Notes under the pieces: model-generated
The model's database searches: none
What the model was told of the DNA's origin: nothing
What the model saw: the letters and a program-made list of their open reading frames with translations, nothing else
Source of the DNA: Syntrophales bacterium
GTDB taxonomy: Bacteria > Desulfobacterota > Syntrophia > Syntrophales > UBA2192
NCBI GenBank assembly: GCA_035450185.1
Contig: DAOTMG010000006.1
Span: 27,905-91,904, forward strand
DNA length: 64,000 nt
Reading direction: 5' to 3'
Made by a program: the position numbers and the translations under genes
In this document: piece by piece, positions 1 to 64,000 of the stretch
How the letters are laid out: each line of letters opens with the position of its first letter
Position numbering within the stretch: the first letter of the stretch is position 1

Positions 1-1027
1 AGAGTTCCGCCAGACCTTTCGGTTCCAGAAGAATAAAAAGCACGATGGCGAGGCCGAAAGCAAATTCTCTCAGCGGAGCAAGGGTGAGCTCCACACCGGT
101 GATCCCCCCCACATTGATGAGCCAGTCCGTGAACCATCGCAGAGCCTCGTTCAGCCCGGTAATGAAGACGGCCCCGAAGATGGTCCCCGGGATGCTCCCG
201 AGGCCGCCGATGATGATCATGGCGATGTACTCGACGGAGAGCATGAGGTTGAAAGGCTCCGTGGTGATGCTGATCATATAATAGGCGAAAAGAGCGCCGG
301 CGAGCCCCGCGTAGAACGAACTGATCCCGAAGGAGAGGAGTTTGTAGCGGAAGACGGGAATGCCCATTCCCTCGGCGGCGCGGTCGTTGTCGCGGATGGC
401 GATGAAGGCTCTTCCGAACTTCGTCCGCATGAGGTTCACCGCAAGCCACGTCAACCCGACGAGACCAAGATAAATCAGGAAGAAGTAGCCCCTGTCGCCG
501 CTCACGGTAAAACCGAAAACCTTCGCCTGGGGGAGGATGATGCCCATGGTGCCCTTGGTGAGATCCTCCCAGTGGAGCAGGATATATTCGATGATGAACT
601 GGCCCGCCAGGGTGGCGATGGTGAGATAGAGTCCTTTCAGGCGCACCGAGGGAAGCCCGAAGACCATGCCGACCATGGCCGTCACGAGGCCCGCGGCGGG
701 GATCGCCAGGAGCATCGGCACGTCCCAGGCCGTCGCGAGGATCGCTGCGGCGTAGGCGCCCACGCCGAAAAAAGCTCCGTGACCCAGGGAGATGAGGCCC
801 GTGTACCCCACGAGGATGTTGAGCCCCAGGGCCGCGATGGCGGCGATGCCGGCCATGTTGACGACGTAGAGCGGGTAGGACCCCAGCACAAAAGGCACGA
901 CACCGAAGAGCACGGCGAGACCGACGGCCGTCCAGAGACGGCCGAAGTCCGTCTCGAAAACGAAGAGTTCCTGCTCGTAGCGGTCCCTGTAGTTTCCGCA
1001 GGGATGGAATCGGGGGCTTCGAAACAT
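1..1027 (-). CDS. livM: Liv-type (HAAT family) ABC transporter permease, LivM-like; 3' end cut by window edge
   Basis: Not in the ORF track because it has no stop inside the window. Own translation of the minus strand from ATG 1027-1025: MFRSPRFHPCGNYRDRYEQELFVFETDFGRLWTAVGLAVLF...GLNILVGYTGLISLGHGAFFGVGAYAAAIL...IIGGLGSIPGTIFGAVFI. Multi-TM LivM-like sequence, 14 nt downstream of livH. Confidence 0.85.
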   Translation of the reverse strand, partial: MFRSPRFHPCGNYRDRYEQELFVFETDFGRLWTAVGLAVLFGVVPFVLGSYPLYVVNMAGIAAIAALGLNILVGYTGLISLGHGAFFGVGAYAAAILATAWDVPMLLAIPAAGLVTAMVGMVFGLPSVRLKGLYLTIATLAGQFIIEYILLHWEDLTKGTMGIILPQAKVFGFTVSGDRGYFFLIYLGLVGLTWLAVNLMRTKFGRAFIAIRDNDRAAEGMGIPVFRYKLLSFGISSFYAGLAGALFAYYMISITTEPFNLMLSVEYIAMIIIGGLGSIPGTIFGAVFITGLNEALRWFTDWLINVGGITGVELTLAPLREFAFGLAIVLFILLEPKGLAEL

Positions 1028-1041
1028 CGGATCGATCCTCC

Positions 1042-1920
1042 TCACACCCGCTCGATTTCGACGAGACCGAAGAGCCCGTAAGGCCGGATGAGCAGGATCG
1101 CGACCAGGGCGATGTAGGGGATCACGTCCCGCAGCGACGGCGAGAGGTATCCCCCCGTCAGGGCCTCCAGAAGACCGATGATGATGCCCCCGATGATGGC
1201 CCCGCTGACGCTGTCGAGGCCCCCGAGGATGACCACGGGAAACACCTTGAGGCCGATGGAGCTCAGCTCGTGGACGTTGATGCCGTTGATGAGGCCGAGA
1301 ATGATCCCGCTGATGCCCGCCACCAGCGCGGCGATCGCCCAGGAAAGAGCGAAGACCCGCCTGACGTGGACTCCCAGCGAGAGGGCCGCCGGCTGACTGT
1401 CCGCCACGGAGCGCATGTAGATGCCCTGCGAGGAGTACTTGAAGAACAGGCCGAAGAGCAGGAGGAAGACAACGCCCATGAAGATGGCCGAGACGTAAAC
1501 GGGCGGCACGTGAACGACCCCCCAGTTCAGCGCGAGAAACTCCGGCAGGATGTCGGGATAGGTGTAGAGATTCCCTCCCCAGATGAGCAGGAGCGCACCC
1601 TTGAACATGGCGGCGAGACCCACGGTCAGCATGATGATCTCGATGAGAGGCTCGCCGATGAGCGGACGGAGAAAGAGGCGCTCGATGATGAAACCGAACA
1701 CGAACGTCCCGGCCAGGGTGAGGATGAAGGCGGCCGCCACGGGCAGTTTCGCCCACGTCACGAGGGCGAGGAACAGGAAGGCCCCCATCGCCAGAAGCTC
1801 GCCGTGGGCGAAATTGAGGACGCTCGACGCCTTGTAGATCATCACGAAACCCATGGCGGAGAGGCCGTAGAGAAACCCGATGCTGACGCCGTTCACCAGA
1901 AGCTGAACAAAGAAATCCAT
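1042..1920 (-). CDS. livH: Liv-type ABC transporter permease, LivH-like
   Basis: 292 aa, MDFFVQLLVNGVSIGFLYGLSAMGFVMIYKASSVLNFAHGE..., typical LivH N-terminus and multi-TM profile. Same strand and operon as livM/livG. Confidence 0.9.
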   Translation of the reverse strand: MDFFVQLLVNGVSIGFLYGLSAMGFVMIYKASSVLNFAHGELLAMGAFLFLALVTWAKLPVAAAFILTLAGTFVFGFIIERLFLRPLIGEPLIEIIMLTVGLAAMFKGALLLIWGGNLYTYPDILPEFLALNWGVVHVPPVYVSAIFMGVVFLLLFGLFFKYSSQGIYMRSVADSQPAALSLGVHVRRVFALSWAIAALVAGISGIILGLINGINVHELSSIGLKVFPVVILGGLDSVSGAIIGGIIIGLLEALTGGYLSPSLRDVIPYIALVAILLIRPYGLFGLVEIERV

Positions 1921-1935
1921 GGGAGTTTTCCCTTT

Positions 1936-3882
1936 CTACGTCGTGATCACCCGGACGCGGGTCTCCAGCGTGCCGACCTGTCCGTCGCGGTAACGGACCT
2001 GTCCCCGGACATCCAGGGATGACTTGTTTTCATACATGGCCTCGATGAGCTTGATGTAGAGGCCGTAGACAAACCGCCTGCGGACCTTCCCGGTCCGTGT
2101 CAGCTCCTCGTCATCGGCATCGAGGAGCTTGTAGAGGAGGATGAACTTGCGGATCTTCATGGGGTCGGGAAGCTGTCCGTTCACGACTCCGACCTCGCCC
2201 AGGATGAGCTTTTCCACCTCCGTCTGCTGGGTGAGGTCCGTGTAGGTCGTGTAGGGGATCATGCGGTCTTCAGCCCAGTTGCCCACGTTTCCCATGTCGA
2301 TATTGACGAGCGCCGTGAGGTAGGGCCGGCCTTCACCGAACACGACCGCTTCCTTGATATAGGGGCTGAATTTCAGACGCGTCTCGATGAAATCAGGCGA
2401 GAAGGCCGCTCCCTGCTTGTTGCGGATGATGTCCTCTTTCCTTCCGATGATCAGGAGATGGCCGTCCCCGTCGATGTAGCCCGCGTCGCCGGTTTTGAGC
2501 CACCCGTCCGTGAATGCCCCTTCCGTCGCCTGATAGTCATTGTAGTAACCGGCGAAGACGGCATCGCTTCTGACGAGAACTTCCTGGTCCGGGGAGAGTC
2601 GTACCTCCGTTCCCGGGAGGGGTTTGCCCACCGTCTCGAGCTTGAATTCCCCGTCGGGCTGGACCTGGAAGATGCCGCCCGCCTCCGTGAGCCCGTAGCA
2701 CTGCTTGAGGTTGAGGCCGATGGCCCGGAAGAAGCGGATCACCTCGGGGCTGATGGGGTGCCCCCCGGTATAGGCGCTGACCATCCGGGCGCATCCCACG
2801 CGATCGAGAAGAGGCCTGAAGGTCAGCAGGGAGGCCAGAGTCCGGAGAAGCCTGAGCCGGGCGGGAATCGGCTCCCTGCGGGATTCGAGGTCCACGACCT
2901 TCAACCCGGCCTTCACGGACATTTTGAAGATTGTTTTCTTGAGCCTGCCGGCATCGTCCATCCGCACCCGTATCTTCGATGCGAGGTCTTCCCAGAAACG
3001 GGAGGACGTGATGATCACCGAGGGACCGATTTCGCGGAAATCCTCCTCCACCGTTTCCGGCGTTTCGGGGAAATTCATCGTCATTCCCCCGGCAAGCGAT
3101 ACCCCGACGCCCCACATCTGGTCCACGATCCAGGCGGGCGGAGTGATGGAAATCCAGTTGGACCCTGCTCCGATCGAAGTCGTCTCGAGCCATTGACGGG
3201 ACATGGTGATGAAGTTCCGGTGGGTGAGCATGGCCAGCTTGGGGATGCCCGTCGTGCCGGAGGTCTGGATCATGAGGGCGATGTCGCCCGCCTTCCCCCG
3301 GGCGAGCTCCCTGCCGAAGCGTTCCGGCTCTTCCAGATCGAGCCTCCTGCCCCGGTCCAAAAGCTCGCTGAAAGGAAGGAGCCACTCGTCATCCCTGTAC
3401 CGCCGCATCCCGGTGGGATCGACGTAGACGATCTTCCGGATATGGCCGAGCCTGCCCTTCATCTCCAGGAGCTTGTCCACCTGTTCCTGATCCTGGACGA
3501 CGACGACGGTCGCCCTGAATCGGTTGAGGGCCGTGGCCAGTTCCTCCGGGACGGACGACGTGAAGAGATTCACGGTGACGGCCCCGGCCGCCTGCCCCCC
3601 CAGTTCGCTGAAGAGCCACTCCGGATGGTTGTTCGTGACGATGCCGATGTTTTCACCCCGGCGAAGCCCCAGGGCGATGAGACCGAGGGCGGTCTGCCGG
3701 ACATAGTCGAGGTAAGTCTGCCAGTTGTAGGTCTTCCATATGCCGTAGGCCTTTTCACGGATGGCAATCTGCGAAGGGTCCATTCGCCGCGCCTGGTCGG
3801 CCAGGATCTGTGGAAGGGTCATGCGGTCGAAATCGGCCGGCACGTCTCTATCCATCCGGATCGGCTTTGTGTCTGTTGCCAT
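1936..3882 (-). CDS. AMP-dependent acyl-CoA synthetase/ligase (long-chain-type), embedded in the ABC transporter operon
   Basis: 648 aa with AMP-binding motif TSGTTGIPKLAMLTH, plus YGLTE and GWLKTGD motifs. Starts 5 nt after the livG stop and ends 16 nt before livH. Confidence 0.9.
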   Translation of the reverse strand: MATDTKPIRMDRDVPADFDRMTLPQILADQARRMDPSQIAIREKAYGIWKTYNWQTYLDYVRQTALGLIALGLRRGENIGIVTNNHPEWLFSELGGQAAGAVTVNLFTSSVPEELATALNRFRATVVVVQDQEQVDKLLEMKGRLGHIRKIVYVDPTGMRRYRDDEWLLPFSELLDRGRRLDLEEPERFGRELARGKAGDIALMIQTSGTTGIPKLAMLTHRNFITMSRQWLETTSIGAGSNWISITPPAWIVDQMWGVGVSLAGGMTMNFPETPETVEEDFREIGPSVIITSSRFWEDLASKIRVRMDDAGRLKKTIFKMSVKAGLKVVDLESRREPIPARLRLLRTLASLLTFRPLLDRVGCARMVSAYTGGHPISPEVIRFFRAIGLNLKQCYGLTEAGGIFQVQPDGEFKLETVGKPLPGTEVRLSPDQEVLVRSDAVFAGYYNDYQATEGAFTDGWLKTGDAGYIDGDGHLLIIGRKEDIIRNKQGAAFSPDFIETRLKFSPYIKEAVVFGEGRPYLTALVNIDMGNVGNWAEDRMIPYTTYTDLTQQTEVEKLILGEVGVVNGQLPDPMKIRKFILLYKLLDADDEELTRTGKVRRRFVYGLYIKLIEAMYENKSSLDVRGQVRYRDGQVGTLETRVRVITT

Positions 3883-3886
3883 CGGA

Positions 3887-4726
3887 TCAGCCCCCCTCCC
3901 CTTCTCCGCCGTTTCCGCCGAGATAGGCTCGGATGACTTCGGGGTGGGACTGGATCCGGTCCGGCGACCCCTCGGCGATCTTCACGCCGAAGTTGAGAAC
4001 CGTCACCCTCTTCGAGATGCTCATCACGATCGACATGTCGTGTTCGACCAGGATCATGGTCTGTCGCCAGGACTCGTTGAGCTCCAGGAGAAAGCGGACC
4101 ATGTCCTCCTTCTCTTCGAGATTCATCCCGGCGAAGGGCTCGTCCAGGATGAGCAGCTTCGGTTCCAGCGCCAGGGCGCGGCCCAGCTCCACCCGCTTCC
4201 GCAGCCCGTAGGGGAGTGACCCTACCGGCTTGTTCCGGATCGACTGGATCTCCAGGAAATCGATGATCTCCTCCAGGACTCTCCGGTGTCGGACCTCCTC
4301 CTGCCGGACCTTTTTCGAAAAGAGCACCGCCTTCCCGAGCGGGTAGCGGCAATGGACATGGCGGGCGAGCAGGAGATTGGAGAGAACCGTGATGCCCGGG
4401 AAGAGCTCGATGTTCTGGAAGGTCCTTCCGATTCCGTGCTCGATCAGACGGTGGGTGTGAAGCCTCGTGATGTCTTCGCCGTTGAAGAGGATCTGTCCCT
4501 CCTGGCCCCGGTAGTATCCGGTGATGCAGTTGAGGAGGCTCGTCTTCCCGGCGCCGTTGGGGCCGATCACGGAGACGAGTTCACCCGTCGCGACGTCGAG
4601 GTCGACGGCGCTCAGGGCCACGATCCCCCCGAAACGGAGCGTCAGTCCCTTCACCTGGAGCTCGGCCTTTCGCTCCTGGTTGAGCGTCTCCGCGTAGATG
4701 CTGGGTTGGCCCCTGAAAGCCTTCAT
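3887..4726 (-). CDS. livG: Liv-type ABC transporter ATP-binding protein, LivG-like
   Basis: 279 aa with Walker A GPNGAGKTSLLNCITG, LivG-type insert, and Walker B LLILDEP. Confidence 0.9.
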   Translation of the reverse strand: MKAFRGQPSIYAETLNQERKAELQVKGLTLRFGGIVALSAVDLDVATGELVSVIGPNGAGKTSLLNCITGYYRGQEGQILFNGEDITRLHTHRLIEHGIGRTFQNIELFPGITVLSNLLLARHVHCRYPLGKAVLFSKKVRQEEVRHRRVLEEIIDFLEIQSIRNKPVGSLPYGLRKRVELGRALALEPKLLILDEPFAGMNLEEKEDMVRFLLELNESWRQTMILVEHDMSIVMSISKRVTVLNFGVKIAEGSPDRIQSHPEVIRAYLGGNGGEGEGG

Positions 4727-4742
4727 GGCGACCCGATCCCTT

Positions 4743-5954
4743 CTATTTCAGGAGTTTCATCTTTTCCTTGCCCGGACGGTAGAAATGGGTCCGGGGCAGG
4801 AAGGTGCCGTCCTCCTTCACCTGCACGATCCTTCCCTCAAAGGACCCCTCGTGATCGGCCGGCGTGTAGGTGATCTTCGGCATGAGACCGCCGAAATCCT
4901 CGTCCCGGAAGGATTCCATGGTCCTGTTGATCGTCTCCCGGTCCACCCTGCCGTATTTTTCCTGTGCGCGCTGAAAGGCCCTTTCCATGATCATGCCGAC
5001 GACGACCCCTTCCCAGTAAGCGGCGTCGAAACGGGCCACCGTCTTGTATCGCTTCCAGAGATCGGTCATGAGCGACATCCCTTTCGACTTGTCCGACGGG
5101 AGGGCGCCCGGGAACTGGATCTTCAAGCGGTTCCGGATCAGCCCCTTCCCCAGTTTGAAGAAATCGGGGTCCGTGGAGGTCCAGGTGCCGAAGAACTGCG
5201 GGTCGTAGCCGATGCGGTCGGCGCTCTTGAAGGCCGTCACGATGGTCGCCGGGAGCATCTGCATGAAGACGTACTCGGCCCCGGCTTTCTTCAGGCGCAG
5301 GAGCTCCGTGGTCAGGTCCACCGTCTTGGCGGGGAATTCTTCGATCGAAACGATCTGCACCCCGGTCTTCGCGGCGTACTCCTGGCTGGGCTTGTGGATG
5401 GAGCGGCCGTAGGCGTTGTTGTAGGTCAGAAGCCCGACCTTCGGCGCATCCTTCCCCTTGTGGGTCGCCCGGATGTACTCGAGGACGGCGTAGCAGTCGA
5501 GACGATAGCTTCCGAAGGGCAGGTACATGTATTCAATGGGCGCTTCCAGAATCTCCCAGCTCGTCGAGTAGTTGATGGTCGGGATCCTGTATTTCTGGAC
5601 GATCGGCTTTGCGGCAAGCCCCTCACCGGCGCCCCAGGTGGCAATCATGTCCACGTTGTCCTGGGTGGCGAATTTCCGGACGGCCGTGACGGCCTCGGGA
5701 ACCTTGTAGGCCGTGTCGACGAGAGTCATCTCAATCTTTCTTCCGGCGATACCCCCCTTGACCTCGTTGACATAGCGGAAATAATCCTGCTGCCCCTTGG
5801 CGTGAAACTGTCCCCAGGTGGAAGCGGGACCCGTGAGATTGATCGCGGCGCCGACCTTGATCGCCTTCGCCGCCGGCGACAACGCCGGCAGGCCGATGAC
5901 CGCGAGGATCGCGACGGTCATCATCGTCGTCATCATCATCAGATATCTACGCAT
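4743..5954 (-). CDS. Periplasmic substrate-binding protein of Liv-type ABC transporter (LivK/LivJ family)
   Basis: 403 aa with an N-terminal signal peptide (MRRYLMMMTTMMTVAILAVIGLPALSPAAKA) and a type I periplasmic binding fold sequence (IKVGAAINLTGP...). SD GAGGAGGG lies upstream of ATG 5954. Confidence 0.85.
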   Translation of the reverse strand: MRRYLMMMTTMMTVAILAVIGLPALSPAAKAIKVGAAINLTGPASTWGQFHAKGQQDYFRYVNEVKGGIAGRKIEMTLVDTAYKVPEAVTAVRKFATQDNVDMIATWGAGEGLAAKPIVQKYRIPTINYSTSWEILEAPIEYMYLPFGSYRLDCYAVLEYIRATHKGKDAPKVGLLTYNNAYGRSIHKPSQEYAAKTGVQIVSIEEFPAKTVDLTTELLRLKKAGAEYVFMQMLPATIVTAFKSADRIGYDPQFFGTWTSTDPDFFKLGKGLIRNRLKIQFPGALPSDKSKGMSLMTDLWKRYKTVARFDAAYWEGVVVGMIMERAFQRAQEKYGRVDRETINRTMESFRDEDFGGLMPKITYTPADHEGSFEGRIVQVKEDGTFLPRTHFYRPGKEKMKLLK

Positions 5955-5977
5955 CGTTTGTCCCTCCTCGAATCATG

Positions 5978-6009
5978 AAAATAAAAAAGGCCGCGTTTTC
6001 ACCGCGACC
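5978..6009 (-). terminator. Intrinsic terminator T2 in the 5' leader of the ABC/ACS operon
   Basis: Minus strand GGUCGCG-GUGAAAA-CGCGGCC (7-bp stem with one G-U) followed by UUUUUUAUUUU. Lies 24 nt upstream of the SD/ATG of the binding-protein gene. Confidence 0.55.
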
Positions 6010-6015
6010 ACAAAC

Positions 6016-6053
6016 AAAAAAGCCGCGGGCCCTTTTCCGGTCTGCCCGCGGCT
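6016..6053 (-). terminator. Intrinsic terminator T1 (attenuator terminator) in the 5' leader of the ABC/ACS operon
   Basis: Minus strand AGCCGCGGGC (6053-6044), 13-nt loop, GCCCGCGGCU (6030-6021). This is a 10-bp GC-rich stem followed by UUUUUGUUUG. Confidence 0.7.
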
Positions 6054-6074
6054 CAGTTCTTTCAGAGGTTCATG

Positions 6075-6155
6075 TCATGAGCGCTCCAGGCAGACCTCGC
6101 CAAAAAAGCCGAAAAAGCTTAAAAAGACGAAGAATCGGGCCTGGCGCTTCGACAT
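6075..6155 (-). CDS. Putative Phe-rich leader peptide (26 aa) of a transcription attenuator
   Basis: Own translation: ATG 6155 to TGA 6077-6075 gives MSKRQARFFVFLSFFGFFGEVCLERS. There are 7 Phe codons (TTC TTC . TTT . . TTT TTC . TTT TTT) within residues 8-18. AAGGGAG lies 10 nt upstream. The ORF sits between a promoter and two terminators. Below the ORF-track size cutoff. Confidence 0.55.
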   Translation of the reverse strand: MSKRQARFFVFLSFFGFFGEVCLERS

Positions 6156-6188
6156 TTCGATTTGACTCCCTTGAATGAGGTGCGTCCA

Positions 6189-6217
6189 TTCATAAACGAA
6201 GGGTCATCAAATGTCAA
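6189..6217 (-). promoter_or_regulatory. Sigma70-like promoter for the leader and ABC/ACS operon
   Basis: Minus strand TTGACA (6217-6212), 17 nt spacer, TATGAA(T) (6194-6189), with an A/T-rich upstream tract. Motif match only. Confidence 0.5.
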
Positions 6218-6342
6218 GGGAAAAAACATTTTTCTCCCGTCGGTTGCGGAGCCCGGACGCCCGCGACGAAGGGGCGCTTCGTTTGTTGTGATCATGTCCG
6301 TTTTGTGGTATTGAACCGGAAATTTTTTAAAGAGCGTACGGA

Positions 6343-7707
6343 ATGAATCCGGAAATCTTTCGGGAATACGATGTCCGGGGTCTCGTCGATCGGGATCTCG
6401 ATATCGACCTGGTCTACGATCTCGGCAGGGCCATCGGGACCTTCGGGGCCGATCGGGGCGTGAAAACCATGACGCTTGGACGGGATTGCCGCCTCAGTTC
6501 CGAAGCTTACGCCGACGCCATGAGGAAAGGCCTGACGGCAGCCGGCCTTCACGTCATCGATATCGGCCTCTGCGCGACTCCGATGCTCTATTTCTCCATC
6601 CGCCATTACGGGAGTGACGGCGGCGTGATGGTGACGGGAAGCCACAACCCGCCTGAATTCAACGGCTTCAAGATTTGCGTCGGTCCGGACACGATTTACG
6701 GCGAGGACATCCAGGCGCTTCGCGGGATCATGGAGAAAGGATCTTATGCCTCCGGCAGAGGCACGTCCGAAAGGGGGGACGTGACGGAGGCTTACGGAAA
6801 CATCCTCCACGGAAACGTGCAGGTCCGCAAGGGACTCCGGGTCGTCATCGACGGCGGGAACGGAACGGGCGGACACTTCATCCTTCCGATCCTGGAGAGG
6901 TTCGGCTGCCGGGTCACGGCCCTTTACTGTGACATGGACGGACGGTTTCCGAACCATTTCCCCGATCCCACCGTTCCGGAAAACCTCCGGGAGCTCACAG
7001 AGCGCGTTCTGGAGGAAAAGGCCGATGTGGGCATCGCTTTCGACGGTGACGGGGACCGGATCGGTGTTGTGACCGACCGGGGCGACATCCTCTGGGGGGA
7101 CGAGCTTCTCATCCTTTTTTCCCGCTTCGTATTGAAGGAACGGCCCGGTGCCACCGTCATCGGGGAGGTGAAGTGTTCCCACCGTCTTTACGACGACATC
7201 GAGAAGAACGGCGGGCGTTCCATCATGTGGAAGGCGGGGCACTCGCTGATCAAGGGGAAGATGAAGGAGGAGAAGGCGCTGCTTGCCGGGGAGATGAGCG
7301 GCCATCTTTTCTTCGCGGACCGCTATTTCGGATACGACGACGCCCTGTACGCGGCCGTGAGGCTGCTCGAGATCCTGTCGAAGACCGGAAAAAAGGTGAG
7401 CGAACTCCTCGCCGACGTTCCGAAGAGCTGCGCCACACCGGAGATCCGAATCGACTGTCCCGACGCGCTGAAGTTCAAGGCCACCGAGGCTGTCAAGAAA
7501 TACTTCCAGAAGGATTACCGGACGATCGAAACCGACGGCGTCCGTATCCTCTTCAGCGACGGATGGGGGCTCGTGAGGGCTTCCAACACCCAGCCCGTCC
7601 TGGTGCTCCGCTTCGAGGCCTCCACCCCCGAAACTCTCCGGGTGACGCGGGAGATGGTCGAGGGCGCCCTCAAGGCCATCCTGGTCGAACTGGGTGCGAA
7701 TCCTTGA
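6343..7707 (+). CDS. Phosphomannomutase/phosphoglucomutase (alpha-D-phosphohexomutase family)
   Basis: 454 aa with catalytic Ser loop TGSHNPPEFNGFK, metal loop FDGDGDR, and sugar loop GEMSGH. Confidence 0.93.
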   Translation: MNPEIFREYDVRGLVDRDLDIDLVYDLGRAIGTFGADRGVKTMTLGRDCRLSSEAYADAMRKGLTAAGLHVIDIGLCATPMLYFSIRHYGSDGGVMVTGSHNPPEFNGFKICVGPDTIYGEDIQALRGIMEKGSYASGRGTSERGDVTEAYGNILHGNVQVRKGLRVVIDGGNGTGGHFILPILERFGCRVTALYCDMDGRFPNHFPDPTVPENLRELTERVLEEKADVGIAFDGDGDRIGVVTDRGDILWGDELLILFSRFVLKERPGATVIGEVKCSHRLYDDIEKNGGRSIMWKAGHSLIKGKMKEEKALLAGEMSGHLFFADRYFGYDDALYAAVRLLEILSKTGKKVSELLADVPKSCATPEIRIDCPDALKFKATEAVKKYFQKDYRTIETDGVRILFSDGWGLVRASNTQPVLVLRFEASTPETLRVTREMVEGALKAILVELGANP

Positions 7708-7726
7708 GACGCACGGATAAAACCTC

Positions 7727-8296
7727 ATGCGCCGGTTGTCTGCCTGCCTGATAGCCCTTTTTTGTTTCTCATCCTTTTTCACGAGAGCGGCTTTCTGTCA
7801 GGTCAAGCCGTCTGATCAACGGACCCATTCGGCGGGAACCCCGGCCGGCGAATCCGGTCTTGCCACGATCACCGTCGGTTCCTCCACGCTCCGGGTCGAG
7901 ATCGCCCTGACGCCGGAAGCGCAGAGCCTGGGGCTCATGTTCAGGGACTCTCTCCCCTGGGACCGTGGGATGCTCTTCGTATATGACCGCCCGCAGCACC
8001 TCGCCTTCTGGATGAAGAACACGACCATCCCCCTCGACATCGCTTTTATTTCCGCCGATGGCCGCATTGAGGAGATCCTGGCCATGACCCCGCTTACGGA
8101 GAAGATTTACCGCTCCGGCGTGCCCGCCCTCTACGCCCTCGAGGTGAACCGGGGCTGGTTCAGGAAAAAGGGGTCAAGGTCGGGGACCGCATCCGGTTCT
8201 GACGGTCTCCGGCAGTCACCGGCGCCGAAGAGTGCGGGGAATCCGCGCAACCCCCGGGACCCCGATCATCACGAACCTACCTGCCGTACTCGATGA
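7727..8296 (+). CDS. DUF192 (COG1430) family protein with signal peptide; C-terminus probably frameshifted
   Basis: 189-aa ORF with a DUF192-like core (LGLMFRDSLPWDRGMLFVY...FWMKNTTIPLDIAFI...YALEVNRGWF). After the A5G4 run at 8165-8173 the -1 frame reads GVKVGDRIRF-stop (stop 8200-8202). The in-frame tail is low-complexity and overlaps the convergent M48 gene. Confidence 0.75.
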   Translation: MRRLSACLIALFCFSSFFTRAAFCQVKPSDQRTHSAGTPAGESGLATITVGSSTLRVEIALTPEAQSLGLMFRDSLPWDRGMLFVYDRPQHLAFWMKNTTIPLDIAFISADGRIEEILAMTPLTEKIYRSGVPALYALEVNRGWFRKKGSRSGTASGSDGLRQSPAPKSAGNPRNPRDPDHHEPTCRTR

Positions 8297-9734
8297 CCTT
8301 GAGGAGCGTTGCGGCGGGAACGGTCTGCCCCGGCGTCATGCCGTTGAGAATCACCGTCTCCTTCAGCCGCTTTTCAGGAACGGCGAGGGCTTTCAGGGCG
8401 TTTTCGACGGTGTCCGTTTTGCCCGTGGACCGGATTCGGACCCGGTTCGGCTGAACGTTGATCTTCCTGGGGTCCTTCAATTCCTGAAAGCCGCCGAAGG
8501 TGTCCTGAAAGGTCTTCTCGTACGGGGGGAAGAGACGCAGGGCGCTCATGCCGTGGAAGGCGAAAACCTGCTTCTCCTTCTGGATGAAATAGGAAAGGAC
8601 CCTCATCGTGCCCTGGCTGCTTCGCACTTCCGAAAGAAGTTGCTGGGAAGGCAACTGGTGAACGGAGCGCGATTCACTCCGGAGGATCTTCGCGTTGGTC
8701 TTGGACACAAACTTTTGCGCGGCATCCGCCGCCGACTGACCGGGGACGCCGGAGAAAAGAATCACGGCATCCTTCTTCGGGCTCATCATCTGGACGACGG
8801 CCGGCGTGTCGTTGACCTTCCAATCCTTCGGCAGGGGAAACTGCAGCCGCTGTCCGGGCCGGTAGTAAACACCCCCCTCTGCGTACCCCTGCCTCGGGTC
8901 GTTTCCGTAGATCATGCCGTCGATGACTCTCAGGTACTTCTCCCGGTCGACCTTCGGGTTTTTCAGGCCCGTTTTCTGCTGCCACTGCCTCGACTGTGAC
9001 CGGACGGCGCTTTCACGATCCACGGGACTCGGGTGGGTGGAAAACCAGCTCGGAAGCCCGCTTTTGTCCTCTCGGGAATCCATTCGCTGCAGGGTTTCGA
9101 AAAAGTCCGCCATACGGGAGGCGTCATATCCCGCCTTCGTGGCATATTCAACCGCCAGGGAGTCGGCTTCCCTTTCATCGTCCCGGCTGAATTTCAAGAA
9201 CAGGACACCGACGCCCATCTGGGCAAGGCTCGACAGGCCGGGGATGCCCAGGACGCTGAGCCCGATATCCAGCCCGAACAGGCCGACTTGGGCCACCTGT
9301 GCCTTGCTGAGCTTCTGTGCCGAGTGACGGGCCGTGACGTGGCCGATCTCATGGCCCATAACCCCTGCCAGCTCGGCCTCACTGTTCAGGGCGGCCAGAA
9401 TTCCCCGGGTGAAATAGATATATCCCCCCGGCGCGGCAAAGGCGTTGACCACCGGGTCGTCGAGGACCTTGAAGTGCCAGTCGAGCGCCGGGCGATGGGA
9501 TAATTTCCCCATGCGCAGCCCCAATTCGCCGACATAGGCCGTCACGCGCTGATCTTCGTAGAGGCCGTACTCTTTGATCACCCCGGTGTCGGATTTCCGG
9601 CCCAGTTGTATCTCTTCCTCTTCACTGACAAGCATGAACTCCTGGCGCCCGCTGACCGGGTTGACGGCACAGGCGACCATCAGTCCGAAGAGGATCCCCA
9701 TCACGACCGAAGAAACAACTTTTTTCCACATCAT
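8277..9734 (-). CDS. M48 family zinc metalloprotease, lipoprotein
   Basis: 485 aa with lipobox LMVAC and zinc motif GHEIGHVTARH. Shows M48/BepA-like N-terminal domain features. Confidence 0.88.
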   Translation of the reverse strand: MMWKKVVSSVVMGILFGLMVACAVNPVSGRQEFMLVSEEEEIQLGRKSDTGVIKEYGLYEDQRVTAYVGELGLRMGKLSHRPALDWHFKVLDDPVVNAFAAPGGYIYFTRGILAALNSEAELAGVMGHEIGHVTARHSAQKLSKAQVAQVGLFGLDIGLSVLGIPGLSSLAQMGVGVLFLKFSRDDEREADSLAVEYATKAGYDASRMADFFETLQRMDSREDKSGLPSWFSTHPSPVDRESAVRSQSRQWQQKTGLKNPKVDREKYLRVIDGMIYGNDPRQGYAEGGVYYRPGQRLQFPLPKDWKVNDTPAVVQMMSPKKDAVILFSGVPGQSAADAAQKFVSKTNAKILRSESRSVHQLPSQQLLSEVRSSQGTMRVLSYFIQKEKQVFAFHGMSALRLFPPYEKTFQDTFGGFQELKDPRKINVQPNRVRIRSTGKTDTVENALKALAVPEKRLKETVILNGMTPGQTVPAATLLKVIEYGR

Positions 9735-10313
9735 TCATCCCCCGGAGTAACGATCGAACTCCTTTCTTCGAGAAGCGGTCACGTCCATCACCGGCATGTC
9801 ATGCTCCACGAAGATCAGTTTATCCGTTTCAAACCCCCATGCCCGTGCTTTTGATATCAGATCATCGCGGATCGCTTCATCCATCACCTTTTCCCGGCTG
9901 AGAATCCAGAGATAGGACCGACTGGGGCCCGTGATCATGGCGTAGGTGTATTCCTCCCGGTCCAGAGCAATGACGTGGTATCCCCCACAGAAAGGGCCTG
10001 AAAAAGACACTTCCAGGCTCCCGATATTCCGATCCCCGCTGAAACGGGCCGTGCCACCGGTCTCCCGCCACTGCCCTTTCCGGGTATCGAAACCCCGGTT
10101 CAGGACTTCGATCTCGCCGCCGCTTCCCCGTGTATATCGAGCCGTCACGTTGCTGAGACCCCGCTCGAAGGGATGATCGAGCCTCGCGATCTCGTACCAG
10201 GTCCCCAGGAACCGTTCGTCGTCAAAACCGCTTACGGCCTGTAGCCCCTTGGGGATCCCGGTACATCCGGCGATCATGAAAAAAAGAATCAGGGTGGATG
10301 TCAGGCCTTTCAT
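9735..10313 (-). CDS. blc: Bacterial lipocalin (outer membrane lipoprotein Blc)
   Basis: 192 aa with lipobox IAGC and lipocalin motif FLGTWYEIARLDHPFERG. Confidence 0.88.
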   Translation of the reverse strand: MKGLTSTLILFFMIAGCTGIPKGLQAVSGFDDERFLGTWYEIARLDHPFERGLSNVTARYTRGSGGEIEVLNRGFDTRKGQWRETGGTARFSGDRNIGSLEVSFSGPFCGGYHVIALDREEYTYAMITGPSRSYLWILSREKVMDEAIRDDLISKARAWGFETDKLIFVEHDMPVMDVTASRRKEFDRYSGG

Positions 10314-10333
10314 GGGTCTTTTCCCGTCCCGGA

Positions 10334-10726
10334 TTATTTTGTCTCCTGGAGGTCGTCTTTGAAGAACCAGAAATCGTACCGGGCCCCCGGCATGTTGCAG
10401 TCTGTCTGGACCTTATAGAGGTCGCCCTTCGTTTCGATCACCGTCCCTTTGCTCTTCCGGTAAAAAAACTTGGCATGGTACATCCGGATGGGCCATTCAC
10501 TGGGGTGCGTGTGGTCGGCCCAGACCTCCGCGCGATCCGAGAAAACGGCCGTGACAAAAGCCGTGATCTTCACAGGGTCACCCTGCTTCTTGAGTTCCGC
10601 CATCCGCTCCATGGTCGTCACATGCCAGAACCCGACGGCGTTCTCCTTGATGACCACGTTTTCCTGCGCGTGGCTGACACCGGCTAAAAACAACAACAGC
10701 AACGAGAATAGGACGATTTTTTTCAT
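10334..10726 (-). CDS. Hypothetical secreted protein
   Basis: 130 aa with a cleavable signal peptide (MKKIVLFSLLLLFLAGVSHA). No recognisable motif. SD GGGAGG lies upstream. Confidence 0.6.
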   Translation of the reverse strand: MKKIVLFSLLLLFLAGVSHAQENVVIKENAVGFWHVTTMERMAELKKQGDPVKITAFVTAVFSDRAEVWADHTHPSEWPIRMYHAKFFYRKSKGTVIETKGDLYKVQTDCNMPGARYDFWFFKDDLQETK

Positions 10727-10765
10727 GCCTTCAGACCTCCCTGGTGGATTGGATGTGCCTATGTA

Positions 10766-10786
10766 TCACATTCCAAATGAATGTGA
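10766..10786. promoter_or_regulatory. Perfect 8-5-8 inverted repeat (candidate operator) in the promoter region of the secreted hypothetical gene
   Basis: TCACATTC-caaat-GAATGTGA, read directly from the sequence. It overlaps a weak TTCACA-16-TACATA promoter-like match on the minus strand, 40-60 nt upstream of ATG 10726. Confidence 0.4.
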
Positions 10787-10835
10787 ACGTTTTTTGTTCT
10801 TCCCTTCAAATCCGTTCTGGAAACGGGCAGAACCC

Positions 10836-10866
10836 AAAAAAGGGGCTGCCGATAAATCGCAGCCCC
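10836..10866 (-). terminator. Intrinsic terminator after tRNA-Pro
   Basis: Minus strand GGGGCUGC-GAUUUAUCG-GCAGCCCC (8-bp stem) followed by UUUUUU, 10 nt downstream of the tRNA 3' end. Confidence 0.75.
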
Positions 10867-10876
10867 CTGGCGTCCA

Positions 10877-10953
10877 TGGTCGGGGCGGCCCGATTTGAAC
10901 GGGCGGCATCCTGCTCCCAAAGCAGGCGCGCTACCAGGCTGCGCTACGCCCCG
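10877..10953 (-). tRNA. tRNA-Pro (anticodon UGG)
   Basis: Minus strand CGGGGCGTAGCGCAGCCTGGTAGCGCGCCTGCTTTGGGAGCAGGATGCCGCCCGTTCAAATCGGGCCGCCCCGACCA. Clean cloverleaf (7/4/5/5-bp stems), anticodon loop TTTGGGA, encoded CCA, 77 nt. Confidence 0.93.
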
Positions 10954-10965
10954 ATCTCGAATAAA

Positions 10966-11092
10966 GAAGTTGAGAAGATAAGAAGGTATGAAGTTGAGAA
11001 CAGTGCAATGTGGATGAATCTCCAAACTTAAAATATCCGATCTTCTCAGCTTCCGATCTTCTTAACTTCTGATCTTCCTGACTTCCGTCCTT
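10966..11092. repeat. Inverted arrays of 8-nt-period GAAG repeats flanking a ~40-nt spacer
   Basis: Plus strand 10966-11005: GAAGttga GAAGataa GAAGgtat GAAGttga GAACagtg. Minus strand 11092-11036: GAAGtcag GAAGatca GAAGttaa GAAGatcg GAAGctga GAAGatcg. Arms 10966-10993 and 11042-11069 are about 22/28 complementary. The right arm overlaps the last codons and stop of rdgB. Confidence 0.6.
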
Positions 11093-11721
11093 GTGATCCA
11101 CTCCCTGAACCCGGCAAAGGCCCTTCCCCTGTGGCTGACGACATTTTTCACGTCGGGGAGGAGTTCCGCCGCCGTATGCCCGAGACCCGGGTCTTCAAAA
11201 ACCGGGTCATACCCGAATCCTCTTTCGCCCCGCGGCTCGAAGACGATTCTCCCGGGCCAGCGGCCTTCGAAGGTCTCGCAGGTTCCGTCGGGACGGAAAA
11301 AGACAAGGACGCACCGGAACACGGCGGTCCGCTTTTCCAGCGGAACGCCCTGGAGTTCCCGAAGCAGTTTGTCGATGTTTTTTTCATCCGTCGCATCGAG
11401 ACCGGCGTAACGGGAGGAATAAATCCCCGGGGCGCCGCCCAGCGCGTCGACTTCGAGGCCCGAGTCGTCGGCAAGCACCGCCTCCCCGGTGATCCCCGAA
11501 ACCGTCCGGGCCTTGATCAGGGCGTTCTCGAGAAAGTTGTTCCCCTCTTCCGGAATGTCCGGGACGTCAGGGAAATCCGCGAGCGACAGGATCTCCAGGT
11601 CGCAATCCCGGAACATGGATTTGAGTTCGCCGACTTTGCCCTGATTTCTGGTTGCCAGTACGATCTTCAGCGGACCAGGTCCCCCGCAAGCTCGATCTGT
11701 TTGCCCGTCAGATAGGCGCAT
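11062..11721 (-). CDS. rdgB: dITP/XTP pyrophosphatase (RdgB/HAM1 family)
   Basis: KIVLATRNQGKVGELK..., FGYDPVF, and VSHRGRA motifs. Start is uncertain. ATG 11721 overlaps rph by 55 nt. The only in-frame alternative next to the conserved KIVLAT is CTG 11670, in a CTGA overlap with the rph stop. Confidence 0.88.
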   Translation of the reverse strand: MRLSDGQTDRACGGPGPLKIVLATRNQGKVGELKSMFRDCDLEILSLADFPDVPDIPEEGNNFLENALIKARTVSGITGEAVLADDSGLEVDALGGAPGIYSSRYAGLDATDEKNIDKLLRELQGVPLEKRTAVFRCVLVFFRPDGTCETFEGRWPGRIVFEPRGERGFGYDPVFEDPGLGHTAAELLPDVKNVVSHRGRAFAGFREWITRTEVRKIRS

Positions 11722-12392
11722 CCCTGAAGGGCGAGGTCGGTCATCCGGTCGTGAAGATCCCGGGGAAAGGGCATCGCTTCCGCGGTTCCCTGGATCTCGA
11801 CGAAAAGGCCGTCCCGGGTCACCACGAAATTCATGTCCACCTCGGCCGAAGAATCCTCCCCGTAGTCGAGATCCAGAAGAAGCCGTCCCCCCACGAGACC
11901 CACGCTCACGGCGGAGACCAAATTTTTGACCGGCATCTGACGGATCATCCCCAGCGCATTCATTTTCCGGAAGGCCTGGATCAGAGCGAGGCAGCCGCCG
12001 GTGATGGCCGCACTACGGGTGCCGCCGTCGGCCTGAACGACGTCGCAGTCGACGATCACGGTCCGTTCCCCGAAGGCCTGCAGATCCGTGACGGCCCGAA
12101 GCGAACGGCCGATGAGCCGCTGGATTTCGAGGGTCCTCCCGCCCTGCCGGCCCCGTACGGCCTCCCGGGGGCTCCGGACATGGGTCGATCCGGGAATCAT
12201 GGCGTATTCGGCGGTGACCCATCCCCTTCCCGTGTTCTTCAAAAAGGGCGGCACCGATTCGTCGATGGAGGCCGTGCAGAGGACCCTCGTGTTCCCCATC
12301 TCGATCTGGACGGATCCCGCGGGATGCCTGAGAACATCCCCGGTGATCTTCACCTTCCGCATCTCGTTCCACTGTCGCCCGTCGGATCTCAT
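11667..12392 (-). CDS. rph: Ribonuclease PH
   Basis: 241 aa, MRSDGRQWNEMRKVKITGDVLRHPAGSVQIEMGNTRVLCTAS..., full-length RNase PH-like. Confidence 0.95.
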   Translation of the reverse strand: MRSDGRQWNEMRKVKITGDVLRHPAGSVQIEMGNTRVLCTASIDESVPPFLKNTGRGWVTAEYAMIPGSTHVRSPREAVRGRQGGRTLEIQRLIGRSLRAVTDLQAFGERTVIVDCDVVQADGGTRSAAITGGCLALIQAFRKMNALGMIRQMPVKNLVSAVSVGLVGGRLLLDLDYGEDSSAEVDMNFVVTRDGLFVEIQGTAEAMPFPRDLHDRMTDLALQGCAYLTGKQIELAGDLVR

Positions 12393-13097
12393 CTAAAAAA
12401 ATTCCTTGATCGATTCGCTCAGGGCATGGGCGAGGAAACGCTGCATCCCTTCGTCCGTGAGTTTCTTGCGGTCCTTCGAATTCGTGGCAAAACCGACTTC
12501 CAGGACGACGGCCGGGATGTTGAGACCCTGCAGGACCAGGACGGGCCCTTCACGGAGCCCCCGATCCATCCGGGGAAAGACCTTGTCCAGGTGGGACTGG
12601 AGGATTTTGGCGAAGCGGACGCTTTCGTTGAGATGCTGGGTCCGGACCATGTCCTTGACGATCTCCGTCGGGGCACCCCGGGTTCCCTTCGCGGACGCCG
12701 ATGTCCGGAATCCCTGGAAATAGACCTCATAGCCCGACGACTCCCGGTCGAACCCCGCGTTGACATGGATGCTCAGAAACAGGTCCGCCTCCGACTTGAT
12801 GGCTTCCCGGACCCGGTCGGAGCGGGGCACATCGATATCCCCCAGTCTCGAAAGGCGCACCCGTACCTTCCTGGATCCTTCGAATTCCTTTTCGACGAGC
12901 CGCGCGACGGTCAGGGTCAGGTCCTTCTCGAAAAGACCCGTCGAGAGCCTCACGCCGTCGTCCCGCCCGCCATGAGCCGGATCGATCAGGACGACGTAAC
13001 GCCCTTCCCGGTCCTTCCCGTCCCCGGCGGCGGGAAAGAGGGCGAGCCCGATCAGGAAAAACAGGGCCAGCAGAATCGGTCGAGCGGTTTTTTTCAT
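12393..13097 (-). CDS. N-acetylmuramoyl-L-alanine amidase (Amidase_3 family)
   Basis: VVLIDPAHGGRDDG and LSIHVNA motifs, with signal peptide MKKTARPILLALFFLIGLALF. Start trimmed to ATG 13097, which is preceded by GGAGAG. The ORF-track start at 13166 is an upstream extension. Confidence 0.88.
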   Translation of the reverse strand: MKKTARPILLALFFLIGLALFPAAGDGKDREGRYVVLIDPAHGGRDDGVRLSTGLFEKDLTLTVARLVEKEFEGSRKVRVRLSRLGDIDVPRSDRVREAIKSEADLFLSIHVNAGFDRESSGYEVYFQGFRTSASAKGTRGAPTEIVKDMVRTQHLNESVRFAKILQSHLDKVFPRMDRGLREGPVLVLQGLNIPAVVLEVGFATNSKDRKKLTDEGMQRFLAHALSESIKEFF

Positions 13098-13136
13098 AAC
13101 GATTTCTTCTCTCCGCAAGGGGTTCAGGGGTAGATG

Positions 13137-13166
13137 CTTATACTGCAATCCCCCGTTTCCTGTCAA
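13137..13166 (-). promoter_or_regulatory. Sigma70-like promoter upstream of amidase-rph-rdgB
   Basis: Minus strand TTGACA (13166-13161), 18 nt spacer, TATAAG (13142-13137). Motif match only. Confidence 0.4.
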
Positions 13167-13180
13167 CGGGCAAGGCCGCG

Positions 13181-15355
13181 TCAGTGCATCTTCTTCTTGT
13201 CGGTCTTGAGGTCCGAGACCCTCACCCGTTCAACGGAAATCACGCTTTTGAGTTTCTTCAAGACCGCCACGACCTCGTTGAAGTGCTTGAGGTCTCGGAC
13301 ATCGAGATCGAACTCGCAGACGGCGATCTTGTCCGGTGTCGTGTCGACGGTGGCATGGCTGATGTTGATGTCGAGGGCGGAGATGCCTGCGCTCAGCTCC
13401 GCCAGGAGGCCTTTCTTGTCGTGGCAGACCACCCGCATGTGAACGGGGAAGGTCTGCTTGTCCCGGACGTTCCAGTGGACCTCGAGAAGTCTTTCCGCAT
13501 CCAGGTCCTGCACCATCGGGCAATTGGTCGTGTGGACGATCATTCCCCGGCCCCTCGAAATGTGCCCGATGACCTCATCCCCCGGCAGGGGGTTGCAGCA
13601 CTTGGCGAACCTGACCATGATGTCGTCGATGCCGGTGATCGAGATGCCGGCCGATTCGGGTTTCTTGAACTTCTTGAGAATCTTCTCCGGGAGGGAATCT
13701 TCCCGCTTCTCCTCGCCGGGCAGAAAACGGTTGACGATGGAACGGGCCGAAACCTTCCCGTAGCCGATGAGCGCCATGATGTCGTCGACGTCCGTGACGG
13801 ACTGCTCCTCGCAGATCTTCTTCAGCTCATCCGATTTGAGAACCTGGGCGAACTTCATGTGGTGTTTCCGGAACTCCTTCTCGAGGATGTCCCGGCCCAG
13901 GGCGATGCTCCGGTTCCTCTCTTCCGTCTTGATCCATGCCTTGATCTTCGAAATGGCCCGGGGAGTCACGGCGTACTTGAGCCAGTCCTTGCTGGGGTGG
14001 TGACCGGCCTGGGTGACGATCTCGACGGTGTCCCCGTTCTGCAGTTCGTATTTCAGCGGGACCAGGTTGCGGTTTACGCGGGCGCCGATGCACTGGTTCC
14101 CCACGTCGGTGTGGATGCTGTAGGCGAAATCGATCGGCGTCGCCCCCTTGGGGAAGGCCTTCACCTCTCCCTTTGGGGTGAAGACGTAAACCTCGTCGGG
14201 GAACAGCGCGACCTTCAGGTTCCGCATGAACTCCCTCGGGTCTTTCAGCTCCTGCTGGACCTCGAGAAGATCCCGGAGTTTGCGGATCTGCTCTTCGTCG
14301 CGGCGCCGCAGCATGTCGCCTTCCTTGTAGCGCCAGTGAGCCGCGATCCCCGATTCGGCCCACAGGTGCATCTCCCGGGTCCGGATCTGGATCTCCAGCC
14401 GCTCCCCGTAAGGGCCGATGACGGTCGTGTGCAGGGAACGGTAGTTGTTCGCCTTGGGCATGGCGATATAATCCTTGAAGCGGCCCGGGACGGGCTTCCA
14501 CAGGGCGTGGACCACGCTCAGCGCTTCGTAGCACTCTTTCACCTTGTTGGAATGGAGAATGATCCGAAAGGCGAGAAGATCGTACACCTCGTCGAAATCG
14601 ATCTGCTGTTCCTGCATCTTCCGGTAGATGCTGAAATAATGCTTGGCCCGTCCTTCGACTTCCCCCTCCAGCCCGTAGTTCCGGATCTCCTTCTCGATGA
14701 TCTCTCGAATCTCTTTCGTGTATTTCTCCCGTCCCTCTTTCTTCATGGCGATCCGCCGCGCCAGATCCTGAAACTCCAGGGGCTGGAGATGCATGAAGGC
14801 CAGGTCCTCCAGTTCCGTTTTCATCCAGTTGATGCCCAGCCGGTTGGCGAGCGGCGCGTAGAGGTCAAGGGTTTCGCGGGCGATATATCGCTGGCGGTCC
14901 TGTGCCTGGTACTGCAGTGTGCGCATGTTGTGGAGCCGGTCGGCCAGGCGGACCAGGATGATACGGATGTCCGAAGACATGGCCAGGAGCATCTTCCTGA
15001 AATTTTCCGCCTGACGCTCCTGCTGGCTGGCGAGCGTGATCTTGCTGATCTTCGTGAGGCCGTCGACGAGAAAGGCCACCTCCTTCCCGAAGGCTTTTTC
15101 GATCTCATCGAGAGAGGCCAGGGTGTCCTCGACGGTGTCGTGAAGAATGCCGGTCGCGATGGATGCGGCGTCCATGTGCATGTCCGCCAGCACGTTTGCC
15201 ACTTCCATGGGGTGGGTCAGGTAAGGCTCACCGGAAAGCCGCAGCTGTCCCTGATGAACCGAGGCGGAGAAGATGTAGGCCTTCTCGATCATCTCGAGAT
15301 CGGACGGTTCGGCGTATCGCTGCACTTTTTCCAGGATGTCCGTGATCCGGATCAT
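13181..15355 (-). CDS. relA: Bifunctional (p)ppGpp synthetase/hydrolase (RelA/SpoT homolog)
   Basis: 724 aa with an HD hydrolase domain (HPMEVA...ILHDTVEDT), a synthetase domain (YRSLHTTV), and TGS and ACT regions. Its start ATG overlaps the proS stop (ATGA). Confidence 0.95.
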   Translation of the reverse strand: MIRITDILEKVQRYAEPSDLEMIEKAYIFSASVHQGQLRLSGEPYLTHPMEVANVLADMHMDAASIATGILHDTVEDTLASLDEIEKAFGKEVAFLVDGLTKISKITLASQQERQAENFRKMLLAMSSDIRIILVRLADRLHNMRTLQYQAQDRQRYIARETLDLYAPLANRLGINWMKTELEDLAFMHLQPLEFQDLARRIAMKKEGREKYTKEIREIIEKEIRNYGLEGEVEGRAKHYFSIYRKMQEQQIDFDEVYDLLAFRIILHSNKVKECYEALSVVHALWKPVPGRFKDYIAMPKANNYRSLHTTVIGPYGERLEIQIRTREMHLWAESGIAAHWRYKEGDMLRRRDEEQIRKLRDLLEVQQELKDPREFMRNLKVALFPDEVYVFTPKGEVKAFPKGATPIDFAYSIHTDVGNQCIGARVNRNLVPLKYELQNGDTVEIVTQAGHHPSKDWLKYAVTPRAISKIKAWIKTEERNRSIALGRDILEKEFRKHHMKFAQVLKSDELKKICEEQSVTDVDDIMALIGYGKVSARSIVNRFLPGEEKREDSLPEKILKKFKKPESAGISITGIDDIMVRFAKCCNPLPGDEVIGHISRGRGMIVHTTNCPMVQDLDAERLLEVHWNVRDKQTFPVHMRVVCHDKKGLLAELSAGISALDINISHATVDTTPDKIAVCEFDLDVRDLKHFNEVVAVLKKLKSVISVERVRVSDLKTDKKKMH

Positions 15356-17076
15356 GAAAGTTTCCGCAGTCCCCTCTTCACCATTCCGGCGACACGGGCC
15401 GGGATTTTTTCGAGCTTCATCGGCGTTGTCTTGCCGGTCTTGCGGATCATCACTTCCGCCTCGCCCTCGGCGAGCTTCCTGGGGCCGATGGTGATGCGGA
15501 TCGGAACCCCGATGAGGTCCGCGTCGTTGAATTTGACGCCGGCCCGCTCATCCCGGTCGTCCAGCAAGACCTCGATGCCCTTCCGCCGGAGCGCCTCGTA
15601 GAGCTGTTCCGCCGTTTCCGCCAGCGCCTTGTCATTGACGTTCACCGGGACGATCAGCACATGGAAAGGAGATACCGACAGGGGCCAGGAGATCCCCCGT
15701 TCGTCATTGTTCTGCTCGATGATCGCCGCGACGGTCCTCCCGACACCGATGCCGTAACAGCCCATAACCATGTACTGCTCTTTGCCGTTCCTGTCGAGAT
15801 AGGTCGCCCGCATGGTCTTGCTGTACTTGTCCCCCAGCTTGAAGACGTGCCCTACCTCGATCCCCCGGGCAAACCGCAGACGGGCGCCGCACCGGGGGCA
15901 GGGGTCCGTTTTCTTGATGACACGGAGGTCGGCGAAGGTCTTGACCTGAAAGTCGCGGCCGTCATTGGCGTTTTTCACGTGGTAGTCCTCCCTGTTCCCG
16001 CCCATGACCACATTGACCATGTTCATCAGGGAGTAGTCTGAATAGATGTCCGCCTTGATCCCGATGGCGCCCGCGAAACCCTTCGGCGCGCCCGTCACTT
16101 CCAGGACGATGTCGTCTGTGGCCATTTCCAGGATGTCGGATCCGAGGAAGCTTCTCAGTTTGGCCTCGTTTACTTCCTCGTCGCCTCGGATCAGGACGGC
16201 CACGGGCCTGTCGTCGGCCTGAAAGATCAGCGTCTTCACGATCTGCTCCGGTTTGACCTTCAGGAACCGGCTGACCTCCTCGATCGTGCGGACATCGGGC
16301 GTATGAACCCACTCGAGGGGGCGCAGGACGGAAGGGTCGACAGCCTTCTTCTCCGGCGGGGCCACTTCGGCCTTTTCCAGATTCGCCGCGTAGGTGCACT
16401 TCGTACAGAAAACGAGTTCCCCCTCCCCCGTGTCGGCAATGACCATGAACTCATGGGAGAAACTGCCGCCGATATTGCCCGTATCCGCTTCGACGGCCCG
16501 GAACTTGAGACCCATACGGCTGAAGATCCGGCTGTAAGCGTCATACATTTTCTGGTAGCTGATGTCCGCACCCTGCTGGTCCACGTCGAAGCTGTAGGCG
16601 TCCTTCATGTCGAACTCCCGGCAGCGCATGACTCCGAACCGGGGCCGGATCTCGTCCCTGAATTTCGTCTGGATCTGGTAGAGGTTCCGGGGAAGCTGGC
16701 GATAGGTCTTGATTTCGTTGCGCACCAGGTCCGTGATGACCTCCTCGTGGGTCGGGCCGATGCAGCATTCACGCTGATGGCGGTCTTTGAACCGGAGAAG
16801 CTCCTTCCCGTACATTTTCCAGCGACCCGACTCCTGCCAGAGCTCGGCGGGCTGAACGGCCGGAAGGTACACCTCCTGGGCGCCGGCACGATCCATCTCT
16901 TCGCGGATGATCTCCTCCACTTTCTTCACGACACGGTAACCGAGGGGCAGGACCGAGTACACGCCCGTGGTCAGTTTCCGGATCATCCCGGCCCGGATCA
17001 TCAGTTTATGGCTCGCGATTTCCGCATCCGAGGGCGTTTCCCTCACGGTCGGCAGGAACATCTCAGAGTATCGCAT
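15352..17076 (-). CDS. proS: Prolyl-tRNA synthetase (bacterial type with editing insertion)
   Basis: MRYSEMFLPTVRETPSDAEIASHKLMIRAGMIRKL..., with class II motifs. The ORF-track start at 17097 is a TTG. The ATG at 17076 matches the canonical ProS N-terminus. Confidence 0.95.
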   Translation of the reverse strand: MRYSEMFLPTVRETPSDAEIASHKLMIRAGMIRKLTTGVYSVLPLGYRVVKKVEEIIREEMDRAGAQEVYLPAVQPAELWQESGRWKMYGKELLRFKDRHQRECCIGPTHEEVITDLVRNEIKTYRQLPRNLYQIQTKFRDEIRPRFGVMRCREFDMKDAYSFDVDQQGADISYQKMYDAYSRIFSRMGLKFRAVEADTGNIGGSFSHEFMVIADTGEGELVFCTKCTYAANLEKAEVAPPEKKAVDPSVLRPLEWVHTPDVRTIEEVSRFLKVKPEQIVKTLIFQADDRPVAVLIRGDEEVNEAKLRSFLGSDILEMATDDIVLEVTGAPKGFAGAIGIKADIYSDYSLMNMVNVVMGGNREDYHVKNANDGRDFQVKTFADLRVIKKTDPCPRCGARLRFARGIEVGHVFKLGDKYSKTMRATYLDRNGKEQYMVMGCYGIGVGRTVAAIIEQNNDERGISWPLSVSPFHVLIVPVNVNDKALAETAEQLYEALRRKGIEVLLDDRDERAGVKFNDADLIGVPIRITIGPRKLAEGEAEVMIRKTGKTTPMKLEKIPARVAGMVKRGLRKLS

Positions 17077-18178
17077 CGTCTCTTCCCCTTTCGGCAATCA
17101 TCGTTTCGATTTCCTTCATGAGTGCGGATATGAATTCCCTTTCCCGGATTTTCCGGATCACCCTTCCCTTTCTGAACAGAAGCCCGGAGCCCTTCCCCCC
17201 GGCGATGCCGACATCGGCCTCGGACGCCTCCCCGGGGCCGTTGACGGCGCATCCCATGAGGGCGATCTTGAACGGCTCCTTCATGCCGGCCAGTCTCCTT
17301 TCGACCTCGTCGACGAGAGGGACCAGATCGATTTCGCAGCGCCCGCAGGTCGGGCAGGAGACGATGTCGGGGCCTCTTTGCCGCAGGCCCAGCGCCCTCA
17401 GGATCCCGTAGCCGATTCTCACTTCGTCCACGGGGTCGCCCGTGACGGAGACACGGATCGTATCGCCGATTCCCTCGTTCAATAAAAGACCGATGCCGAC
17501 GGACGATTTGACGGCCGAACCGAGGACCCCGCCCGCCTCCGTCACACCCAGGTGGAGGGGGTAGGACATCTTTTTCGACGCCAGGCGGTAGGCCCGGACC
17601 ATCGTGGGCACGTCGGAGGACTTGAGGGACACCTTGAGGGCCGTGAATCCCAGGTCCTCCAGGAGGGCGACGTTGCTCATGGCGCTCTCCACGAGGGCCT
17701 CCGGCGTGGGTCCTCCGTGCCGTGAGAGGATGTCCTTCTGGAGCGAGCCCGAATTCACGCCGATGCGGATGACGGCTCCGCGGTCGGCAGCGGCCTTTAC
17801 GATTTCCCGGATCCGGTTGCGCTTCAGGTTCCCCGGGTTGATCCGGATTCCCTGGGCCCCCTTGTCGAGCGCCCCGATCGCAAGCCGGTAATTGAAGTGA
17901 ATGTCCGCGACCAGCGGAACCTCGACGCTCCTCCGGATCGTTCCGAAGGCCTCCAGGGCCTCCTCATCGGGAATGGCCAGCCGCACGATCTCGCAGCCGC
18001 AGGCTTCAAGCGCCCGAACCTGCCGGAGGGTCGTCCGGACATCCCGTGTGTCCGTGGAGGTCATCGACTGGACCGAGACGGGGGCTCCGCCGCCGATTTT
18101 CACGGGCCCCAGGTGAAGGGCCTTCGTCCTTTTTCTTTTTCGCCCGAGAGGACCCGGATCGGGCTGCATGGGTTCCAC
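17063..18178 (-). CDS. ispG: 4-hydroxy-3-methylbut-2-enyl diphosphate synthase (IspG/GcpE)
   Basis: 371 aa with VSVQSMT, SCPTCGRC, and MGCAVNGPGE motifs. Start is GTG 18178 (AGGAGG 4 nt upstream) or ATG 18169. Confidence 0.94.
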   Translation of the reverse strand: MEPMQPDPGPLGRKRKRTKALHLGPVKIGGGAPVSVQSMTSTDTRDVRTTLRQVRALEACGCEIVRLAIPDEEALEAFGTIRRSVEVPLVADIHFNYRLAIGALDKGAQGIRINPGNLKRNRIREIVKAAADRGAVIRIGVNSGSLQKDILSRHGGPTPEALVESAMSNVALLEDLGFTALKVSLKSSDVPTMVRAYRLASKKMSYPLHLGVTEAGGVLGSAVKSSVGIGLLLNEGIGDTIRVSVTGDPVDEVRIGYGILRALGLRQRGPDIVSCPTCGRCEIDLVPLVDEVERRLAGMKEPFKIALMGCAVNGPGEASEADVGIAGGKGSGLLFRKGRVIRKIREREFISALMKEIETMIAERGRDDAIL

Positions 18179-18452
18179 TTCACCTCCTGCTCCATTTTAA
18201 CATATCATAACACGGGATTTGAAAAACAACCCCATCCTCCTGACGGCTGAACAAAAAAGGGCTTTCCGTAGGGTTCGGGATATCTTTCGAATCGATCGGG
18301 ACCGCAGAAACGCCGGGCCTTCTCGATATCACGACGGGATGATGACGGTCCTGTGGCATCCCTGACGGAATAAGAGTGACCCGCACCCGGGGATGTTGAC
18401 TTGAACCGCCGGATGGCGATGCGGCTTTGGGTTTTTGGCCTCTCCGGAAAAT

Positions 18453-19847
18453 CTAGCGGCCCCTCCAGCAGTAGAGGCAGAGGTCTTTTTCCGGCAGACC
18501 GATGGCGCTGATCATGTCATCGATCGTCAAATATTTCAGCGAAGTGATGTTCAGGTCTTTTCGGATCCACTCGACCATCTTCCGGTATTTTTCCGTTCGG
18601 GCATCCAGGTATTCGGTGACGTCGTCGATATCCGCTCCTTCCAGGGCACTGATCGCCCGGCGGGACGCCAGTTCCGTCATGCTCCGGGTCGATGAGCCGT
18701 AACGGCAGGGGTACATCAGCGGCGGGCAGGCCACCCGGAGGTGGATTTCCTTCGCGCCGTTGTCCCAGAGTTTTCTGATCGTATAGTTTTTGATCTGGGT
18801 CCCGCGGACGATCGAATCGTCGCAGACGATCATGCGACTCCCCCGGATGACATCCTTCACGGCGATGAGCTTCATGGTGGCCACAAGGTCCCGGATGTCC
18901 TGCGACGGCGGCGTGTAACTCCGTCCGTATCCGGGGGTGTACTTGACGAGCGGCCTCCGGTAGGGAATCCCCGATGCCATGGCGTAACCGATGGCATGAC
19001 CGGTGCCGGAGTCCGGGATGCCGGTGACCATGTCCGCCTCGACGAGATCTCCTTTCGCGAGCGCCCGGCCGCAGCGTTCTCTCGTCTGTTCCACGCTGAT
19101 CCCTTCGTAGGACGATGACGGGTCCCCCGTGTAGATCCAGAGAAATGCGCAGACCTGCTTCACGGAATTTCCATTCTTGAGTTCCTTGAATCCATCGCCG
19201 GTCAGAAGCACGATTTCCCCGGGGCCGAGGAAGCGGATCAGCCGAAACCCCAGATTCTGGAACGAACTGGCCTCGGTGGCCACGACGCGCTCCCCGGCCT
19301 CGTTCTCACCGACGGCCAGGGGGAAACGCCCGAACCGGTCCCTTGCGGCGTAAATTCCCTCGTCTTTGAGAATCAGGATCGAGATGGAACCCTCGATCCG
19401 TTCCTGCACCCGGGAGATGCCGTCGACCAGGGAACTCCCCTGATTGATCAGCCGGGCGATCAGCTCCACCGTATTGACACCGCCGCCGGTCATCTCGTTG
19501 AAGGTGACCCCCGCTGCCAGGAGTTCCTGCGTGAGCTTGTCCTTGTTGGTGATGAGGCCCGTGCCGGCGATCGCGAAGGTGCCGAACTTGGACCGGATGA
19601 TAAGAGGCTGGGGAGCGTCGTTGTTGATGGAGCCGATCCCCTTGATCCCGCTCATCTTTCTGTAGTCTTCGACGAATTTCGATTTGAACTGGGCCTGGCT
19701 GATGCTGTGGATCGTGTTGAAGAATCCCCGCTCACCCCAGATGGCCATTCCGCCGTTTTCGGTCCCCAGGTGGGAATGGTAATCCGTCCCGTAAAAGAGA
19801 GCCTTGGAACACTGGCGGGTTGAAACGATGCCGAATAGACCGCCCAT
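18453..19847 (-). CDS. Amidophosphoribosyltransferase-like protein (PurF paralog) lacking the N-terminal Cys nucleophile
   Basis: 464 aa with PRPP loop MIVCDDSIVRGTQ and Cys residues at CAFLWIY, ACPPLMYPC and CLYC. The N-terminus is MGGLFGIVS where PurF has (M)CG(I/V)xGI. HSHLGTE replaces LQHRGQ(D/E). ATG verified in the DNA (ATG GGC GGT CTA TTC GGC). Confidence 0.8.
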   Translation of the reverse strand: MGGLFGIVSTRQCSKALFYGTDYHSHLGTENGGMAIWGERGFFNTIHSISQAQFKSKFVEDYRKMSGIKGIGSINNDAPQPLIIRSKFGTFAIAGTGLITNKDKLTQELLAAGVTFNEMTGGGVNTVELIARLINQGSSLVDGISRVQERIEGSISILILKDEGIYAARDRFGRFPLAVGENEAGERVVATEASSFQNLGFRLIRFLGPGEIVLLTGDGFKELKNGNSVKQVCAFLWIYTGDPSSSYEGISVEQTRERCGRALAKGDLVEADMVTGIPDSGTGHAIGYAMASGIPYRRPLVKYTPGYGRSYTPPSQDIRDLVATMKLIAVKDVIRGSRMIVCDDSIVRGTQIKNYTIRKLWDNGAKEIHLRVACPPLMYPCRYGSSTRSMTELASRRAISALEGADIDDVTEYLDARTEKYRKMVEWIRKDLNITSLKYLTIDDMISAIGLPEKDLCLYCWRGR

Positions 19848-19869
19848 GATGTCAAAACGCCTCCTCTAC

Positions 19870-21063
19870 CTACGCCAGCTTTTCAACGGCCGCCTTGATC
19901 CGGCGGACGCCCTCTTCGATGTCCTGCATCGACGCGGCGTAGGAAAGACGAATGTAATGGTCATTTCCGAAAGCCGAACCGGGAACCACGGCGACCCCCG
20001 CTTCCTCGAGAAGAAACTCCGACAGGTCGACGGAATGGTTCATTTTCCTGTTCCCGGCCCCCTTTCCGTAGAGCCGGGAGACCCTCGGGAACACATAAAA
20101 GGCCCCCGGGGGTTTCATGCAGCTGATTCCACGGATGCCGTTCAGGGCCTTCACGATGTAGTCCCTTCTCTTCTGAAACTCCGCGGTCATGACGGAAACG
20201 GCCGACTGATCCCCTGCCAGGGCTTCCACGGACGCTTTCTGGGAGATGGAGGCGGCGTTCGAGGTGCTCTGGCTCTGCATCTCCGTGACGGCCGAGATGA
20301 CACGCTCGGGTCCCGCCGCGTATCCGATCCTCCAGCCCGTCATGGCGTACGCCTTTGAGACGCCGTTGACGACGATGCATCGATCCTTCATCGCTTCGCT
20401 GACATTCGCAATGTTGTGGAACGGGAGCCCGTCATAGAGGATCCGTTCGTAGATGTCGTCGGAGATGGCCAGGACCCCTTTGGAAAGGAGGACGTCGGCG
20501 ATTCCCCGCAGCTCTTCCAGGCTGTAGACGGCGCCCGTGGGGTTCGAGGGGCTGTTGATGATGACGGCCTTTGTCTTCTTCCGGATCGCTTTCTCGAGCC
20601 TCTCCGGCGTGAGCTTGAAACCCGTCGCCGCCGTCGTGGGTACGATGACGGGCCTTGCGCCGGCCAGGAGGACGATGTCGGGGTATGAGACCCAGTAGGG
20701 GGACGGGATGATCACCTCGTCGCCCCTCTCGAAGAGCGCCTGCGCGATATTGTAAAGCGTGTGCTTGGCGCCACAGGAGACCACCACCTGGGAGCGCCCG
20801 TAGGCCAGGTCGTTGTCCCGTTTCAGCTTGGTGATGATGGCATCCTTCAGGTCATCGGTACCGCCCACGGGCGTGTACTTGGTGAATCCCTCCCGGATGG
20901 CCCGGATGGCCGCCTCTTTGATGTTCGCGGGGGTGTCGAAGTCCGGCTCCCCCGCACCGAACCCGATGATGTCCCTGCCCTGGGCCTGCAGGGCCTTCGC
21001 GCGCATCGTGACCGCCAGGGTCGGCGACGGTTTGATCTTTGTTACCCTCGCGGCCAGTTTCAT
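19870..21063 (-). CDS. Class I PLP-dependent aminotransferase (aspartate aminotransferase-like)
   Basis: MKLAARVTKIKPSPTLAV..., NSPSNPTGAVY, and SKAYAMTGWRIGY (PLP Lys). Start trimmed to ATG 21063, which forms an ATGA overlap with the coaD stop. Confidence 0.9.
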   Translation of the reverse strand: MKLAARVTKIKPSPTLAVTMRAKALQAQGRDIIGFGAGEPDFDTPANIKEAAIRAIREGFTKYTPVGGTDDLKDAIITKLKRDNDLAYGRSQVVVSCGAKHTLYNIAQALFERGDEVIIPSPYWVSYPDIVLLAGARPVIVPTTAATGFKLTPERLEKAIRKKTKAVIINSPSNPTGAVYSLEELRGIADVLLSKGVLAISDDIYERILYDGLPFHNIANVSEAMKDRCIVVNGVSKAYAMTGWRIGYAAGPERVISAVTEMQSQSTSNAASISQKASVEALAGDQSAVSVMTAEFQKRRDYIVKALNGIRGISCMKPPGAFYVFPRVSRLYGKGAGNRKMNHSVDLSEFLLEEAGVAVVPGSAFGNDHYIRLSYAASMQDIEEGVRRIKAAVEKLA

Positions 21064-21566
21064 TCCCTGCGTCCCCTGTTGAACTGCTCGTGGTACTTGT
21101 CTTCCAGCTTCTGACGGACGATCTCGGGCACAAGCCCCCGCACCGATCCGCCGTGACCGGCGGCTTCCTTGATCAGGTTGGAGCTTGTGTAAAACCACTT
21201 GTAACCCGTCATGAGGAAAACCGTTTCGATGTCCCGGTTCAGCCGGCGGTTGAGAAGGGCCATCTGGAATTCATATTCGAAGTCGGACAGAGCCCTCAGA
21301 CCCCGGAGAATGACCTGGGCGCCCTTGTCTTTCACATAGTCGACCAGAAGCCCCGAGAAGTTGTCGATGGTGACCCTCGGTTCGGCTCCGATGACAGCCC
21401 GAATCATGTCCATGCGCTCCTCGACGGAAAAAAGCCCGGTCTTGTTCGGATTGTAGGCGACCAGGATGATGAGCCGATCGAAGAACCTCAAGCCCCGTCG
21501 AATGATATCCAGATGACCGTTCGTGATCGGGTCAAAAGACCCCGGATAGACTGCAAGCCTTTCCAT
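21060..21566 (-). CDS. coaD: Phosphopantetheine adenylyltransferase
   Basis: 168 aa, MERLAVYPGSFDPITNGHLDII (HxGH motif). Confidence 0.95.
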   Translation of the reverse strand: MERLAVYPGSFDPITNGHLDIIRRGLRFFDRLIILVAYNPNKTGLFSVEERMDMIRAVIGAEPRVTIDNFSGLLVDYVKDKGAQVILRGLRALSDFEYEFQMALLNRRLNRDIETVFLMTGYKWFYTSSNLIKEAAGHGGSVRGLVPEIVRQKLEDKYHEQFNRGRRE

Positions 21567-21575
21567 CGTCCTCCC

Positions 21576-22130
21576 TTACCCCCTCCATTGGAAGAATGAT
21601 ATTTCTGTTTCCCCGTAACGTTTTTTCCGGGTCCTTGCGAAGGGCGCCGGTTCCCCCGCCGGCGCCTCCCGCGCGGAGTGCTGCAGGACAAAAACACCCG
21701 AAGGGCGGGCCAGTACGGGCGATCTCTTGATCAGGTCCAGCGTCTGATCCACATACCCTTTCCCGTAGGGCGGGTCCGCGAAAACAATGTCGAAGCTCTC
21801 CCGCCTGCGCCCGAGCATGCGGATCCCCTGCTCCACGGTCGCTCCGATCACTTCCGAGGAAAATCCGATCCGGATCCGGACCAGGTTTCTTCGAATGGCC
21901 GCGACGCAGGAACGGTTCTTCTCGACGAACACGACCCTGGAAGCGCCCCTGCTCAACGCCTCGAGCCCCATGCTGCCGGAACCGGCATAGAGGTCGAGGA
22001 AAGATCTGCCGTCCAGGCCGGACAGTATGTTAAAGACGGACTCCCGGACCCGATCGGAGGTCGGCCTCAGGGAAAGGCCCCTCGGTGAATACAGGGTCAG
22101 ACCTTTTGCCCGGCCTCCGATAATACGCAT
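21576..22130 (-). CDS. rsmD: 16S rRNA (guanine966-N2)-methyltransferase RsmD
   Basis: 184 aa with MRIIGGRAKG, RPTSDRVRESVFNIL, and the DPPY motif. Confidence 0.9.
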   Translation of the reverse strand: MRIIGGRAKGLTLYSPRGLSLRPTSDRVRESVFNILSGLDGRSFLDLYAGSGSMGLEALSRGASRVVFVEKNRSCVAAIRRNLVRIRIGFSSEVIGATVEQGIRMLGRRRESFDIVFADPPYGKGYVDQTLDLIKRSPVLARPSGVFVLQHSAREAPAGEPAPFARTRKKRYGETEISFFQWRG

Positions 22131-22142
22131 GACGAAACAGGG

Positions 22143-23162
22143 TTATTTCAGGTAATCCCGGATCAGGATCTCGGCAATCTGAACGGTGTTCAGCGCCGCG
22201 CCTTTCCGGAGGTTGTCCGAAACAATCCACAGGTTGAGACCGTTGGGAATGGAGGTGTCTTCCCGGATCCTGCCGACGAAGGTCTCATCCCTCCCCGCCG
22301 CGTGGATCGCCAGGGGGTATTCCCGCCTGCCCGGGTCGTCGACGACCACGATGCCCGGCGCCTTCGAGAGCAGTGCCCTGGCTTCTTCGGCCGTGATCTT
22401 CTTCTCCGTTTCGATGTTGACCGACTCCGAGTGCGCCCTGAAAACGGGGACTCGAATGGTCGTCGCCGTCACCGCGATCGAATCGTCGCCCATGATCTTA
22501 TGGGTCTCCCAGATCATCTTCATCTCTTCCCTCGTGTATCCGTTTTCCATGAACACATCGATCTGCGGCAGACAGTTGAAAGCGATCTGATGAGGATAGA
22601 CCCGGACCACGGGGTCCTGGAAGTTCATGAGAGCCCTTGTCTGTTCGGTGAGTTCTTCCATGGCTTTCCTGCCCGTCCCCGAAACGGACTGATAGGTCGA
22701 CACGACCACCCGCTTGATCTTCACCGCGTCGTGGATGGGTTTCAGCGCAACGACCATCTGAATGGTCGAGCAATTGGGGTTCGCGATGATCCCCCGTGTC
22801 CTGTATTCGGCGATTTTCCCCGGGTTCACCTCCGGCACCACCAGGGGTATGTCGGGCTCGTAGCGGAAGGCACTCGTGTTGTCGATGACGACGCAGCCGG
22901 CGGCGGCTGCAATAGGCGCGAACTTCTGGCTGATACTTCCGCCGGCGGAAAAAAGGCCGATTTCGACCCCCGTGAAAGAATGCTCTCCGAGCACCTTCAC
23001 GGGATGGGCTTTCCCCCTGAATTCGAGTTCCTTGCCCAGCGATCGTTCAGACGCCAGAAGCGTCAGCGTCTTCACCGGGAATTTTCTTTCCTCCAGAATG
23101 GAAAGCATCTCGTTGCCGACGGCGCCGGTCGCGCCGACCACGGCCACATGATACTCGCGCAT
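22143..23162 (-). CDS. asd: Aspartate-semialdehyde dehydrogenase
   Basis: MREYHVAVVGATGAVG (Rossmann fold), active-site NPNCST, and SGTG. Start trimmed to ATG 23162. Confidence 0.94.
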   Translation of the reverse strand: MREYHVAVVGATGAVGNEMLSILEERKFPVKTLTLLASERSLGKELEFRGKAHPVKVLGEHSFTGVEIGLFSAGGSISQKFAPIAAAAGCVVIDNTSAFRYEPDIPLVVPEVNPGKIAEYRTRGIIANPNCSTIQMVVALKPIHDAVKIKRVVVSTYQSVSGTGRKAMEELTEQTRALMNFQDPVVRVYPHQIAFNCLPQIDVFMENGYTREEMKMIWETHKIMGDDSIAVTATTIRVPVFRAHSESVNIETEKKITAEEARALLSKAPGIVVVDDPGRREYPLAIHAAGRDETFVGRIREDTSIPNGLNLWIVSDNLRKGAALNTVQIAEILIRDYLK

Positions 23163-23215
23163 GGTGGAATCCAACCTCCGTGACAGAATGATGCAAGGCA
23201 GCCGCCTTTGTGACA

Positions 23216-24043
23216 CTACGTCTGCGGTTTGCTCGGCTCGTGACCGATTTCGCCTTTTGGGGCTTCCCCGTGCCGGATCCGCCTCAGCATCTTGAAGACG
23301 AGCCAGAGCGGACCGGAGAAGGCGTAGCTGACGGCGAAAGTGAAGAGCATCACCTGGGGTTCCGCGACGACCACGATGAGCAGAAGAACCAGCAGGATGA
23401 AAGACAGGAAGGGCTCCCGCGTGAACAGGTTGAGGTCCTTGAAGCTGTAATACTTGACGTTGCTCACCATCAGCAGGGCCAGCACAATGACGCCCCCGAG
23501 GATGGCCGGATGGTGGAAGGGACCCGTACCGCCGATATAATCATACAGCATGACCGTTGTGGCCACGACGAGGGCCGCCGCCGGGATGGCCAGCCCGTTG
23601 AAGAACCGGCTGTCAATGACCGTGATCTGAATGTTGAAGCGGGCAAGGCGCAGGGCCCCGCAGGCCACGAAGAGCGCTGCCACGAGCCAGCCCCACCGGC
23701 CGTAGGTGGACAGCGACCAGGTGTAGGCCAGGACGGCCGGGGCCACGCCGAAGGCCACCAGATCGGCCAGCGAGTCGTACTCGACACCGAACTTGGAGGT
23801 GGTCCGCGTCATCCGGGCGATTCTCCCGTCCAGCCCGTCGAGGATCAGCGAAATGGGGATCGCCACCGCCGCGTGGACAAACTGGCCCGTGATGGAAGAA
23901 ACCACGGAGTACACGCCGGCGAAGAGACTGGCCGTCGTGAAAAGATTGGGCAATATGTAGATGCCCTTTTTCATTTTTTCCTTTTTGAAAAACCGGCCTC
24001 TTCTGAAAAAACGCTCTTTTCTCAATCGATCTCTATTTTTCAT
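23216..24043 (-). CDS. pssA: CDP-diacylglycerol--serine O-phosphatidyltransferase
   Basis: GIYILPNLFT and the CDP-alcohol phosphotransferase motif DGLDGRIAR...D..AD. Start is ATG 24043 (11-nt overlap with psd) or ATG 23974 (AAGGA upstream). Confidence 0.88.
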   Translation of the reverse strand: MKNRDRLRKERFFRRGRFFKKEKMKKGIYILPNLFTTASLFAGVYSVVSSITGQFVHAAVAIPISLILDGLDGRIARMTRTTSKFGVEYDSLADLVAFGVAPAVLAYTWSLSTYGRWGWLVAALFVACGALRLARFNIQITVIDSRFFNGLAIPAAALVVATTVMLYDYIGGTGPFHHPAILGGVIVLALLMVSNVKYYSFKDLNLFTREPFLSFILLVLLLIVVVAEPQVMLFTFAVSYAFSGPLWLVFKMLRRIRHGEAPKGEIGHEPSKPQT

Positions 24044-24683
24044 CGTCCTGTCCCAGGGGGGTTTCACCGGCTTTGACCCTCTGTCCCGCCTGAACAAGGA
24101 CAGAGACACCGGGCGGCAGAAAGACCTCTACGCGGGAACCGAAACAGATGAGCCCGAATCGTTCACCCCGGCTCACATTCATTCCTTCCGATATCCAGCA
24201 GATGATCCGCCGGGCGATGATACCGGCGATCTGCACCGTCATGAACTTCCGGCCGTCGCCCTGGACGATCACGACGGCGTTCTTCTCGTTATCCTCCGAG
24301 GCCTTGTCCAGATTGGCCGAGAAAAATTTTCCCTCCCGATAAATAACCCGTTCGACCCTCCCCGGGAAGGGGATGCGATTCACGTGGACGTTGAAGATAT
24401 TCATGAAGATGCTGACCTTCTTGAAGCGGCCCGCGATGGGGTCGGTCATCTCCACGTCATCGATCCGGAGCACCTTCCCGTCCGCCGGTGATACATAGGT
24501 CCTCTCGTCCGCCGGCGGGTAGCGCTCCGGATTTCGAAAGAAAAAAGCACAGAAAAGAGACGCCAGGAAACAGAAGACCGCGAAGCCGTAAAAACCCGTC
24601 AGCCCCGCCAGAATGCCCGCGAGGCCCGTGACATAGACGAAAGGCAAACCTTCCCTGACGATGAACCCTGTTTTATCCTTCAT
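24033..24683 (-). CDS. psd: Phosphatidylserine decarboxylase proenzyme (short, archaetidylserine-decarboxylase-like type)
   Basis: 216 aa with an N-terminal TM segment and FGSRVEV (G-S self-cleavage site). Adjacent to pssA. Confidence 0.9.
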   Translation of the reverse strand: MKDKTGFIVREGLPFVYVTGLAGILAGLTGFYGFAVFCFLASLFCAFFFRNPERYPPADERTYVSPADGKVLRIDDVEMTDPIAGRFKKVSIFMNIFNVHVNRIPFPGRVERVIYREGKFFSANLDKASEDNEKNAVVIVQGDGRKFMTVQIAGIIARRIICWISEGMNVSRGERFGLICFGSRVEVFLPPGVSVLVQAGQRVKAGETPLGQDDEK

Positions 24684-24721
24684 TTTCCGGCTTCACAAAC
24701 AGCCCGCGTCCGCGGGATATT

Positions 24722-24946
24722 CTAACGGTATTTATTCAGGATCTGGTATATTTTATCCTTGCTCATGAGCTTCATCTTCTGAAGCTTTTTCTTTTCCATC
24801 TCCTCTTCAGGCGTCAGGTAAAGCCGCTTGTTGAACTGCTCGAGGGCCTTTTCGAAATTCCGGTGGTCTTCCACCGATCTTCGAAGTTCATCGTCCTGAT
24901 GAATGTGTTTGGCAATCAATAGTTCTTCAGGCTTGTCCATGAACAC
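24722..24946 (-). CDS. DUF465 (YdcH-like) small protein
   Basis: 74 aa: HIHQDDELRRSVEDHRNFEKALEQFNKRLYLTPEEEMEKKKLQKMKL, a typical DUF465 coiled-coil pattern. Confidence 0.8.
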   Translation of the reverse strand: MFMDKPEELLIAKHIHQDDELRRSVEDHRNFEKALEQFNKRLYLTPEEEMEKKKLQKMKLMSKDKIYQILNKYR

Positions 24947-25031
24947 CCCTCCCTTTCTGAGAGTTTTTTCTTATATCATATCCGCCTGCCTTAGAAAATC
25001 AAATTTCAAGGCGAAAGTGGAGGATCTGAGG

Positions 25032-25727
25032 CTACTTGCGTTCTCCGCCGGATCGGATCTCCGCCTCGGAACGCCTGAGGTACCGGGGCGCGAAAGTCAG
25101 CAGATCGTCCCTCTCGCCCCTGCGGTGCCTCTCGAGACCCAGCAGAGCGACGGTCGAGGGCCTGATGAACTGCAAGTGAGCCGGGGCAAAAAAGGCACGC
25201 GACGGGAGCATCTCCCGGATCAGGCGGCCGTACACCGGCACACCGTCGCCGACGAAAATAACGGGTTCCCGGATCCTTTCCAGGAAGAACGATGGCTCGA
25301 CGGCCTGATCGGGCTCGATCTTCTCCAGCCCTCCGGCCCGGGACGGTCTGTACAGGGAGGTGTAGACCTGCCCTTTCCGGGCATCCAGAAGGGGGCAGAC
25401 GAGATGGGCGGCAAAGGCCAGGTTCTGTGCCAGGGCGTCCAGGGTGGACACGCCGATGATGTCCCCCCCCGTCCCCAGGGCCATGCCCTTGGCGAGCCCC
25501 GCCCCGACGCGCAGTCCCGTGAAGGAGCCCGGTCCGTGGGTCACCGCAAAGAGCCGGACCTCTTCAACGGCCGTCCCCGCCGCGGACAGGATCGCCTCGA
25601 CGGCGGGCAGGACCCGTTCCGAATGGGTGACCCGGAGGCGGAAAAAGGACTCGGCCACGACGTCTTCGTCCTTCAGCAGTGCGATACCGGCGGAACGGGT
25701 CGACGTGTCGATGGCGAGGATCATCAT
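25032..25727 (-). CDS. tsaB: tRNA threonylcarbamoyladenosine biosynthesis protein TsaB
   Basis: 231 aa with MMILAIDTSTRSAGIALL and GPGSFTGLRVG. Confidence 0.92.
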   Translation of the reverse strand: MMILAIDTSTRSAGIALLKDEDVVAESFFRLRVTHSERVLPAVEAILSAAGTAVEEVRLFAVTHGPGSFTGLRVGAGLAKGMALGTGGDIIGVSTLDALAQNLAFAAHLVCPLLDARKGQVYTSLYRPSRAGGLEKIEPDQAVEPSFFLERIREPVIFVGDGVPVYGRLIREMLPSRAFFAPAHLQFIRPSTVALLGLERHRRGERDDLLTFAPRYLRRSEAEIRSGGERK

Positions 25728-25728
25728 G

Positions 25729-26793
25729 TCACTCTCCGAAGAGCCTGAGGATGTCGTTGTAGAAGACGAAGATGATCAGCATGATGAGGATCGCAAACCC
25801 GACCTGCTGGGCTCTTTCCCGCCACTTGATGTTGACTTCCCGGCCCGTGACGGCCTCGATCAGGTAGAAAAAGAGATGACCGCCGTCCAGCACGGGGATG
25901 GGAAGGAGATTGAGGACGCCCAGGTTGATGCTGAGGAGGCCCATGAAAAAGACGAAGTTCAGGATTCCCCGTTTGGCCTGCACACCGGCCATCTGCGCGA
26001 TGAGAATGGGGCCCCCGAGGTTCTTGGGGGAAACGACCCCTTCGACCATCTTGACGATGCTCAGAAGCGTCAGTTCCGTGATCGTCCAGGTCTGGAGGAC
26101 GCCCGACCAGAGCGCCGCCGCGGGGTTCTGCCGTTCGATGAAGGTGTTCGTCGACGAACTCACGCCGATCCTGTAGGAATCCACGTCCTCCCCGAAGATG
26201 TTCTTCCCCGCCGCGAGTTCGGGTCGGAGGCGGACTTCGAACCGCTCCTGGTTCCTCTCCGCGGTGATCGAGAGCTCCCGGCCGCCGCTCGACGTGATGC
26301 TGTCTGCGAGATCACTCCAGCGCGTCATGGTCTTGCCGTCGACGGCGATGATCCTGTCCCCTTCCCGGATGCCCGCGACGTATGCGGGAGACCCGTCCTG
26401 GACGCCGCCCACATCGGTCGTCATGGTGGGGATGCCGACCATGTGGATGACGGCGAAGCTCAGGATGGCGAAGAGGAAATTGAAGGCCGGACCGGAGATG
26501 ACGATCGCGATCCTTCGCCAGACGTTCTGCCTGGAAAAGGACCTCTTTTCATCTTCCGGTGAGACGCGGTCGGATTCCGACTCTCCGAGGAGTTTCACGT
26601 AACCGCCCAGCGGCACGGCGGACAGAAGGTACTCCGTTTCCCCCACGCGCCTTCCGATGAGTTTGGGGCCGAAGCCGAGCGAGAATTTCAGGACACCCAC
26701 ACCCATGAGCTTGGCCACGATGAAGTGGCCGAACTCGTGGACGAAGATCAGGACGCCCAGCAGGACGACAACGGACACGATACTGATTCCCAT
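25729..26793 (-). CDS. rseP: RIP metalloprotease RseP (site-2 protease)
   Basis: MGISIVSVVVLLGVLIFVHEFGHFIVAK (HExxH), a PDZ region, and a C-terminal LDGG motif. Start ATG 26793 shares one base with the dxr stop (TGATG). Confidence 0.92.
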   Translation of the reverse strand: MGISIVSVVVLLGVLIFVHEFGHFIVAKLMGVGVLKFSLGFGPKLIGRRVGETEYLLSAVPLGGYVKLLGESESDRVSPEDEKRSFSRQNVWRRIAIVISGPAFNFLFAILSFAVIHMVGIPTMTTDVGGVQDGSPAYVAGIREGDRIIAVDGKTMTRWSDLADSITSSGGRELSITAERNQERFEVRLRPELAAGKNIFGEDVDSYRIGVSSSTNTFIERQNPAAALWSGVLQTWTITELTLLSIVKMVEGVVSPKNLGGPILIAQMAGVQAKRGILNFVFFMGLLSINLGVLNLLPIPVLDGGHLFFYLIEAVTGREVNIKWRERAQQVGFAILIMLIIFVFYNDILRLFGE

Positions 26794-27962
26794 CAGATAT
26801 TCCCCTTTGAATTTTGGATGATTTCCTCCCCGGTGACCCGGGCCCACCGGTCCGCTTCCAGCACGTCTCCGATGGAGGCCGCTTCTTTGACCCCGTGGAG
26901 GGCCATGGTTTTTCCGATCACGGCCGGGATGTCTGTAAAATGGATTTCTTGTTCGATAAAAGCACTCACGGCCACCTCGTTCGCCGCATTCATGACGGCG
27001 GGCAGGGTGCCTCCCGTTCTCCCCGCCTCATAGGCCAGCCGCAGGCAGGGGAAGCGCTCGAAGTCCGGCGGGAAAAATTCCAGCCGTGCGATCGCCGTCA
27101 AATCCAGTCGGGTCAGTCCGCCCGGACAGCGGCCGGGATGGAAAAGCGCGTAGGAGATCGGGCCCTTCATGTCGGGGACACCGAGCTGGGCGATGACCGA
27201 ACCGTCGGTATATTCCACCATGGAATGCACGATGCTCTGCGGGTGGATCAGGATCTCGATCGTGTCGATATCGGCATCGAAGAGCCACTGGGCTTCGATG
27301 ACTTCGAGACCCTTGTTCATCATCGATGCGGAGTCGATCGTGATTTTTTTCCCCATGACCCAGTTCGGGTGCCGGAGCGCGTCATCGACGGTGACGTCGG
27401 CCAGCTTCTCCAGAGGCCATTTCAGAAAAGGGCCGCCGGAGGCCGTCAGGATGATCTTTTGAACCGCCTCCCTGCGCTGCCCCTGCAGACACTGGAAGAC
27501 GGCGCTGTGTTCGCTGTCGACGGGCAGGATCCGGACCCCGCGACTCCGGGCCTTCTCCGTCACGATGCGACCGGCCATCACCATCGTCTCCTTGTTGGCC
27601 AGGGCGATGTCTTTCCCGGCCTCGATCGCATCCACGGTAGGCAGAAGTCCCGCCGCACCGACGATCGCCGAGACCACCATGCTCGTCCCGGGAAGCGTCG
27701 CGACCTCCCGGTACCCCTCCATCCCCCAGAGAACACTCGTGCGATTCGACGGCCCGAGCCGGTTTTTCAATTGGACGGCATGGTCCTCATCCATCACGGC
27801 GACAGCGACGGGCCTGAATTTTTCGATCTGCGCCCTCAGGCGCTCCACATTCCTGCCGCCGGCAAGCCCCAGGACGCCGATGGAGGAAGGGTTTTGCTCG
27901 ATGACCTCGAGGGCGCTCACCCCGATGGATCCCGTTGAACCGAGGACGGAGATCTTCTTCAT
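26793..27962 (-). CDS. dxr: 1-deoxy-D-xylulose 5-phosphate reductoisomerase
   Basis: MKKISVLGSTGSIGVSALEVI, LANKE, and DSEHSA. The true start ATG 27962 forms an ATGA overlap with the cdsA stop. The 651-aa track ORF is an out-of-frame upstream extension over cdsA. Confidence 0.95.
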   Translation of the reverse strand: MKKISVLGSTGSIGVSALEVIEQNPSSIGVLGLAGGRNVERLRAQIEKFRPVAVAVMDEDHAVQLKNRLGPSNRTSVLWGMEGYREVATLPGTSMVVSAIVGAAGLLPTVDAIEAGKDIALANKETMVMAGRIVTEKARSRGVRILPVDSEHSAVFQCLQGQRREAVQKIILTASGGPFLKWPLEKLADVTVDDALRHPNWVMGKKITIDSASMMNKGLEVIEAQWLFDADIDTIEILIHPQSIVHSMVEYTDGSVIAQLGVPDMKGPISYALFHPGRCPGGLTRLDLTAIARLEFFPPDFERFPCLRLAYEAGRTGGTLPAVMNAANEVAVSAFIEQEIHFTDIPAVIGKTMALHGVKEAASIGDVLEADRWARVTGEEIIQNSKGNI

Positions 27963-28771
27963 GCGATTACAAAGGCCCTGTAATAATACACGAGGGGGAT
28001 GATGAACAGCAGGCAGTCGATCCGGTCGAGAATCCCCCCGTGACCGGGCAGAATCATGCCCGAGTCTTTCACGCCCGAGGAACGCTTGATCGATGATTCG
28101 AAAAGGTCCCCCATCTGGCCGACCAGCGACCCGATGAATCCCATCATGGCGGCATGTGCCATCGGTATCTGCGGGAAAAAGAAGAACTGGTAGGCGACCG
28201 CGCCGAGGACGCTTCCCGCCACGAGGCCGAAGATGCCCTCGACGGTTTTGCCCGGGCTCACCGCGGGAGAGAGCTTCCTCCTGCCGAAGGTCCGGCCGAT
28301 GTAAAAGGCGGCCACATCCCCGGCAAAGGCGATGACGATGATGAGAAAAACCCAGTGGACACCGTCGGGTCCGTTTCGAAGAAGGATGAGGTGCGAAAGC
28401 AGGAGCGGAACGTAGAGGACCCCCAGAAGGACCCTGGCCGGGGATGAAAGATCGAAGTCTCCCCGCCAGGCCCTGCCGAAAAGGTAACAGACCGCGGCGA
28501 GGACGGCACCGGCCGTCACGCAGCCGAGCATGAGCCGGGTGTTCTTGAAGGAGGCCGCCAGAGGCAAAAGCACTGCGAAAAGCAGTGTCTGCGCCTTTTC
28601 GGCCCCCGACCTCTCGTTGAACACAAGCCGGTTGTATTCGAGAACGCCGCCGACAATGACGGCCGTCACGAAAAGCGCGAAGACGATATCGGAGGCACAG
28701 ATGATGAGTAGGACAAGGATCGGTACGGCGACCACCGCCGTGATCCACCGCTTGAGATGAGAACTAATCAT
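27959..28771 (-). CDS. cdsA: Phosphatidate cytidylyltransferase
   Basis: 270 aa, multi-TM, with the C-terminal signature SSIKRSSGVKDSGMILPGHGGILDRIDC. Confidence 0.94.
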   Translation of the reverse strand: MISSHLKRWITAVVAVPILVLLIICASDIVFALFVTAVIVGGVLEYNRLVFNERSGAEKAQTLLFAVLLPLAASFKNTRLMLGCVTAGAVLAAVCYLFGRAWRGDFDLSSPARVLLGVLYVPLLLSHLILLRNGPDGVHWVFLIIVIAFAGDVAAFYIGRTFGRRKLSPAVSPGKTVEGIFGLVAGSVLGAVAYQFFFFPQIPMAHAAMMGFIGSLVGQMGDLFESSIKRSSGVKDSGMILPGHGGILDRIDCLLFIIPLVYYYRAFVIA

Positions 28772-29510
28772 GCTTTTTGCGTTGCAACTGCTCGCTGGTG
28801 AGGCCGAATCGCCTCTCCCGTCTCTGATAGTCTGAAATCGCTTCGGTCAGGTCCTCTTCACTGAAATCCGGCCAGAGGACATCGGTGAAAAAGAATTCCG
28901 TGTACGCCGTCTGCCAGAGCAGAAAATTGCTCACACGGTACTCCCCGCTGGTCCGGATCAGAAGGTCCGGGTCGGGTATGCCGGCCGTGTAGAGATAGGA
29001 GGAAAAAAGCTCCGGCGTCAGGTCCCCCGGCACGAGTCTTCCCCGGTCGCGCTCCGCCAGCGCCTTACGGGCGGCTTCCAGAATCTCATCCCTGCCGCCG
29101 TAATTGAGGGCCAGCACCAGGGTCATCTCCCTGTTTCCGGCTGTTCTGTCCATGGTCTTCTGCAGGGTCTTCTTCACCCGATCGGGCAGGGCCGCTATGT
29201 TTCCGATGGCTGTCAGCCGGATGCCGTTGTCCAGAAGCTCTTTTTCCTCTGACCGGAGATACCGGATCAGGAGACTCATGAGTGCGTTGACTTCTTCCTC
29301 CGGGCGGGACCAGTTCTCCGATGAAAAAGCATACAGCGTCAGATACTTGACCCCCAGTTTCCGGCATGCCCGGACGACCCGCCGGACCGCCTCGGACCCC
29401 TTCCGGTGACCGGCGATCCGCCCCAGGGCATGCTTTTGAGCCCACCGCCCGTTTCCGTCCATGATGATGGCGATATGCTCTGGAAGGTTTTCCCGGTCCG
29501 ACAGGGTCAT
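28764..29510 (-). CDS. uppS: Undecaprenyl diphosphate synthase
   Basis: 248 aa with HIAIIMDGNGRWA, AFSSENW, and the RTSGE.R.SNFLLWQ motif. Confidence 0.95.
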   Translation of the reverse strand: MTLSDRENLPEHIAIIMDGNGRWAQKHALGRIAGHRKGSEAVRRVVRACRKLGVKYLTLYAFSSENWSRPEEEVNALMSLLIRYLRSEEKELLDNGIRLTAIGNIAALPDRVKKTLQKTMDRTAGNREMTLVLALNYGGRDEILEAARKALAERDRGRLVPGDLTPELFSSYLYTAGIPDPDLLIRTSGEYRVSNFLLWQTAYTEFFFTDVLWPDFSEEDLTEAISDYQRRERRFGLTSEQLQRKKHD

Positions 29511-29599
29511 AAGACCTATTTATTTATTATTTTTGACTTTTTTCGTTGAAGTATCATAGCGCGCTCCTCTTTGCAAGGCCTGTTTGAGGAACGGCTCTG

Positions 29600-29627
29600 A
29601 AAAAAGAAGGAGCCCGAAGGCTCCTTT
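29600..29627 (-). terminator. Intrinsic terminator after frr
   Basis: Minus strand AAAGGAGCC-UUCG-GGCUCCUUC (9-bp stem, tetraloop) followed by UUUUUU, 25 nt downstream of the frr stop. Confidence 0.8.
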
Positions 29628-29651
29628 CTGGGACAGCGGTCCGTCTGATGA

Positions 29652-30215
29652 TCAAATCTCCATGATCTCTTTTTCTTTCGCGCTGAAGATCTCGTCGGCT
29701 TTCTTGATGTAGTCGTCGGTGATTTTCTGGACTTCCGACTGGTATTTGAAAAGTTCATCCTCCGAGATTTCGTTGGTTTTTTTGAGATTTTTCAGCTGTT
29801 CGTTGGCATCCCGGCGGATGTTCCTCAGGGCCACTTTGCCTTCTTCGACGGTTTTTTTCACAACCTTCGCCAGTTCCCTGCGGCGTTCCTCCGTGAGAGG
29901 CGGGATGTTGATACGGATCACCTTCCCGTCGTTTACGGGCGTGAGCCCCAGATCGGATTTCTGGATGGCCTTTTCGATGGCACCGATGACACTGACGTCC
30001 CACGGCGAGATGAGGATCTGGCGGCTCTCCGGTACGGAAAGGGTGGCCACCTGGTTCAAAGGGGTCGGCGTACCGTAATACTCCACCTTGATGCCGTCCA
30101 GGAGGGAGAGGGATGCCCGTCCCGTTCGAACCTTGCTCAGGGACTTTTCCAGAAATCGGGTCCCCTTCTCCATGTTGTCCTTCAGTTCCAGGAATATCTT
30201 GTCCTTTGTCGCCAT
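29652..30215 (-). CDS. frr: Ribosome recycling factor
   Basis: 187 aa with [19 protein letters not shown] and [11 protein letters not shown]. Confidence 0.96.
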
Positions 30216-30219
30216 GATG

Positions 30220-30933
30220 TCATTCCTCGACGATCGTTCCGACGGGTTTGCCGCATACGGCGTCCCGGATGTTCCCCTTCTTCCCGAGATTGAACACCCT
30301 CACGGGAATCCTGTTTTCACGACAGAGAGAGACGGCCGTTGCGTCCATCACCCTGAGGTTCTTCGCCAGAACATCGGTATAAGTGATCCTGCGGAACATC
30401 TTCGCCCTGGGATCCTTCAGGGGGTCGCTGTCGTAGACACCGTCAACCTTCGTCGCCTTCAGGAGCATCGCGGCGTGGATCTCAGCCGCCCGCAGCGAAG
30501 CCGCCGTATCGGTGGTGAAATAGGGATTGCCGGTGCCCGCGGCGAAGATCACGACCCGGCCCTTCTCCAGGTGCCGGACGGCCCGACGTCGGATGTAGGG
30601 TTCCGCGACCTGTCTCATTTCGATGGCGGACTGCACGCGGCTGTCGACGCCGATTCCCTCGAGCGCGCCCTGCAGCGCGAGACTGTTGATGACCGTCGCG
30701 AGCATCCCCATGTGATCCGCCGTCGCTCTCTCGATCCCCCTGGAGCCGGATTCGATCCCCCGGAAGATGTTTCCCCCGCCGACGACCACGCCGAGCTGAA
30801 CGCCCAGGCGGTTGACCCCCCTGATTTCACCGGCGATGTACCGGACCATCGCGGGGTCGATGCCGAAAGCACGGCTTCCCATCAGCGCTTCGCCGCTGAT
30901 TTTTAAAAGCACTCTCTGATAGACTGGTTTCAT
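30220..30933 (-). CDS. pyrH: UMP kinase
   Basis: 237 aa with [23 protein letters not shown], and FTTDTAA. Confidence 0.96.
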
Positions 30934-30992
30934 GAAAAAGAACCCTGAAGCAATGCTTTAACGAAAGCAGTCCAACGCTTCATAGGGAAAGT

Positions 30993-31586
30993 CTATCCCC
31001 CGAGCTGGTAACGCACGAAACGACGGATGACGATGTTTTCTCCCGTCTTGGCGATGGCGTTCCTGATGAGTTTTTCGATGGTCATGTCCTGGTCTTTGAT
31101 GAAACGCTGATTCATGAGGCACACGTCCTCATAATATTTCTTGAGCTTCCCTTCGATGATCCTCTCGAAGATCTTCTCCGGCTTCCCTTCCGCCAGGGCC
31201 TGTTTCCTGTAGATCCCCTTCTCCTGCTCGATGACCTCCGCGGGCACGTCCTCCGGCCGGACGTAAAGGGGGTTCATGGCGGCGATGTGCATGGCAATGT
31301 CTTTCGACAGACCCCGGAAATCCTGCGTCTTGGCCACGAAATCCGTTTCGCAGTTCAACTCGACCATGACGCCGACCTTGCCTTCCATGTGGATATAAGA
31401 CGTGACGGCACCTTCCTTGGTGGCCCGGGATGATTTCTTTGTGGCCGCAGACATCCCCTTCTCACGCAGGTATTCGATGGCCTTGTCGAAGTTGCCCCCG
31501 GCGACCTTCAGGGCTTCCTTGCAATCCATGATACCCGACCCTGTCTTCTCTCTCAGTTCCTTGACCTTCTCAGCCGAAATGTCCAA
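30993..31586 (-). CDS. tsf: Elongation factor Ts (short form)
   Basis: 197 aa with VKELREKTGSGIMDCKEAL and SYIHMEGKVGVMVELNCETDFVA. Confidence 0.95.
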   Translation of the reverse strand: MDISAEKVKELREKTGSGIMDCKEALKVAGGNFDKAIEYLREKGMSAATKKSSRATKEGAVTSYIHMEGKVGVMVELNCETDFVAKTQDFRGLSKDIAMHIAAMNPLYVRPEDVPAEVIEQEKGIYRKQALAEGKPEKIFERIIEGKLKKYYEDVCLMNQRFIKDQDMTIEKLIRNAIAKTGENIVIRRFVRYQLGG

Positions 31587-31624
31587 TGTTCCCCTACCTC
31601 CGTTCGCTTCTGGTTATCCGTCCT

Positions 31625-32440
31625 CTACCGCGACTCCGGACCATCCGATGCCGCGTCTTTCGTCTCGACACTCTCAGGCACATCGGCTTCCGCGGCTTCG
31701 GCGGTCCCGGTTTCCACCGCCGCCCCCTTGTCCGACTCGGCCTGAACCTTTTCCTCGAAGCGTTTCCTGCCCTCCAGAACGGCATCGGCGATCTTGGAGG
31801 CGAAGAGCTTGATCGCCCGGATGGCGTCGTCGTTTCCGGGAATGATGTAATCCACCTCGTCGGGGTCGCAGTTGGTATCCACGATGGCCACGACGGGTAT
31901 CTTCAGTTTTCTCGCCTCGTGAACGGCGATGCTTTCCTTCTTCGGGTCCACCACGAAAACGGCGGCGGGAAAACCCCGCATGCGACGAATGCCGCCGAGG
32001 ACCTTGACGAGTTTTTCGCGTTCTTTCTGGAACTTCAGGATTTCCTTTTTCGGGAAAAGATTGATCCTGTCGCCGTTGAGCAGTTCATCAATCTCGTTCA
32101 GCCGGTCGATGCTCTTCTTGATCGTGGAGAAATTGGTCAGCATCCCGCCCAGCCACCGGTAGTTCACATAGGGCATGCCGCATCGTTCCGCCTCTTCCCG
32201 GATCGACTCCTGAGCCTGCTTCTTCGTTCCGACGAAGAGCAGTTCCCCGTCGGCGGAGACCGTGTCCGCCACGAAGTGGTAGGCCGTTTTGAACATTTCG
32301 ACGGTCTGTTGGAGGTCGATGATATAGATGCCGTTCCTCGCCCCGAAGATGTAGGGTTTCATCTTGGGGTTCCACTTGTTGGTCTGGTGCCCGAAGTGAA
32401 CGCCCGACTCGAGCAAAAGTTTCATGGATACTGCCGACAT
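31625..32440 (-). CDS. rpsB: 30S ribosomal protein S2
   Basis: 271 aa with [19 protein letters not shown], and an acidic C-terminal tail. Confidence 0.96.
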
Positions 32441-32595
32441 ACTGAAATCTCCTTTCTTGCGTTGAGTCCACCACCTTCGTCAACCGGCCGGGCAGCTTTC
32501 AAAAAAAAGCCACGCCCCGGTCCGTCGGAAAGTGTGCGTGTTTAGCGCCGACGAATAACACAAAGCCCCGGAATGATCAAGACAAAAAGCATCGG

Positions 32596-33795
32596 TCAGG
32601 TCGTATAATGCGCATTGATCCTGACATAGTCGAAGGAGAGGTCGGAACAGAAAATCCTCGCTGATTTCAATCCCATACCGAGCCGGACGGTGATTTTTAC
32701 TTCGTCCCGGGCCATCACCGCCTCCAGGCGCTTCGCATCGACGGGGACACCGCAGCCCTTCCGAAAGAGCCGGAGGTCGTCGTAGAGGACTTCGATGGAC
32801 TCCGGCGTGACGGGAACGCCCGATGCGCCGATGGCGGCGATCACCCTGCCCCAGTTGGGGTCCCTGCCGAAGAAGGCGGTCTTGACGAGATTCGAGTTGG
32901 CGATGCCGTAGGCCACTCTGCGGGCATGCCTCTCGTTTCTGGCACCCTGGACGACGATCTCGATGACTTTGGTTGCCCCTTCGCCGTCCCTCACGATGGA
33001 GCGGGCGAGCCCTTCCATGACCCCGGTAAGGGCCAGTTCGAAGCGACGCAGCTCCTTCGAGGATTCCGTGAGCGGCCGGTTGCCCGCCTTGCCGTTGGCA
33101 AGGATGATGACCGTGTCGTTGGTGCTCATGCAGCCGTCTACGCTGATGCAGTTGAAGGTCCGGTCGCAGGCCCTCTTCAAAAGGGTCCTCAGGCAGCCGG
33201 GCTGCACGGCGGCATCGGTGAGAACGAAGGACAGCATGGTGGCCATGTGAGGTTCGATCATACCGGCCCCCTTGGCCAGTCCGCAAAGGGTCACGGTTCG
33301 CGATCCCAGGAGGATTTTCCGGAATTCGATCTTCGGAAAAGAGTCGGTGGTCATGATCGCCTCTTCGGCATCGGCGATTCCGGAAGGCTTGAGACCCCTG
33401 ACGAGAGAGTCCATGCTGGCGATGATCCTCTCCAGGGGAAGCCGCTTCCCGATGACTCCCGTGGAGGCCACCAGGACGAGATCCTCTCTCAAGCCGGTCC
33501 TGCGGGCAACGGCCCCGGCCATTTCCACAGCGTCACGGTAACCCGGCCTTCCTGTGGCGGCATTGGCGTTTCCGCTGTTGATGACGATGGCCTGCGCCCT
33601 CCCTTTGCGGATCCTTTGCATGTCCAGCAGGACCGGAGCGGCCTTCACGGCGCTTTTCGTGAAGACCGCCGCCGCAGCGGCCGGCACCTCGGAGTAGAGA
33701 AGCGCCAGGTCTTTTCGACCCGGCTCCCTGATGCCCGCCTCGACGCCGCCGGCCAGAAATCCATTAACCTCGATTTTCCGTTCACCCGTCGTCAT
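32596..33795 (-). CDS. argJ: Bifunctional ornithine acetyltransferase / N-acetylglutamate synthase
   Basis: 399 aa with the autoprocessing site PHMATMLSFVLTDA. Full-length ArgJ-like. Confidence 0.94.
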   Translation of the reverse strand: MTTGERKIEVNGFLAGGVEAGIREPGRKDLALLYSEVPAAAAAVFTKSAVKAAPVLLDMQRIRKGRAQAIVINSGNANAATGRPGYRDAVEMAGAVARRTGLREDLVLVASTGVIGKRLPLERIIASMDSLVRGLKPSGIADAEEAIMTTDSFPKIEFRKILLGSRTVTLCGLAKGAGMIEPHMATMLSFVLTDAAVQPGCLRTLLKRACDRTFNCISVDGCMSTNDTVIILANGKAGNRPLTESSKELRRFELALTGVMEGLARSIVRDGEGATKVIEIVVQGARNERHARRVAYGIANSNLVKTAFFGRDPNWGRVIAAIGASGVPVTPESIEVLYDDLRLFRKGCGVPVDAKRLEAVMARDEVKITVRLGMGLKSARIFCSDLSFDYVRINAHYTT

Positions 33796-33847
33796 TTTTC
33801 TTCAGTCTCTTTCTTTTACCCGAAGCCTGGTGCCCGGCGCCTGATGC

Positions 33848-36370
33848 CTATTTCCCGCAGCATTTCTTGTATTTCTTTCCGCTACCACAGGGACAGGGGT
33901 CGTTTCTGCCCACCTTTTTCCCCTCCTTCTTCTCGGGCTGCAGAGGCTTCCCCGATTCGGCGTGACTCATGACATAGTCCCGTGTGGAACGATCGTAGAG
34001 TTCCTCCGCCTCCTCCTCCCTGCGGATCTGAACAAGGCTGAGCTTGCGGAGGGAATCCTCCTTGACACGCTCCACCATGTCCATGAACATCTCGTAGCCT
34101 TCCTTCTGATATTCGCGGACAGGGTCCTTCTGGCCGTAGCCCCGCAGCCCGATCCCCTCCCTCAGGTGATCCATCGACAGGAGGTGATCCTTCCAGTGCG
34201 AGTCGATGGACTGGAGCATGATCATCCGCATGATGTAATCCATGAGCGGTCTGCCGAAATCTTCCTCCTTTTTCCTCAGGTGGGCGAGCACTTCCGTGAC
34301 GATTTTCTCGGCGGCCGTCTCCCGGTTGATCCCGCCGTTGTGAGCCATCTGCGAAAAAGGAATGACGAGACCGAACTGGCGCCGGAAGGCGTCCTCGAGC
34401 CCCTTCAGATCCCACTCCTCGGGGTGTACCTTCTCGGCCATGTAGGTCTCAATGAACTCCCCGGCCACGTCCTCCAGCATGGACTCCACGACGGTCCAGA
34501 GTTCCTCGCCCTTGAGCACCGTCTTGCGCTGGCCGTAGATGACCTCTCTCTGACGGTTCATCACGTTGTCGAATTCCAGGAGGTGTTTCCGGATGTCGAA
34601 GTTATGCCCCTCGACCCTGCGCTGGGCGTTCTCGATGGCCTTCGACAGGAGACCGTGCTCGATCGGCTGGTCTTCCTCAAAGCCGATGCGGTCCATGATC
34701 GAGGAGATCTTCTCACCGCCGAAGATCCGCAAAAGATCGTCCTCGAGAGAGAGGTAAAACCTCGAAGACCCCATATCCCCCTGGCGGCCTGAACGCCCGC
34801 GGAGCTGATTGTCGATGCGGCGGCTTTCGTGCCGTTCCGTCCCCAGGATGTGAAGGCCGCCCCGCTCCGCCACGCCGGCTCCGAGCCGGATGTCGGTCCC
34901 GCGGCCGGCCATGTTCGTCGAGATGGTCACGGCCCCCATCTGCCCGGCCTGGGCGACGATCTCGGCTTCGCGCTCGTGATTTTTTGCGTTGAGGACATGA
35001 TGCTTGATTCCCGTTCTGGAGAGGAGCTGGCTCAGGAGCTCCGATTTTTCGATGGAAATGGTCCCGACCAGGACGGGTCTCCCCTGCCCGTGAAGTTCCT
35101 TGATCTCCTCGATGACGGCCTTGAACTTTTCCTTTTCCGTCTTGTAGACGACGTCGGGATGATCCTCCCGGATCATGGGCATGTTCGTCGGCGTGACGAC
35201 GACGTCCAGCTTATAGATCTCCCTGAACTCCGCGGCTTCCGTGTCGGCCGTCCCGGTCATCCCGGCGAGCTTCTTGTACATTCTGAAATAGTTCTGGAAG
35301 GTCACCGTGGCGAGCGTCTGGTTCTCCCGTTCGATCCGAACGCGTTCCTTGGCTTCCAGGGCCTGATGCAGCCCGTCGCTGTAACGCCTTCCGGGCATGA
35401 GCCGGCCCGTGAATTCGTCGACGATGATCACCTCGTTGTTCTTCACGACATAGTCCACGTCCCGCTTGAAAAGCGTGTGGGCCCGGAGCGCCTGGTTCAC
35501 GTGGTGGAGAATCTCCATGTTCCTCGGTTCATAAAGGTTCTTGACCTTCAGGAGACCCTCGACCCGTGCGACGCCTTCCTCGGTGAGGGCGACGGTCCTG
35601 GATTTCTCTTCGATGTTGTAGTCCTTCTCCCTCTTCAGGGACGGAATCACCTGGTTGATCCGGTAGTACTTGTCCGTCGACTCCTCCGACGGGCCCGAAA
35701 TGATGAGAGGGGTCCTTGCCTCGTCGACGAGGATGCTGTCGACCTCGTCCACGATGGCGTAGTTGAAAGGCCTCTGGACGTATTGATCCAGGGAAAATTT
35801 CATGTTGTCCCGGAGATAGTCGAAGCCGAACTCGTTGTTCGTTCCGTAGGTCACATCGGCTCCGTAAGCCTTTCGCCGCTCCTCGTCCGACAACCCGTGG
35901 ACGATGGTCCCGACGGTCAGACCGAGGAAAGCGTAGATGGGGCCCATCCATGCGGCGTCGCGCCTGGCCAGGTAGTCGTTGACGGTGACAATGTGAACCC
36001 CCTCGCCCGAGAGCGCATTGAGATAGACGGGCATGGTGGCCGCCAGGGTTTTGCCCTCGCCCGTCTTCATCTCGGCGATCTTGCCCTCGTGCAGGACGAT
36101 CCCCCCGATGACCTGGACATCGAAGGGTCTCATCCCCACCGTCCGCCGGGCGGCTTCTCTCGCGACGGCAAAGGCCTCCGTGAGGATGTCATCCAGAGTT
36201 TCGCCGCCGGCCAGCTTTTCCTTGAAATAGGCGGTCTTGGCCTTGAGCCCGGCGTCGCTCAGTTTTCTCAGGACCGGCTCAAAGGCGTTGACCTCCTCCA
36301 AAAGGGGGGTCAGGCGCTTGAGCTCCCGCTCGTTTTTACTGCCGATGATATTCTTCAGCATGTCGAACAT
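33848..36370 (-). CDS. secA: Preprotein translocase ATPase SecA
   Basis: 840 aa with MKTGEGKTL (Walker A), [11 protein letters not shown], and the C-terminal zinc motif [14 protein letters not shown]. Confidence 0.97.
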
Positions 36371-36420
36371 GGATAAACCTCAAAAAAAAACCGGCATATA
36401 ACTCACCGGAAATTGCTTTT

Positions 36421-36449
36421 ATTATAAACAGAACAGGAAGGTTTGTAAA
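36421..36449 (-). promoter_or_regulatory. Sigma70-like promoter upstream of secA
   Basis: Minus strand TTTACA (36449-36444), 17 nt spacer, TATAAT (36426-36421). Motif match only. Confidence 0.5.
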
Positions 36450-36466
36450 GGGATGAGATTAAACAA

Positions 36467-37381
36467 TCAGGGCAAATAGGGTCTCGGATTGACGGGCACG
36501 CCGTTGAGTAGAACCGTGTAGTGGAGATGAGACCCCGTGCTGCGACCGGAGTTACCCACATAACCGATGATGTCCCCTTTTCGTATGACCTGCCCCTTGC
36601 GGACGGCACATTTGAGCAGATGTCCGTAAGCGGTCGCCAGGCCGTTTGTGTGGGAGATCTGAACGGTGTTTCCCATGCCGTGTTCACGGTCAACGGAAGC
36701 AACGATTCCATCGGCCGGAGCCACAACCTCTTTCCCCAGCTTCGCGGCGATGTCCATTCCCTTGTGGAACTCCCTCCGGCCCGTGAAGGGGGATTTCCTG
36801 AAGCCGAATTCGGAGGTGACCCACCCCCGGACGGGCCAGATGGACGGCGTGTAGGCCAGGATCGACTTCTGCTTCTTGAGGAACTCGAGAAGGTCCCGGA
36901 AACTTTCCTCCCGGTAGCCGGCCTCCTCGAGCAGGCGGTCCATGTGCTGGTTCATCCGGTCGACGCCCGCGCCCTGAGCCTCGTCTTCGGGTATCGGCCC
37001 GCCGACGCCTAGCACTTCCGCGAGATTCTTCCTCGTCGACGGCTTCAGAGCGATCCGCGTCTTCTTGTTCATTTCCTGGGCCAGGAGCCGTATCTTCTCG
37101 TCGAACTGCTGAAGATCGGCCATCTTCTGCTCAAACTGTCCGATCTTCTCGGTCATCTTGTCGATCTCGACCTTCTGGTTTTCCGTGAGTTCCCTCAGGC
37201 TCAGGACCTCGGCCTTGTCCCGTTTGATGGATGCGTAATCGAGGGCGAAATAGATGGATGCGATGAAGACGAAGGCGGATAAAACGAGGAGATTCTTGAC
37301 GAGACGCCGGGAGACCGTTATTTTTTTCGGCGGCCCCTTTTTTTGCGGAATAATAAGGAAGGTATAGAAATTATTCTGCAT
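36467..37381 (-). CDS. M23 family metallopeptidase with N-terminal TM and coiled coil (EnvC/murein DD-endopeptidase-like)
   Basis: HKGMDIAA and GSHLHYTVLLNG motifs. The ORF-track start at 37396 is a TTG. ATG 37381 (MQNNFYTFLI) is preferred. Confidence 0.88.
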   Translation of the reverse strand: MQNNFYTFLIIPQKKGPPKKITVSRRLVKNLLVLSAFVFIASIYFALDYASIKRDKAEVLSLRELTENQKVEIDKMTEKIGQFEQKMADLQQFDEKIRLLAQEMNKKTRIALKPSTRKNLAEVLGVGGPIPEDEAQGAGVDRMNQHMDRLLEEAGYREESFRDLLEFLKKQKSILAYTPSIWPVRGWVTSEFGFRKSPFTGRREFHKGMDIAAKLGKEVVAPADGIVASVDREHGMGNTVQISHTNGLATAYGHLLKCAVRKGQVIRKGDIIGYVGNSGRSTGSHLHYTVLLNGVPVNPRPYLP

Positions 37382-37656
37382 TTTAGCTCGTCTCAAAGAT
37401 GGTCTTTGGGGGAGTAAACCGCGAACTTAAATTCTATACCGCCCTGATCCAACGATTGGGAAGTACGCCAGCTGTCTGCCGAAGAAACCTGACCGACTTC
37501 GTATCCTTTTTATGGGTGCGAATCAGCCGTCAATTGGCGATTTCCCTATCACAAAAAAAATAAAAAAGTCAAGCATTATTCGATGCCCCCGGCGGCACCA
37601 TCGCATGCGGGGAAAGCTCTCCTGCAACCATCTCCGGCGAGGGCGGTGTTGCCTCC

Positions 37657-39642
37657 TCAGTGCTTCTTGGTCGAGCCGTGACTGCCCACGGCACCCTCGG
37701 GGGCCCTTTTGACGACCATGAGCGGATCGCCGACGTCCACCTGATCCCCCGGAGACACGATGACCTCCGAGACCTTCCCGTTGATCAAGGAGACGACGTT
37801 GTTGAGCATCTTCATGGCCTCGAGGATGATCAGAACCTGGCCGGCCAGGACATCTTCCCCGTCGGATACAGGGATCTCGTTCACCGTGCCCTTGATCGGC
37901 GAGCGGATGTCGCCCGCCTGCGCAAGGGCCTCGATCTCTTTCGGCGAGAGGGTCGCCTTCCGGACGACCTTCTCGCCCTCCTGCTCCATCTCGGTGAGGA
38001 TGGGTTCCGGGTGGTGATCGACGACGACGTAGGTCACCACATCGCCGCTGCTCGTCTTTCGCTGGGGGCCGATGATAAGAGAGTGGAGCTTCCCGTAGGC
38101 ATCGGGGAACTCGAAGGTATCGCCGAGGTTGAAGCCCCCTTTCTTGAACCAGATTTTCGGCGGCAGGACCCAGGACTTGCCGTATTTCTCCTGGAATTTG
38201 AAAAAGTTGACGGCGTCGTTCGGGTGCTGGAGATAGAGGACCAGTTCGTTTTCCGTGGCCCTGCGCTCCAGCCTTTTTTCGAGCACCCTTCTTTCGATTT
38301 CCAGGTCCACGTCCTCGATCTTCTGGTAGCCCCCGTCCCGCTCGAGGGTCTTCTTCCAGTCGGGACCGAAAACGGCTTCGTAGATCTCGTCAGCCGGGCG
38401 ATAGAACGGAAATTCCCCGTAGCGGCCGAGCATGAGGCTCTTCAGGTCGTCGTTCGCGGTCTTGTAGCGTGGCGGTTTCAGCACGTTGTTCACGGCCGTC
38501 GTCCAGAGGATCTGCGAGCCCGGCGTGACGCTCCACCAGTTTCCTAGTTCCACCTGCACACGGGGAAGCTCGTTCTGCAGTATGTGCGGCATGAGGTGCA
38601 GGAATCCCCCCTTCACGGCCTGCTCGAAACTCGAACCCGTGGCCCCCCCGGGAAGCTTGTGGATCTGGACGGTGGGGTCGAAACCGAGGAACTGCGATTC
38701 GAAATCCTTGTAGTACTCCCGCTCGGGCCTCAGCTTGTTCGACGTGTCAATGACGGCCTGCTTGTTGATCCCGACGGCGCGGTGCCCGTAATCCTCCAGG
38801 GTTTCCACGATGGTCAGAAGCGGCGGCGGGCCGTAGAAACCCGTGAAGGCGTGGTCCCCGCCGTTGACGATCTTTGCGCCGTTCCGGACGGCCTCGACGG
38901 TTCTGCCGATGTCGTTTCCGTCGGTGTTGTGTCCGTGATAGTGGATGATAAGATCGGGGAACCTCTGCAGGATCGCCCTGACGAGGTCACCGATCCTCCT
39001 GGCCGTTCCGAGACCGGCGTGATTCTTGATGCAGAGGATGACCTCGGGACCGGTGACATCCAGTATCTCCGACACCTTTTTCACGTAGTAGGCGTCGGTG
39101 TGCTCAGGGCCCGTGGAGAAGCAGATGGAGGGTTCCAGAATGCGCTCCGCGGCCCGGACCTCCTCGAACACGGGCACCATATTGGGCACGTGATTCAGGA
39201 AGTCAAAGACTCTCCAGACCTGGACGTAAGGGGCAAAGGCCCGCACCGTCAGGCGGATGACGTTTTCCGGATAGGGCCTGTATCCGAAGAGGTTGATCCC
39301 GCGGCAGAGGGTCTGGAACATCGTGTCGGGCATCAGAGAGCCCAGGACCTGGAGTTTCTCAATCGGGTCGATCTGCCTGCGGAGCATGTCCACGTGCACC
39401 GACGCCCCACCGCTGATCTCGATGGAGAAATAACCGCAGGCGTTCCGCTCCTCGGCCACGAGGATCTGGGTGTGCGGCATGACCCGGTTCTTGAAATCGG
39501 ACTGCGAAAGATCCCTCTCGGTGTTCGTCATGAAATAGCCCTTCGACCTGCGGATCTTATCGAGGACGTATTTGACCCCGTGCTCCTTCAGCTCCCGGGG
39601 GGAAATTCTCACATCGCTTATGTCTGCTTGCTTCTTTGCCAT
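37657..39642 (-). CDS. pycB: Pyruvate carboxylase subunit B (carboxyltransferase plus biotinyl carrier domain; oxaloacetate decarboxylase alpha-like)
   Basis: 661 aa with an HMGL-like/5S carboxyltransferase region and a C-terminal biotinylation motif LEAMKM. Sits immediately downstream of the biotin carboxylase gene. Confidence 0.85.
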   Translation of the reverse strand: MAKKQADISDVRISPRELKEHGVKYVLDKIRRSKGYFMTNTERDLSQSDFKNRVMPHTQILVAEERNACGYFSIEISGGASVHVDMLRRQIDPIEKLQVLGSLMPDTMFQTLCRGINLFGYRPYPENVIRLTVRAFAPYVQVWRVFDFLNHVPNMVPVFEEVRAAERILEPSICFSTGPEHTDAYYVKKVSEILDVTGPEVILCIKNHAGLGTARRIGDLVRAILQRFPDLIIHYHGHNTDGNDIGRTVEAVRNGAKIVNGGDHAFTGFYGPPPLLTIVETLEDYGHRAVGINKQAVIDTSNKLRPEREYYKDFESQFLGFDPTVQIHKLPGGATGSSFEQAVKGGFLHLMPHILQNELPRVQVELGNWWSVTPGSQILWTTAVNNVLKPPRYKTANDDLKSLMLGRYGEFPFYRPADEIYEAVFGPDWKKTLERDGGYQKIEDVDLEIERRVLEKRLERRATENELVLYLQHPNDAVNFFKFQEKYGKSWVLPPKIWFKKGGFNLGDTFEFPDAYGKLHSLIIGPQRKTSSGDVVTYVVVDHHPEPILTEMEQEGEKVVRKATLSPKEIEALAQAGDIRSPIKGTVNEIPVSDGEDVLAGQVLIILEAMKMLNNVVSLINGKVSEVIVSPGDQVDVGDPLMVVKRAPEGAVGSHGSTKKH

Positions 39643-39701
39643 GCGATTTCTTGTCCTTTTTTTTCCTGGTGCCCTGTATCCGATACCCTAGACCCCGTTT
39701 T

Positions 39702-41159
39702 TTAATAGGCGAAGGGATTGATCTTCTTTACATGGATGTCGGCGACGAGCTTGGCCAGCTTCGCGATCTCGCGCTCCGCTTCCGGGTAGTCGAAGATCGC
39801 GGGGTGGGTCTCGATGTAGCCGGTATCGTACTTTCCTTTTATGAAATCGGGTTCATCGCAGATGGCCAGATAGAAGGGGATCGTCGTCTTGGGCCCCACG
39901 ATCAAAAAGCCGAGGAGCGCCCTCTTGAGCCGACCGATCGTCTGTTCCCAGTCATAGCCCCGCACGGTCATCTTGACCATCAGGGAGTCGTAGTCCGTGG
40001 GGATGGTGTAGCCCTGGTAGACGACGCCGTCGAGCCGGATGCCGGGGCCGCCGGGAGACTGGTACACCTCGACCGTTTTCCCCCCTTCGGGCATGAAGTT
40101 GTTTTTCGGGTCTTCCGCGTTGATGCGCACCTGGACGGCCTTCCCGTGAAGATGGACGCGCTCGGCGGGGATGTCGATCTCATGTCCCTCGGCGATCCGG
40201 ATCTGCTCCCGGACGATGTCCACGCCCGTCAATTCCTCCGTGACGGTGTGCTCCACCTGGAGACGCGTGTTGACTTCCATGAACCAGAATTCGTTCGTCC
40301 GAGAATCCACGAGGAACTCCACCGTTCCCGCATTGACGTACCGGGCCTGCCGGGCCGCGGCCATGGCGGCCTCGTACATGGCCTCACGAACGGAGGGCGG
40401 CAGATCGGCCGGCGCGATCTCCAGCAGTTTCTGATGCCTGCGCTGGATGGAGCAATCCCGCGAACCGAGGTGGATGACGTTGCCCTTCTGATCGGCCAGG
40501 ATCTGGATCTCCACGTGCCGGGGGGCGGTGATGCATTTCTCGATGTAGATACTCTCGTTGCCGAAGGCCGAGCGGGCTTCCGTTCTTGCCAGGGGAAGCT
40601 GCACCAGAAGGTCGGGCTCGCCCTCCACCTTTCGGATACCCCGACCGCCTCCGCCGAGAGAGGCCTTCAACATGATGGGATAGCCGTTCTTTTTGCCGAA
40701 GGCCACGGCGTCGCGGATCCCCTCGTCCCCCGGCGGCAGGTTATCCGTTCCCGGGATGAAGGGAATGCCCGCCTTTTTCATCATTTCCCGTGCGACGACC
40801 TTGTCGCCCAGGGCCCGGATGACCTCCGGAGGAGGCCCGATGAAGAGAATGCCCTCCCGCTCGCAGGCGGCGGAAAAATCCGGGTTTTCCGCGAGAAAGC
40901 CGTACCCGGGGTGAATGGCGTCCGCGCCGGATTTGCGGGCCGCCCAGATATGCCGTTCGATGTCGAGGTAGTCCTTTCGGGGCCCGTCGCCGATCAAAAT
41001 GGCTTCGTCGGCCAGGCGGATGAAATAAGCCTCGCTGTCGGGCTTTTCGTAGACGGCGACGGAGCCGATCCCCAGTTCCTTGGCCGTCCGCATGATCCGT
41101 ACCGAGATCTCGCCTCGATTTGCAATGAGTATTTTTCTGATCTGTCTCGTTTTTCCCAT
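39702..41159 (-). CDS. pycA: Pyruvate carboxylase subunit A (biotin carboxylase)
   Basis: MGKTRQIRKILIANRGEISVRIMR, the ATP-grasp loop GGGGRGIR, and EMNTRLQVEH-type (EVNTRLQVEHTV). Start trimmed to ATG 41159. The upstream 72 codons of the track ORF run through the promoter. Confidence 0.88.
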   Translation of the reverse strand: MGKTRQIRKILIANRGEISVRIMRTAKELGIGSVAVYEKPDSEAYFIRLADEAILIGDGPRKDYLDIERHIWAARKSGADAIHPGYGFLAENPDFSAACEREGILFIGPPPEVIRALGDKVVAREMMKKAGIPFIPGTDNLPPGDEGIRDAVAFGKKNGYPIMLKASLGGGGRGIRKVEGEPDLLVQLPLARTEARSAFGNESIYIEKCITAPRHVEIQILADQKGNVIHLGSRDCSIQRRHQKLLEIAPADLPPSVREAMYEAAMAAARQARYVNAGTVEFLVDSRTNEFWFMEVNTRLQVEHTVTEELTGVDIVREQIRIAEGHEIDIPAERVHLHGKAVQVRINAEDPKNNFMPEGGKTVEVYQSPGGPGIRLDGVVYQGYTIPTDYDSLMVKMTVRGYDWEQTIGRLKRALLGFLIVGPKTTIPFYLAICDEPDFIKGKYDTGYIETHPAIFDYPEAEREIAKLAKLVADIHVKKINPFAY

Positions 41160-41237
41160 ATAAAAAAGCCCGCGGCCCCTTTCTCCAGCCTGATAACCGA
41201 CGCCCCACCCCCGCTTGATCGAAAAAACGTGGATGGC

Positions 41238-41266
41238 TTTATACTGGTATCCCCTCCAAGTGTCAA
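41238..41266 (-). promoter_or_regulatory. Sigma70-like promoter for pycAB
   Basis: Minus strand TTGACA (41266-41261), 17 nt spacer, TATAAA (41243-41238). A 6-3-6 palindrome AGACGA-ttg-TCGTCT abuts the -35 element. Confidence 0.55.
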
Positions 41267-41365
41267 GACGATTGTCGTCTCGCCGGAGATGCGGGTATGT
41301 CTCTCTTGAGACGACCCGGGTCCGGGGGCGTCCGCCGACGGTGGAAGGAATTTCCAAAATTGATC

Positions 41366-41394
41366 TTGACATCAAAAGATTAGTTGGCTAAACG
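41366..41394 (+). promoter_or_regulatory. Sigma70-like promoter for the EF-G paralog
   Basis: TTGACA (41366-41371), 17 nt spacer, TAAACG (41389-41394). SD AAAGGAG lies before ATG 41436. Confidence 0.45.
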
Positions 41395-41435
41395 GTTTTT
41401 TTACGATTTTCGGAACGTCCCTGAAAGGAGCCTCT

Positions 41436-43520
41436 ATGGCAAAGTATGCCTCTCATTCGCTGCGAAATGTCGCCGTCGTGGGGCACGGCGGCACGGGCAA
41501 AACGTCTCTTTGTGAGTCCCTGCTCTACGTCTCCGGCAAGACCGAACGCCTCGGCCGGGTGGATGACGGAACGTCGTCGATGGACTTCGAACCGGAAGAG
41601 CAAAAGAGACGCATTTCCATCAGTTCGGCCCTGAACTTCATCGAGTGGGACAAGCACAAGATCAACATCATCGACACCCCCGGTGATGCCAATTTTGCCA
41701 TGGACACCCGGAGCGCGCTGCGCGTCATGGACGCCGCCCTGGTCGTGATCGATGCCGTCGGCGGCGTCGAATTCCAAACGGAGAAGGTCTGGGAGTCCGC
41801 CGACGAGTTCGGTCTGCCCCGTCTCGTTTTCATCAACAAAATGGACCGTGAGCGCGCGGACTTTTCCGGCGCGATCGACAGCGTGAAAAAAACCCTGGGA
41901 CGAAAAGCCACGCCGATTTACCTTCCCATCGGAGCCGAGGATGCCTTCCGGGGGCTCTACGACCTGATCAACATGAAAGCCCTGATCTTCGACGACTCCA
42001 GGGGTAAATTCAGGACCGAGGACATTCCCGCGGACCGGATGGAAGAGATCCGCAAGGCCCGGGAATCCATGGTGGAGGACATTGCGGAGTGCGACGACGC
42101 CCTGATGGACAAGTACCTGGAAAGCGGCGAACTCACCGTCGAGGAGCTGCAGAAGGGCCTGAAGAAAGGGGTTCTGTCGGGAAGCCTGATACCGGCTACC
42201 TGCGGATCGGCGGCCAAAAACATCGGGATGACACCGCTTATGGATATGATCGTCCGCTACCTCCCTTCGCCGGTTGACCGGGGTGCCGTTGCAGGCAAGG
42301 TGCCGGGAACGGACAAGGAAGCCCGGCGGATGCCCGACGAGAAAGAACCCTTCTCCGGATTCGTCTTCAAGACCATCTCCGACCCCTACGCGGGGAGGTT
42401 GACGCTTTTCCGGGTTTATTCGGGCACCCTCACGCCGGATTCCAACTTCTTCAACGTGACACGAAAAATGAACGAGCGTTTCGGGAATATCTTCTTTCTC
42501 GAGGGGAAAAACCAGCGGACCGCCGAGTCCCATCTGGTGCCCGGCGACATCGCCGCCATGGCGAAACTCAAGGAAACCGTCACCGGGGACACGATCTGTG
42601 ACGAAAAGAACCCCGTCGTTTACGAAAAGGTGCCCGTGACCCCGACGATCATCTCTTTCGCCGTCCAGCCGAAATCGAGAGGCGACGAGGAAAAGATCAC
42701 GGCATCGCTGAACCGGCTGATCGAAGAGGACCCGACCCTGTCGGTGCACCGGGACGAGCAGACCCGCGAGATCATCCTTTCCGGCATGGGCCAGGTTCAC
42801 ATCGAGGCCACGATCGAGAAATTGAAACGCAAGTTCGGCGTTGAGGTGAATCTCTCAACCCCCAAGGTCCCCTACAAGGAGACGATCAAGGGCAAGACCC
42901 AGGTCCAGGGAAAATACAAGAAACAATCGGGCGGCCGGGGCCAGTACGGGGACACCTGGCTCGACATCGAGCCCCTGCCGCGCGGATCGGGCTTCCAGTT
43001 CGAGGACCGGATCGTCGGTGGTGTGGTCCCCCGTCAGTACATCCCGGCGGTGGAAAAAGGAATCGTGGAGGCCATGGCGGAGGGTGTTCTCGCGGGATAC
43101 CCGGTGGTGGATATCAAGGTAGCCCTTTTCGACGGCACGTTCCACACCGTGGACTCTTCGGAGCTGGCCTTCAAGATCGCGGCGTCCATGGGCTTCAAGA
43201 AAGGAGTTCTCGCCTGCCAGCCGACGCTTCTGGAACCCATCGTCAACATCGAAATCGAAATCCCGGAAGAGTACATGGGGGATGTCATCGGTGATCTGAA
43301 CTCCCGCCGCGGACGGGTGGTAGGGATGGACACCAAGGGACACCACCAGATCATCATGGGCCAGGTTCCCCTGGCGGAGATCCTCCGCTACGCGCCGGAT
43401 CTTCGATCCATCACGAGCGGCCGGGGGGGATTCACCTACACCTTCTCCCACTACGAGGAGGTCCCGGCGCCCATCGCGGAGAAGATCATCGCCCAGTCCA
43501 AGAAAGAAAAAGAAGAATAA
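41436..43520 (+). CDS. fusA: Elongation factor G family GTPase (EF-G paralog, not in a str operon context)
   Basis: 694 aa with G1 GHGGTGKTS, G3 DTPGDANF, G4 NKMD, and EF-G domains II-V recognisable. Confidence 0.9.
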   Translation: MAKYASHSLRNVAVVGHGGTGKTSLCESLLYVSGKTERLGRVDDGTSSMDFEPEEQKRRISISSALNFIEWDKHKINIIDTPGDANFAMDTRSALRVMDAALVVIDAVGGVEFQTEKVWESADEFGLPRLVFINKMDRERADFSGAIDSVKKTLGRKATPIYLPIGAEDAFRGLYDLINMKALIFDDSRGKFRTEDIPADRMEEIRKARESMVEDIAECDDALMDKYLESGELTVEELQKGLKKGVLSGSLIPATCGSAAKNIGMTPLMDMIVRYLPSPVDRGAVAGKVPGTDKEARRMPDEKEPFSGFVFKTISDPYAGRLTLFRVYSGTLTPDSNFFNVTRKMNERFGNIFFLEGKNQRTAESHLVPGDIAAMAKLKETVTGDTICDEKNPVVYEKVPVTPTIISFAVQPKSRGDEEKITASLNRLIEEDPTLSVHRDEQTREIILSGMGQVHIEATIEKLKRKFGVEVNLSTPKVPYKETIKGKTQVQGKYKKQSGGRGQYGDTWLDIEPLPRGSGFQFEDRIVGGVVPRQYIPAVEKGIVEAMAEGVLAGYPVVDIKVALFDGTFHTVDSSELAFKIAASMGFKKGVLACQPTLLEPIVNIEIEIPEEYMGDVIGDLNSRRGRVVGMDTKGHHQIIMGQVPLAEILRYAPDLRSITSGRGGFTYTFSHYEEVPAPIAEKIIAQSKKEKEE

Positions 43521-43525
43521 GGGCA

Positions 43526-44014
43526 TTGTACAGAGCAGGCATCCTGACAGTCAGTGACCGAGGAGCCCGGGGAGAGCGGGAAGACACAAGCGGCAAGGTG
43601 ATCGCCCGGATGCTCGCCGCCGCCTCCATGGAGGTGGCCGCCTATGACCTCGTCCCCGACGAGGAGGATCTCATCGCCGCCAAGATTGTGGAGTTCGTCG
43701 ATTCGAAGAAACTCGATCTGGTCATCACCACCGGAGGGACCGGTGTGAGTCCCCGCGACGTAACCCCCGATGCGACCCGGCGGGTCATGGACAGGGAAAT
43801 CCCCGGGATGGCGGAAGCCATGCGGCAGGAAAGCGCCCGTCAGACACCCCACGCCATGCTTTCCCGCGCGGTGGCGGCCATCCGGAAACAATCCCTCATC
43901 ATCAATCTCCCCGGAAGCCCGCAAGGCGCCGGAGAAAACCTGCGGGCCGTTCTTCCGGCCCTCCGGCATGCCATCGAGAAGATCAAGGGCGACCCTGGAG
44001 ACTGCGGAACTTAG
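43526..44014 (+). CDS. mog: Molybdenum cofactor biosynthesis protein MogA/MoaB family (molybdopterin adenylyltransferase)
   Basis: 162 aa with ILTVSDRG, VITTGGTGVSPRDVTPDAT, and INLPGSP. The start codon is a TTG at 43526. Confidence 0.88.
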   Translation: MYRAGILTVSDRGARGEREDTSGKVIARMLAAASMEVAAYDLVPDEEDLIAAKIVEFVDSKKLDLVITTGGTGVSPRDVTPDATRRVMDREIPGMAEAMRQESARQTPHAMLSRAVAAIRKQSLIINLPGSPQGAGENLRAVLPALRHAIEKIKGDPGDCGT

Positions 44015-44120
44015 GACGCCAAGAAGCCGGAAATCCCGGCGGAAGATTTCTTTTTTGCGGCACTTCCGCTCTTCCTCACTTCCTGACTTCATGCCCGATG
44101 TACGTCGTCCTCCCATCAGC

Positions 44121-44588
44121 CTACCCGGCCTTCAATATTCGCCGAAGCATGGAAAGAGCACGCTCCCGGTGCGTTCCCGGCCAGTAGATTTTGCCGCATC
44201 GGGGACACCGCCTGAAATCCCGCACCTGTCCCCAGACATATTCGGGGACGAGCCCCGCCACACGGTCGGGGGACACCTCTTCCAGGTCATCGTTGCAGAG
44301 AAGGCAGCGCCTGAAAAAGAAGGCGGGATCGGGTTGGAGGGAAAGCCGGCTCAAAACCTCCCGGATCTGGTCCCCGACGAGGTCTTCCCGGAGGACGATC
44401 ACCGGTCCGGGGTGGCTTCGTTCCGCCATGTCACGCTTCCTCGTGACGACCACACGCCCTTCTTTTTCCGCCTTTCTCAAGAAGGCCCGGTCGGTTTCAC
44501 CCCGGTAATAAACCGTGTCGTAACCCAGAAGCCTCAGCCATTTTGAAAGCCTGCCCAGGGAACGGTCCGCGAGGAATCGGACATCCAT
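44121..44588 (-). CDS. Mut7-C RNase domain (DUF82, PIN-like plus zinc ribbon) protein
   Basis: 155 aa with FLADRSLGRLSKWLRLLGYDTVY, and a C-terminal CLLCN...CPRCGKIYWPGTH zinc ribbon. Confidence 0.8.
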   Translation of the reverse strand: MDVRFLADRSLGRLSKWLRLLGYDTVYYRGETDRAFLRKAEKEGRVVVTRKRDMAERSHPGPVIVLREDLVGDQIREVLSRLSLQPDPAFFFRRCLLCNDDLEEVSPDRVAGLVPEYVWGQVRDFRRCPRCGKIYWPGTHRERALSMLRRILKAG

Positions 44589-44606
44589 CGGAACGATCTC
44601 ATGCGC

Positions 44607-44912
44607 TCAAAGCGTCTTTGTTTCGTCGAACGACGGAGCGCTTTTCAGGAGACTCTGGTTCCGCCGCTCGAGGTCGTCGATTTTCCGATACAGCCGGTTG
44701 ATCGTCATCGTCTGCTTGAAGCGTTCTACAATCCCCAGGAGCCCAGCGACGATGATGCCGGCGAAAAAAGAGATGAAGACGATCAGGTAGATGGCCACGA
44801 GATGATCCAGGTAGGTGTAATACCTGATATGCACGTCACCGGGATTCTGGAAGGCGAAGGTCACAAAAAAAATAACGAAAGCCATGGTCATCAGGAAGTA
44901 GAGAAATTTCAT
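44607..44912 (-). CDS. LapA-domain (DUF1049) inner membrane protein
   Basis: 101 aa with two TM helices, FAFQNPGDVHIRYY, and a C-terminal coiled segment. Its start ATG overlaps the upstream HIT gene stop (ATGA). Confidence 0.75.
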   Translation of the reverse strand: MKFLYFLMTMAFVIFFVTFAFQNPGDVHIRYYTYLDHLVAIYLIVFISFFAGIIVAGLLGIVERFKQTMTINRLYRKIDDLERRNQSLLKSAPSFDETKTL

Positions 44913-45400
44913 TTCCGGCCCCCCGTTTTGATTTTTTTCACGTTTCTCCTCAAGGTCACCCGGGTCTTGTCCAGGTCTTCCGGGATCACCCGGACCTCTC
45001 CCAGGACGCTCATGAAATTGGTATCGCCGCTCCAGCGGGGAACGATGTGCAGATGCAGATGGTCATCGATGCCGGCACCGGCGGCCTTGCCGAGGTTCAT
45101 GCCGATGTTGAACCCCTGAGGGCCGTAGGCGTTTTTCAGGGCCCGGACGGCAAGGTCCGTGAGATCGAACAGTTCGAGTCTTTCCCTCCGGTCCAGGTCT
45201 TCAATGTTCGCGACGTGCCGATAGGGCGCAACCATCATGTGACCGCTGATATAGGGAAAGCGGTTCATGAGGATGAAGGCCTTTTCCCCCTCGTAAACCA
45301 TGAGAGCCCTGTCGAGCCCCGAGCCGCTGCAAAAGATGCATCCCTCGGGCTTTTTCCTCTTGATGTATTTGATTCTCCACGGCGCGGACAGATTTTTCAT
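44909..45400 (-). CDS. HIT family protein (Ap4A phosphorylase / nucleotidyl transferase-like)
   Basis: MKNLSAPWRIKYIKRKKPEGCIFC, with histidine triad DDHLHLHIVPRW. Start trimmed to ATG 45400. Confidence 0.88.
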   Translation of the reverse strand: MKNLSAPWRIKYIKRKKPEGCIFCSGSGLDRALMVYEGEKAFILMNRFPYISGHMMVAPYRHVANIEDLDRRERLELFDLTDLAVRALKNAYGPQGFNIGMNLGKAAGAGIDDHLHLHIVPRWSGDTNFMSVLGEVRVIPEDLDKTRVTLRRNVKKIKTGGRK

Positions 45401-45446
45401 GACGAACCCCGGACACCTTTTCCGGAACAGGCGAAAGCCGCGTCGG

Positions 45447-45923
45447 TCAGACGCGGATGATTTCCCCCTCGATCCGGTCGCCGACCTCGAGGATGCCGAT
45501 CGTGTTTTGAAGTGTGAAAAATCTCCCCGTGGCGGATCCCGGATTGAAGAAGAGCACCCGGCCGCGGAGTTCGTTCGCGGCCTGATGCGTGTGGCCGTAA
45601 ACAATGCAGTCCAGGACATCGAAGGCCTTGAGGATCCGCTGTTCGATCCCGAAGGGGGACCCCCAGCCGTGGATCAACCCCACCCGATGGCCGCCGATTT
45701 CGAGGACACATTTGTCGGGCAGATGCTTTCGCACCTCCGGCGGGTCCATGTTGCCGTAAACAGCCCTGACCGGTTTGCCTTCGAAGACATCCAGAACGCT
45801 GAGGTCCGTCAGGTCGCCGGCATGCAGGATCAGGTCGCAGTCCCTCAGATGATGCCGATAGATTTCCGCCAGTCTATCGCTGTACCCGCTCAGATGGGTA
45901 TCTGAAAGAACACCGACCCTCAC
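45447..45923 (-). CDS. YfcE/MJ0936 family metallophosphoesterase
   Basis: VRVGVLSDTHL, LHAGD, GNMD, and YGHTH motifs. Start assigned to GTG 45923, with GGAGG at 45930-45934 upstream. The track ORF extends further upstream. Confidence 0.85.
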   Translation of the reverse strand: MRVGVLSDTHLSGYSDRLAEIYRHHLRDCDLILHAGDLTDLSVLDVFEGKPVRAVYGNMDPPEVRKHLPDKCVLEIGGHRVGLIHGWGSPFGIEQRILKAFDVLDCIVYGHTHQAANELRGRVLFFNPGSATGRFFTLQNTIGILEVGDRIEGEIIRV

Positions 45924-45948
45924 GGCTTTCCTCCTTCGAAGTTCGGAG

Positions 45949-45976
45949 ATTATATATCGGGAGACCAAAAAGACAA
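45949..45976 (-). promoter_or_regulatory. Sigma70-like promoter for the metallophosphoesterase-HIT-LapA unit
   Basis: Minus strand TTGTCT (45976-45971), 16 nt spacer, TATAAT (45954-45949). Confidence 0.5.
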
Positions 45977-46052
45977 GCCTTTTTTGGCATTTCACCTTCT
46001 TGCCGGATCATCGCGTCGGCCGGGGGGGTCCCGCCGTCGGCGGAGCTTTCGT

Positions 46053-46081
46053 TTGACATTTCATCGACAGACATATACTAT
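46053..46081 (+). promoter_or_regulatory. Sigma70-like promoter for the small ORF plus ligA
   Basis: TTGACA (46053-46058), 17 nt spacer, TACTAT (46076-46081). Confidence 0.55.
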
Positions 46082-46116
46082 GACTATGGTCCACACAATG
46101 CCTCGGACGTGATCCA

Positions 46117-48404
<2,288 letters not shown>

Positions 48405-48456
48405 TTTTTCTCCTCAGACCCCCTGAGCCCTCAGCCTTAAGCCTTTTGCCTGTCGA

Positions 48457-48732
48457 ATGATGAAACGGGTTCACGTCTATATATCCGGTCTTGTGCAGGG
48501 CGTCTTCTTCCGGGCCAGGACGCACCGTGAGGCGACCCGTCTCGGGCTTGCGGGCTGGGTCCGAAATTGCCGGGACGGCCGTGTGGAGGCTGTTTTCGAA
48601 GGGGCCGAAGAGAAGATCCGGGAGATGCTCGACTGGTGCCGGCGGGGACCGAGGGAGGCCCGGGTCGATCACGTGGACGTGATCGAGGAACCCTGGACGG
48701 GGGCTTTTCGGGATTTTACCGTCCGGTACTGA
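48457..48732 (+). CDS. acyP: Acylphosphatase
   Basis: 91 aa with VYISGLVQGVFFRARTHREATRLGLAGWVRNCRDGRVE. Confidence 0.92.
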   Translation: MMKRVHVYISGLVQGVFFRARTHREATRLGLAGWVRNCRDGRVEAVFEGAEEKIREMLDWCRRGPREARVDHVDVIEEPWTGAFRDFTVRY

Positions 48733-48834
48733 CGATCTCAGGCCCTCCTGTGTCCCTTCGAGTGGAGCAGGCCGCGGGAGGCCGTCCCGCGCAAAGACCG
48801 TCGCCCCTGCCGCTTTCCCTTCCACGACCCTGTC

Positions 48835-50016
48835 CTACCGATACTCCCGCATCACCTCGCCGAAGCCCTTCATGGCCTTTTCAATCGTTGCATCATCGAC
48901 GCAGTAGGCGATCCGAAAATAGCCGGGGCTTCCGAAACCGCTTCCCGGAACGGTGAGGATGTTGTGCTTCTGGAGGCTCCGGACGAATGCGACGTCATCG
49001 GCGATGGGCGTCTTGGGGAAAAGGTAGAAAGCCCCGCGGGGTTTCATGAATTCGTATCCTCTCTCGGCAAGGCCCCGGCAGAGGAGGTCTCGCTTCCGGT
49101 GGTACTCTTCCACGTCCACGCGGGACTCGAGCAGTTTCGGCAGGACCCGCTGCATGAAAGCAGGGGCATTGACGAAACCGAGCATCCGATTGCACATTAC
49201 GAGTCCGCCGAGCAGGGTTTCGACGGCTTCCGTCCGGGGGTTCACGGCGATGAAACCGATTCGCTCGCCCGGAATCGACAGGGTCTTGGAATAGGAGTTC
49301 GCGATGATGCTGTTGCGGTAAATCTGAAGCAGGCTGGGGATCTTCACCCCGTCGTAGACGATCCGGTCATAGGGCTCGTCCGATATGAGGTAGATCGCCC
49401 GGCCGAGTTTCCTCCCCCTGTCGTTCAGGATGTCCGCGAGCCCCCGGAGCTCCCCATCGCCGTATATCTGTCCCGTCGGGTTGTTGGGCGAGTTGACCAG
49501 GACGGCCCTGGTCCTCTCCGTGATCGATGCCTCGATGGCTCCCAGGTCCAGGGAGAAGTCCGCTTTGGTCTTTACCGTTTTCGCGACTCCGCCGTGATTG
49601 TCCACGTAGGCCAGGTATTCCACGAAAAAGGGAACCATGATGAGAACCTCGTCTCCCGGATCGAGGATCGCCTTCAGGATGACGTTGAGCGCCCCCGCGG
49701 CGCCGCAGGTCATGATCACGTGGTCTGCTGTCAGCGAAATGCCCTTCTCCCGCCCGAGATGCCCGGCGACGGCCGCCCGGGTTTCCGGGAATCCGGCGTT
49801 GGGCATGTAGGCATGGACACCTGGCCGTTCATCGGAGGCCGTCTCCAGCAGGGCCTTCTTCAAAGCCGGCGGCGGATCGACGTTCGGGTTCCCGAGGCTG
49901 AAATCAAAGACGTTTTCCGCCCCGAATTCCTTCTTCAGACGCATGCCGTCCTCGAACATTTTACGGATCCAGGATTGCTGGGTGATCGTCTTTGCGATCT
50001 TCTCCGATACCGCCAT
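48835..50016 (-). CDS. Class I/II PLP-dependent aminotransferase
   Basis: MAVSEKIAKTI..., NSPNNPTGQIY, and SYSKTLSIPGERIGF (PLP Lys). Start trimmed to ATG 50016, preceded by GGGAGGG. Confidence 0.88.
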   Translation of the reverse strand: MAVSEKIAKTITQQSWIRKMFEDGMRLKKEFGAENVFDFSLGNPNVDPPPALKKALLETASDERPGVHAYMPNAGFPETRAAVAGHLGREKGISLTADHVIMTCGAAGALNVILKAILDPGDEVLIMVPFFVEYLAYVDNHGGVAKTVKTKADFSLDLGAIEASITERTRAVLVNSPNNPTGQIYGDGELRGLADILNDRGRKLGRAIYLISDEPYDRIVYDGVKIPSLLQIYRNSIIANSYSKTLSIPGERIGFIAVNPRTEAVETLLGGLVMCNRMLGFVNAPAFMQRVLPKLLESRVDVEEYHRKRDLLCRGLAERGYEFMKPRGAFYLFPKTPIADDVAFVRSLQKHNILTVPGSGFGSPGYFRIAYCVDDATIEKAMKGFGEVMREYR

Positions 50017-50109
50017 GATGCCCTCCCGAGTCGACGGATTCAATGGCCCTGCTATCACAGACCGGGAGCCTGCGTCAACCAAAAGCCTTCCCCAACGGGG
50101 CAATACCTC

Positions 50110-50137
50110 TTGACTTTTGGGGATCCCTTGGCTAAAC
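50110..50137 (+). promoter_or_regulatory. Sigma70-like promoter for the MBL-fold hydrolase gene
   Basis: TTGACT (50110-50115), 16 nt spacer, TAAACT (50132-50137). Confidence 0.4.
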
Positions 50138-50188
50138 TTCACCCGCTTTGCCGCCTGCCGTTGCAGGAGTTTCTGCAGGAGCCGTGAT

Positions 50189-51082
50189 ATGATTCTCGAA
50201 AGAACAGGGCAGATCGCCGAAGGTCTCTACTCCATCGGAGACAAAGACATCCCCGCCTGGCTTCTGATGAGCGGCACCCCGGCTCTTTTCGATGCGGGGA
50301 TCACCTTCATGGGACCCCGGTATCTCGCGGAGCTCCGGGAGCGCCTCGGAGATGTCCAGCGCCTGGGCTGGCTCCTGCTCACCCACTCCCACTTCGACCA
50401 TGCCGGCTCGGCTCCTTACCTGAAGCGGCACATCCCGAAACTGAAGGTGGCCGCCGGCCCATCGGCGGCGGAAACCTTCCGGAAGGAGACCGCCGTCCGG
50501 CTGATCCAGAGCCTGAGCCGCGACTACGAGGAAAAGTTCAGCGATCTCATCGGATCGGAGGACGTCTCCTTCGACGCCCTGACCGTTGACCGGATCCTGC
50601 AGGATGGGGAGGTTCTGGACCTCGGCGACGGCTGGGCCGTGCGAGTGATCGCCACACCGGGACACACCCGGGACGGGCTTTCCTTTTACATCCCTCGGGT
50701 CCGGGGGCTGATCATCGGGGAAGCCGCCGGGGTCCCGGACCGCAACGGGGTCATTCACCCGGAATTTCTGGCGAGCTACCGGGACTACGTCGCGTCCCTG
50801 AAAAAGCTGACCGAGCTGGACGTGGACATCGTGATGATCGCCCATCACTTCGTTTTCACCGGGGAGGACGCCCGAGGTTATCTCCGGAAATCCCTCGACC
50901 GGACGGAGGTTTTCAGGCGCCGCATCGAGGATTACCTGAAAGAGGCCGGCGGCGATCGGGAAGCCGTCGTCCGGCGGGTCTACCGGGAGGATTACGAGGG
51001 CACGGGCGCCATTCAGCAGGATGCGAGGGCCTTCCTGCTCAACCTGGCAGCCAAGGTCAAGGCCGTTGCGGAGAACCGTTAA
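50189..51082 (+). CDS. MBL-fold metallo-hydrolase
   Basis: MILERTGQIAEGLYSIG..., with LLLTHSHFDHAGS (HxHxDH). Start trimmed to ATG 50189, with GGAG 7 nt upstream. Confidence 0.85.
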   Translation: MILERTGQIAEGLYSIGDKDIPAWLLMSGTPALFDAGITFMGPRYLAELRERLGDVQRLGWLLLTHSHFDHAGSAPYLKRHIPKLKVAAGPSAAETFRKETAVRLIQSLSRDYEEKFSDLIGSEDVSFDALTVDRILQDGEVLDLGDGWAVRVIATPGHTRDGLSFYIPRVRGLIIGEAAGVPDRNGVIHPEFLASYRDYVASLKKLTELDVDIVMIAHHFVFTGEDARGYLRKSLDRTEVFRRRIEDYLKEAGGDREAVVRRVYREDYEGTGAIQQDARAFLLNLAAKVKAVAENR

Positions 51083-51140
51083 GACGCGTCGAGTGAAGGC
51101 GCGACGCTGCACCTCGATACGATGAAAGGAGTTCAGGGTT

Positions 51141-51815
51141 ATGAATATTCTCATTTTTGGACCCAACGGGAGCGGCAAGGGGACACAGGGGGCGATCGTG
51201 CAGAAAAAATACGGTGTCCCCCACATCGAGACGGGGGTGATCTTCCGGGACAACATCAAAAAGGGCACGGAACTCGGGATGAAGGCCAAGGCCTTCATCG
51301 ACCGCGGTGATCTCGTCCCGGACGACATCACCATCCCCATGATCCTCCAGCGGCTGAAAGAACCCGACTGCAAGGCCGGCTGGCTTCTCGACGGCTTCCC
51401 GCGCAATCTCGCCCAGGCGGAGGCCCTGTGGAAGGCGCTGCAGAACGAAAAGATGAAGCTCGACTACGTCATCGAGATCGTTCTCGCCCGAGACATCGCC
51501 AAGAAGCGCATCATGGGCCGGCGGCTCTGCCCCGTGGACAACAATCACCCGAACAACATCTACATCGAGGCCATCCAGCCGGCGATGAAGAACGGCAAGA
51601 TGGTCTGTCGGGTCTGCGGCGCCGACAACCTGGCCACCCGCGCCGACGACCAGGACGAGGCGGCGATCGACAAGCGCCACGGGATCTATTACGACACCCG
51701 GACGGGGACGCTGGCCGCCGTCAACTACTTCAAGGACCGCGTGAAGGTCATCAGCGTCGACGGCACCCCCGGGGTCAAGGAAGTCTCCGAGGACCTTCTC
51801 CGCAAGCTGGGATAG
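51141..51815 (+). CDS. adk: Adenylate kinase with Cys-X5-His...Cys-X2-Cys lid
   Basis: 224 aa with P-loop GPNGSGKGTQ and DGFPRN. The lid is C130-PVDNN-H136-(19 aa)-C156-RV-C159. Confidence 0.94.
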   Translation: MNILIFGPNGSGKGTQGAIVQKKYGVPHIETGVIFRDNIKKGTELGMKAKAFIDRGDLVPDDITIPMILQRLKEPDCKAGWLLDGFPRNLAQAEALWKALQNEKMKLDYVIEIVLARDIAKKRIMGRRLCPVDNNHPNNIYIEAIQPAMKNGKMVCRVCGADNLATRADDQDEAAIDKRHGIYYDTRTGTLAAVNYFKDRVKVISVDGTPGVKEVSEDLLRKLG

Positions 51816-51840
51816 GAACCTCCGCAACGCCATCGATGGA

Positions 51841-51877
51841 AGAGCCCTCCCCGAAGGAAAGGGAGGGCTCTTTTTCT
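51841..51877 (+). terminator. Intrinsic terminator after adk
   Basis: AGAGCCCTCCC-cgaaggaaa-GGGAGGGCTCT (11-bp perfect stem) followed by TTTTCT, 26 nt after the adk stop. Confidence 0.8.
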
Positions 51878-51904
51878 GCGGAATGCCGCGGCGCCGCTTC
51901 GGTC

Positions 51905-53653
51905 TCAGTAGCTCAGGGGCACGAACCGGAACCGATCGACATCGAAGAGTCCCCGGTCCGTGAGCCGCAGATGGGGGATGACCGGGAGGGCCACGAAGGA
52001 CAGGTGCATGAAAGGGTGGCGGATCACCCTTCGTCCGAGCGACTTCGCCGCCTTTCCGAGGGAGGCGTGGAGGCGCGATACGTCTTCGAAGGCAAGGTCC
52101 GACATCAGTCCCCCCACGGGAAGCGGCAGGTGCGCCCGGACCGTTCCGCCGCTCACCACCGCGATGCCTCCGCGCGTTTTCCTCAGGGTCTCGACGGCAA
52201 GGAGGATGTCCCGGTCGTCCATCCCCGCGGCGATCAGGTTGTGGGAATCATGGGCGATCGTCGATGCGATGGCCCCCAGCTCCAGGCCCAGACCCGCCAG
52301 GAATCCCACGCCGACGTTTCCCGTTCCCCGGTGTCTCTCCACGACGACGACTTTCGCCCTTCCGGTGATCCTCGGGTCCGGGACCCGACCGTCTATTGCG
52401 AGTTCCTCTTTTTCGGTGAGGATCTGTCGCTCCACGAGCCGGATGACCCTCAATGTCCGCCCCCGGGGGATCACCTCGATCTTCCTCTTCAGGGTCTCCG
52501 GGTCGGGGACCTCGAAGTCCGAGAGGGAAGACGGGGCCCGGAAGCGCGTGAAGTCCACCTGATAGCTTCCTTCCCTGAAAATCCATCGTCCCGCCCGAAG
52601 GACGCCTTTGACGGGGAAACGCTTGAGGTCGCCGAAGAGCACGAGGTCCGCCCGGTAGCCGGGCGCCACGGCGCCGCGGTCATAAAGCCGGAAACGCCGG
52701 AAAGGGTTCATGCAAGCGATCTTGAGCGCCGCGAGAGGGTCCATCCCGTATCGAACGGCCTTCCGCAGGATCTCATCGATGTGCCCCGACCGTGCGATGT
52801 CCTCCGGGGAGAGGTCATCGGAGGCGAACCCGAACCGGTCGGCGGAAAAGGGCGTGACCAACGGCAGGAGGTCCCGGAGATTCTTCGCCGACGTCCCCTC
52901 GCGCAGGTAGAGAAACATCCCCTTCAACAGCTTTTCCCGGCCCTCTTGCACCGATGTGGTCTCGTGGTCGGAGCCCATCCCCTGCAGGATGTAGTGCGAA
53001 AGCGCCTCTCCGGAGAGCAGCGGCGCGTGACCGTCGATGACGCCGTCGCGGTAGAGGCGGATCTTCTCCAGGCAGTTTCGATCGCCCGAGAGGACACCGG
53101 GGACGTTCATGAACTCCGCCAGGCCGACGACCCGCCGGTGGTTCCGGTACTTCCGCAGCAGCCGGGGCGTGAACACGCCTCCCGCGGTCTCGAAGGGGGT
53201 GGCGGGCACGCAGGAAGGAAGCAGATAGAAGATGTCCAGGGGGATGCCCTCGGCGGCCTCGAGCATGAAACGGAGCCCTCTCTCGCCCAGGGCGTTGACG
53301 ATCTCGTGCGGATCGGCGAAAACGGCCGTGGTCCCTCGTTGCACGACGGCCCTCGCGAATTCCGACGGAGTCAGCATGGAGCTTTCGATGTGGATGTGGC
53401 TGTCCACAAGACCCGGCGCCACGCAAAGCCCCCTCGCCACGAAGATCTCCCGGGCCGCCAGGTCCTCGAGGGCGATGACCCTTCCGCGGTGGACGGCGAC
53501 GGGCCGGTCCTCCATCCGGCCGGAGAAAAGGTTCACCACCCTCGCCCCCCGGATGAGGAGATCGCACTTCCGTCGGCCGGCGAAAACGGACCGAAGGTCC
53601 TCGGCCTGTTGGACGTCCGTTTCCCCGTCGGAGCGGTGCTTCACCATGGTCAT
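51905..53653 (-). CDS. ade: Adenine deaminase
   Basis: 582 aa with amidohydrolase motif PGLVDSHIHIESS. Full-length Ade-like. Confidence 0.92.
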   Translation of the reverse strand: MTMVKHRSDGETDVQQAEDLRSVFAGRRKCDLLIRGARVVNLFSGRMEDRPVAVHRGRVIALEDLAAREIFVARGLCVAPGLVDSHIHIESSMLTPSEFARAVVQRGTTAVFADPHEIVNALGERGLRFMLEAAEGIPLDIFYLLPSCVPATPFETAGGVFTPRLLRKYRNHRRVVGLAEFMNVPGVLSGDRNCLEKIRLYRDGVIDGHAPLLSGEALSHYILQGMGSDHETTSVQEGREKLLKGMFLYLREGTSAKNLRDLLPLVTPFSADRFGFASDDLSPEDIARSGHIDEILRKAVRYGMDPLAALKIACMNPFRRFRLYDRGAVAPGYRADLVLFGDLKRFPVKGVLRAGRWIFREGSYQVDFTRFRAPSSLSDFEVPDPETLKRKIEVIPRGRTLRVIRLVERQILTEKEELAIDGRVPDPRITGRAKVVVVERHRGTGNVGVGFLAGLGLELGAIASTIAHDSHNLIAAGMDDRDILLAVETLRKTRGGIAVVSGGTVRAHLPLPVGGLMSDLAFEDVSRLHASLGKAAKSLGRRVIRHPFMHLSFVALPVIPHLRLTDRGLFDVDRFRFVPLSY

Positions 53654-53718
53654 CTCTCGCCGGGAAAACCCCCGCGAAGGGGGACTTCCCGGGGCTCCCT
53701 GCGGCGGCTTCGGCGGAT

Positions 53719-54384
53719 TTACAGGGAGGTCATGAAGCCGTCATGCCGGAGGTGCCGCAGGATGTCTTCGAAATCACGATAGGGGATGCACTCAAGCCCC
53801 TTTTCCCGGGAGGTCCGGTAGAGGATCCCCTTGGCAAAGACGATGTCGGCTTTTTCCGCCGGGCAGACATCGGAATAACCGTCGCCGATGTAGAGGATCC
53901 GATCGAAGGAAGGTCTCAGCCTCTCGAGGATCAGGCTCTTGCACGTTCCGCATCTGTCGCAGGCGGGATTCGCCTCGGGGAACTCGATGGTGAACCCGCG
54001 CCCGTCGCGGAAACGGGCCACATTCGAAAAAAAGGGGATGTCCCCCAGACCGTCCTTCCGAAGCACGAGGTCGATGTAGAAATCGAGCCCGTCCGACAGG
54101 ATCTGGAGCCCGATCCCCTCCTTCCGGCAGAAGGCGGAGAAGGGGACAAAGTGGGGGTCGACCCGGGCATGGGTCCGGACGTACTCGAACATCTCCTCGC
54201 GGGTCCCAGTAATGAGGGCCGCGATCCTCGAGTAGGCCTCCTTCGAACCGATCTCCCCCGAACAGTAGGCCCGGTCGATTTCATCCCATCCCCGTCCCGT
54301 GAATTTCTGCAGGACCTCGTAGCCTACATCCATCGGGCTGACGGTGCCGTCAAAGTCCGCGATGACCAGCAGCTTCTTTTTCAT
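53719..54384 (-). CDS. HAD-IB family phosphatase (MtnX/DKMTPPase-like)
   Basis: 221 aa with VIADFDGTVS (DxDGT), a CDRCGTCK cap motif, and GDGYSD. Confidence 0.8.
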   Translation of the reverse strand: MKKKLLVIADFDGTVSPMDVGYEVLQKFTGRGWDEIDRAYCSGEIGSKEAYSRIAALITGTREEMFEYVRTHARVDPHFVPFSAFCRKEGIGLQILSDGLDFYIDLVLRKDGLGDIPFFSNVARFRDGRGFTIEFPEANPACDRCGTCKSLILERLRPSFDRILYIGDGYSDVCPAEKADIVFAKGILYRTSREKGLECIPYRDFEDILRHLRHDGFMTSL

Positions 54385-54399
54385 GTCGCGGAAAAGCCC

Positions 54400-54729
54400 T
54401 CAGGATCCTTTCTTCTTTTTCATGTCCCGGTACAGGATATACACGCCGAGGGCGATGAGCCCCAGGGACGTGATCACGTTCAGGACCATCTGACTCAGCT
54501 CCGTGTACCAGTTTCTCATGAAGAGAATGGCGACCCCCGCCGCCCCGATGATCCAGCCGATGAGGTCTTTCGGCTGCTGAATCAGGATCCCGATCGCCAC
54601 CACGATCAGCAGGATGGGCCAGCTCTTCTCCAGCTTGTAGAGGCCGAGCACTTCCAGCAGGAAAAGCGCCCCGAGGGCCACCAGGATCATTGCGCCCGTG
54701 ATGATTCGCATCTTCTGTCTCTCTTCCAC
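54400..54729 (-). CDS. Small integral membrane protein (4 predicted TM helices)
   Basis: 109 aa, strongly hydrophobic (ITGAMILVALGALFLLEVLG...), with a basic C-terminal tail KKKKGS. Lies downstream of the NfeD-stomatin pair. Confidence 0.65.
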   Translation of the reverse strand: MEERQKMRIITGAMILVALGALFLLEVLGLYKLEKSWPILLIVVAIGILIQQPKDLIGWIIGAAGVAILFMRNWYTELSQMVLNVITSLGLIALGVYILYRDMKKKKGS

Positions 54730-54777
54730 GTTCTCCTCCTTTTCCCGGACGGTTCTGCCGTTGTCGAAAGACCCGTT

Positions 54778-55521
54778 TCACTCCTTCGGCTTCAGGAAAG
54801 GCGTAAAAAGATCGATCGGCACCGGGAAGACGGTCGTCGTGTTGTTTTCCGTGCCGATCTGGACCAGTGTCTGGAGGAACCGGAGCTGCAGGGCGATGGG
54901 CTGGGTCGAGATCAGCTGCGCCGCGTCGGCCAGCCGCTGGGCCGCCTGGAACTCGCCCTCGGCACTGATCACCTTCGCCCTTCTCTCCCTTTCCGCCTCG
55001 GCCTGTTTCGCCATGGCGCGCTTCATCTCTTCGGGCAGATCGATATGCTTGACTTCCACGAGCGTGACCTTGATCCCCCAGGGATCGGTGCTCCGGTCCA
55101 GGATCTCCTGGAGGTGGAGATTCAGTTTTTCCCGCGAGGCGAGGATCTCGTCGAGTTCCACCTGACCGCAGACACTCCGCAGCGTCGTCTGCGCCAGCTG
55201 GGAGGTGGCGTAGAGATAGTTCTCCACCTCGATGATCGCCCGGTTGGCATCGATGACGCGGAAGTAGACGACGGCGTTGACCTTGATGGAGATGTTGTCC
55301 CTCGTGATGACATCCTGGGGAGGCACGTCCATGGCGATCGTCCTCATGTCGACGCGGACCATGCGGTCGATGACGGGTATGAGCAGGATCAGCCCGGGGC
55401 CCTTCGTGGCCAGGACCCTTCCCAGGCGGAAGATGACGGCCCTTTCGTACTCGTTGAGGATACGGATGGCGGCTGCCAGAAACATGACGACGAGAACGAC
55501 CAATACCAGAATCGCATACAT
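54778..55521 (-). CDS. SPFH/band 7 (stomatin-like, slipin) protein
   Basis: 247 aa with an N-terminal TM helix, [18 protein letters not shown], and the stomatin signature region plus an AEAERE coiled coil. Confidence 0.92.
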
Positions 55522-55524
55522 GAC

Positions 55525-56862
55525 TTATCCTCCCTTCTTTTCTTCACCGGATAACACGACCTCGAGGGTGAGTCCCCGGAGGCCGACGACTTTCACACGG
55601 CTTCCTCTCTTGATCGGCGTCGGGCTGACGGCCTTCCAGTATTCCCCCTTGAGAAAGACCTTGCCCTCCTCCCCGATGTCCGTTACGGCCTGCGCTTCCT
55701 CACCGATCATGCCCTGCTCACCCGTCACGGGTTTCCGGAGCTGCGCCTTCACGGCCAGGGTGACCACCCCCGCGAAAAAGAGCGATGTGATGACGACGGC
55801 CGGAATCAGGACGTCCCAGGACACCCGGAGCGCGGGATCGGGCGATTCGAAGAGCATGATCGACCCGAGGGCGAAGGCAATCACCCCCCCGATCGTGAGA
55901 ACGCCGTGACTGACGACCTTGATCTCCGCAATGAAAAGAATCACGGCGAAGAGGATCAGGAGAATCCCGGCATAGTTGACGGGGAGCGTCTGGAAGGCAA
56001 AAAAGGCCAGGATGAGCGAGATGCCGCCGACAATGCCCGGGAGGACCACCCCGGGATGGGCGAACTCGAAATAGAGCCCGGCAAGGCCTACGATGAAGAG
56101 AAGGTAGGCGATGTTGGGGTTGCTGATCGTGATCAGGATCCGCTCCCGCAGGCCCATGGACTTCTTGCTGAGTTCGGCGCCCCGGGCCCGCAGTTTCTTC
56201 TTGCCGGAGGGCAGGGGGATCTCTCTTCCGTCGATTTTCTCCAGAAGTTCATTGAGGTCGGCGGCGACGACGTCGATGACCCGGAGGCTCAGGGCCTCCT
56301 CGGCGGGGATGGAGGCGCTCTTCCGGACGGCCTGCTCCATCCATTCGACGTTGCGCCCTCTCTCCTTGGCGATGCTCCTGGCGTAGGCCACGGCGTCGCT
56401 TTCCACCTTCTCCAGCATGGTGTCGTCCATCTTGCCGGCACCGATCGCCACGGGGTGGGCCGCGCCGATATTCGTGCCGGGGGCCATGGCGGCGATGTGG
56501 GCGGCGATCGTGATGAAGGCGCCGGCCGAGGCGGCCCGGGCTCCCTTCGGCGCGACATAGACGATCACCGGGACCGGGGCGTTGAGCAGGGACTTGATGA
56601 TGTCCCGCATGGCCAGATCCAGCCCGCCCGGCGTGTCCATCTGGATGATCAACCCCTCGGAGCCCGCCTTTTCGGATGCCGAGACGCTTGCGATGATATA
56701 CTCCGCCACGGGCGGCGTGATGGCCGACTCGATGACGATGACATCGAAACGGGGTCTGGCCTCTTCCCCGGAAGCGGGGCCGCCCAGGGCCGCGATCAGG
56801 AACAGGACCGCCAGGCCGATCCCCCGGACCGACCGGTGCCCTCTGACAATCTTCATCCTCAT
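55525..56862 (-). CDS. NfeD family membrane-bound ClpP-class serine protease
   Basis: 445 aa with a signal peptide, a ClpP-like domain (MDTPGG, PKGARAASAGAFI), a multi-TM middle region, and a C-terminal OB (NfeD) domain. Sits upstream of the stomatin gene. Confidence 0.9.
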   Translation of the reverse strand: MRMKIVRGHRSVRGIGLAVLFLIAALGGPASGEEARPRFDVIVIESAITPPVAEYIIASVSASEKAGSEGLIIQMDTPGGLDLAMRDIIKSLLNAPVPVIVYVAPKGARAASAGAFITIAAHIAAMAPGTNIGAAHPVAIGAGKMDDTMLEKVESDAVAYARSIAKERGRNVEWMEQAVRKSASIPAEEALSLRVIDVVAADLNELLEKIDGREIPLPSGKKKLRARGAELSKKSMGLRERILITISNPNIAYLLFIVGLAGLYFEFAHPGVVLPGIVGGISLILAFFAFQTLPVNYAGILLILFAVILFIAEIKVVSHGVLTIGGVIAFALGSIMLFESPDPALRVSWDVLIPAVVITSLFFAGVVTLAVKAQLRKPVTGEQGMIGEEAQAVTDIGEEGKVFLKGEYWKAVSPTPIKRGSRVKVVGLRGLTLEVVLSGEEKKGG

Positions 56863-56883
56863 CTCCTTCGGTGGCGCCTCCTT

Positions 56884-57621
56884 TCAGAGCATCTTCATGA
56901 TCATCTGCACGTCTTCCCAGACCTGTTTCTTGGCCTCCGGGTTCCGGAGGAGATAGGCCGGGTGGTAGGTCGGCATCACCGGGATGCCCCGGCAGTCGTG
57001 AAATCGACCCCGGAGCACGGTGATCGGCGCATCGGTCTCGAGGATCCTCCGCGCCGCGAAGGTTCCCAGGGCGCAGATCACCCGGGGTCGGATGGCCTCG
57101 ATCTGCATCCTGAGAAAGGGCTCGCAGGTTTCCATCTCCTCCTGCCTCGGGTTGCGGTTCTGCGGCGGCCGGCACTTCAGGATGTTGCAGATGTAGACAT
57201 CGGACCGCTTCAGTCCCATCGCCCCGATGATCTTCGTCAGAAGCTGTCCGGCCCGTCCGACGAAGGGCCTGCCCTGCAGGTCCTCTTCCTCGCCCGGCGC
57301 CTCCCCGATGAAAACGAGCCGGGCCGACGGATTTCCCTCTCCGAAGACGAGGTTTCTCCGCGTCCGGTGAAGAGGGCACCGCTTGCAGTCGCCGAGTTCG
57401 CGCCGGACGTCGTCGAGCGTCCGGAAGTCCGCGGAACGGCTCTGCGCATCGCCCTCGAGGTCGAGACGTTCCTGCCGGGCGTTCCCCCTCTGCCGCGGCT
57501 CCGTTCCCCGGAGGAACAGATGATCCGACCGGCCGCCGATTCCTCCCTCGCGGATGTGATCCCGGAGAGAGCGGATCAGCTCGATCATCTCTTCCCTCAA
57601 ATCCTCCTCTTTCGCCGGCAA
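56884..57621 (-). CDS. Uracil-DNA glycosylase, family 4
   Basis: 245 aa with CKRCPL, GEAPGEEEDLQGRPFVGRAGQLL, and HPAYLLRNP. Confidence 0.92.
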   Translation of the reverse strand: MPAKEEDLREEMIELIRSLRDHIREGGIGGRSDHLFLRGTEPRQRGNARQERLDLEGDAQSRSADFRTLDDVRRELGDCKRCPLHRTRRNLVFGEGNPSARLVFIGEAPGEEEDLQGRPFVGRAGQLLTKIIGAMGLKRSDVYICNILKCRPPQNRNPRQEEMETCEPFLRMQIEAIRPRVICALGTFAARRILETDAPITVLRGRFHDCRGIPVMPTYHPAYLLRNPEAKKQVWEDVQMIMKML

Positions 57622-57631
57622 ACCCCTACCT

Positions 57632-58846
57632 CTACCGCCCCTTCGCCCCGGGGGTCTTTTTCCGGAGGATCTTCACGCGATCCAGGATCCGGTCCGCGAC
57701 CCGTTTCTTGTCCATCAGCGGCAGGTCCTCCGCCCCGCCCTCCCGGTCGAGGATCTTGACGATGTTCGTCTCCGCCTGGAATCCCGCCCCGGCCTGGGTG
57801 ATGTCATTGGCCACGATGAGATCCATGTTCTTCTGCACCATCTTCTTCTTGGCGTATTCCACGAGCTGGTCCGTCTCCACGGCGAACCCCACCAGGATCC
57901 TCTTGCCTTTCTTCTCGCCGACCTCGGCGATGATGTCGGGATTCCGGGCCAGGGGCAGCATCATGGGGCCGGCCTTCTTCTTGATCTTGGACGCGGAGAA
58001 GCTCTCGGGCCGGTAATCGGCCACGGCGGCGGCCTTGATGATCGCCGTTGCGTCCTTCATCTCCTTCAGAACCGCATCCCGCATCTCAACAGCGGTTTCC
58101 ACGGCGATGAATCGAACGCCCCGCGGCACCGGAAGGGAGGTCGGGCCGCTGATCAAGGTGACGTCCGCCCCCCGGCGTCTGGCCATGATCGCAACGGCAT
58201 ACCCCATCTTCCCCGAGGAGTGGTTCGTGATGAAGCGCACCGGATCGAGGGGTTCGCGGGTGGGACCCGCGGTCACGAGAATTCTCTCTCCGGCGAGATC
58301 CTTTTCCGTCAGGGCCGACTCCACCTCCTCCAGAATGTCCTCGAGATCCGCCAGCCTTCCCACGCCCTCGCTCCTGCAGGCCAGCTCACCGCTGGCGGGT
58401 TCGACGAAGGCAAAGCCTCTCGCCTTCAATTTCGAGATATTTTCCTGGACCGTGGCGTTTGCGTACATGTTGACGTTCATCGCCGGGCAGATCAGGACGG
58501 GCGCCCTCGTCGCCAGGATCATCGTCGTCAGGAGATCATCGGCGATCCCGGCGGCGGCCTTTCCGATGAAATTCGCCGTCGCCGGGGCGATGACGACGGC
58601 ATCGGCGCTTTCGGCGAGCGATACGTGACCGATTTCCCACTCGCCCGTGAGGGTGAAGGTGTCCGTGTAGACGGGGTTTCCGGTGAGCGTCTGCAGGGTC
58701 AGCGGCGTGAGGAACTCCGTGGCGTTCTTCGTCATGATCACGTGGACCGAAGCCCCTGCCTTGATCAACGCCCTCGTCAGCTCGGCCGCCTTGTAGGCGG
58801 CGATTCCGCCCGTGACCCCGAGAATGATTTTCTTCTTCTCCAGCAT
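57632..58846 (-). CDS. coaBC: Bifunctional phosphopantothenoylcysteine decarboxylase / phosphopantothenate-cysteine ligase
   Basis: 404 aa with ILGVTGGIAAYKA, PAMN, and VTAGPTREPLDPVRFITNHSSGKMG. Confidence 0.95.
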   Translation of the reverse strand: MLEKKKIILGVTGGIAAYKAAELTRALIKAGASVHVIMTKNATEFLTPLTLQTLTGNPVYTDTFTLTGEWEIGHVSLAESADAVVIAPATANFIGKAAAGIADDLLTTMILATRAPVLICPAMNVNMYANATVQENISKLKARGFAFVEPASGELACRSEGVGRLADLEDILEEVESALTEKDLAGERILVTAGPTREPLDPVRFITNHSSGKMGYAVAIMARRRGADVTLISGPTSLPVPRGVRFIAVETAVEMRDAVLKEMKDATAIIKAAAVADYRPESFSASKIKKKAGPMMLPLARNPDIIAEVGEKKGKRILVGFAVETDQLVEYAKKKMVQKNMDLIVANDITQAGAGFQAETNIVKILDREGGAEDLPLMDKKRVADRILDRVKILRKKTPGAKGR

Positions 58847-58864
58847 AGGGCTGATCCGCTCCTT

Positions 58865-59569
58865 TTACCGCAGATAGGCGATGCCCGCCGCGCCGAAGTA
58901 CAGCCCGAAGGCCATGAGGGCGACGGCGCAGATTCCGACGACCCCCCGGTACGTCCGGAGATGGATGCGGCGCCTTCCCCGGGAGACCATGAGCGAGACG
59001 ACGCTGTACCACAGAAGGTCCGCCAGGATATGCCCCGTGAAGAAAACCACGACGCCGGCCGCCCCCCACTTCATGGAGAGGAGGACGTATCCCAGGCCGA
59101 TCGTGGCCCACCACAGGACCCAGTAGGGGTTCGCAACACTCGTGACGATGCCCGCCGCAACGGGCCCGCCGGAGAATCCCCGCCCGGCGGAAAGATCGAG
59201 CGTGAGACCGCGGACCTGCCTCAGCATGCCCAGGGACATCCACAAAAGAAATCCGCCGCCGACCACGCCGACCAGGCCGAGAAAAAGGGGTTCGTTGATC
59301 CACGGGGCAAAGCCCGTCACGAGAAGACCCAGGAGAAAGATTTCAAGGATTCCGTGTCCGAGCACCACCTGCGGCCCCGCCCAGAAACCCCGGTTCACGC
59401 TTTCACTGATCGTCACGGTCAGCACGGGCCCGGGCATCAGTGCACCGGACAGGGCGATGACGAAAGAGGATAAAAAAATGGCCGGCAGTGTCTCCAATGG
59501 GTCGACGCGACACCCCTCTTTTTCAATAAATCTGCATATTTTGATATACCAAAAGACCGCAGAGGTCAA
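58865..59569 (-). CDS. LysE family amino-acid exporter
   Basis: Multi-TM with ALMPGPVLTVTI (LysE N-terminal motif). The ORF-track start at 59569 is a TTG with no SD. A TTG at 59497 (LETLPAIFL) would give the usual ~209-aa size, so the start is uncertain. Confidence 0.8.
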   Translation of the reverse strand: MTSAVFWYIKICRFIEKEGCRVDPLETLPAIFLSSFVIALSGALMPGPVLTVTISESVNRGFWAGPQVVLGHGILEIFLLGLLVTGFAPWINEPLFLGLVGVVGGGFLLWMSLGMLRQVRGLTLDLSAGRGFSGGPVAAGIVTSVANPYWVLWWATIGLGYVLLSMKWGAAGVVVFFTGHILADLLWYSVVSLMVSRGRRRIHLRTYRGVVGICAVALMAFGLYFGAAGIAYLR

Positions 59570-59614
59570 GCGATTAAAGGCCGGGGGGCCTCCACGTCCT
59601 CTCCGGAAAGAAGG

Positions 59615-59642
59615 TTGAATTATTTTCCAATCCGGGTATGAT
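59615..59642 (+). promoter_or_regulatory. Sigma70-like promoter for the M23 peptidase gene
   Basis: TTGAAT (59615-59620), 16 nt spacer, TATGAT (59637-59642). SD AGGAGGAG lies before ATG 59676. Confidence 0.5.
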
Positions 59643-59675
59643 GTCCCCGCTTTTCGCAGCGAAAGGAGGAGAAGG

Positions 59676-60998
59676 ATGAAGCAGACGAAGTGGCTCTTGG
59701 GGATCTTCGGTCTCGTGCTGATCGCGCTGACCGGCTGGGGGGTTTATGTTTTCTTCGAATGGGAAAAACCGACGCTCTCCCTCGAGGGGGAGATGGACGT
59801 CCTGGGGCCGGAGAAGAACATCACTTTCACGGCCATCGATCGCAGAAGCGGGATCCGCGAGATCCAGGTCACTCTGACCCAGGACGGCGTGACCCACACC
59901 CTCCTTTCCCGTCCCTACCCGCAGAAAGGCCTTCAGGAGGAAACGGTTCGGATGGAGGCGCCGCTGAAGGGGACCACCCTTCGGGAGGGCGATGCCGTCC
60001 TCGGCGTCGTCCTGACCGATCATTCCCTGCTGAGAAACACGACGAGAACCAACTTCCACGTCCGGATCGACCGGACCCCGCCCCGGGTCTTTCTCCTGAA
60101 CACCGCCAACAACGTCAACCCCGGAGGGACCGGCGTCGCCGTTTACGGGGCTTCCGAGGAACTCGCTGCAAGCGGCGTCCAGGTGGAAGAGAACTTCTTC
60201 AGGGGTTTCCCCGTCACCCTGGCGGGGAAATCCTGCTACCTGAGCGCTTTCGCCCTGCCCCTCGATGCCGACAAGAAAAAGATCCGGATGACCCTGACGG
60301 CCGAAGACAAGGCCGGCAACCGGGCCGCGACGGGGCTTCCCGCTTTCATCCGAAAAAAAAAGTTCCGTTCGGACCAGGTCAATCTCAGTCAGAATTTCCT
60401 GGATCAGAAGATGCCGGAATTCGCCCAGAGGTACGCGCTGCAGTCAAAGACCCCCCTCGAGGTCTTCCTCTACGTCAATGGCCCGCTCCGCGAGGAGAAC
60501 AACAGGCAGATCGCCGCCATCTGCAGGAACTCGACGGGCAGAAAACTCTGGGAAGGACCCTTCCTGCGAATGAAGAACGCGGCCCCCATGGCCTCTTTCG
60601 GCGATGACCGGACCTACCTCCATGACGGCAAGGCCGTCGCGAAGAGCCTCCACCTGGGTGTCGACCTCGCCTCGACGGAGCGGGCGACCATCGAGGCGGC
60701 CAACCACGGCGTCGTTCTCTTCGCCGGCTATCTCGGCATTTACGGAAACACCGTCGTCCTCGACCACGGACTGGGGCTCACCAGCCTCTACGGCCATCTG
60801 TCCGAAATCTCGGTCCGGGAAGGGCAGGAGGTCAAAAAGGGGGATCCCCTGGGTCTCAGCGGTTCAACGGGGTTTGCCGGCGGCGACCACCTGCACTTTT
60901 CCATCCTGGTCGGGGGGATCTTCGTGAACCCCGTCGAGTGGTGGGACCCTCACTGGCTGAAGGACAACGTGGACAGCAAAATGGCCCCGGCGCCCTAA
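59676..60998 (+). CDS. M23 family metallopeptidase with N-terminal membrane anchor
   Basis: 440 aa with an N-terminal TM helix, and HLGVDLAS and [12 protein letters not shown] motifs. Its stop overlaps the convergent rapZ stop by 4 nt. Confidence 0.9.
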
Positions 60999-61864
60999 CT
61001 CCGGTGGACGTCGCGGTGCTGGATATTGACGAGGAAATTCCGTGCCGAGAAGTAGCCGCCGATCCGATTCGCCATGACGACGGACCGGTGCTTGCCGCCG
61101 GTGCACCCGAGGGCGATGTTCAGGCTGGACTTTCCCTCCTTTTCATACAGGGGGATGAGAAATTCCATGAGCTTGAAAAGCTCCTGCAGAAAGGTGGCGC
61201 TCTCCTCCCACCCCATGACGTAGTCCTCCACCCTGGGGTTGTTGCCGTCGATGTTCTTGAGATCCTCGACGAAATAGGGGTTCGGCAGGAATCGCACATC
61301 GAGGACGATGTCCGCGTCGGGCGGCAGCCCGTAGCGGTATCCGAAAGAAGTCAGGTTGATCACCAGCCTCTTGTCGGCCGGCGACGTCATGAAATGCCTC
61401 TGGATGACCTCCTTGAGCTGGTGGACATTGAAGGAGGAGGTATCGATGACCTTGTCGGCCATCTTTTTCAGGTTCGAAAGACGCTCCCGCTCCAGCGCGA
61501 TCCCCTCCATCACGGTGCCCTTCTCGCAGAGGGGGTGGGCTCTGCGGGTTTCGCTGAACCGCCGGAGCAGCGCTTCGCTGGACGCGTCCAGGAAGACGAT
61601 CTCCACCCGGTAGCCCTTGTCCTTCAACTGCTGAAAGGTCTCCATGTAGCGGTCCAGAAAGGACCTCTCCCGGATGTCCATCACGAAAGCGACCTTGGAG
61701 ATCTCGCTGCCGGCTTCCGTCTGAATCTCGAGAAATTTCGGCAGGAGGACGACGGGCAGGTTGTCCACGCAGAAGAAGCCGATGTCCTCCAGTGCGCGGA
61801 GCGCCGTGCTCTTTCCCGAGCCCGACAGACCCGTCACGATCACGATCCGGACGTTCGTCATCAT
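60995..61864 (-). CDS. rapZ: RNase adapter protein RapZ (YhbJ)
   Basis: 289 aa with [30 protein letters not shown] and a C-terminal CTGGKHRSV. Confidence 0.95.
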
Positions 61865-62178
61865 CGATTCCCCTTCGTTTTCTTCCGTCGCCCTATGTCG
61901 TTCGCGCCGCTCCCGGCGGTCCCGGCCGGACGGTCGCCGCTCCTTGCGTGCGGCATGATCGGCAGTCCGGAAGCATCGACGAAGGTCGCTCCGCGGGAGC
62001 CGCCGGGCGCCTTCTCGAGCCGCAGGTTGTCCTCGGGAATCCGTGGGGGAGGATGCTTCAAAATGGGATGCCGGGGGGCGAAGGCGATGCTCAGCAACCC
62101 CGGCCGTTCGGGAACCCGACGGATCCCCCGCCTCTTCTCGTCGCCTTCCACGGGATCTTGGAGGGATAGCGATGACAT
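61861..62178 (-). CDS. Hypothetical Pro/Arg/Gly-rich 105-aa protein between ptsN and rapZ
   Basis: It is the only long same-strand (minus-strand) ORF in a 400-bp gap of a tight operon. GGGGAG lies 6 nt upstream of ATG 62178. Its stop overlaps the rapZ ATG (ATGA). Hand-counted GC3 is about 77 percent, which is coding-like. No recognisable domain; low-complexity sequence. Confidence 0.45.
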
Positions 62179-62268
62179 TCGAGACTCCCCGTCGCGGTCG
62201 GTGCCGGGGTCGAGGCCGCAGGCCCGTGGGTTGGGAGGAATCTACGGCATCACAGGGGTTTCAGGGCT

Positions 62269-62730
62269 TCAGTACGCTTCATCCTTTTCCATAATGGCTG
62301 CGTAGAGGACCTCGGCGTTCGGAGCGGACAGGAGCTCCGACCGGAAATGCTCGTCCTTGAGCATCCTGGAGATCTTCGCCAGGGCCTTCAGGTGCTGTCC
62401 CGTGGAACTCTCCGGGGCCATGAGAAGGAAGAAGAGGTGAACGGGTCTGCCGTCGATGGCCTCGAAGTCGATTCCCTCCCGGCTCCGTCCGAAGGAAAGC
62501 AGCAGGGTGTCCAGACCCTTGAGCTTGCCGTGGGGGATGGCAATGCCGTCGCCGATGCCCGTGCTGCCCAGTTTCTCCCGCTCCATCAGGACATCGACCA
62601 TCTGCTTCGTGTCCACCTGGATGCCCCCCTGCGCAAAGGCCCCCGCGAGCTCCGCGAGAACGCCGCGCTTGCTCCTGGATTTCAAATCCTCGATGATGAA
62701 TTCTTTTCTGAAGATTTCGGAAAGGTGCAT
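62269..62730 (-). CDS. ptsN: PTS IIA-Ntr (nitrogen regulatory IIA protein)
   Basis: 153 aa with STGIGDGIAIPHGK (phosphorylatable His). In rpoN cluster context. Confidence 0.93.
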   Translation of the reverse strand: MHLSEIFRKEFIIEDLKSRSKRGVLAELAGAFAQGGIQVDTKQMVDVLMEREKLGSTGIGDGIAIPHGKLKGLDTLLLSFGRSREGIDFEAIDGRPVHLFFLLMAPESSTGQHLKALAKISRMLKDEHFRSELLSAPNAEVLYAAIMEKDEAY

Positions 62731-62746
62731 GACACCATCTCAGGAT

Positions 62747-63283
62747 CTAACTGTTCGCCTCGATCAGCGCATAGGCCCCGTCATCCCTTCGGTAGATGAC
62801 GTGGATGTTCTCGGAACTCGAATCCCGGTAGATCACGAAGCGGTTCTTCGAGTCCTCCATCTCCATGATGGCTTCATCGAGGGACATGGGCCTGAGGATC
62901 ATCCGCCGGGTCTCGACGATTCTCAGCCGGGCCGGTTCCTCGTCGGCCTCCTCTTCGGGGTTGGGTGCGGGGAGGCCGCCGCCCCGGACGTTCGACTTGT
63001 GCCCCCTGATCTTTTCCTTGTGTTTCTTCATCTGGCGCTCGATCTTGTCGATCACCGTGTCGACGGCCAGCTGCATGTCCTTGGCTTCTTCCTTGCCGTT
63101 GATGCTGACCCCCTTGGCGGTCAGATTCACCTCGGCCACATTTCGGAACTTCTCCACGGAAAGGACGACGTGGGCCTCCAGGGGCTTGTCGATATATTTC
63201 TGAAGTTTTTTCAGCCGCTCTGTAATGTACTCTTTGAACCAATCTTCCGATCCGGTGTTCCTGAACGTCACGGAAACCTGCAT
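62747..63283 (-). CDS. hpf: Ribosome hibernation promoting factor (long form)
   Basis: 178 aa with MQVSVTFRNTGSEDWFKEYITERLKKLQKY and a C-terminal dimerisation domain (FVIYRDSSSENIHVIYRRDDGAYALIE). Confidence 0.94.
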   Translation of the reverse strand: MQVSVTFRNTGSEDWFKEYITERLKKLQKYIDKPLEAHVVLSVEKFRNVAEVNLTAKGVSINGKEEAKDMQLAVDTVIDKIERQMKKHKEKIRGHKSNVRGGGLPAPNPEEEADEEPARLRIVETRRMILRPMSLDEAIMEMEDSKNRFVIYRDSSSENIHVIYRRDDGAYALIEANS

Positions 63284-63364
63284 CCCCGATGCCTCCTCGT
63301 CGGCGGATTGACCGCCGGTTTCTTTCCCGGGTGCTGATCGGACGTCCCGATCAAGGAAAGTCCG

Positions 63365-63393
63365 TCTATAGTGAAGTCGACTCGAAATGTCAA
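63365..63393 (-). promoter_or_regulatory. Sigma70-like promoter for hpf-ptsN-(ORF)-rapZ, with a hairpin in the 5' UTR
   Basis: Minus strand TTGACA (63393-63388), 17 nt spacer, TATAGA (63370-63365). The downstream leader carries UGAUCGG-GACGU-CCGAUCA (63353-63335). Confidence 0.5.
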
Positions 63394-63546
63394 CGATTTT
63401 TTCAACAAACCGGATCCTGCGGTTTCCCTATGGAAATCGGCCCCTTGGAGGCGGATTCCGGCCCAGGGCGCCGCGGTCGGCCCCGCCCCGGCGCATCCCT
63501 CTCCCTTCAGGTTGTATCGGGTGATTTTTGATTTTCCTGAGGGACA

Positions 63547-64000
63547 TCAGGCCTTGGGTTTCAAGAAATATTTTTTCCTCTTGGAGGAAGGCAGGATCCC
63601 CATCATCTCCCGGTATTTGGCGACGGTCCTCCGGGCGATGGCGATGCCGTTCGCGCTCAGCCTTTCGACGATCTCACTGTCGCTCAGCGGTTTCCGGGCA
63701 TCTTCCGTGCTGATGATCCTGCGGATGTCTTCCTGGACGCTCTTGGAGGCAATGAAATCGCCGCTGGTCTTGCTGATGCTGCTGTTGAAAAAATACTTGA
63801 GTTCGAAGATGCCCCTCGGCGTGTGGACATACTTGTTGGTCGTCACCCGGCTGATCGTGGATTCGTGCATTTCCACGTCATCGGCCACGTCCCGCAGGAC
63901 CAGGGGTCTGAGGTAATTGATCCCGCGGTCGAAAAACTCTCGCTGAAACTTGACGATGCTCTCGGTGACCTTGTAGATCGTCCTCTGCCTCTGCTGGATG
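63547..64000 (-). CDS. rpoN: RNA polymerase sigma-54 factor, C-terminal part (5' end beyond window)
   Basis: The frame stays open to the window edge: ...IQQRQRTIYKVTESIVKFQREFFDRGINYLRPLVLRDVADDVEMHESTISRVTTNKYVHTPRGIFELKYFF, with the RpoN box ARRTVAKYRE. Confidence 0.95.
   Translation of the reverse strand, partial: IQQRQRTIYKVTESIVKFQREFFDRGINYLRPLVLRDVADDVEMHESTISRVTTNKYVHTPRGIFELKYFFNSSISKTSGDFIASKSVQEDIRRIISTEDARKPLSDSEIVERLSANGIAIARRTVAKYREMMGILPSSKRKKYFLKPKA

Follow-up and report, generated by a model that had tools for sequence, protein, structure and literature searches.

The leader in front of a Liv-type importer and CoA-activation operon of an uncultured Syntrophales bacterium is very probably a ribosome-mediated transcription attenuator of the trp/pheA type, which would sense charged tRNA-Phe and control the operon behind it. 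It lies on the minus strand of the window, the whole 64,000-nt stretch of DNA that was analyzed.

Architecture of the leader

A preliminary description of the window had placed a promoter, two Shine-Dalgarno sequences, a leader ORF, pairing segments, two terminators and the start codon of the first structural gene in this region. All of them were found at the positions it gave, as follows.

6189..6217, minus strand: putative sigma-70-type promoter, TTGACA (6217-6212), 17 nt, TATGAA (6194-6189), read directly from the sequence
6166..6172, minus strand: Shine-Dalgarno sequence AAGGGAG of the leader ORF, ending 10 nt before ATG 6155
6075..6155, minus strand: leader ORF of 26 codons plus stop, translated as MSKRQARFFVFLSFFGFFGEVCLERS
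6102..6134, minus strand: regulatory codons, seven Phe in codons 8-18, read directly
6139..6147, minus strand: segment 1, GCGCCAGGC, the 5' half of the anti-antiterminator, paired with 6091-6081 in the minimum free energy (MFE) structure
6081..6096, minus strand: segment 2, GGUCUGCCUGGAGCGC, alternative partner of segment 1 or segment 3
6039..6048, minus strand: segment 3, CGGGCAGACC, which pairs with segment 2 in the antiterminator and overlaps the 5' arm of T1
6012..6053, minus strand: terminator T1, a stem of 6053-6044 with 6030-6021 (10 bp, nine of them G-C), then U6GU3
5978..6009, minus strand: terminator T2, GGUCGCG-loop-CGCGGCC (6009-5989), then UUUUUUAUUUU
5962..5969, minus strand: Shine-Dalgarno sequence GAGGAGGG of the first structural gene (ATG 5954)

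An intrinsic terminator thus separates the leader ORF from the first gene. Segment 2 pairs with segment 1 through GCCUGGAGCGC (6091-6081, minus strand) and with segment 3 through GGUCUGCCUG (6096-6087, minus strand), and in the latter pairing, GGUCUGCCUG with CGGGCAGACC, the antiterminator has bases in common with the terminator 5' arm. Segment 4, the 3' arm of T1 (6030-6021), and segment 5, the 5' arm of T2, are complementary. A terminator scan detected T2 and a shortened version of T1; the idea that they belong to a dispersed, repeated terminator family was rejected, as only a single GCCGYGG...CCRCGGC hairpin occurs in the 64 kb and each locus carries one element. TTGACA-17-TATGAA was not listed in a consensus promoter scan of the window, because the rule requires T at position 6 of the -10 element and this hexamer ends in A. 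In 25 of 64 relatives, a TTGAC(A/T)-N16-18-TAnnn(A/T) match occurs at the same distance, 107-132 nt 5' of segment 2, and the promoter is nearly identical in the two closest ones (L001 and L002).

Conservation and covariation in relatives

The binding-protein gene that opens the operon was traced to 80 relatives in distinct MAG species (Syntrophales, Smithella and Desulfomonilia MAGs, all uncultured), and 78 of the loci keep upstream sequence. The attenuator arrangement stands 5' of the orthologous gene in 73 of the 78, which excludes chance: 65 are complete, three are truncated by a contig end, and the rest are L009 and four variant loci. It was absent from only five of the loci with upstream sequence, the most distant ones. 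Conservation of the leader ORF and its Phe codons, on which the preliminary description had made its proposal depend, is borne out in the same 73 loci; the ORFs occupy the same place, comprise about 20-35 codons and contain 4-9 Phe codons in these loci. A count of in-frame Phe codons in the relatives gives 3-9.

The conserved parts of the leader are segment 1, the segment 2 core GGUCUGCC and segment 3, GGGCAGACC, inside the terminator 5' arm. Over 66 leaders, the GGUCUGCC core is nearly invariant as a whole and fully so at its U.UGCC positions; GGAGAGCC is a designed variant in which this core is altered. In the alignment of relatives, 96.2% of the T1 cells are paired, compared with at most 52% when the partner is slid, and five of 12 pairs have changes on both sides (44 cells), i.e., compensatory ones. 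An RNAalifold consensus recovers T1 independently. The antiterminator 2:3 is paired to 96.3% over the 66 leaders and to at most 48% when slid. Changes in segment 3 are only A>G or C>U, which preserve its pairing with both the invariant segment 2 and segment 4. Since segment 2 is invariant, there is almost no double-sided covariation of the 2:3 helix inside the main family; a true compensatory change, from G-C to A-U, is found in L070. Nearly all 66 leaders have a complementary segment 1 (mean duplex energy -17.3 kcal/mol, mean z -2.2), which usually ends no more than about 6 nt from the first Phe codon and in a minority ends farther upstream. Averages for T2 refer to 29 clean T2 loci; in several loci the automated parser misassigns T1, because 4:5 pairing enters the fold.

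The EVCL tail of the peptide was rejected as a conserved arrest motif. The GGUCUGCC bases are translated as EVC, GLP or RSA, depending on the frame, and in variant leaders they are located 3' of the stop codon, indicating that they are conserved as RNA and not as peptide.

The Rfam search suggested earlier returned no family, only unrelated sub-threshold hits. A cmscan of 5700-6600 at E values up to 10 gave no match to a Phe, Leu, Trp, His or Thr leader or to a T-box; a match to Xoo2 (22 bits versus a 45-bit cut-off) was driven by the terminator, and one to mir-598 at 5892-5940 was rejected as an ATG/ACG codon repeat for MMMTTMMT in the signal peptide. No published description of this leader was found in the literature searched, which comprised sources other than subscription journals.

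Folding and the predicted switch

The 231-nt leader folds with -85.5 kcal/mol (z = -2.44), and its MFE structure contains the 1:2 hairpin, T1 and T2. T1 has an energy of -25.3 kcal/mol and the antiterminator 2:3 one of -25.0 kcal/mol, and the switch is thermodynamically feasible. When the whole leader was folded at equilibrium and a ribosome mask was moved along it, the antiterminator was never seen and T1 and T2 were always kept; the switch must therefore be kinetic. As an alternative to full-leader folding, the nascent transcript cut before segment 4 (to 6032) was folded with a positioned ribosome. The ribosome-free transcript adopts 1:2. When the A site is placed on Phe codon 8, 9, 11, 14 or 15, the MFE structure is the 2:3 helix; a ribosome at the stop codon masks segment 2. 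Either with no ribosome or with a ribosome placed at the stop codon, the terminator wins over the antiterminator. Stalling on the last two Phe codons would mask segment 2 and so favor termination. The masked folding that the preliminary description had proposed as a check gives a change of fold in the nascent transcript, from 1:2 to 2:3, and never in the full leader. Together with the relatives, folding with a positioned ribosome upholds the proposed 1:2 / 2:3 / 3:4 attenuator layout. In this model, switching would depend on the assumed kinetic order and on the coupling of transcription and translation.

The predicted sequence of events is as follows. Transcription would start about 25 nt 5' of the 26-codon leader ORF. 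With ample Phe-tRNA, the ribosome would reach the stop codon and mask segment 2, or leave and allow 1:2 to form; segment 3 would then be free to form T1 with segment 4, T2 (5:6) would provide a second stop, and the operon would be off. When Phe-tRNA is scarce, the ribosome would stall at the first Phe codons and mask segment 1, so that GGUCUGCCUG of segment 2 could pair with CGGGCAGACC of segment 3 before segment 4 is made, blocking T1. The freed segment 4 may then pair with the 5' arm of T2 (4:5), so that T2 would be skipped too in a six-segment relay and the polymerase would enter the operon.

The operon behind the leader

The operon consists of seven genes, encoding the binding protein, LivG, a FadD-type CoA synthetase, LivH, LivM, LivF and a PaaK-like ligase. 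Four of them lie in the window.

4743..5954, minus strand: periplasmic solute-binding protein (Peripla_BP_6), 403 aa
3887..4726, minus strand: LivG-type ABC ATPase, 279 aa
1936..3882, minus strand: FadD-type acyl-CoA synthetase (AMP-binding and AMP-binding_C_3), 648 aa
1042..1920, minus strand: LivH-type permease, 292 aa

The 648-aa synthetase thus sits between livG and livH. Beyond the window start, the source contig continues with LivM, LivF and the 419-aa ligase. A PaaK-like ligase is found directly 3' of LivF in L081, L104, L204 and L205. The automatic JGI name of this ligase is 'phenylacetate-CoA ligase'; its scores fall below the PaaK equivalog cut-offs of TIGR02155 and NF041878 (183 and 194 bits versus 646 and 700), and it is therefore called only PaaK-like. 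The binding protein fails the LivJ/LivK profile (49 bits versus a cut-off of 477). Its best solved relative, 3lkb (E = 1e-31), was deposited as a branched-chain amino-acid binding protein, and the PDB sequence search did not settle the ligand class. No gene for the indolepyruvate/arylpyruvate:ferredoxin oxidoreductase (IOR) was found in the window, the 20-kb source locus or L081. In L075 and L078, which are distant orthologues, the binding-protein gene has IorA and an AMP ligase as neighbors.

The same RNA core in front of other operons

Leaders with Phe, Trp, Tyr or mixed aromatic codons share one RNA core, GGUCUGCC ... GCCGYGGGCRGACC ... CCCRCGGC-Un. A WWWW leader precedes IorAB, LivHMGF and a PaaK-like ligase; in this Trp-leader operon (L172), IorAB, the ABC importer and the ligase are encoded together. 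Mixed F/W/Y leaders stand 5' of genes for DAHP synthase/PDH/PDT, or for an ADH-synthase-like protein, DHQS-II and CM-PDT. A YYGYGY leader precedes another Liv binding protein, and in L139 a Phe leader built on this chassis precedes a free-standing AMP ligase. Leader-codon identity follows downstream function on a common chassis, and between operons with different functions the encoded amino acid of the codon run is the sole difference. A pattern scan of metagenomes returned at least 120 stretches, of which 22 among the matches listed passed a Phe-codon or terminator filter; most of the stretches are chance matches, and the scan counts are therefore not frequencies.

Cargo of the importer and alternative explanations

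The operon would serve the import and CoA activation of an aryl acid, e.g., phenylacetate. IOR would then carboxylate the activated acid reductively to phenylpyruvate, and transamination would yield phenylalanine. The preliminary description had left the cargo as phenylalanine or a precursor of it, which agrees with the PaaK-like ligase of the operon and with the Trp-leader sister operon. The terminal position of this ligase and the combination of IorAB, importer and ligase behind a Trp leader point to an aryl-acid precursor rather than phenylalanine itself, and the cargo is likely an aryl acid such as phenylacetate that would be salvaged to phenylalanine. For Methanococcus maripaludis, the conversion of aryl acids to aromatic amino acids via IOR is attributed to Porat et al., as cited in PMC4162585.

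The same attenuator could instead control a transporter that imports L-phenylalanine itself, with the two CoA ligases serving another purpose. Inducing the import of an amino acid when it runs short is the simplest logic, and the E. coli LIV-I system can import L-phenylalanine. The whole operon is of the Liv type, and 3lkb, the closest solved relative of its binding protein, was deposited as a binder of branched-chain amino acids. However, a FadD-type synthetase is kept inside the operon and a PaaK-like ligase at its end from Syntrophales to Desulfomonilia, the Phe leader of L139 serves a ligase that stands alone, and in the Trp-codon sister operon IorAB and a PaaK-like ligase accompany the ABC genes. 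In addition, of the R. palustris COG0683 binding proteins that were tested, most had aromatic or fatty acids and not branched-chain amino acids as ligands (PMC3223731). We consider import of L-phenylalanine unlikely, though with an appreciable chance of being correct.

It is improbable that the operon is catabolic, taking up and activating aromatic acids for benzoyl-CoA degradation as in other Syntrophales and Desulfobacteraceae, with a Phe-rich ORF that is not a sensor. Syntrophales do degrade aromatic acids, and in Desulfococcus multivorans phenylacetate or phenylpyruvate induces IOR, PaaK-type ligases and uptake systems (PMC5109826). The geometry of the leader, however, turns expression on at low Phe-tRNA, the reverse of substrate induction, and the regulatory codons change with the downstream pathway, de novo aro genes included, which makes sense only for a supply regulon. 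There is only the slightest probability that a protein or small ligand binds the conserved RNA, or that the nascent tail is an arrest peptide, with the Phe codons secondary: by the standard of attenuator stems, GGUCUGCC and CCGYGGGCRGA vary unusually little from operon to operon and from lineage to lineage, and the EVCL tail appears conserved, but the invariance arises because segment 2 must pair with segments 1 and 3 and segment 3 with segments 2 and 4, no peptide motif is kept across the three frames or past the stop codon, no Rfam family matched, and only the encoded amino acid differs between operons.

Comparison with known systems

As an attenuator that would sense charged tRNA-Phe, the leader resembles those of E. 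coli pheA (pheL) and pheST (pheM) in having about 5-7 Phe codons in a run within a short ORF, in the 1:2, 2:3 and 3:4 pairings with an intrinsic terminator, and in read-through at low tRNA-Phe charging, which is predicted here. A pheL family has been described in Gammaproteobacteria (PMC3082878). The present leader shows no sequence or covariance-model similarity to the E. coli leaders and belongs to a different lineage (Syntrophales, Thermodesulfobacteriota). It also differs from them in its target, an ABC importer with two CoA ligases instead of a biosynthetic enzyme or tRNA synthetase, in its two tandem terminators, and in a core common to other operons. The trp, his, leu, thr and ilv leaders of Proteobacteria and Actinobacteria are of the same mechanism class, with the regulatory codons by segment 1 and the stop codon by segment 2, but they are operon-specific in sequence, whereas here one core occurs with varied codons and in three frames. 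T-box leaders 5' of amino-acid transporter genes in Firmicutes likewise choose between terminator and antiterminator and turn uptake on at uncharged tRNA; they bind tRNA directly without translation, whereas the present leader has a translated codon run and matches no T-box model.

That anaerobes make aromatic amino acids from aryl acids has been known from their physiology for decades. As known for rumen anaerobes, and for M. maripaludis from Porat et al. (as cited in PMC4162585), this IOR route resembles the proposed arylacetate uptake, CoA thioester formation, carboxylation and transamination. A difference is that IOR genes are unlinked to the importer and ligases in the operon of the window. 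No dedicated importer/ligase operon or attenuation control for the route was found in the papers that could be searched. The Liv-type aromatic/fatty-acid systems of R. palustris (COG0683; PMC3223731) with adjacent CoA ligases differ in being catabolic and in having no known leader-peptide control.

Implications

To our knowledge, nearly all documented leader-peptide attenuators belong to biosynthetic or tRNA-synthetase operons in Proteobacteria and Actinobacteria. This study found a well-conserved attenuator family in a poorly studied anaerobic lineage, where it would control an uptake and CoA-activation operon. Tentatively, and with somewhat less than even confidence, we propose that uncultured Syntrophales and their relatives run an aromatic-supply regulon through one portable attenuator core (GGUCUGCC, a terminator based on GCCGYGGGCRGACC and often a 4:5-relayed second terminator) with swapped codon runs. 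The regulon would include a salvage route, not assigned before, in which dedicated Liv-type importers and FadD-type/PaaK-like ligases capture arylacetates (phenylacetate with the Phe leader, indoleacetate with the Trp leader) for reductive carboxylation by IOR.

Because the codon run names an amino acid, the leader may mark the function of transporters and ligases whose names are otherwise only generic, such as 'branched-chain amino acid ABC' or 'AMP-binding'. The common core and the apparent six-segment, two-terminator relay may be relevant to attenuator evolution and RNA switch design. For the aryl-acid route, the leader points to candidate uptake and activation genes, and thereby to concrete proteins and ligands.

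Results

The leader lies on the minus strand, in the 388 bp that separate a divergently oriented phosphoglucomutase gene from the Peripla_BP_6 binding-protein gene, and all of its features named in the preliminary description were found again at the same positions.

Features of the leader and its flanking genes (window positions; segments and short motifs were read in the sequence, and T1 and T2 were also picked up by a consensus scan)
6343-7707, plus strand: phosphoglucomutase gene, divergent neighbour
6217-6189, minus strand: putative promoter, sequence match TTGACA-17-TATGAA
Upstream of the leader ORF, minus strand: AAGGGAG
6155-6075, minus strand: leader ORF of 26 codons, peptide MSKRQARFFVFLSFFGFFGEVCLERS, 7 Phe codons among codons 8-18
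6147-6139, minus strand: segment 1, GCGCCAGGC
6096-6081, minus strand: segment 2, GGUCUGCCUGGAGCGC
6048-6039, minus strand: segment 3, CGGGCAGACC
6053-6044 with 6030-6021, minus strand: terminator T1, 10-bp stem followed by a U-run
6009-5989, minus strand: terminator T2, followed by UUUUUUAUUUU
Ahead of ATG 5954, minus strand: GAGGAGGG
5954-4743, minus strand: Peripla_BP_6 binding-protein gene, ATG at 5954

The 231-nt leader folded at -85.5 kcal/mol (z = -2.44), and the minimum-energy structure contained the 1:2 hairpin, T1, and T2. No Rfam family matched the leader region, even at E values up to 10; the region's top match, mir-598 (window 5892-5940, E = 0.016), is an artefact of an ATG/ACG codon repeat encoding MMMTTMMT in the signal peptide of the binding protein. 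The putative -10 hexamers of the window (6189-6194) and of related loci (L001-L072) end in A, where the canonical hexamer has T (TATGAA, TAGAAA, TATTGA, TAGAGA, and TATAGA). The motif GGTCTGCC occurs nine times in the 64-kb window against 3.1 expected, a count reached in 0 of 100 shuffles; two sites lie in the leader, and others lie at, for example, 3691, 8322, 13423, 18493, 34248, 41811, and 62444.

A homologue scan with the window's binding protein as query, taking one genome per species, returned 80 loci (63-87% identity), nearly all from Syntrophales, Syntrophaceae or Smithella MAGs. The complete element lies upstream of the binding-protein gene in 65 of these loci, is cut by a contig end in three more, and is present with small changes in L009; L056, L070, L071, and L074 carry a variant with a shorter peptide that ends in ...GFFFFD/E directly before segment 2. 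Two loci had no upstream sequence. Within the set, the element was missing only from L075-L079, the five most distant loci (63-66% identity). The leader peptides follow the pattern ...FFxFFSFFGFF(R/G)EVCLLxS, or ...AVFFYFFSFIxxKVCLxxS in Smithella, with three to nine in-frame Phe codons per relative. On contig CAWEPT010000009.1, tandem paralogous binding-protein genes about 9 kb apart (L014 and L024) have one Phe leader each.

In an alignment of 66 leaders, two stretches are nearly invariant: GGUCUGCC in segment 2, and CCG(U/C)GGGC(A/G)GA, spanning segment 3 and the T1 5' arm. The T1 helix is 96.2% paired, compared with at most 52% when its 3' partner is slid; it shows double-sided changes at 5 of 12 pairs (44 cells; e.g., U-A to C-G and G-C to A-U) and was independently recovered by RNAalifold. 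The antiterminator 2:3 is 96.3% paired; with the partner slid, pairing reaches 48% at most. It varies on one side only, since segment 3 shows just A>G and C>U substitutions, which preserve the helix with the unvarying segment 2 and are compensated in segment 4; in L070, GGUCUACC with GGUAGACC is a genuine compensatory change. Nearly every leader has a segment 1, complementary to segment 2 and to the bases that follow; it usually ends about 6 nt or less from the first Phe codon, and in a minority further upstream. It covaries with the variable bases after GGUCUGCC (GCGCCAGG with CCUGGAGCGC in the window, UGGGCAGA with UCUGCCCA in L010), and its duplexes average -17.3 kcal/mol (mean z -2.2).

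The "EVCL" tail was considered as a peptide motif and rejected, since its third codon positions are fixed and the same eight bases (window 6096-6089) are translated in all three frames among the leaders (E-V-C, G-L-P, and R-S-A; L127, L097, and L179 compared with the window) or lie past the stop codon in the FFFFD/E-type variants. As judged from sequence comparison, the conservation of "EVCL" is an RNA constraint.

Folding with a masking ribosome, as proposed in the preliminary description, gave a divided outcome. In the full leader at equilibrium, T1 and T2 persisted at every ribosome position tried, so the choice must be kinetic, as in classical systems; in nascent RNA ended at 6032, just before segment 4, the switch did appear. 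Without a ribosome, the 1:2 hairpin formed and segment 3 stayed unpaired; placing the A site on Phe codon 8, 9, 11, 14 or 15 made the 10-bp 2:3 helix the minimum-energy structure; a ribosome at the stop codon, and likewise one on the last two Phe codons, masked segment 2. Local stabilities were -34.2 (1:2), -25.0 (2:3), -25.3 (T1), -13.2 (T2), and -12.9 kcal/mol (4:5).

On the source contig, the operon runs binding protein, LivG, a 648-aa FadD-type CoA synthetase, LivH, LivM, LivF, and a 419-aa PaaK-like ligase that starts 157 nt after LivF. This last gene also comes directly after LivF in L104, a locus of the Smithella type, in L204 from a Desulfomonilia genome (gap of 15 nt; Phe leader of the variant type), and in L205, where the gap is 87 nt and the leader is standard; in L203 a paralogue is unlinked. 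The ligase scores far under the PaaK equivalog cut-offs and is therefore called only PaaK-like.

A metagenome scan with the pattern GGTCTGCC-N20-50-CCGYGGGCRGA gave matches that, among those listed, were mostly chance. At least 22 of the matches listed passed a Phe-codon or terminator filter, and most of these had the same core and terminators, in several contexts.

Loci with the RNA core in other contexts
L172, leader 5738-5875, genes 6241-13819: MGGQLLNIWWWWCKEKGGVCP, four consecutive Trp codons; IorA, IorB, LivH, LivM, LivG, LivF, PaaK-like ligase
L145, L181: mixed Phe/Trp/Tyr codons; classical DAHP synthase, in L145 with prephenate dehydrogenase and dehydratase
L159, L168, L179: FFYFHWYFYYWF-type, mixed Phe/Trp/Tyr codons; DeoC-type aldolase, in L159 with 3-dehydroquinate synthase II and chorismate mutase/prephenate dehydratase
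L139: Phe codons; free-standing 514-aa AMP ligase
L156, 2660-2800: Tyr-rich MKPQRFRRHCYYGYGYLRRSARR; another Liv-type binding protein, 26% identical to the window's

The mixed-codon leaders stand ahead of genes for de novo aromatic synthesis; among these, DeoC-family aldolase and 3-dehydroquinate synthase II form an archaeal-type pair. In L172, a repeat-like spacer of about 370 nt separates the terminator from iorA. The Tyr leader of L156 may be the Tyr counterpart of the Phe operon. Among the matches listed, the amino acid of the codon run varies with the downstream pathway on a constant RNA core.

T2 was found in 39 of 64 loci and was missing from the Smithella group among them. Its stem sequence is always that of the T1 outer stem (GGCCGUG...), so that segment 4 (T1 3' arm) is complementary to segment 5 (T2 5' arm). 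For the 29 loci that parsed cleanly, the mean energy of the 4:5 duplex was -16.2 kcal/mol, compared with -8.1 when its partners were shuffled and -17.2 for T2 itself. In L009 (about 3900-3990), the first hairpin is followed by UUGAUAG rather than a U-run; in the clade L010/L014/L017/L024/L080, T1 precedes a poor U-run (CUUUCUG) and T2 has seven U. In all of these loci only the second hairpin is terminator-like, and regulation could reach the effective terminator only through 4:5.

Discussion

The window's element shows every sequence-testable feature of a leader-peptide attenuator, and it is very likely a Phe-sensing, ribosome-mediated one. The preliminary description had read it so, in front of a Liv-type ABC transporter/acyl-CoA synthetase operon; conservation, covariation, and nascent-transcript folding support the attenuator, the comparison of relatives that it had proposed revealed a retained Phe-codon ORF and compensatory changes in T1, and the Liv genes and FadD-type synthetase bear out the operon. 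At low Phe-tRNA, the ribosome would stall beside segment 1, 2:3 would form, and the polymerase would read through, following trp/pheA logic. The weak T1 U-runs and the 4:5 complementarity led us to propose a six-segment relay, with 1:2, 3:4, and 5:6 formed in the termination state and 2:3 and 4:5 in the read-through state. We put this forward tentatively, at somewhat less than an even chance; the shared stem sequence could also be a retained duplication.

The element works like pheL/pheA and pheM/pheST, and belongs to none of the curated RNA families. No description of it was found in the full-text literature outside subscription journals, including a genome-wide attenuator survey (PMC2965389). 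The attenuation mechanism is classical and already known; what is new is the target (an operon of importer and CoA-ligase genes), the lineage, and the use of a single RNA core under several kinds of codon run, together with the proposed relay through two terminators.

The preliminary description took the cargo to be Phe or a Phe precursor, which the present analysis supports. Our best guess, with chances roughly balanced, is an aryl acid such as phenylacetate, salvaged to Phe via phenylacetyl-CoA and phenylpyruvate. This guess rests on the two CoA ligases conserved in the operon, on the union of indolepyruvate:ferredoxin oxidoreductase (IOR), ABC importer, and PaaK-like ligase in the Trp-leader operon, and on the divergent IorA and AMP ligase genes adjoining the orthologous binding-protein gene in the leaderless, most distant orthologues (L075:100-3700 and L078:170-3660). 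Most binding proteins of this family also have aromatic or fatty acids as ligands (PMC3223731), arylpyruvates and arylacetyl-CoA are interconverted by IOR (PMC5109826), and in Methanococcus maripaludis IOR serves in making aromatic amino acids from aryl acids (Porat et al., as cited in PMC4162585). The transporter may instead import L-Phe itself: the binding protein's closest relative of solved structure was deposited as an amino-acid binder, and no IOR gene was found linked to the operon in the window's genome segment. Switch-on at low Phe-tRNA argues against a catabolic role.

The codon run tracks the pathway on a constant core; this comparison strongly supports the codons as the sensor and places the window's operon in an aromatic-supply regulon.
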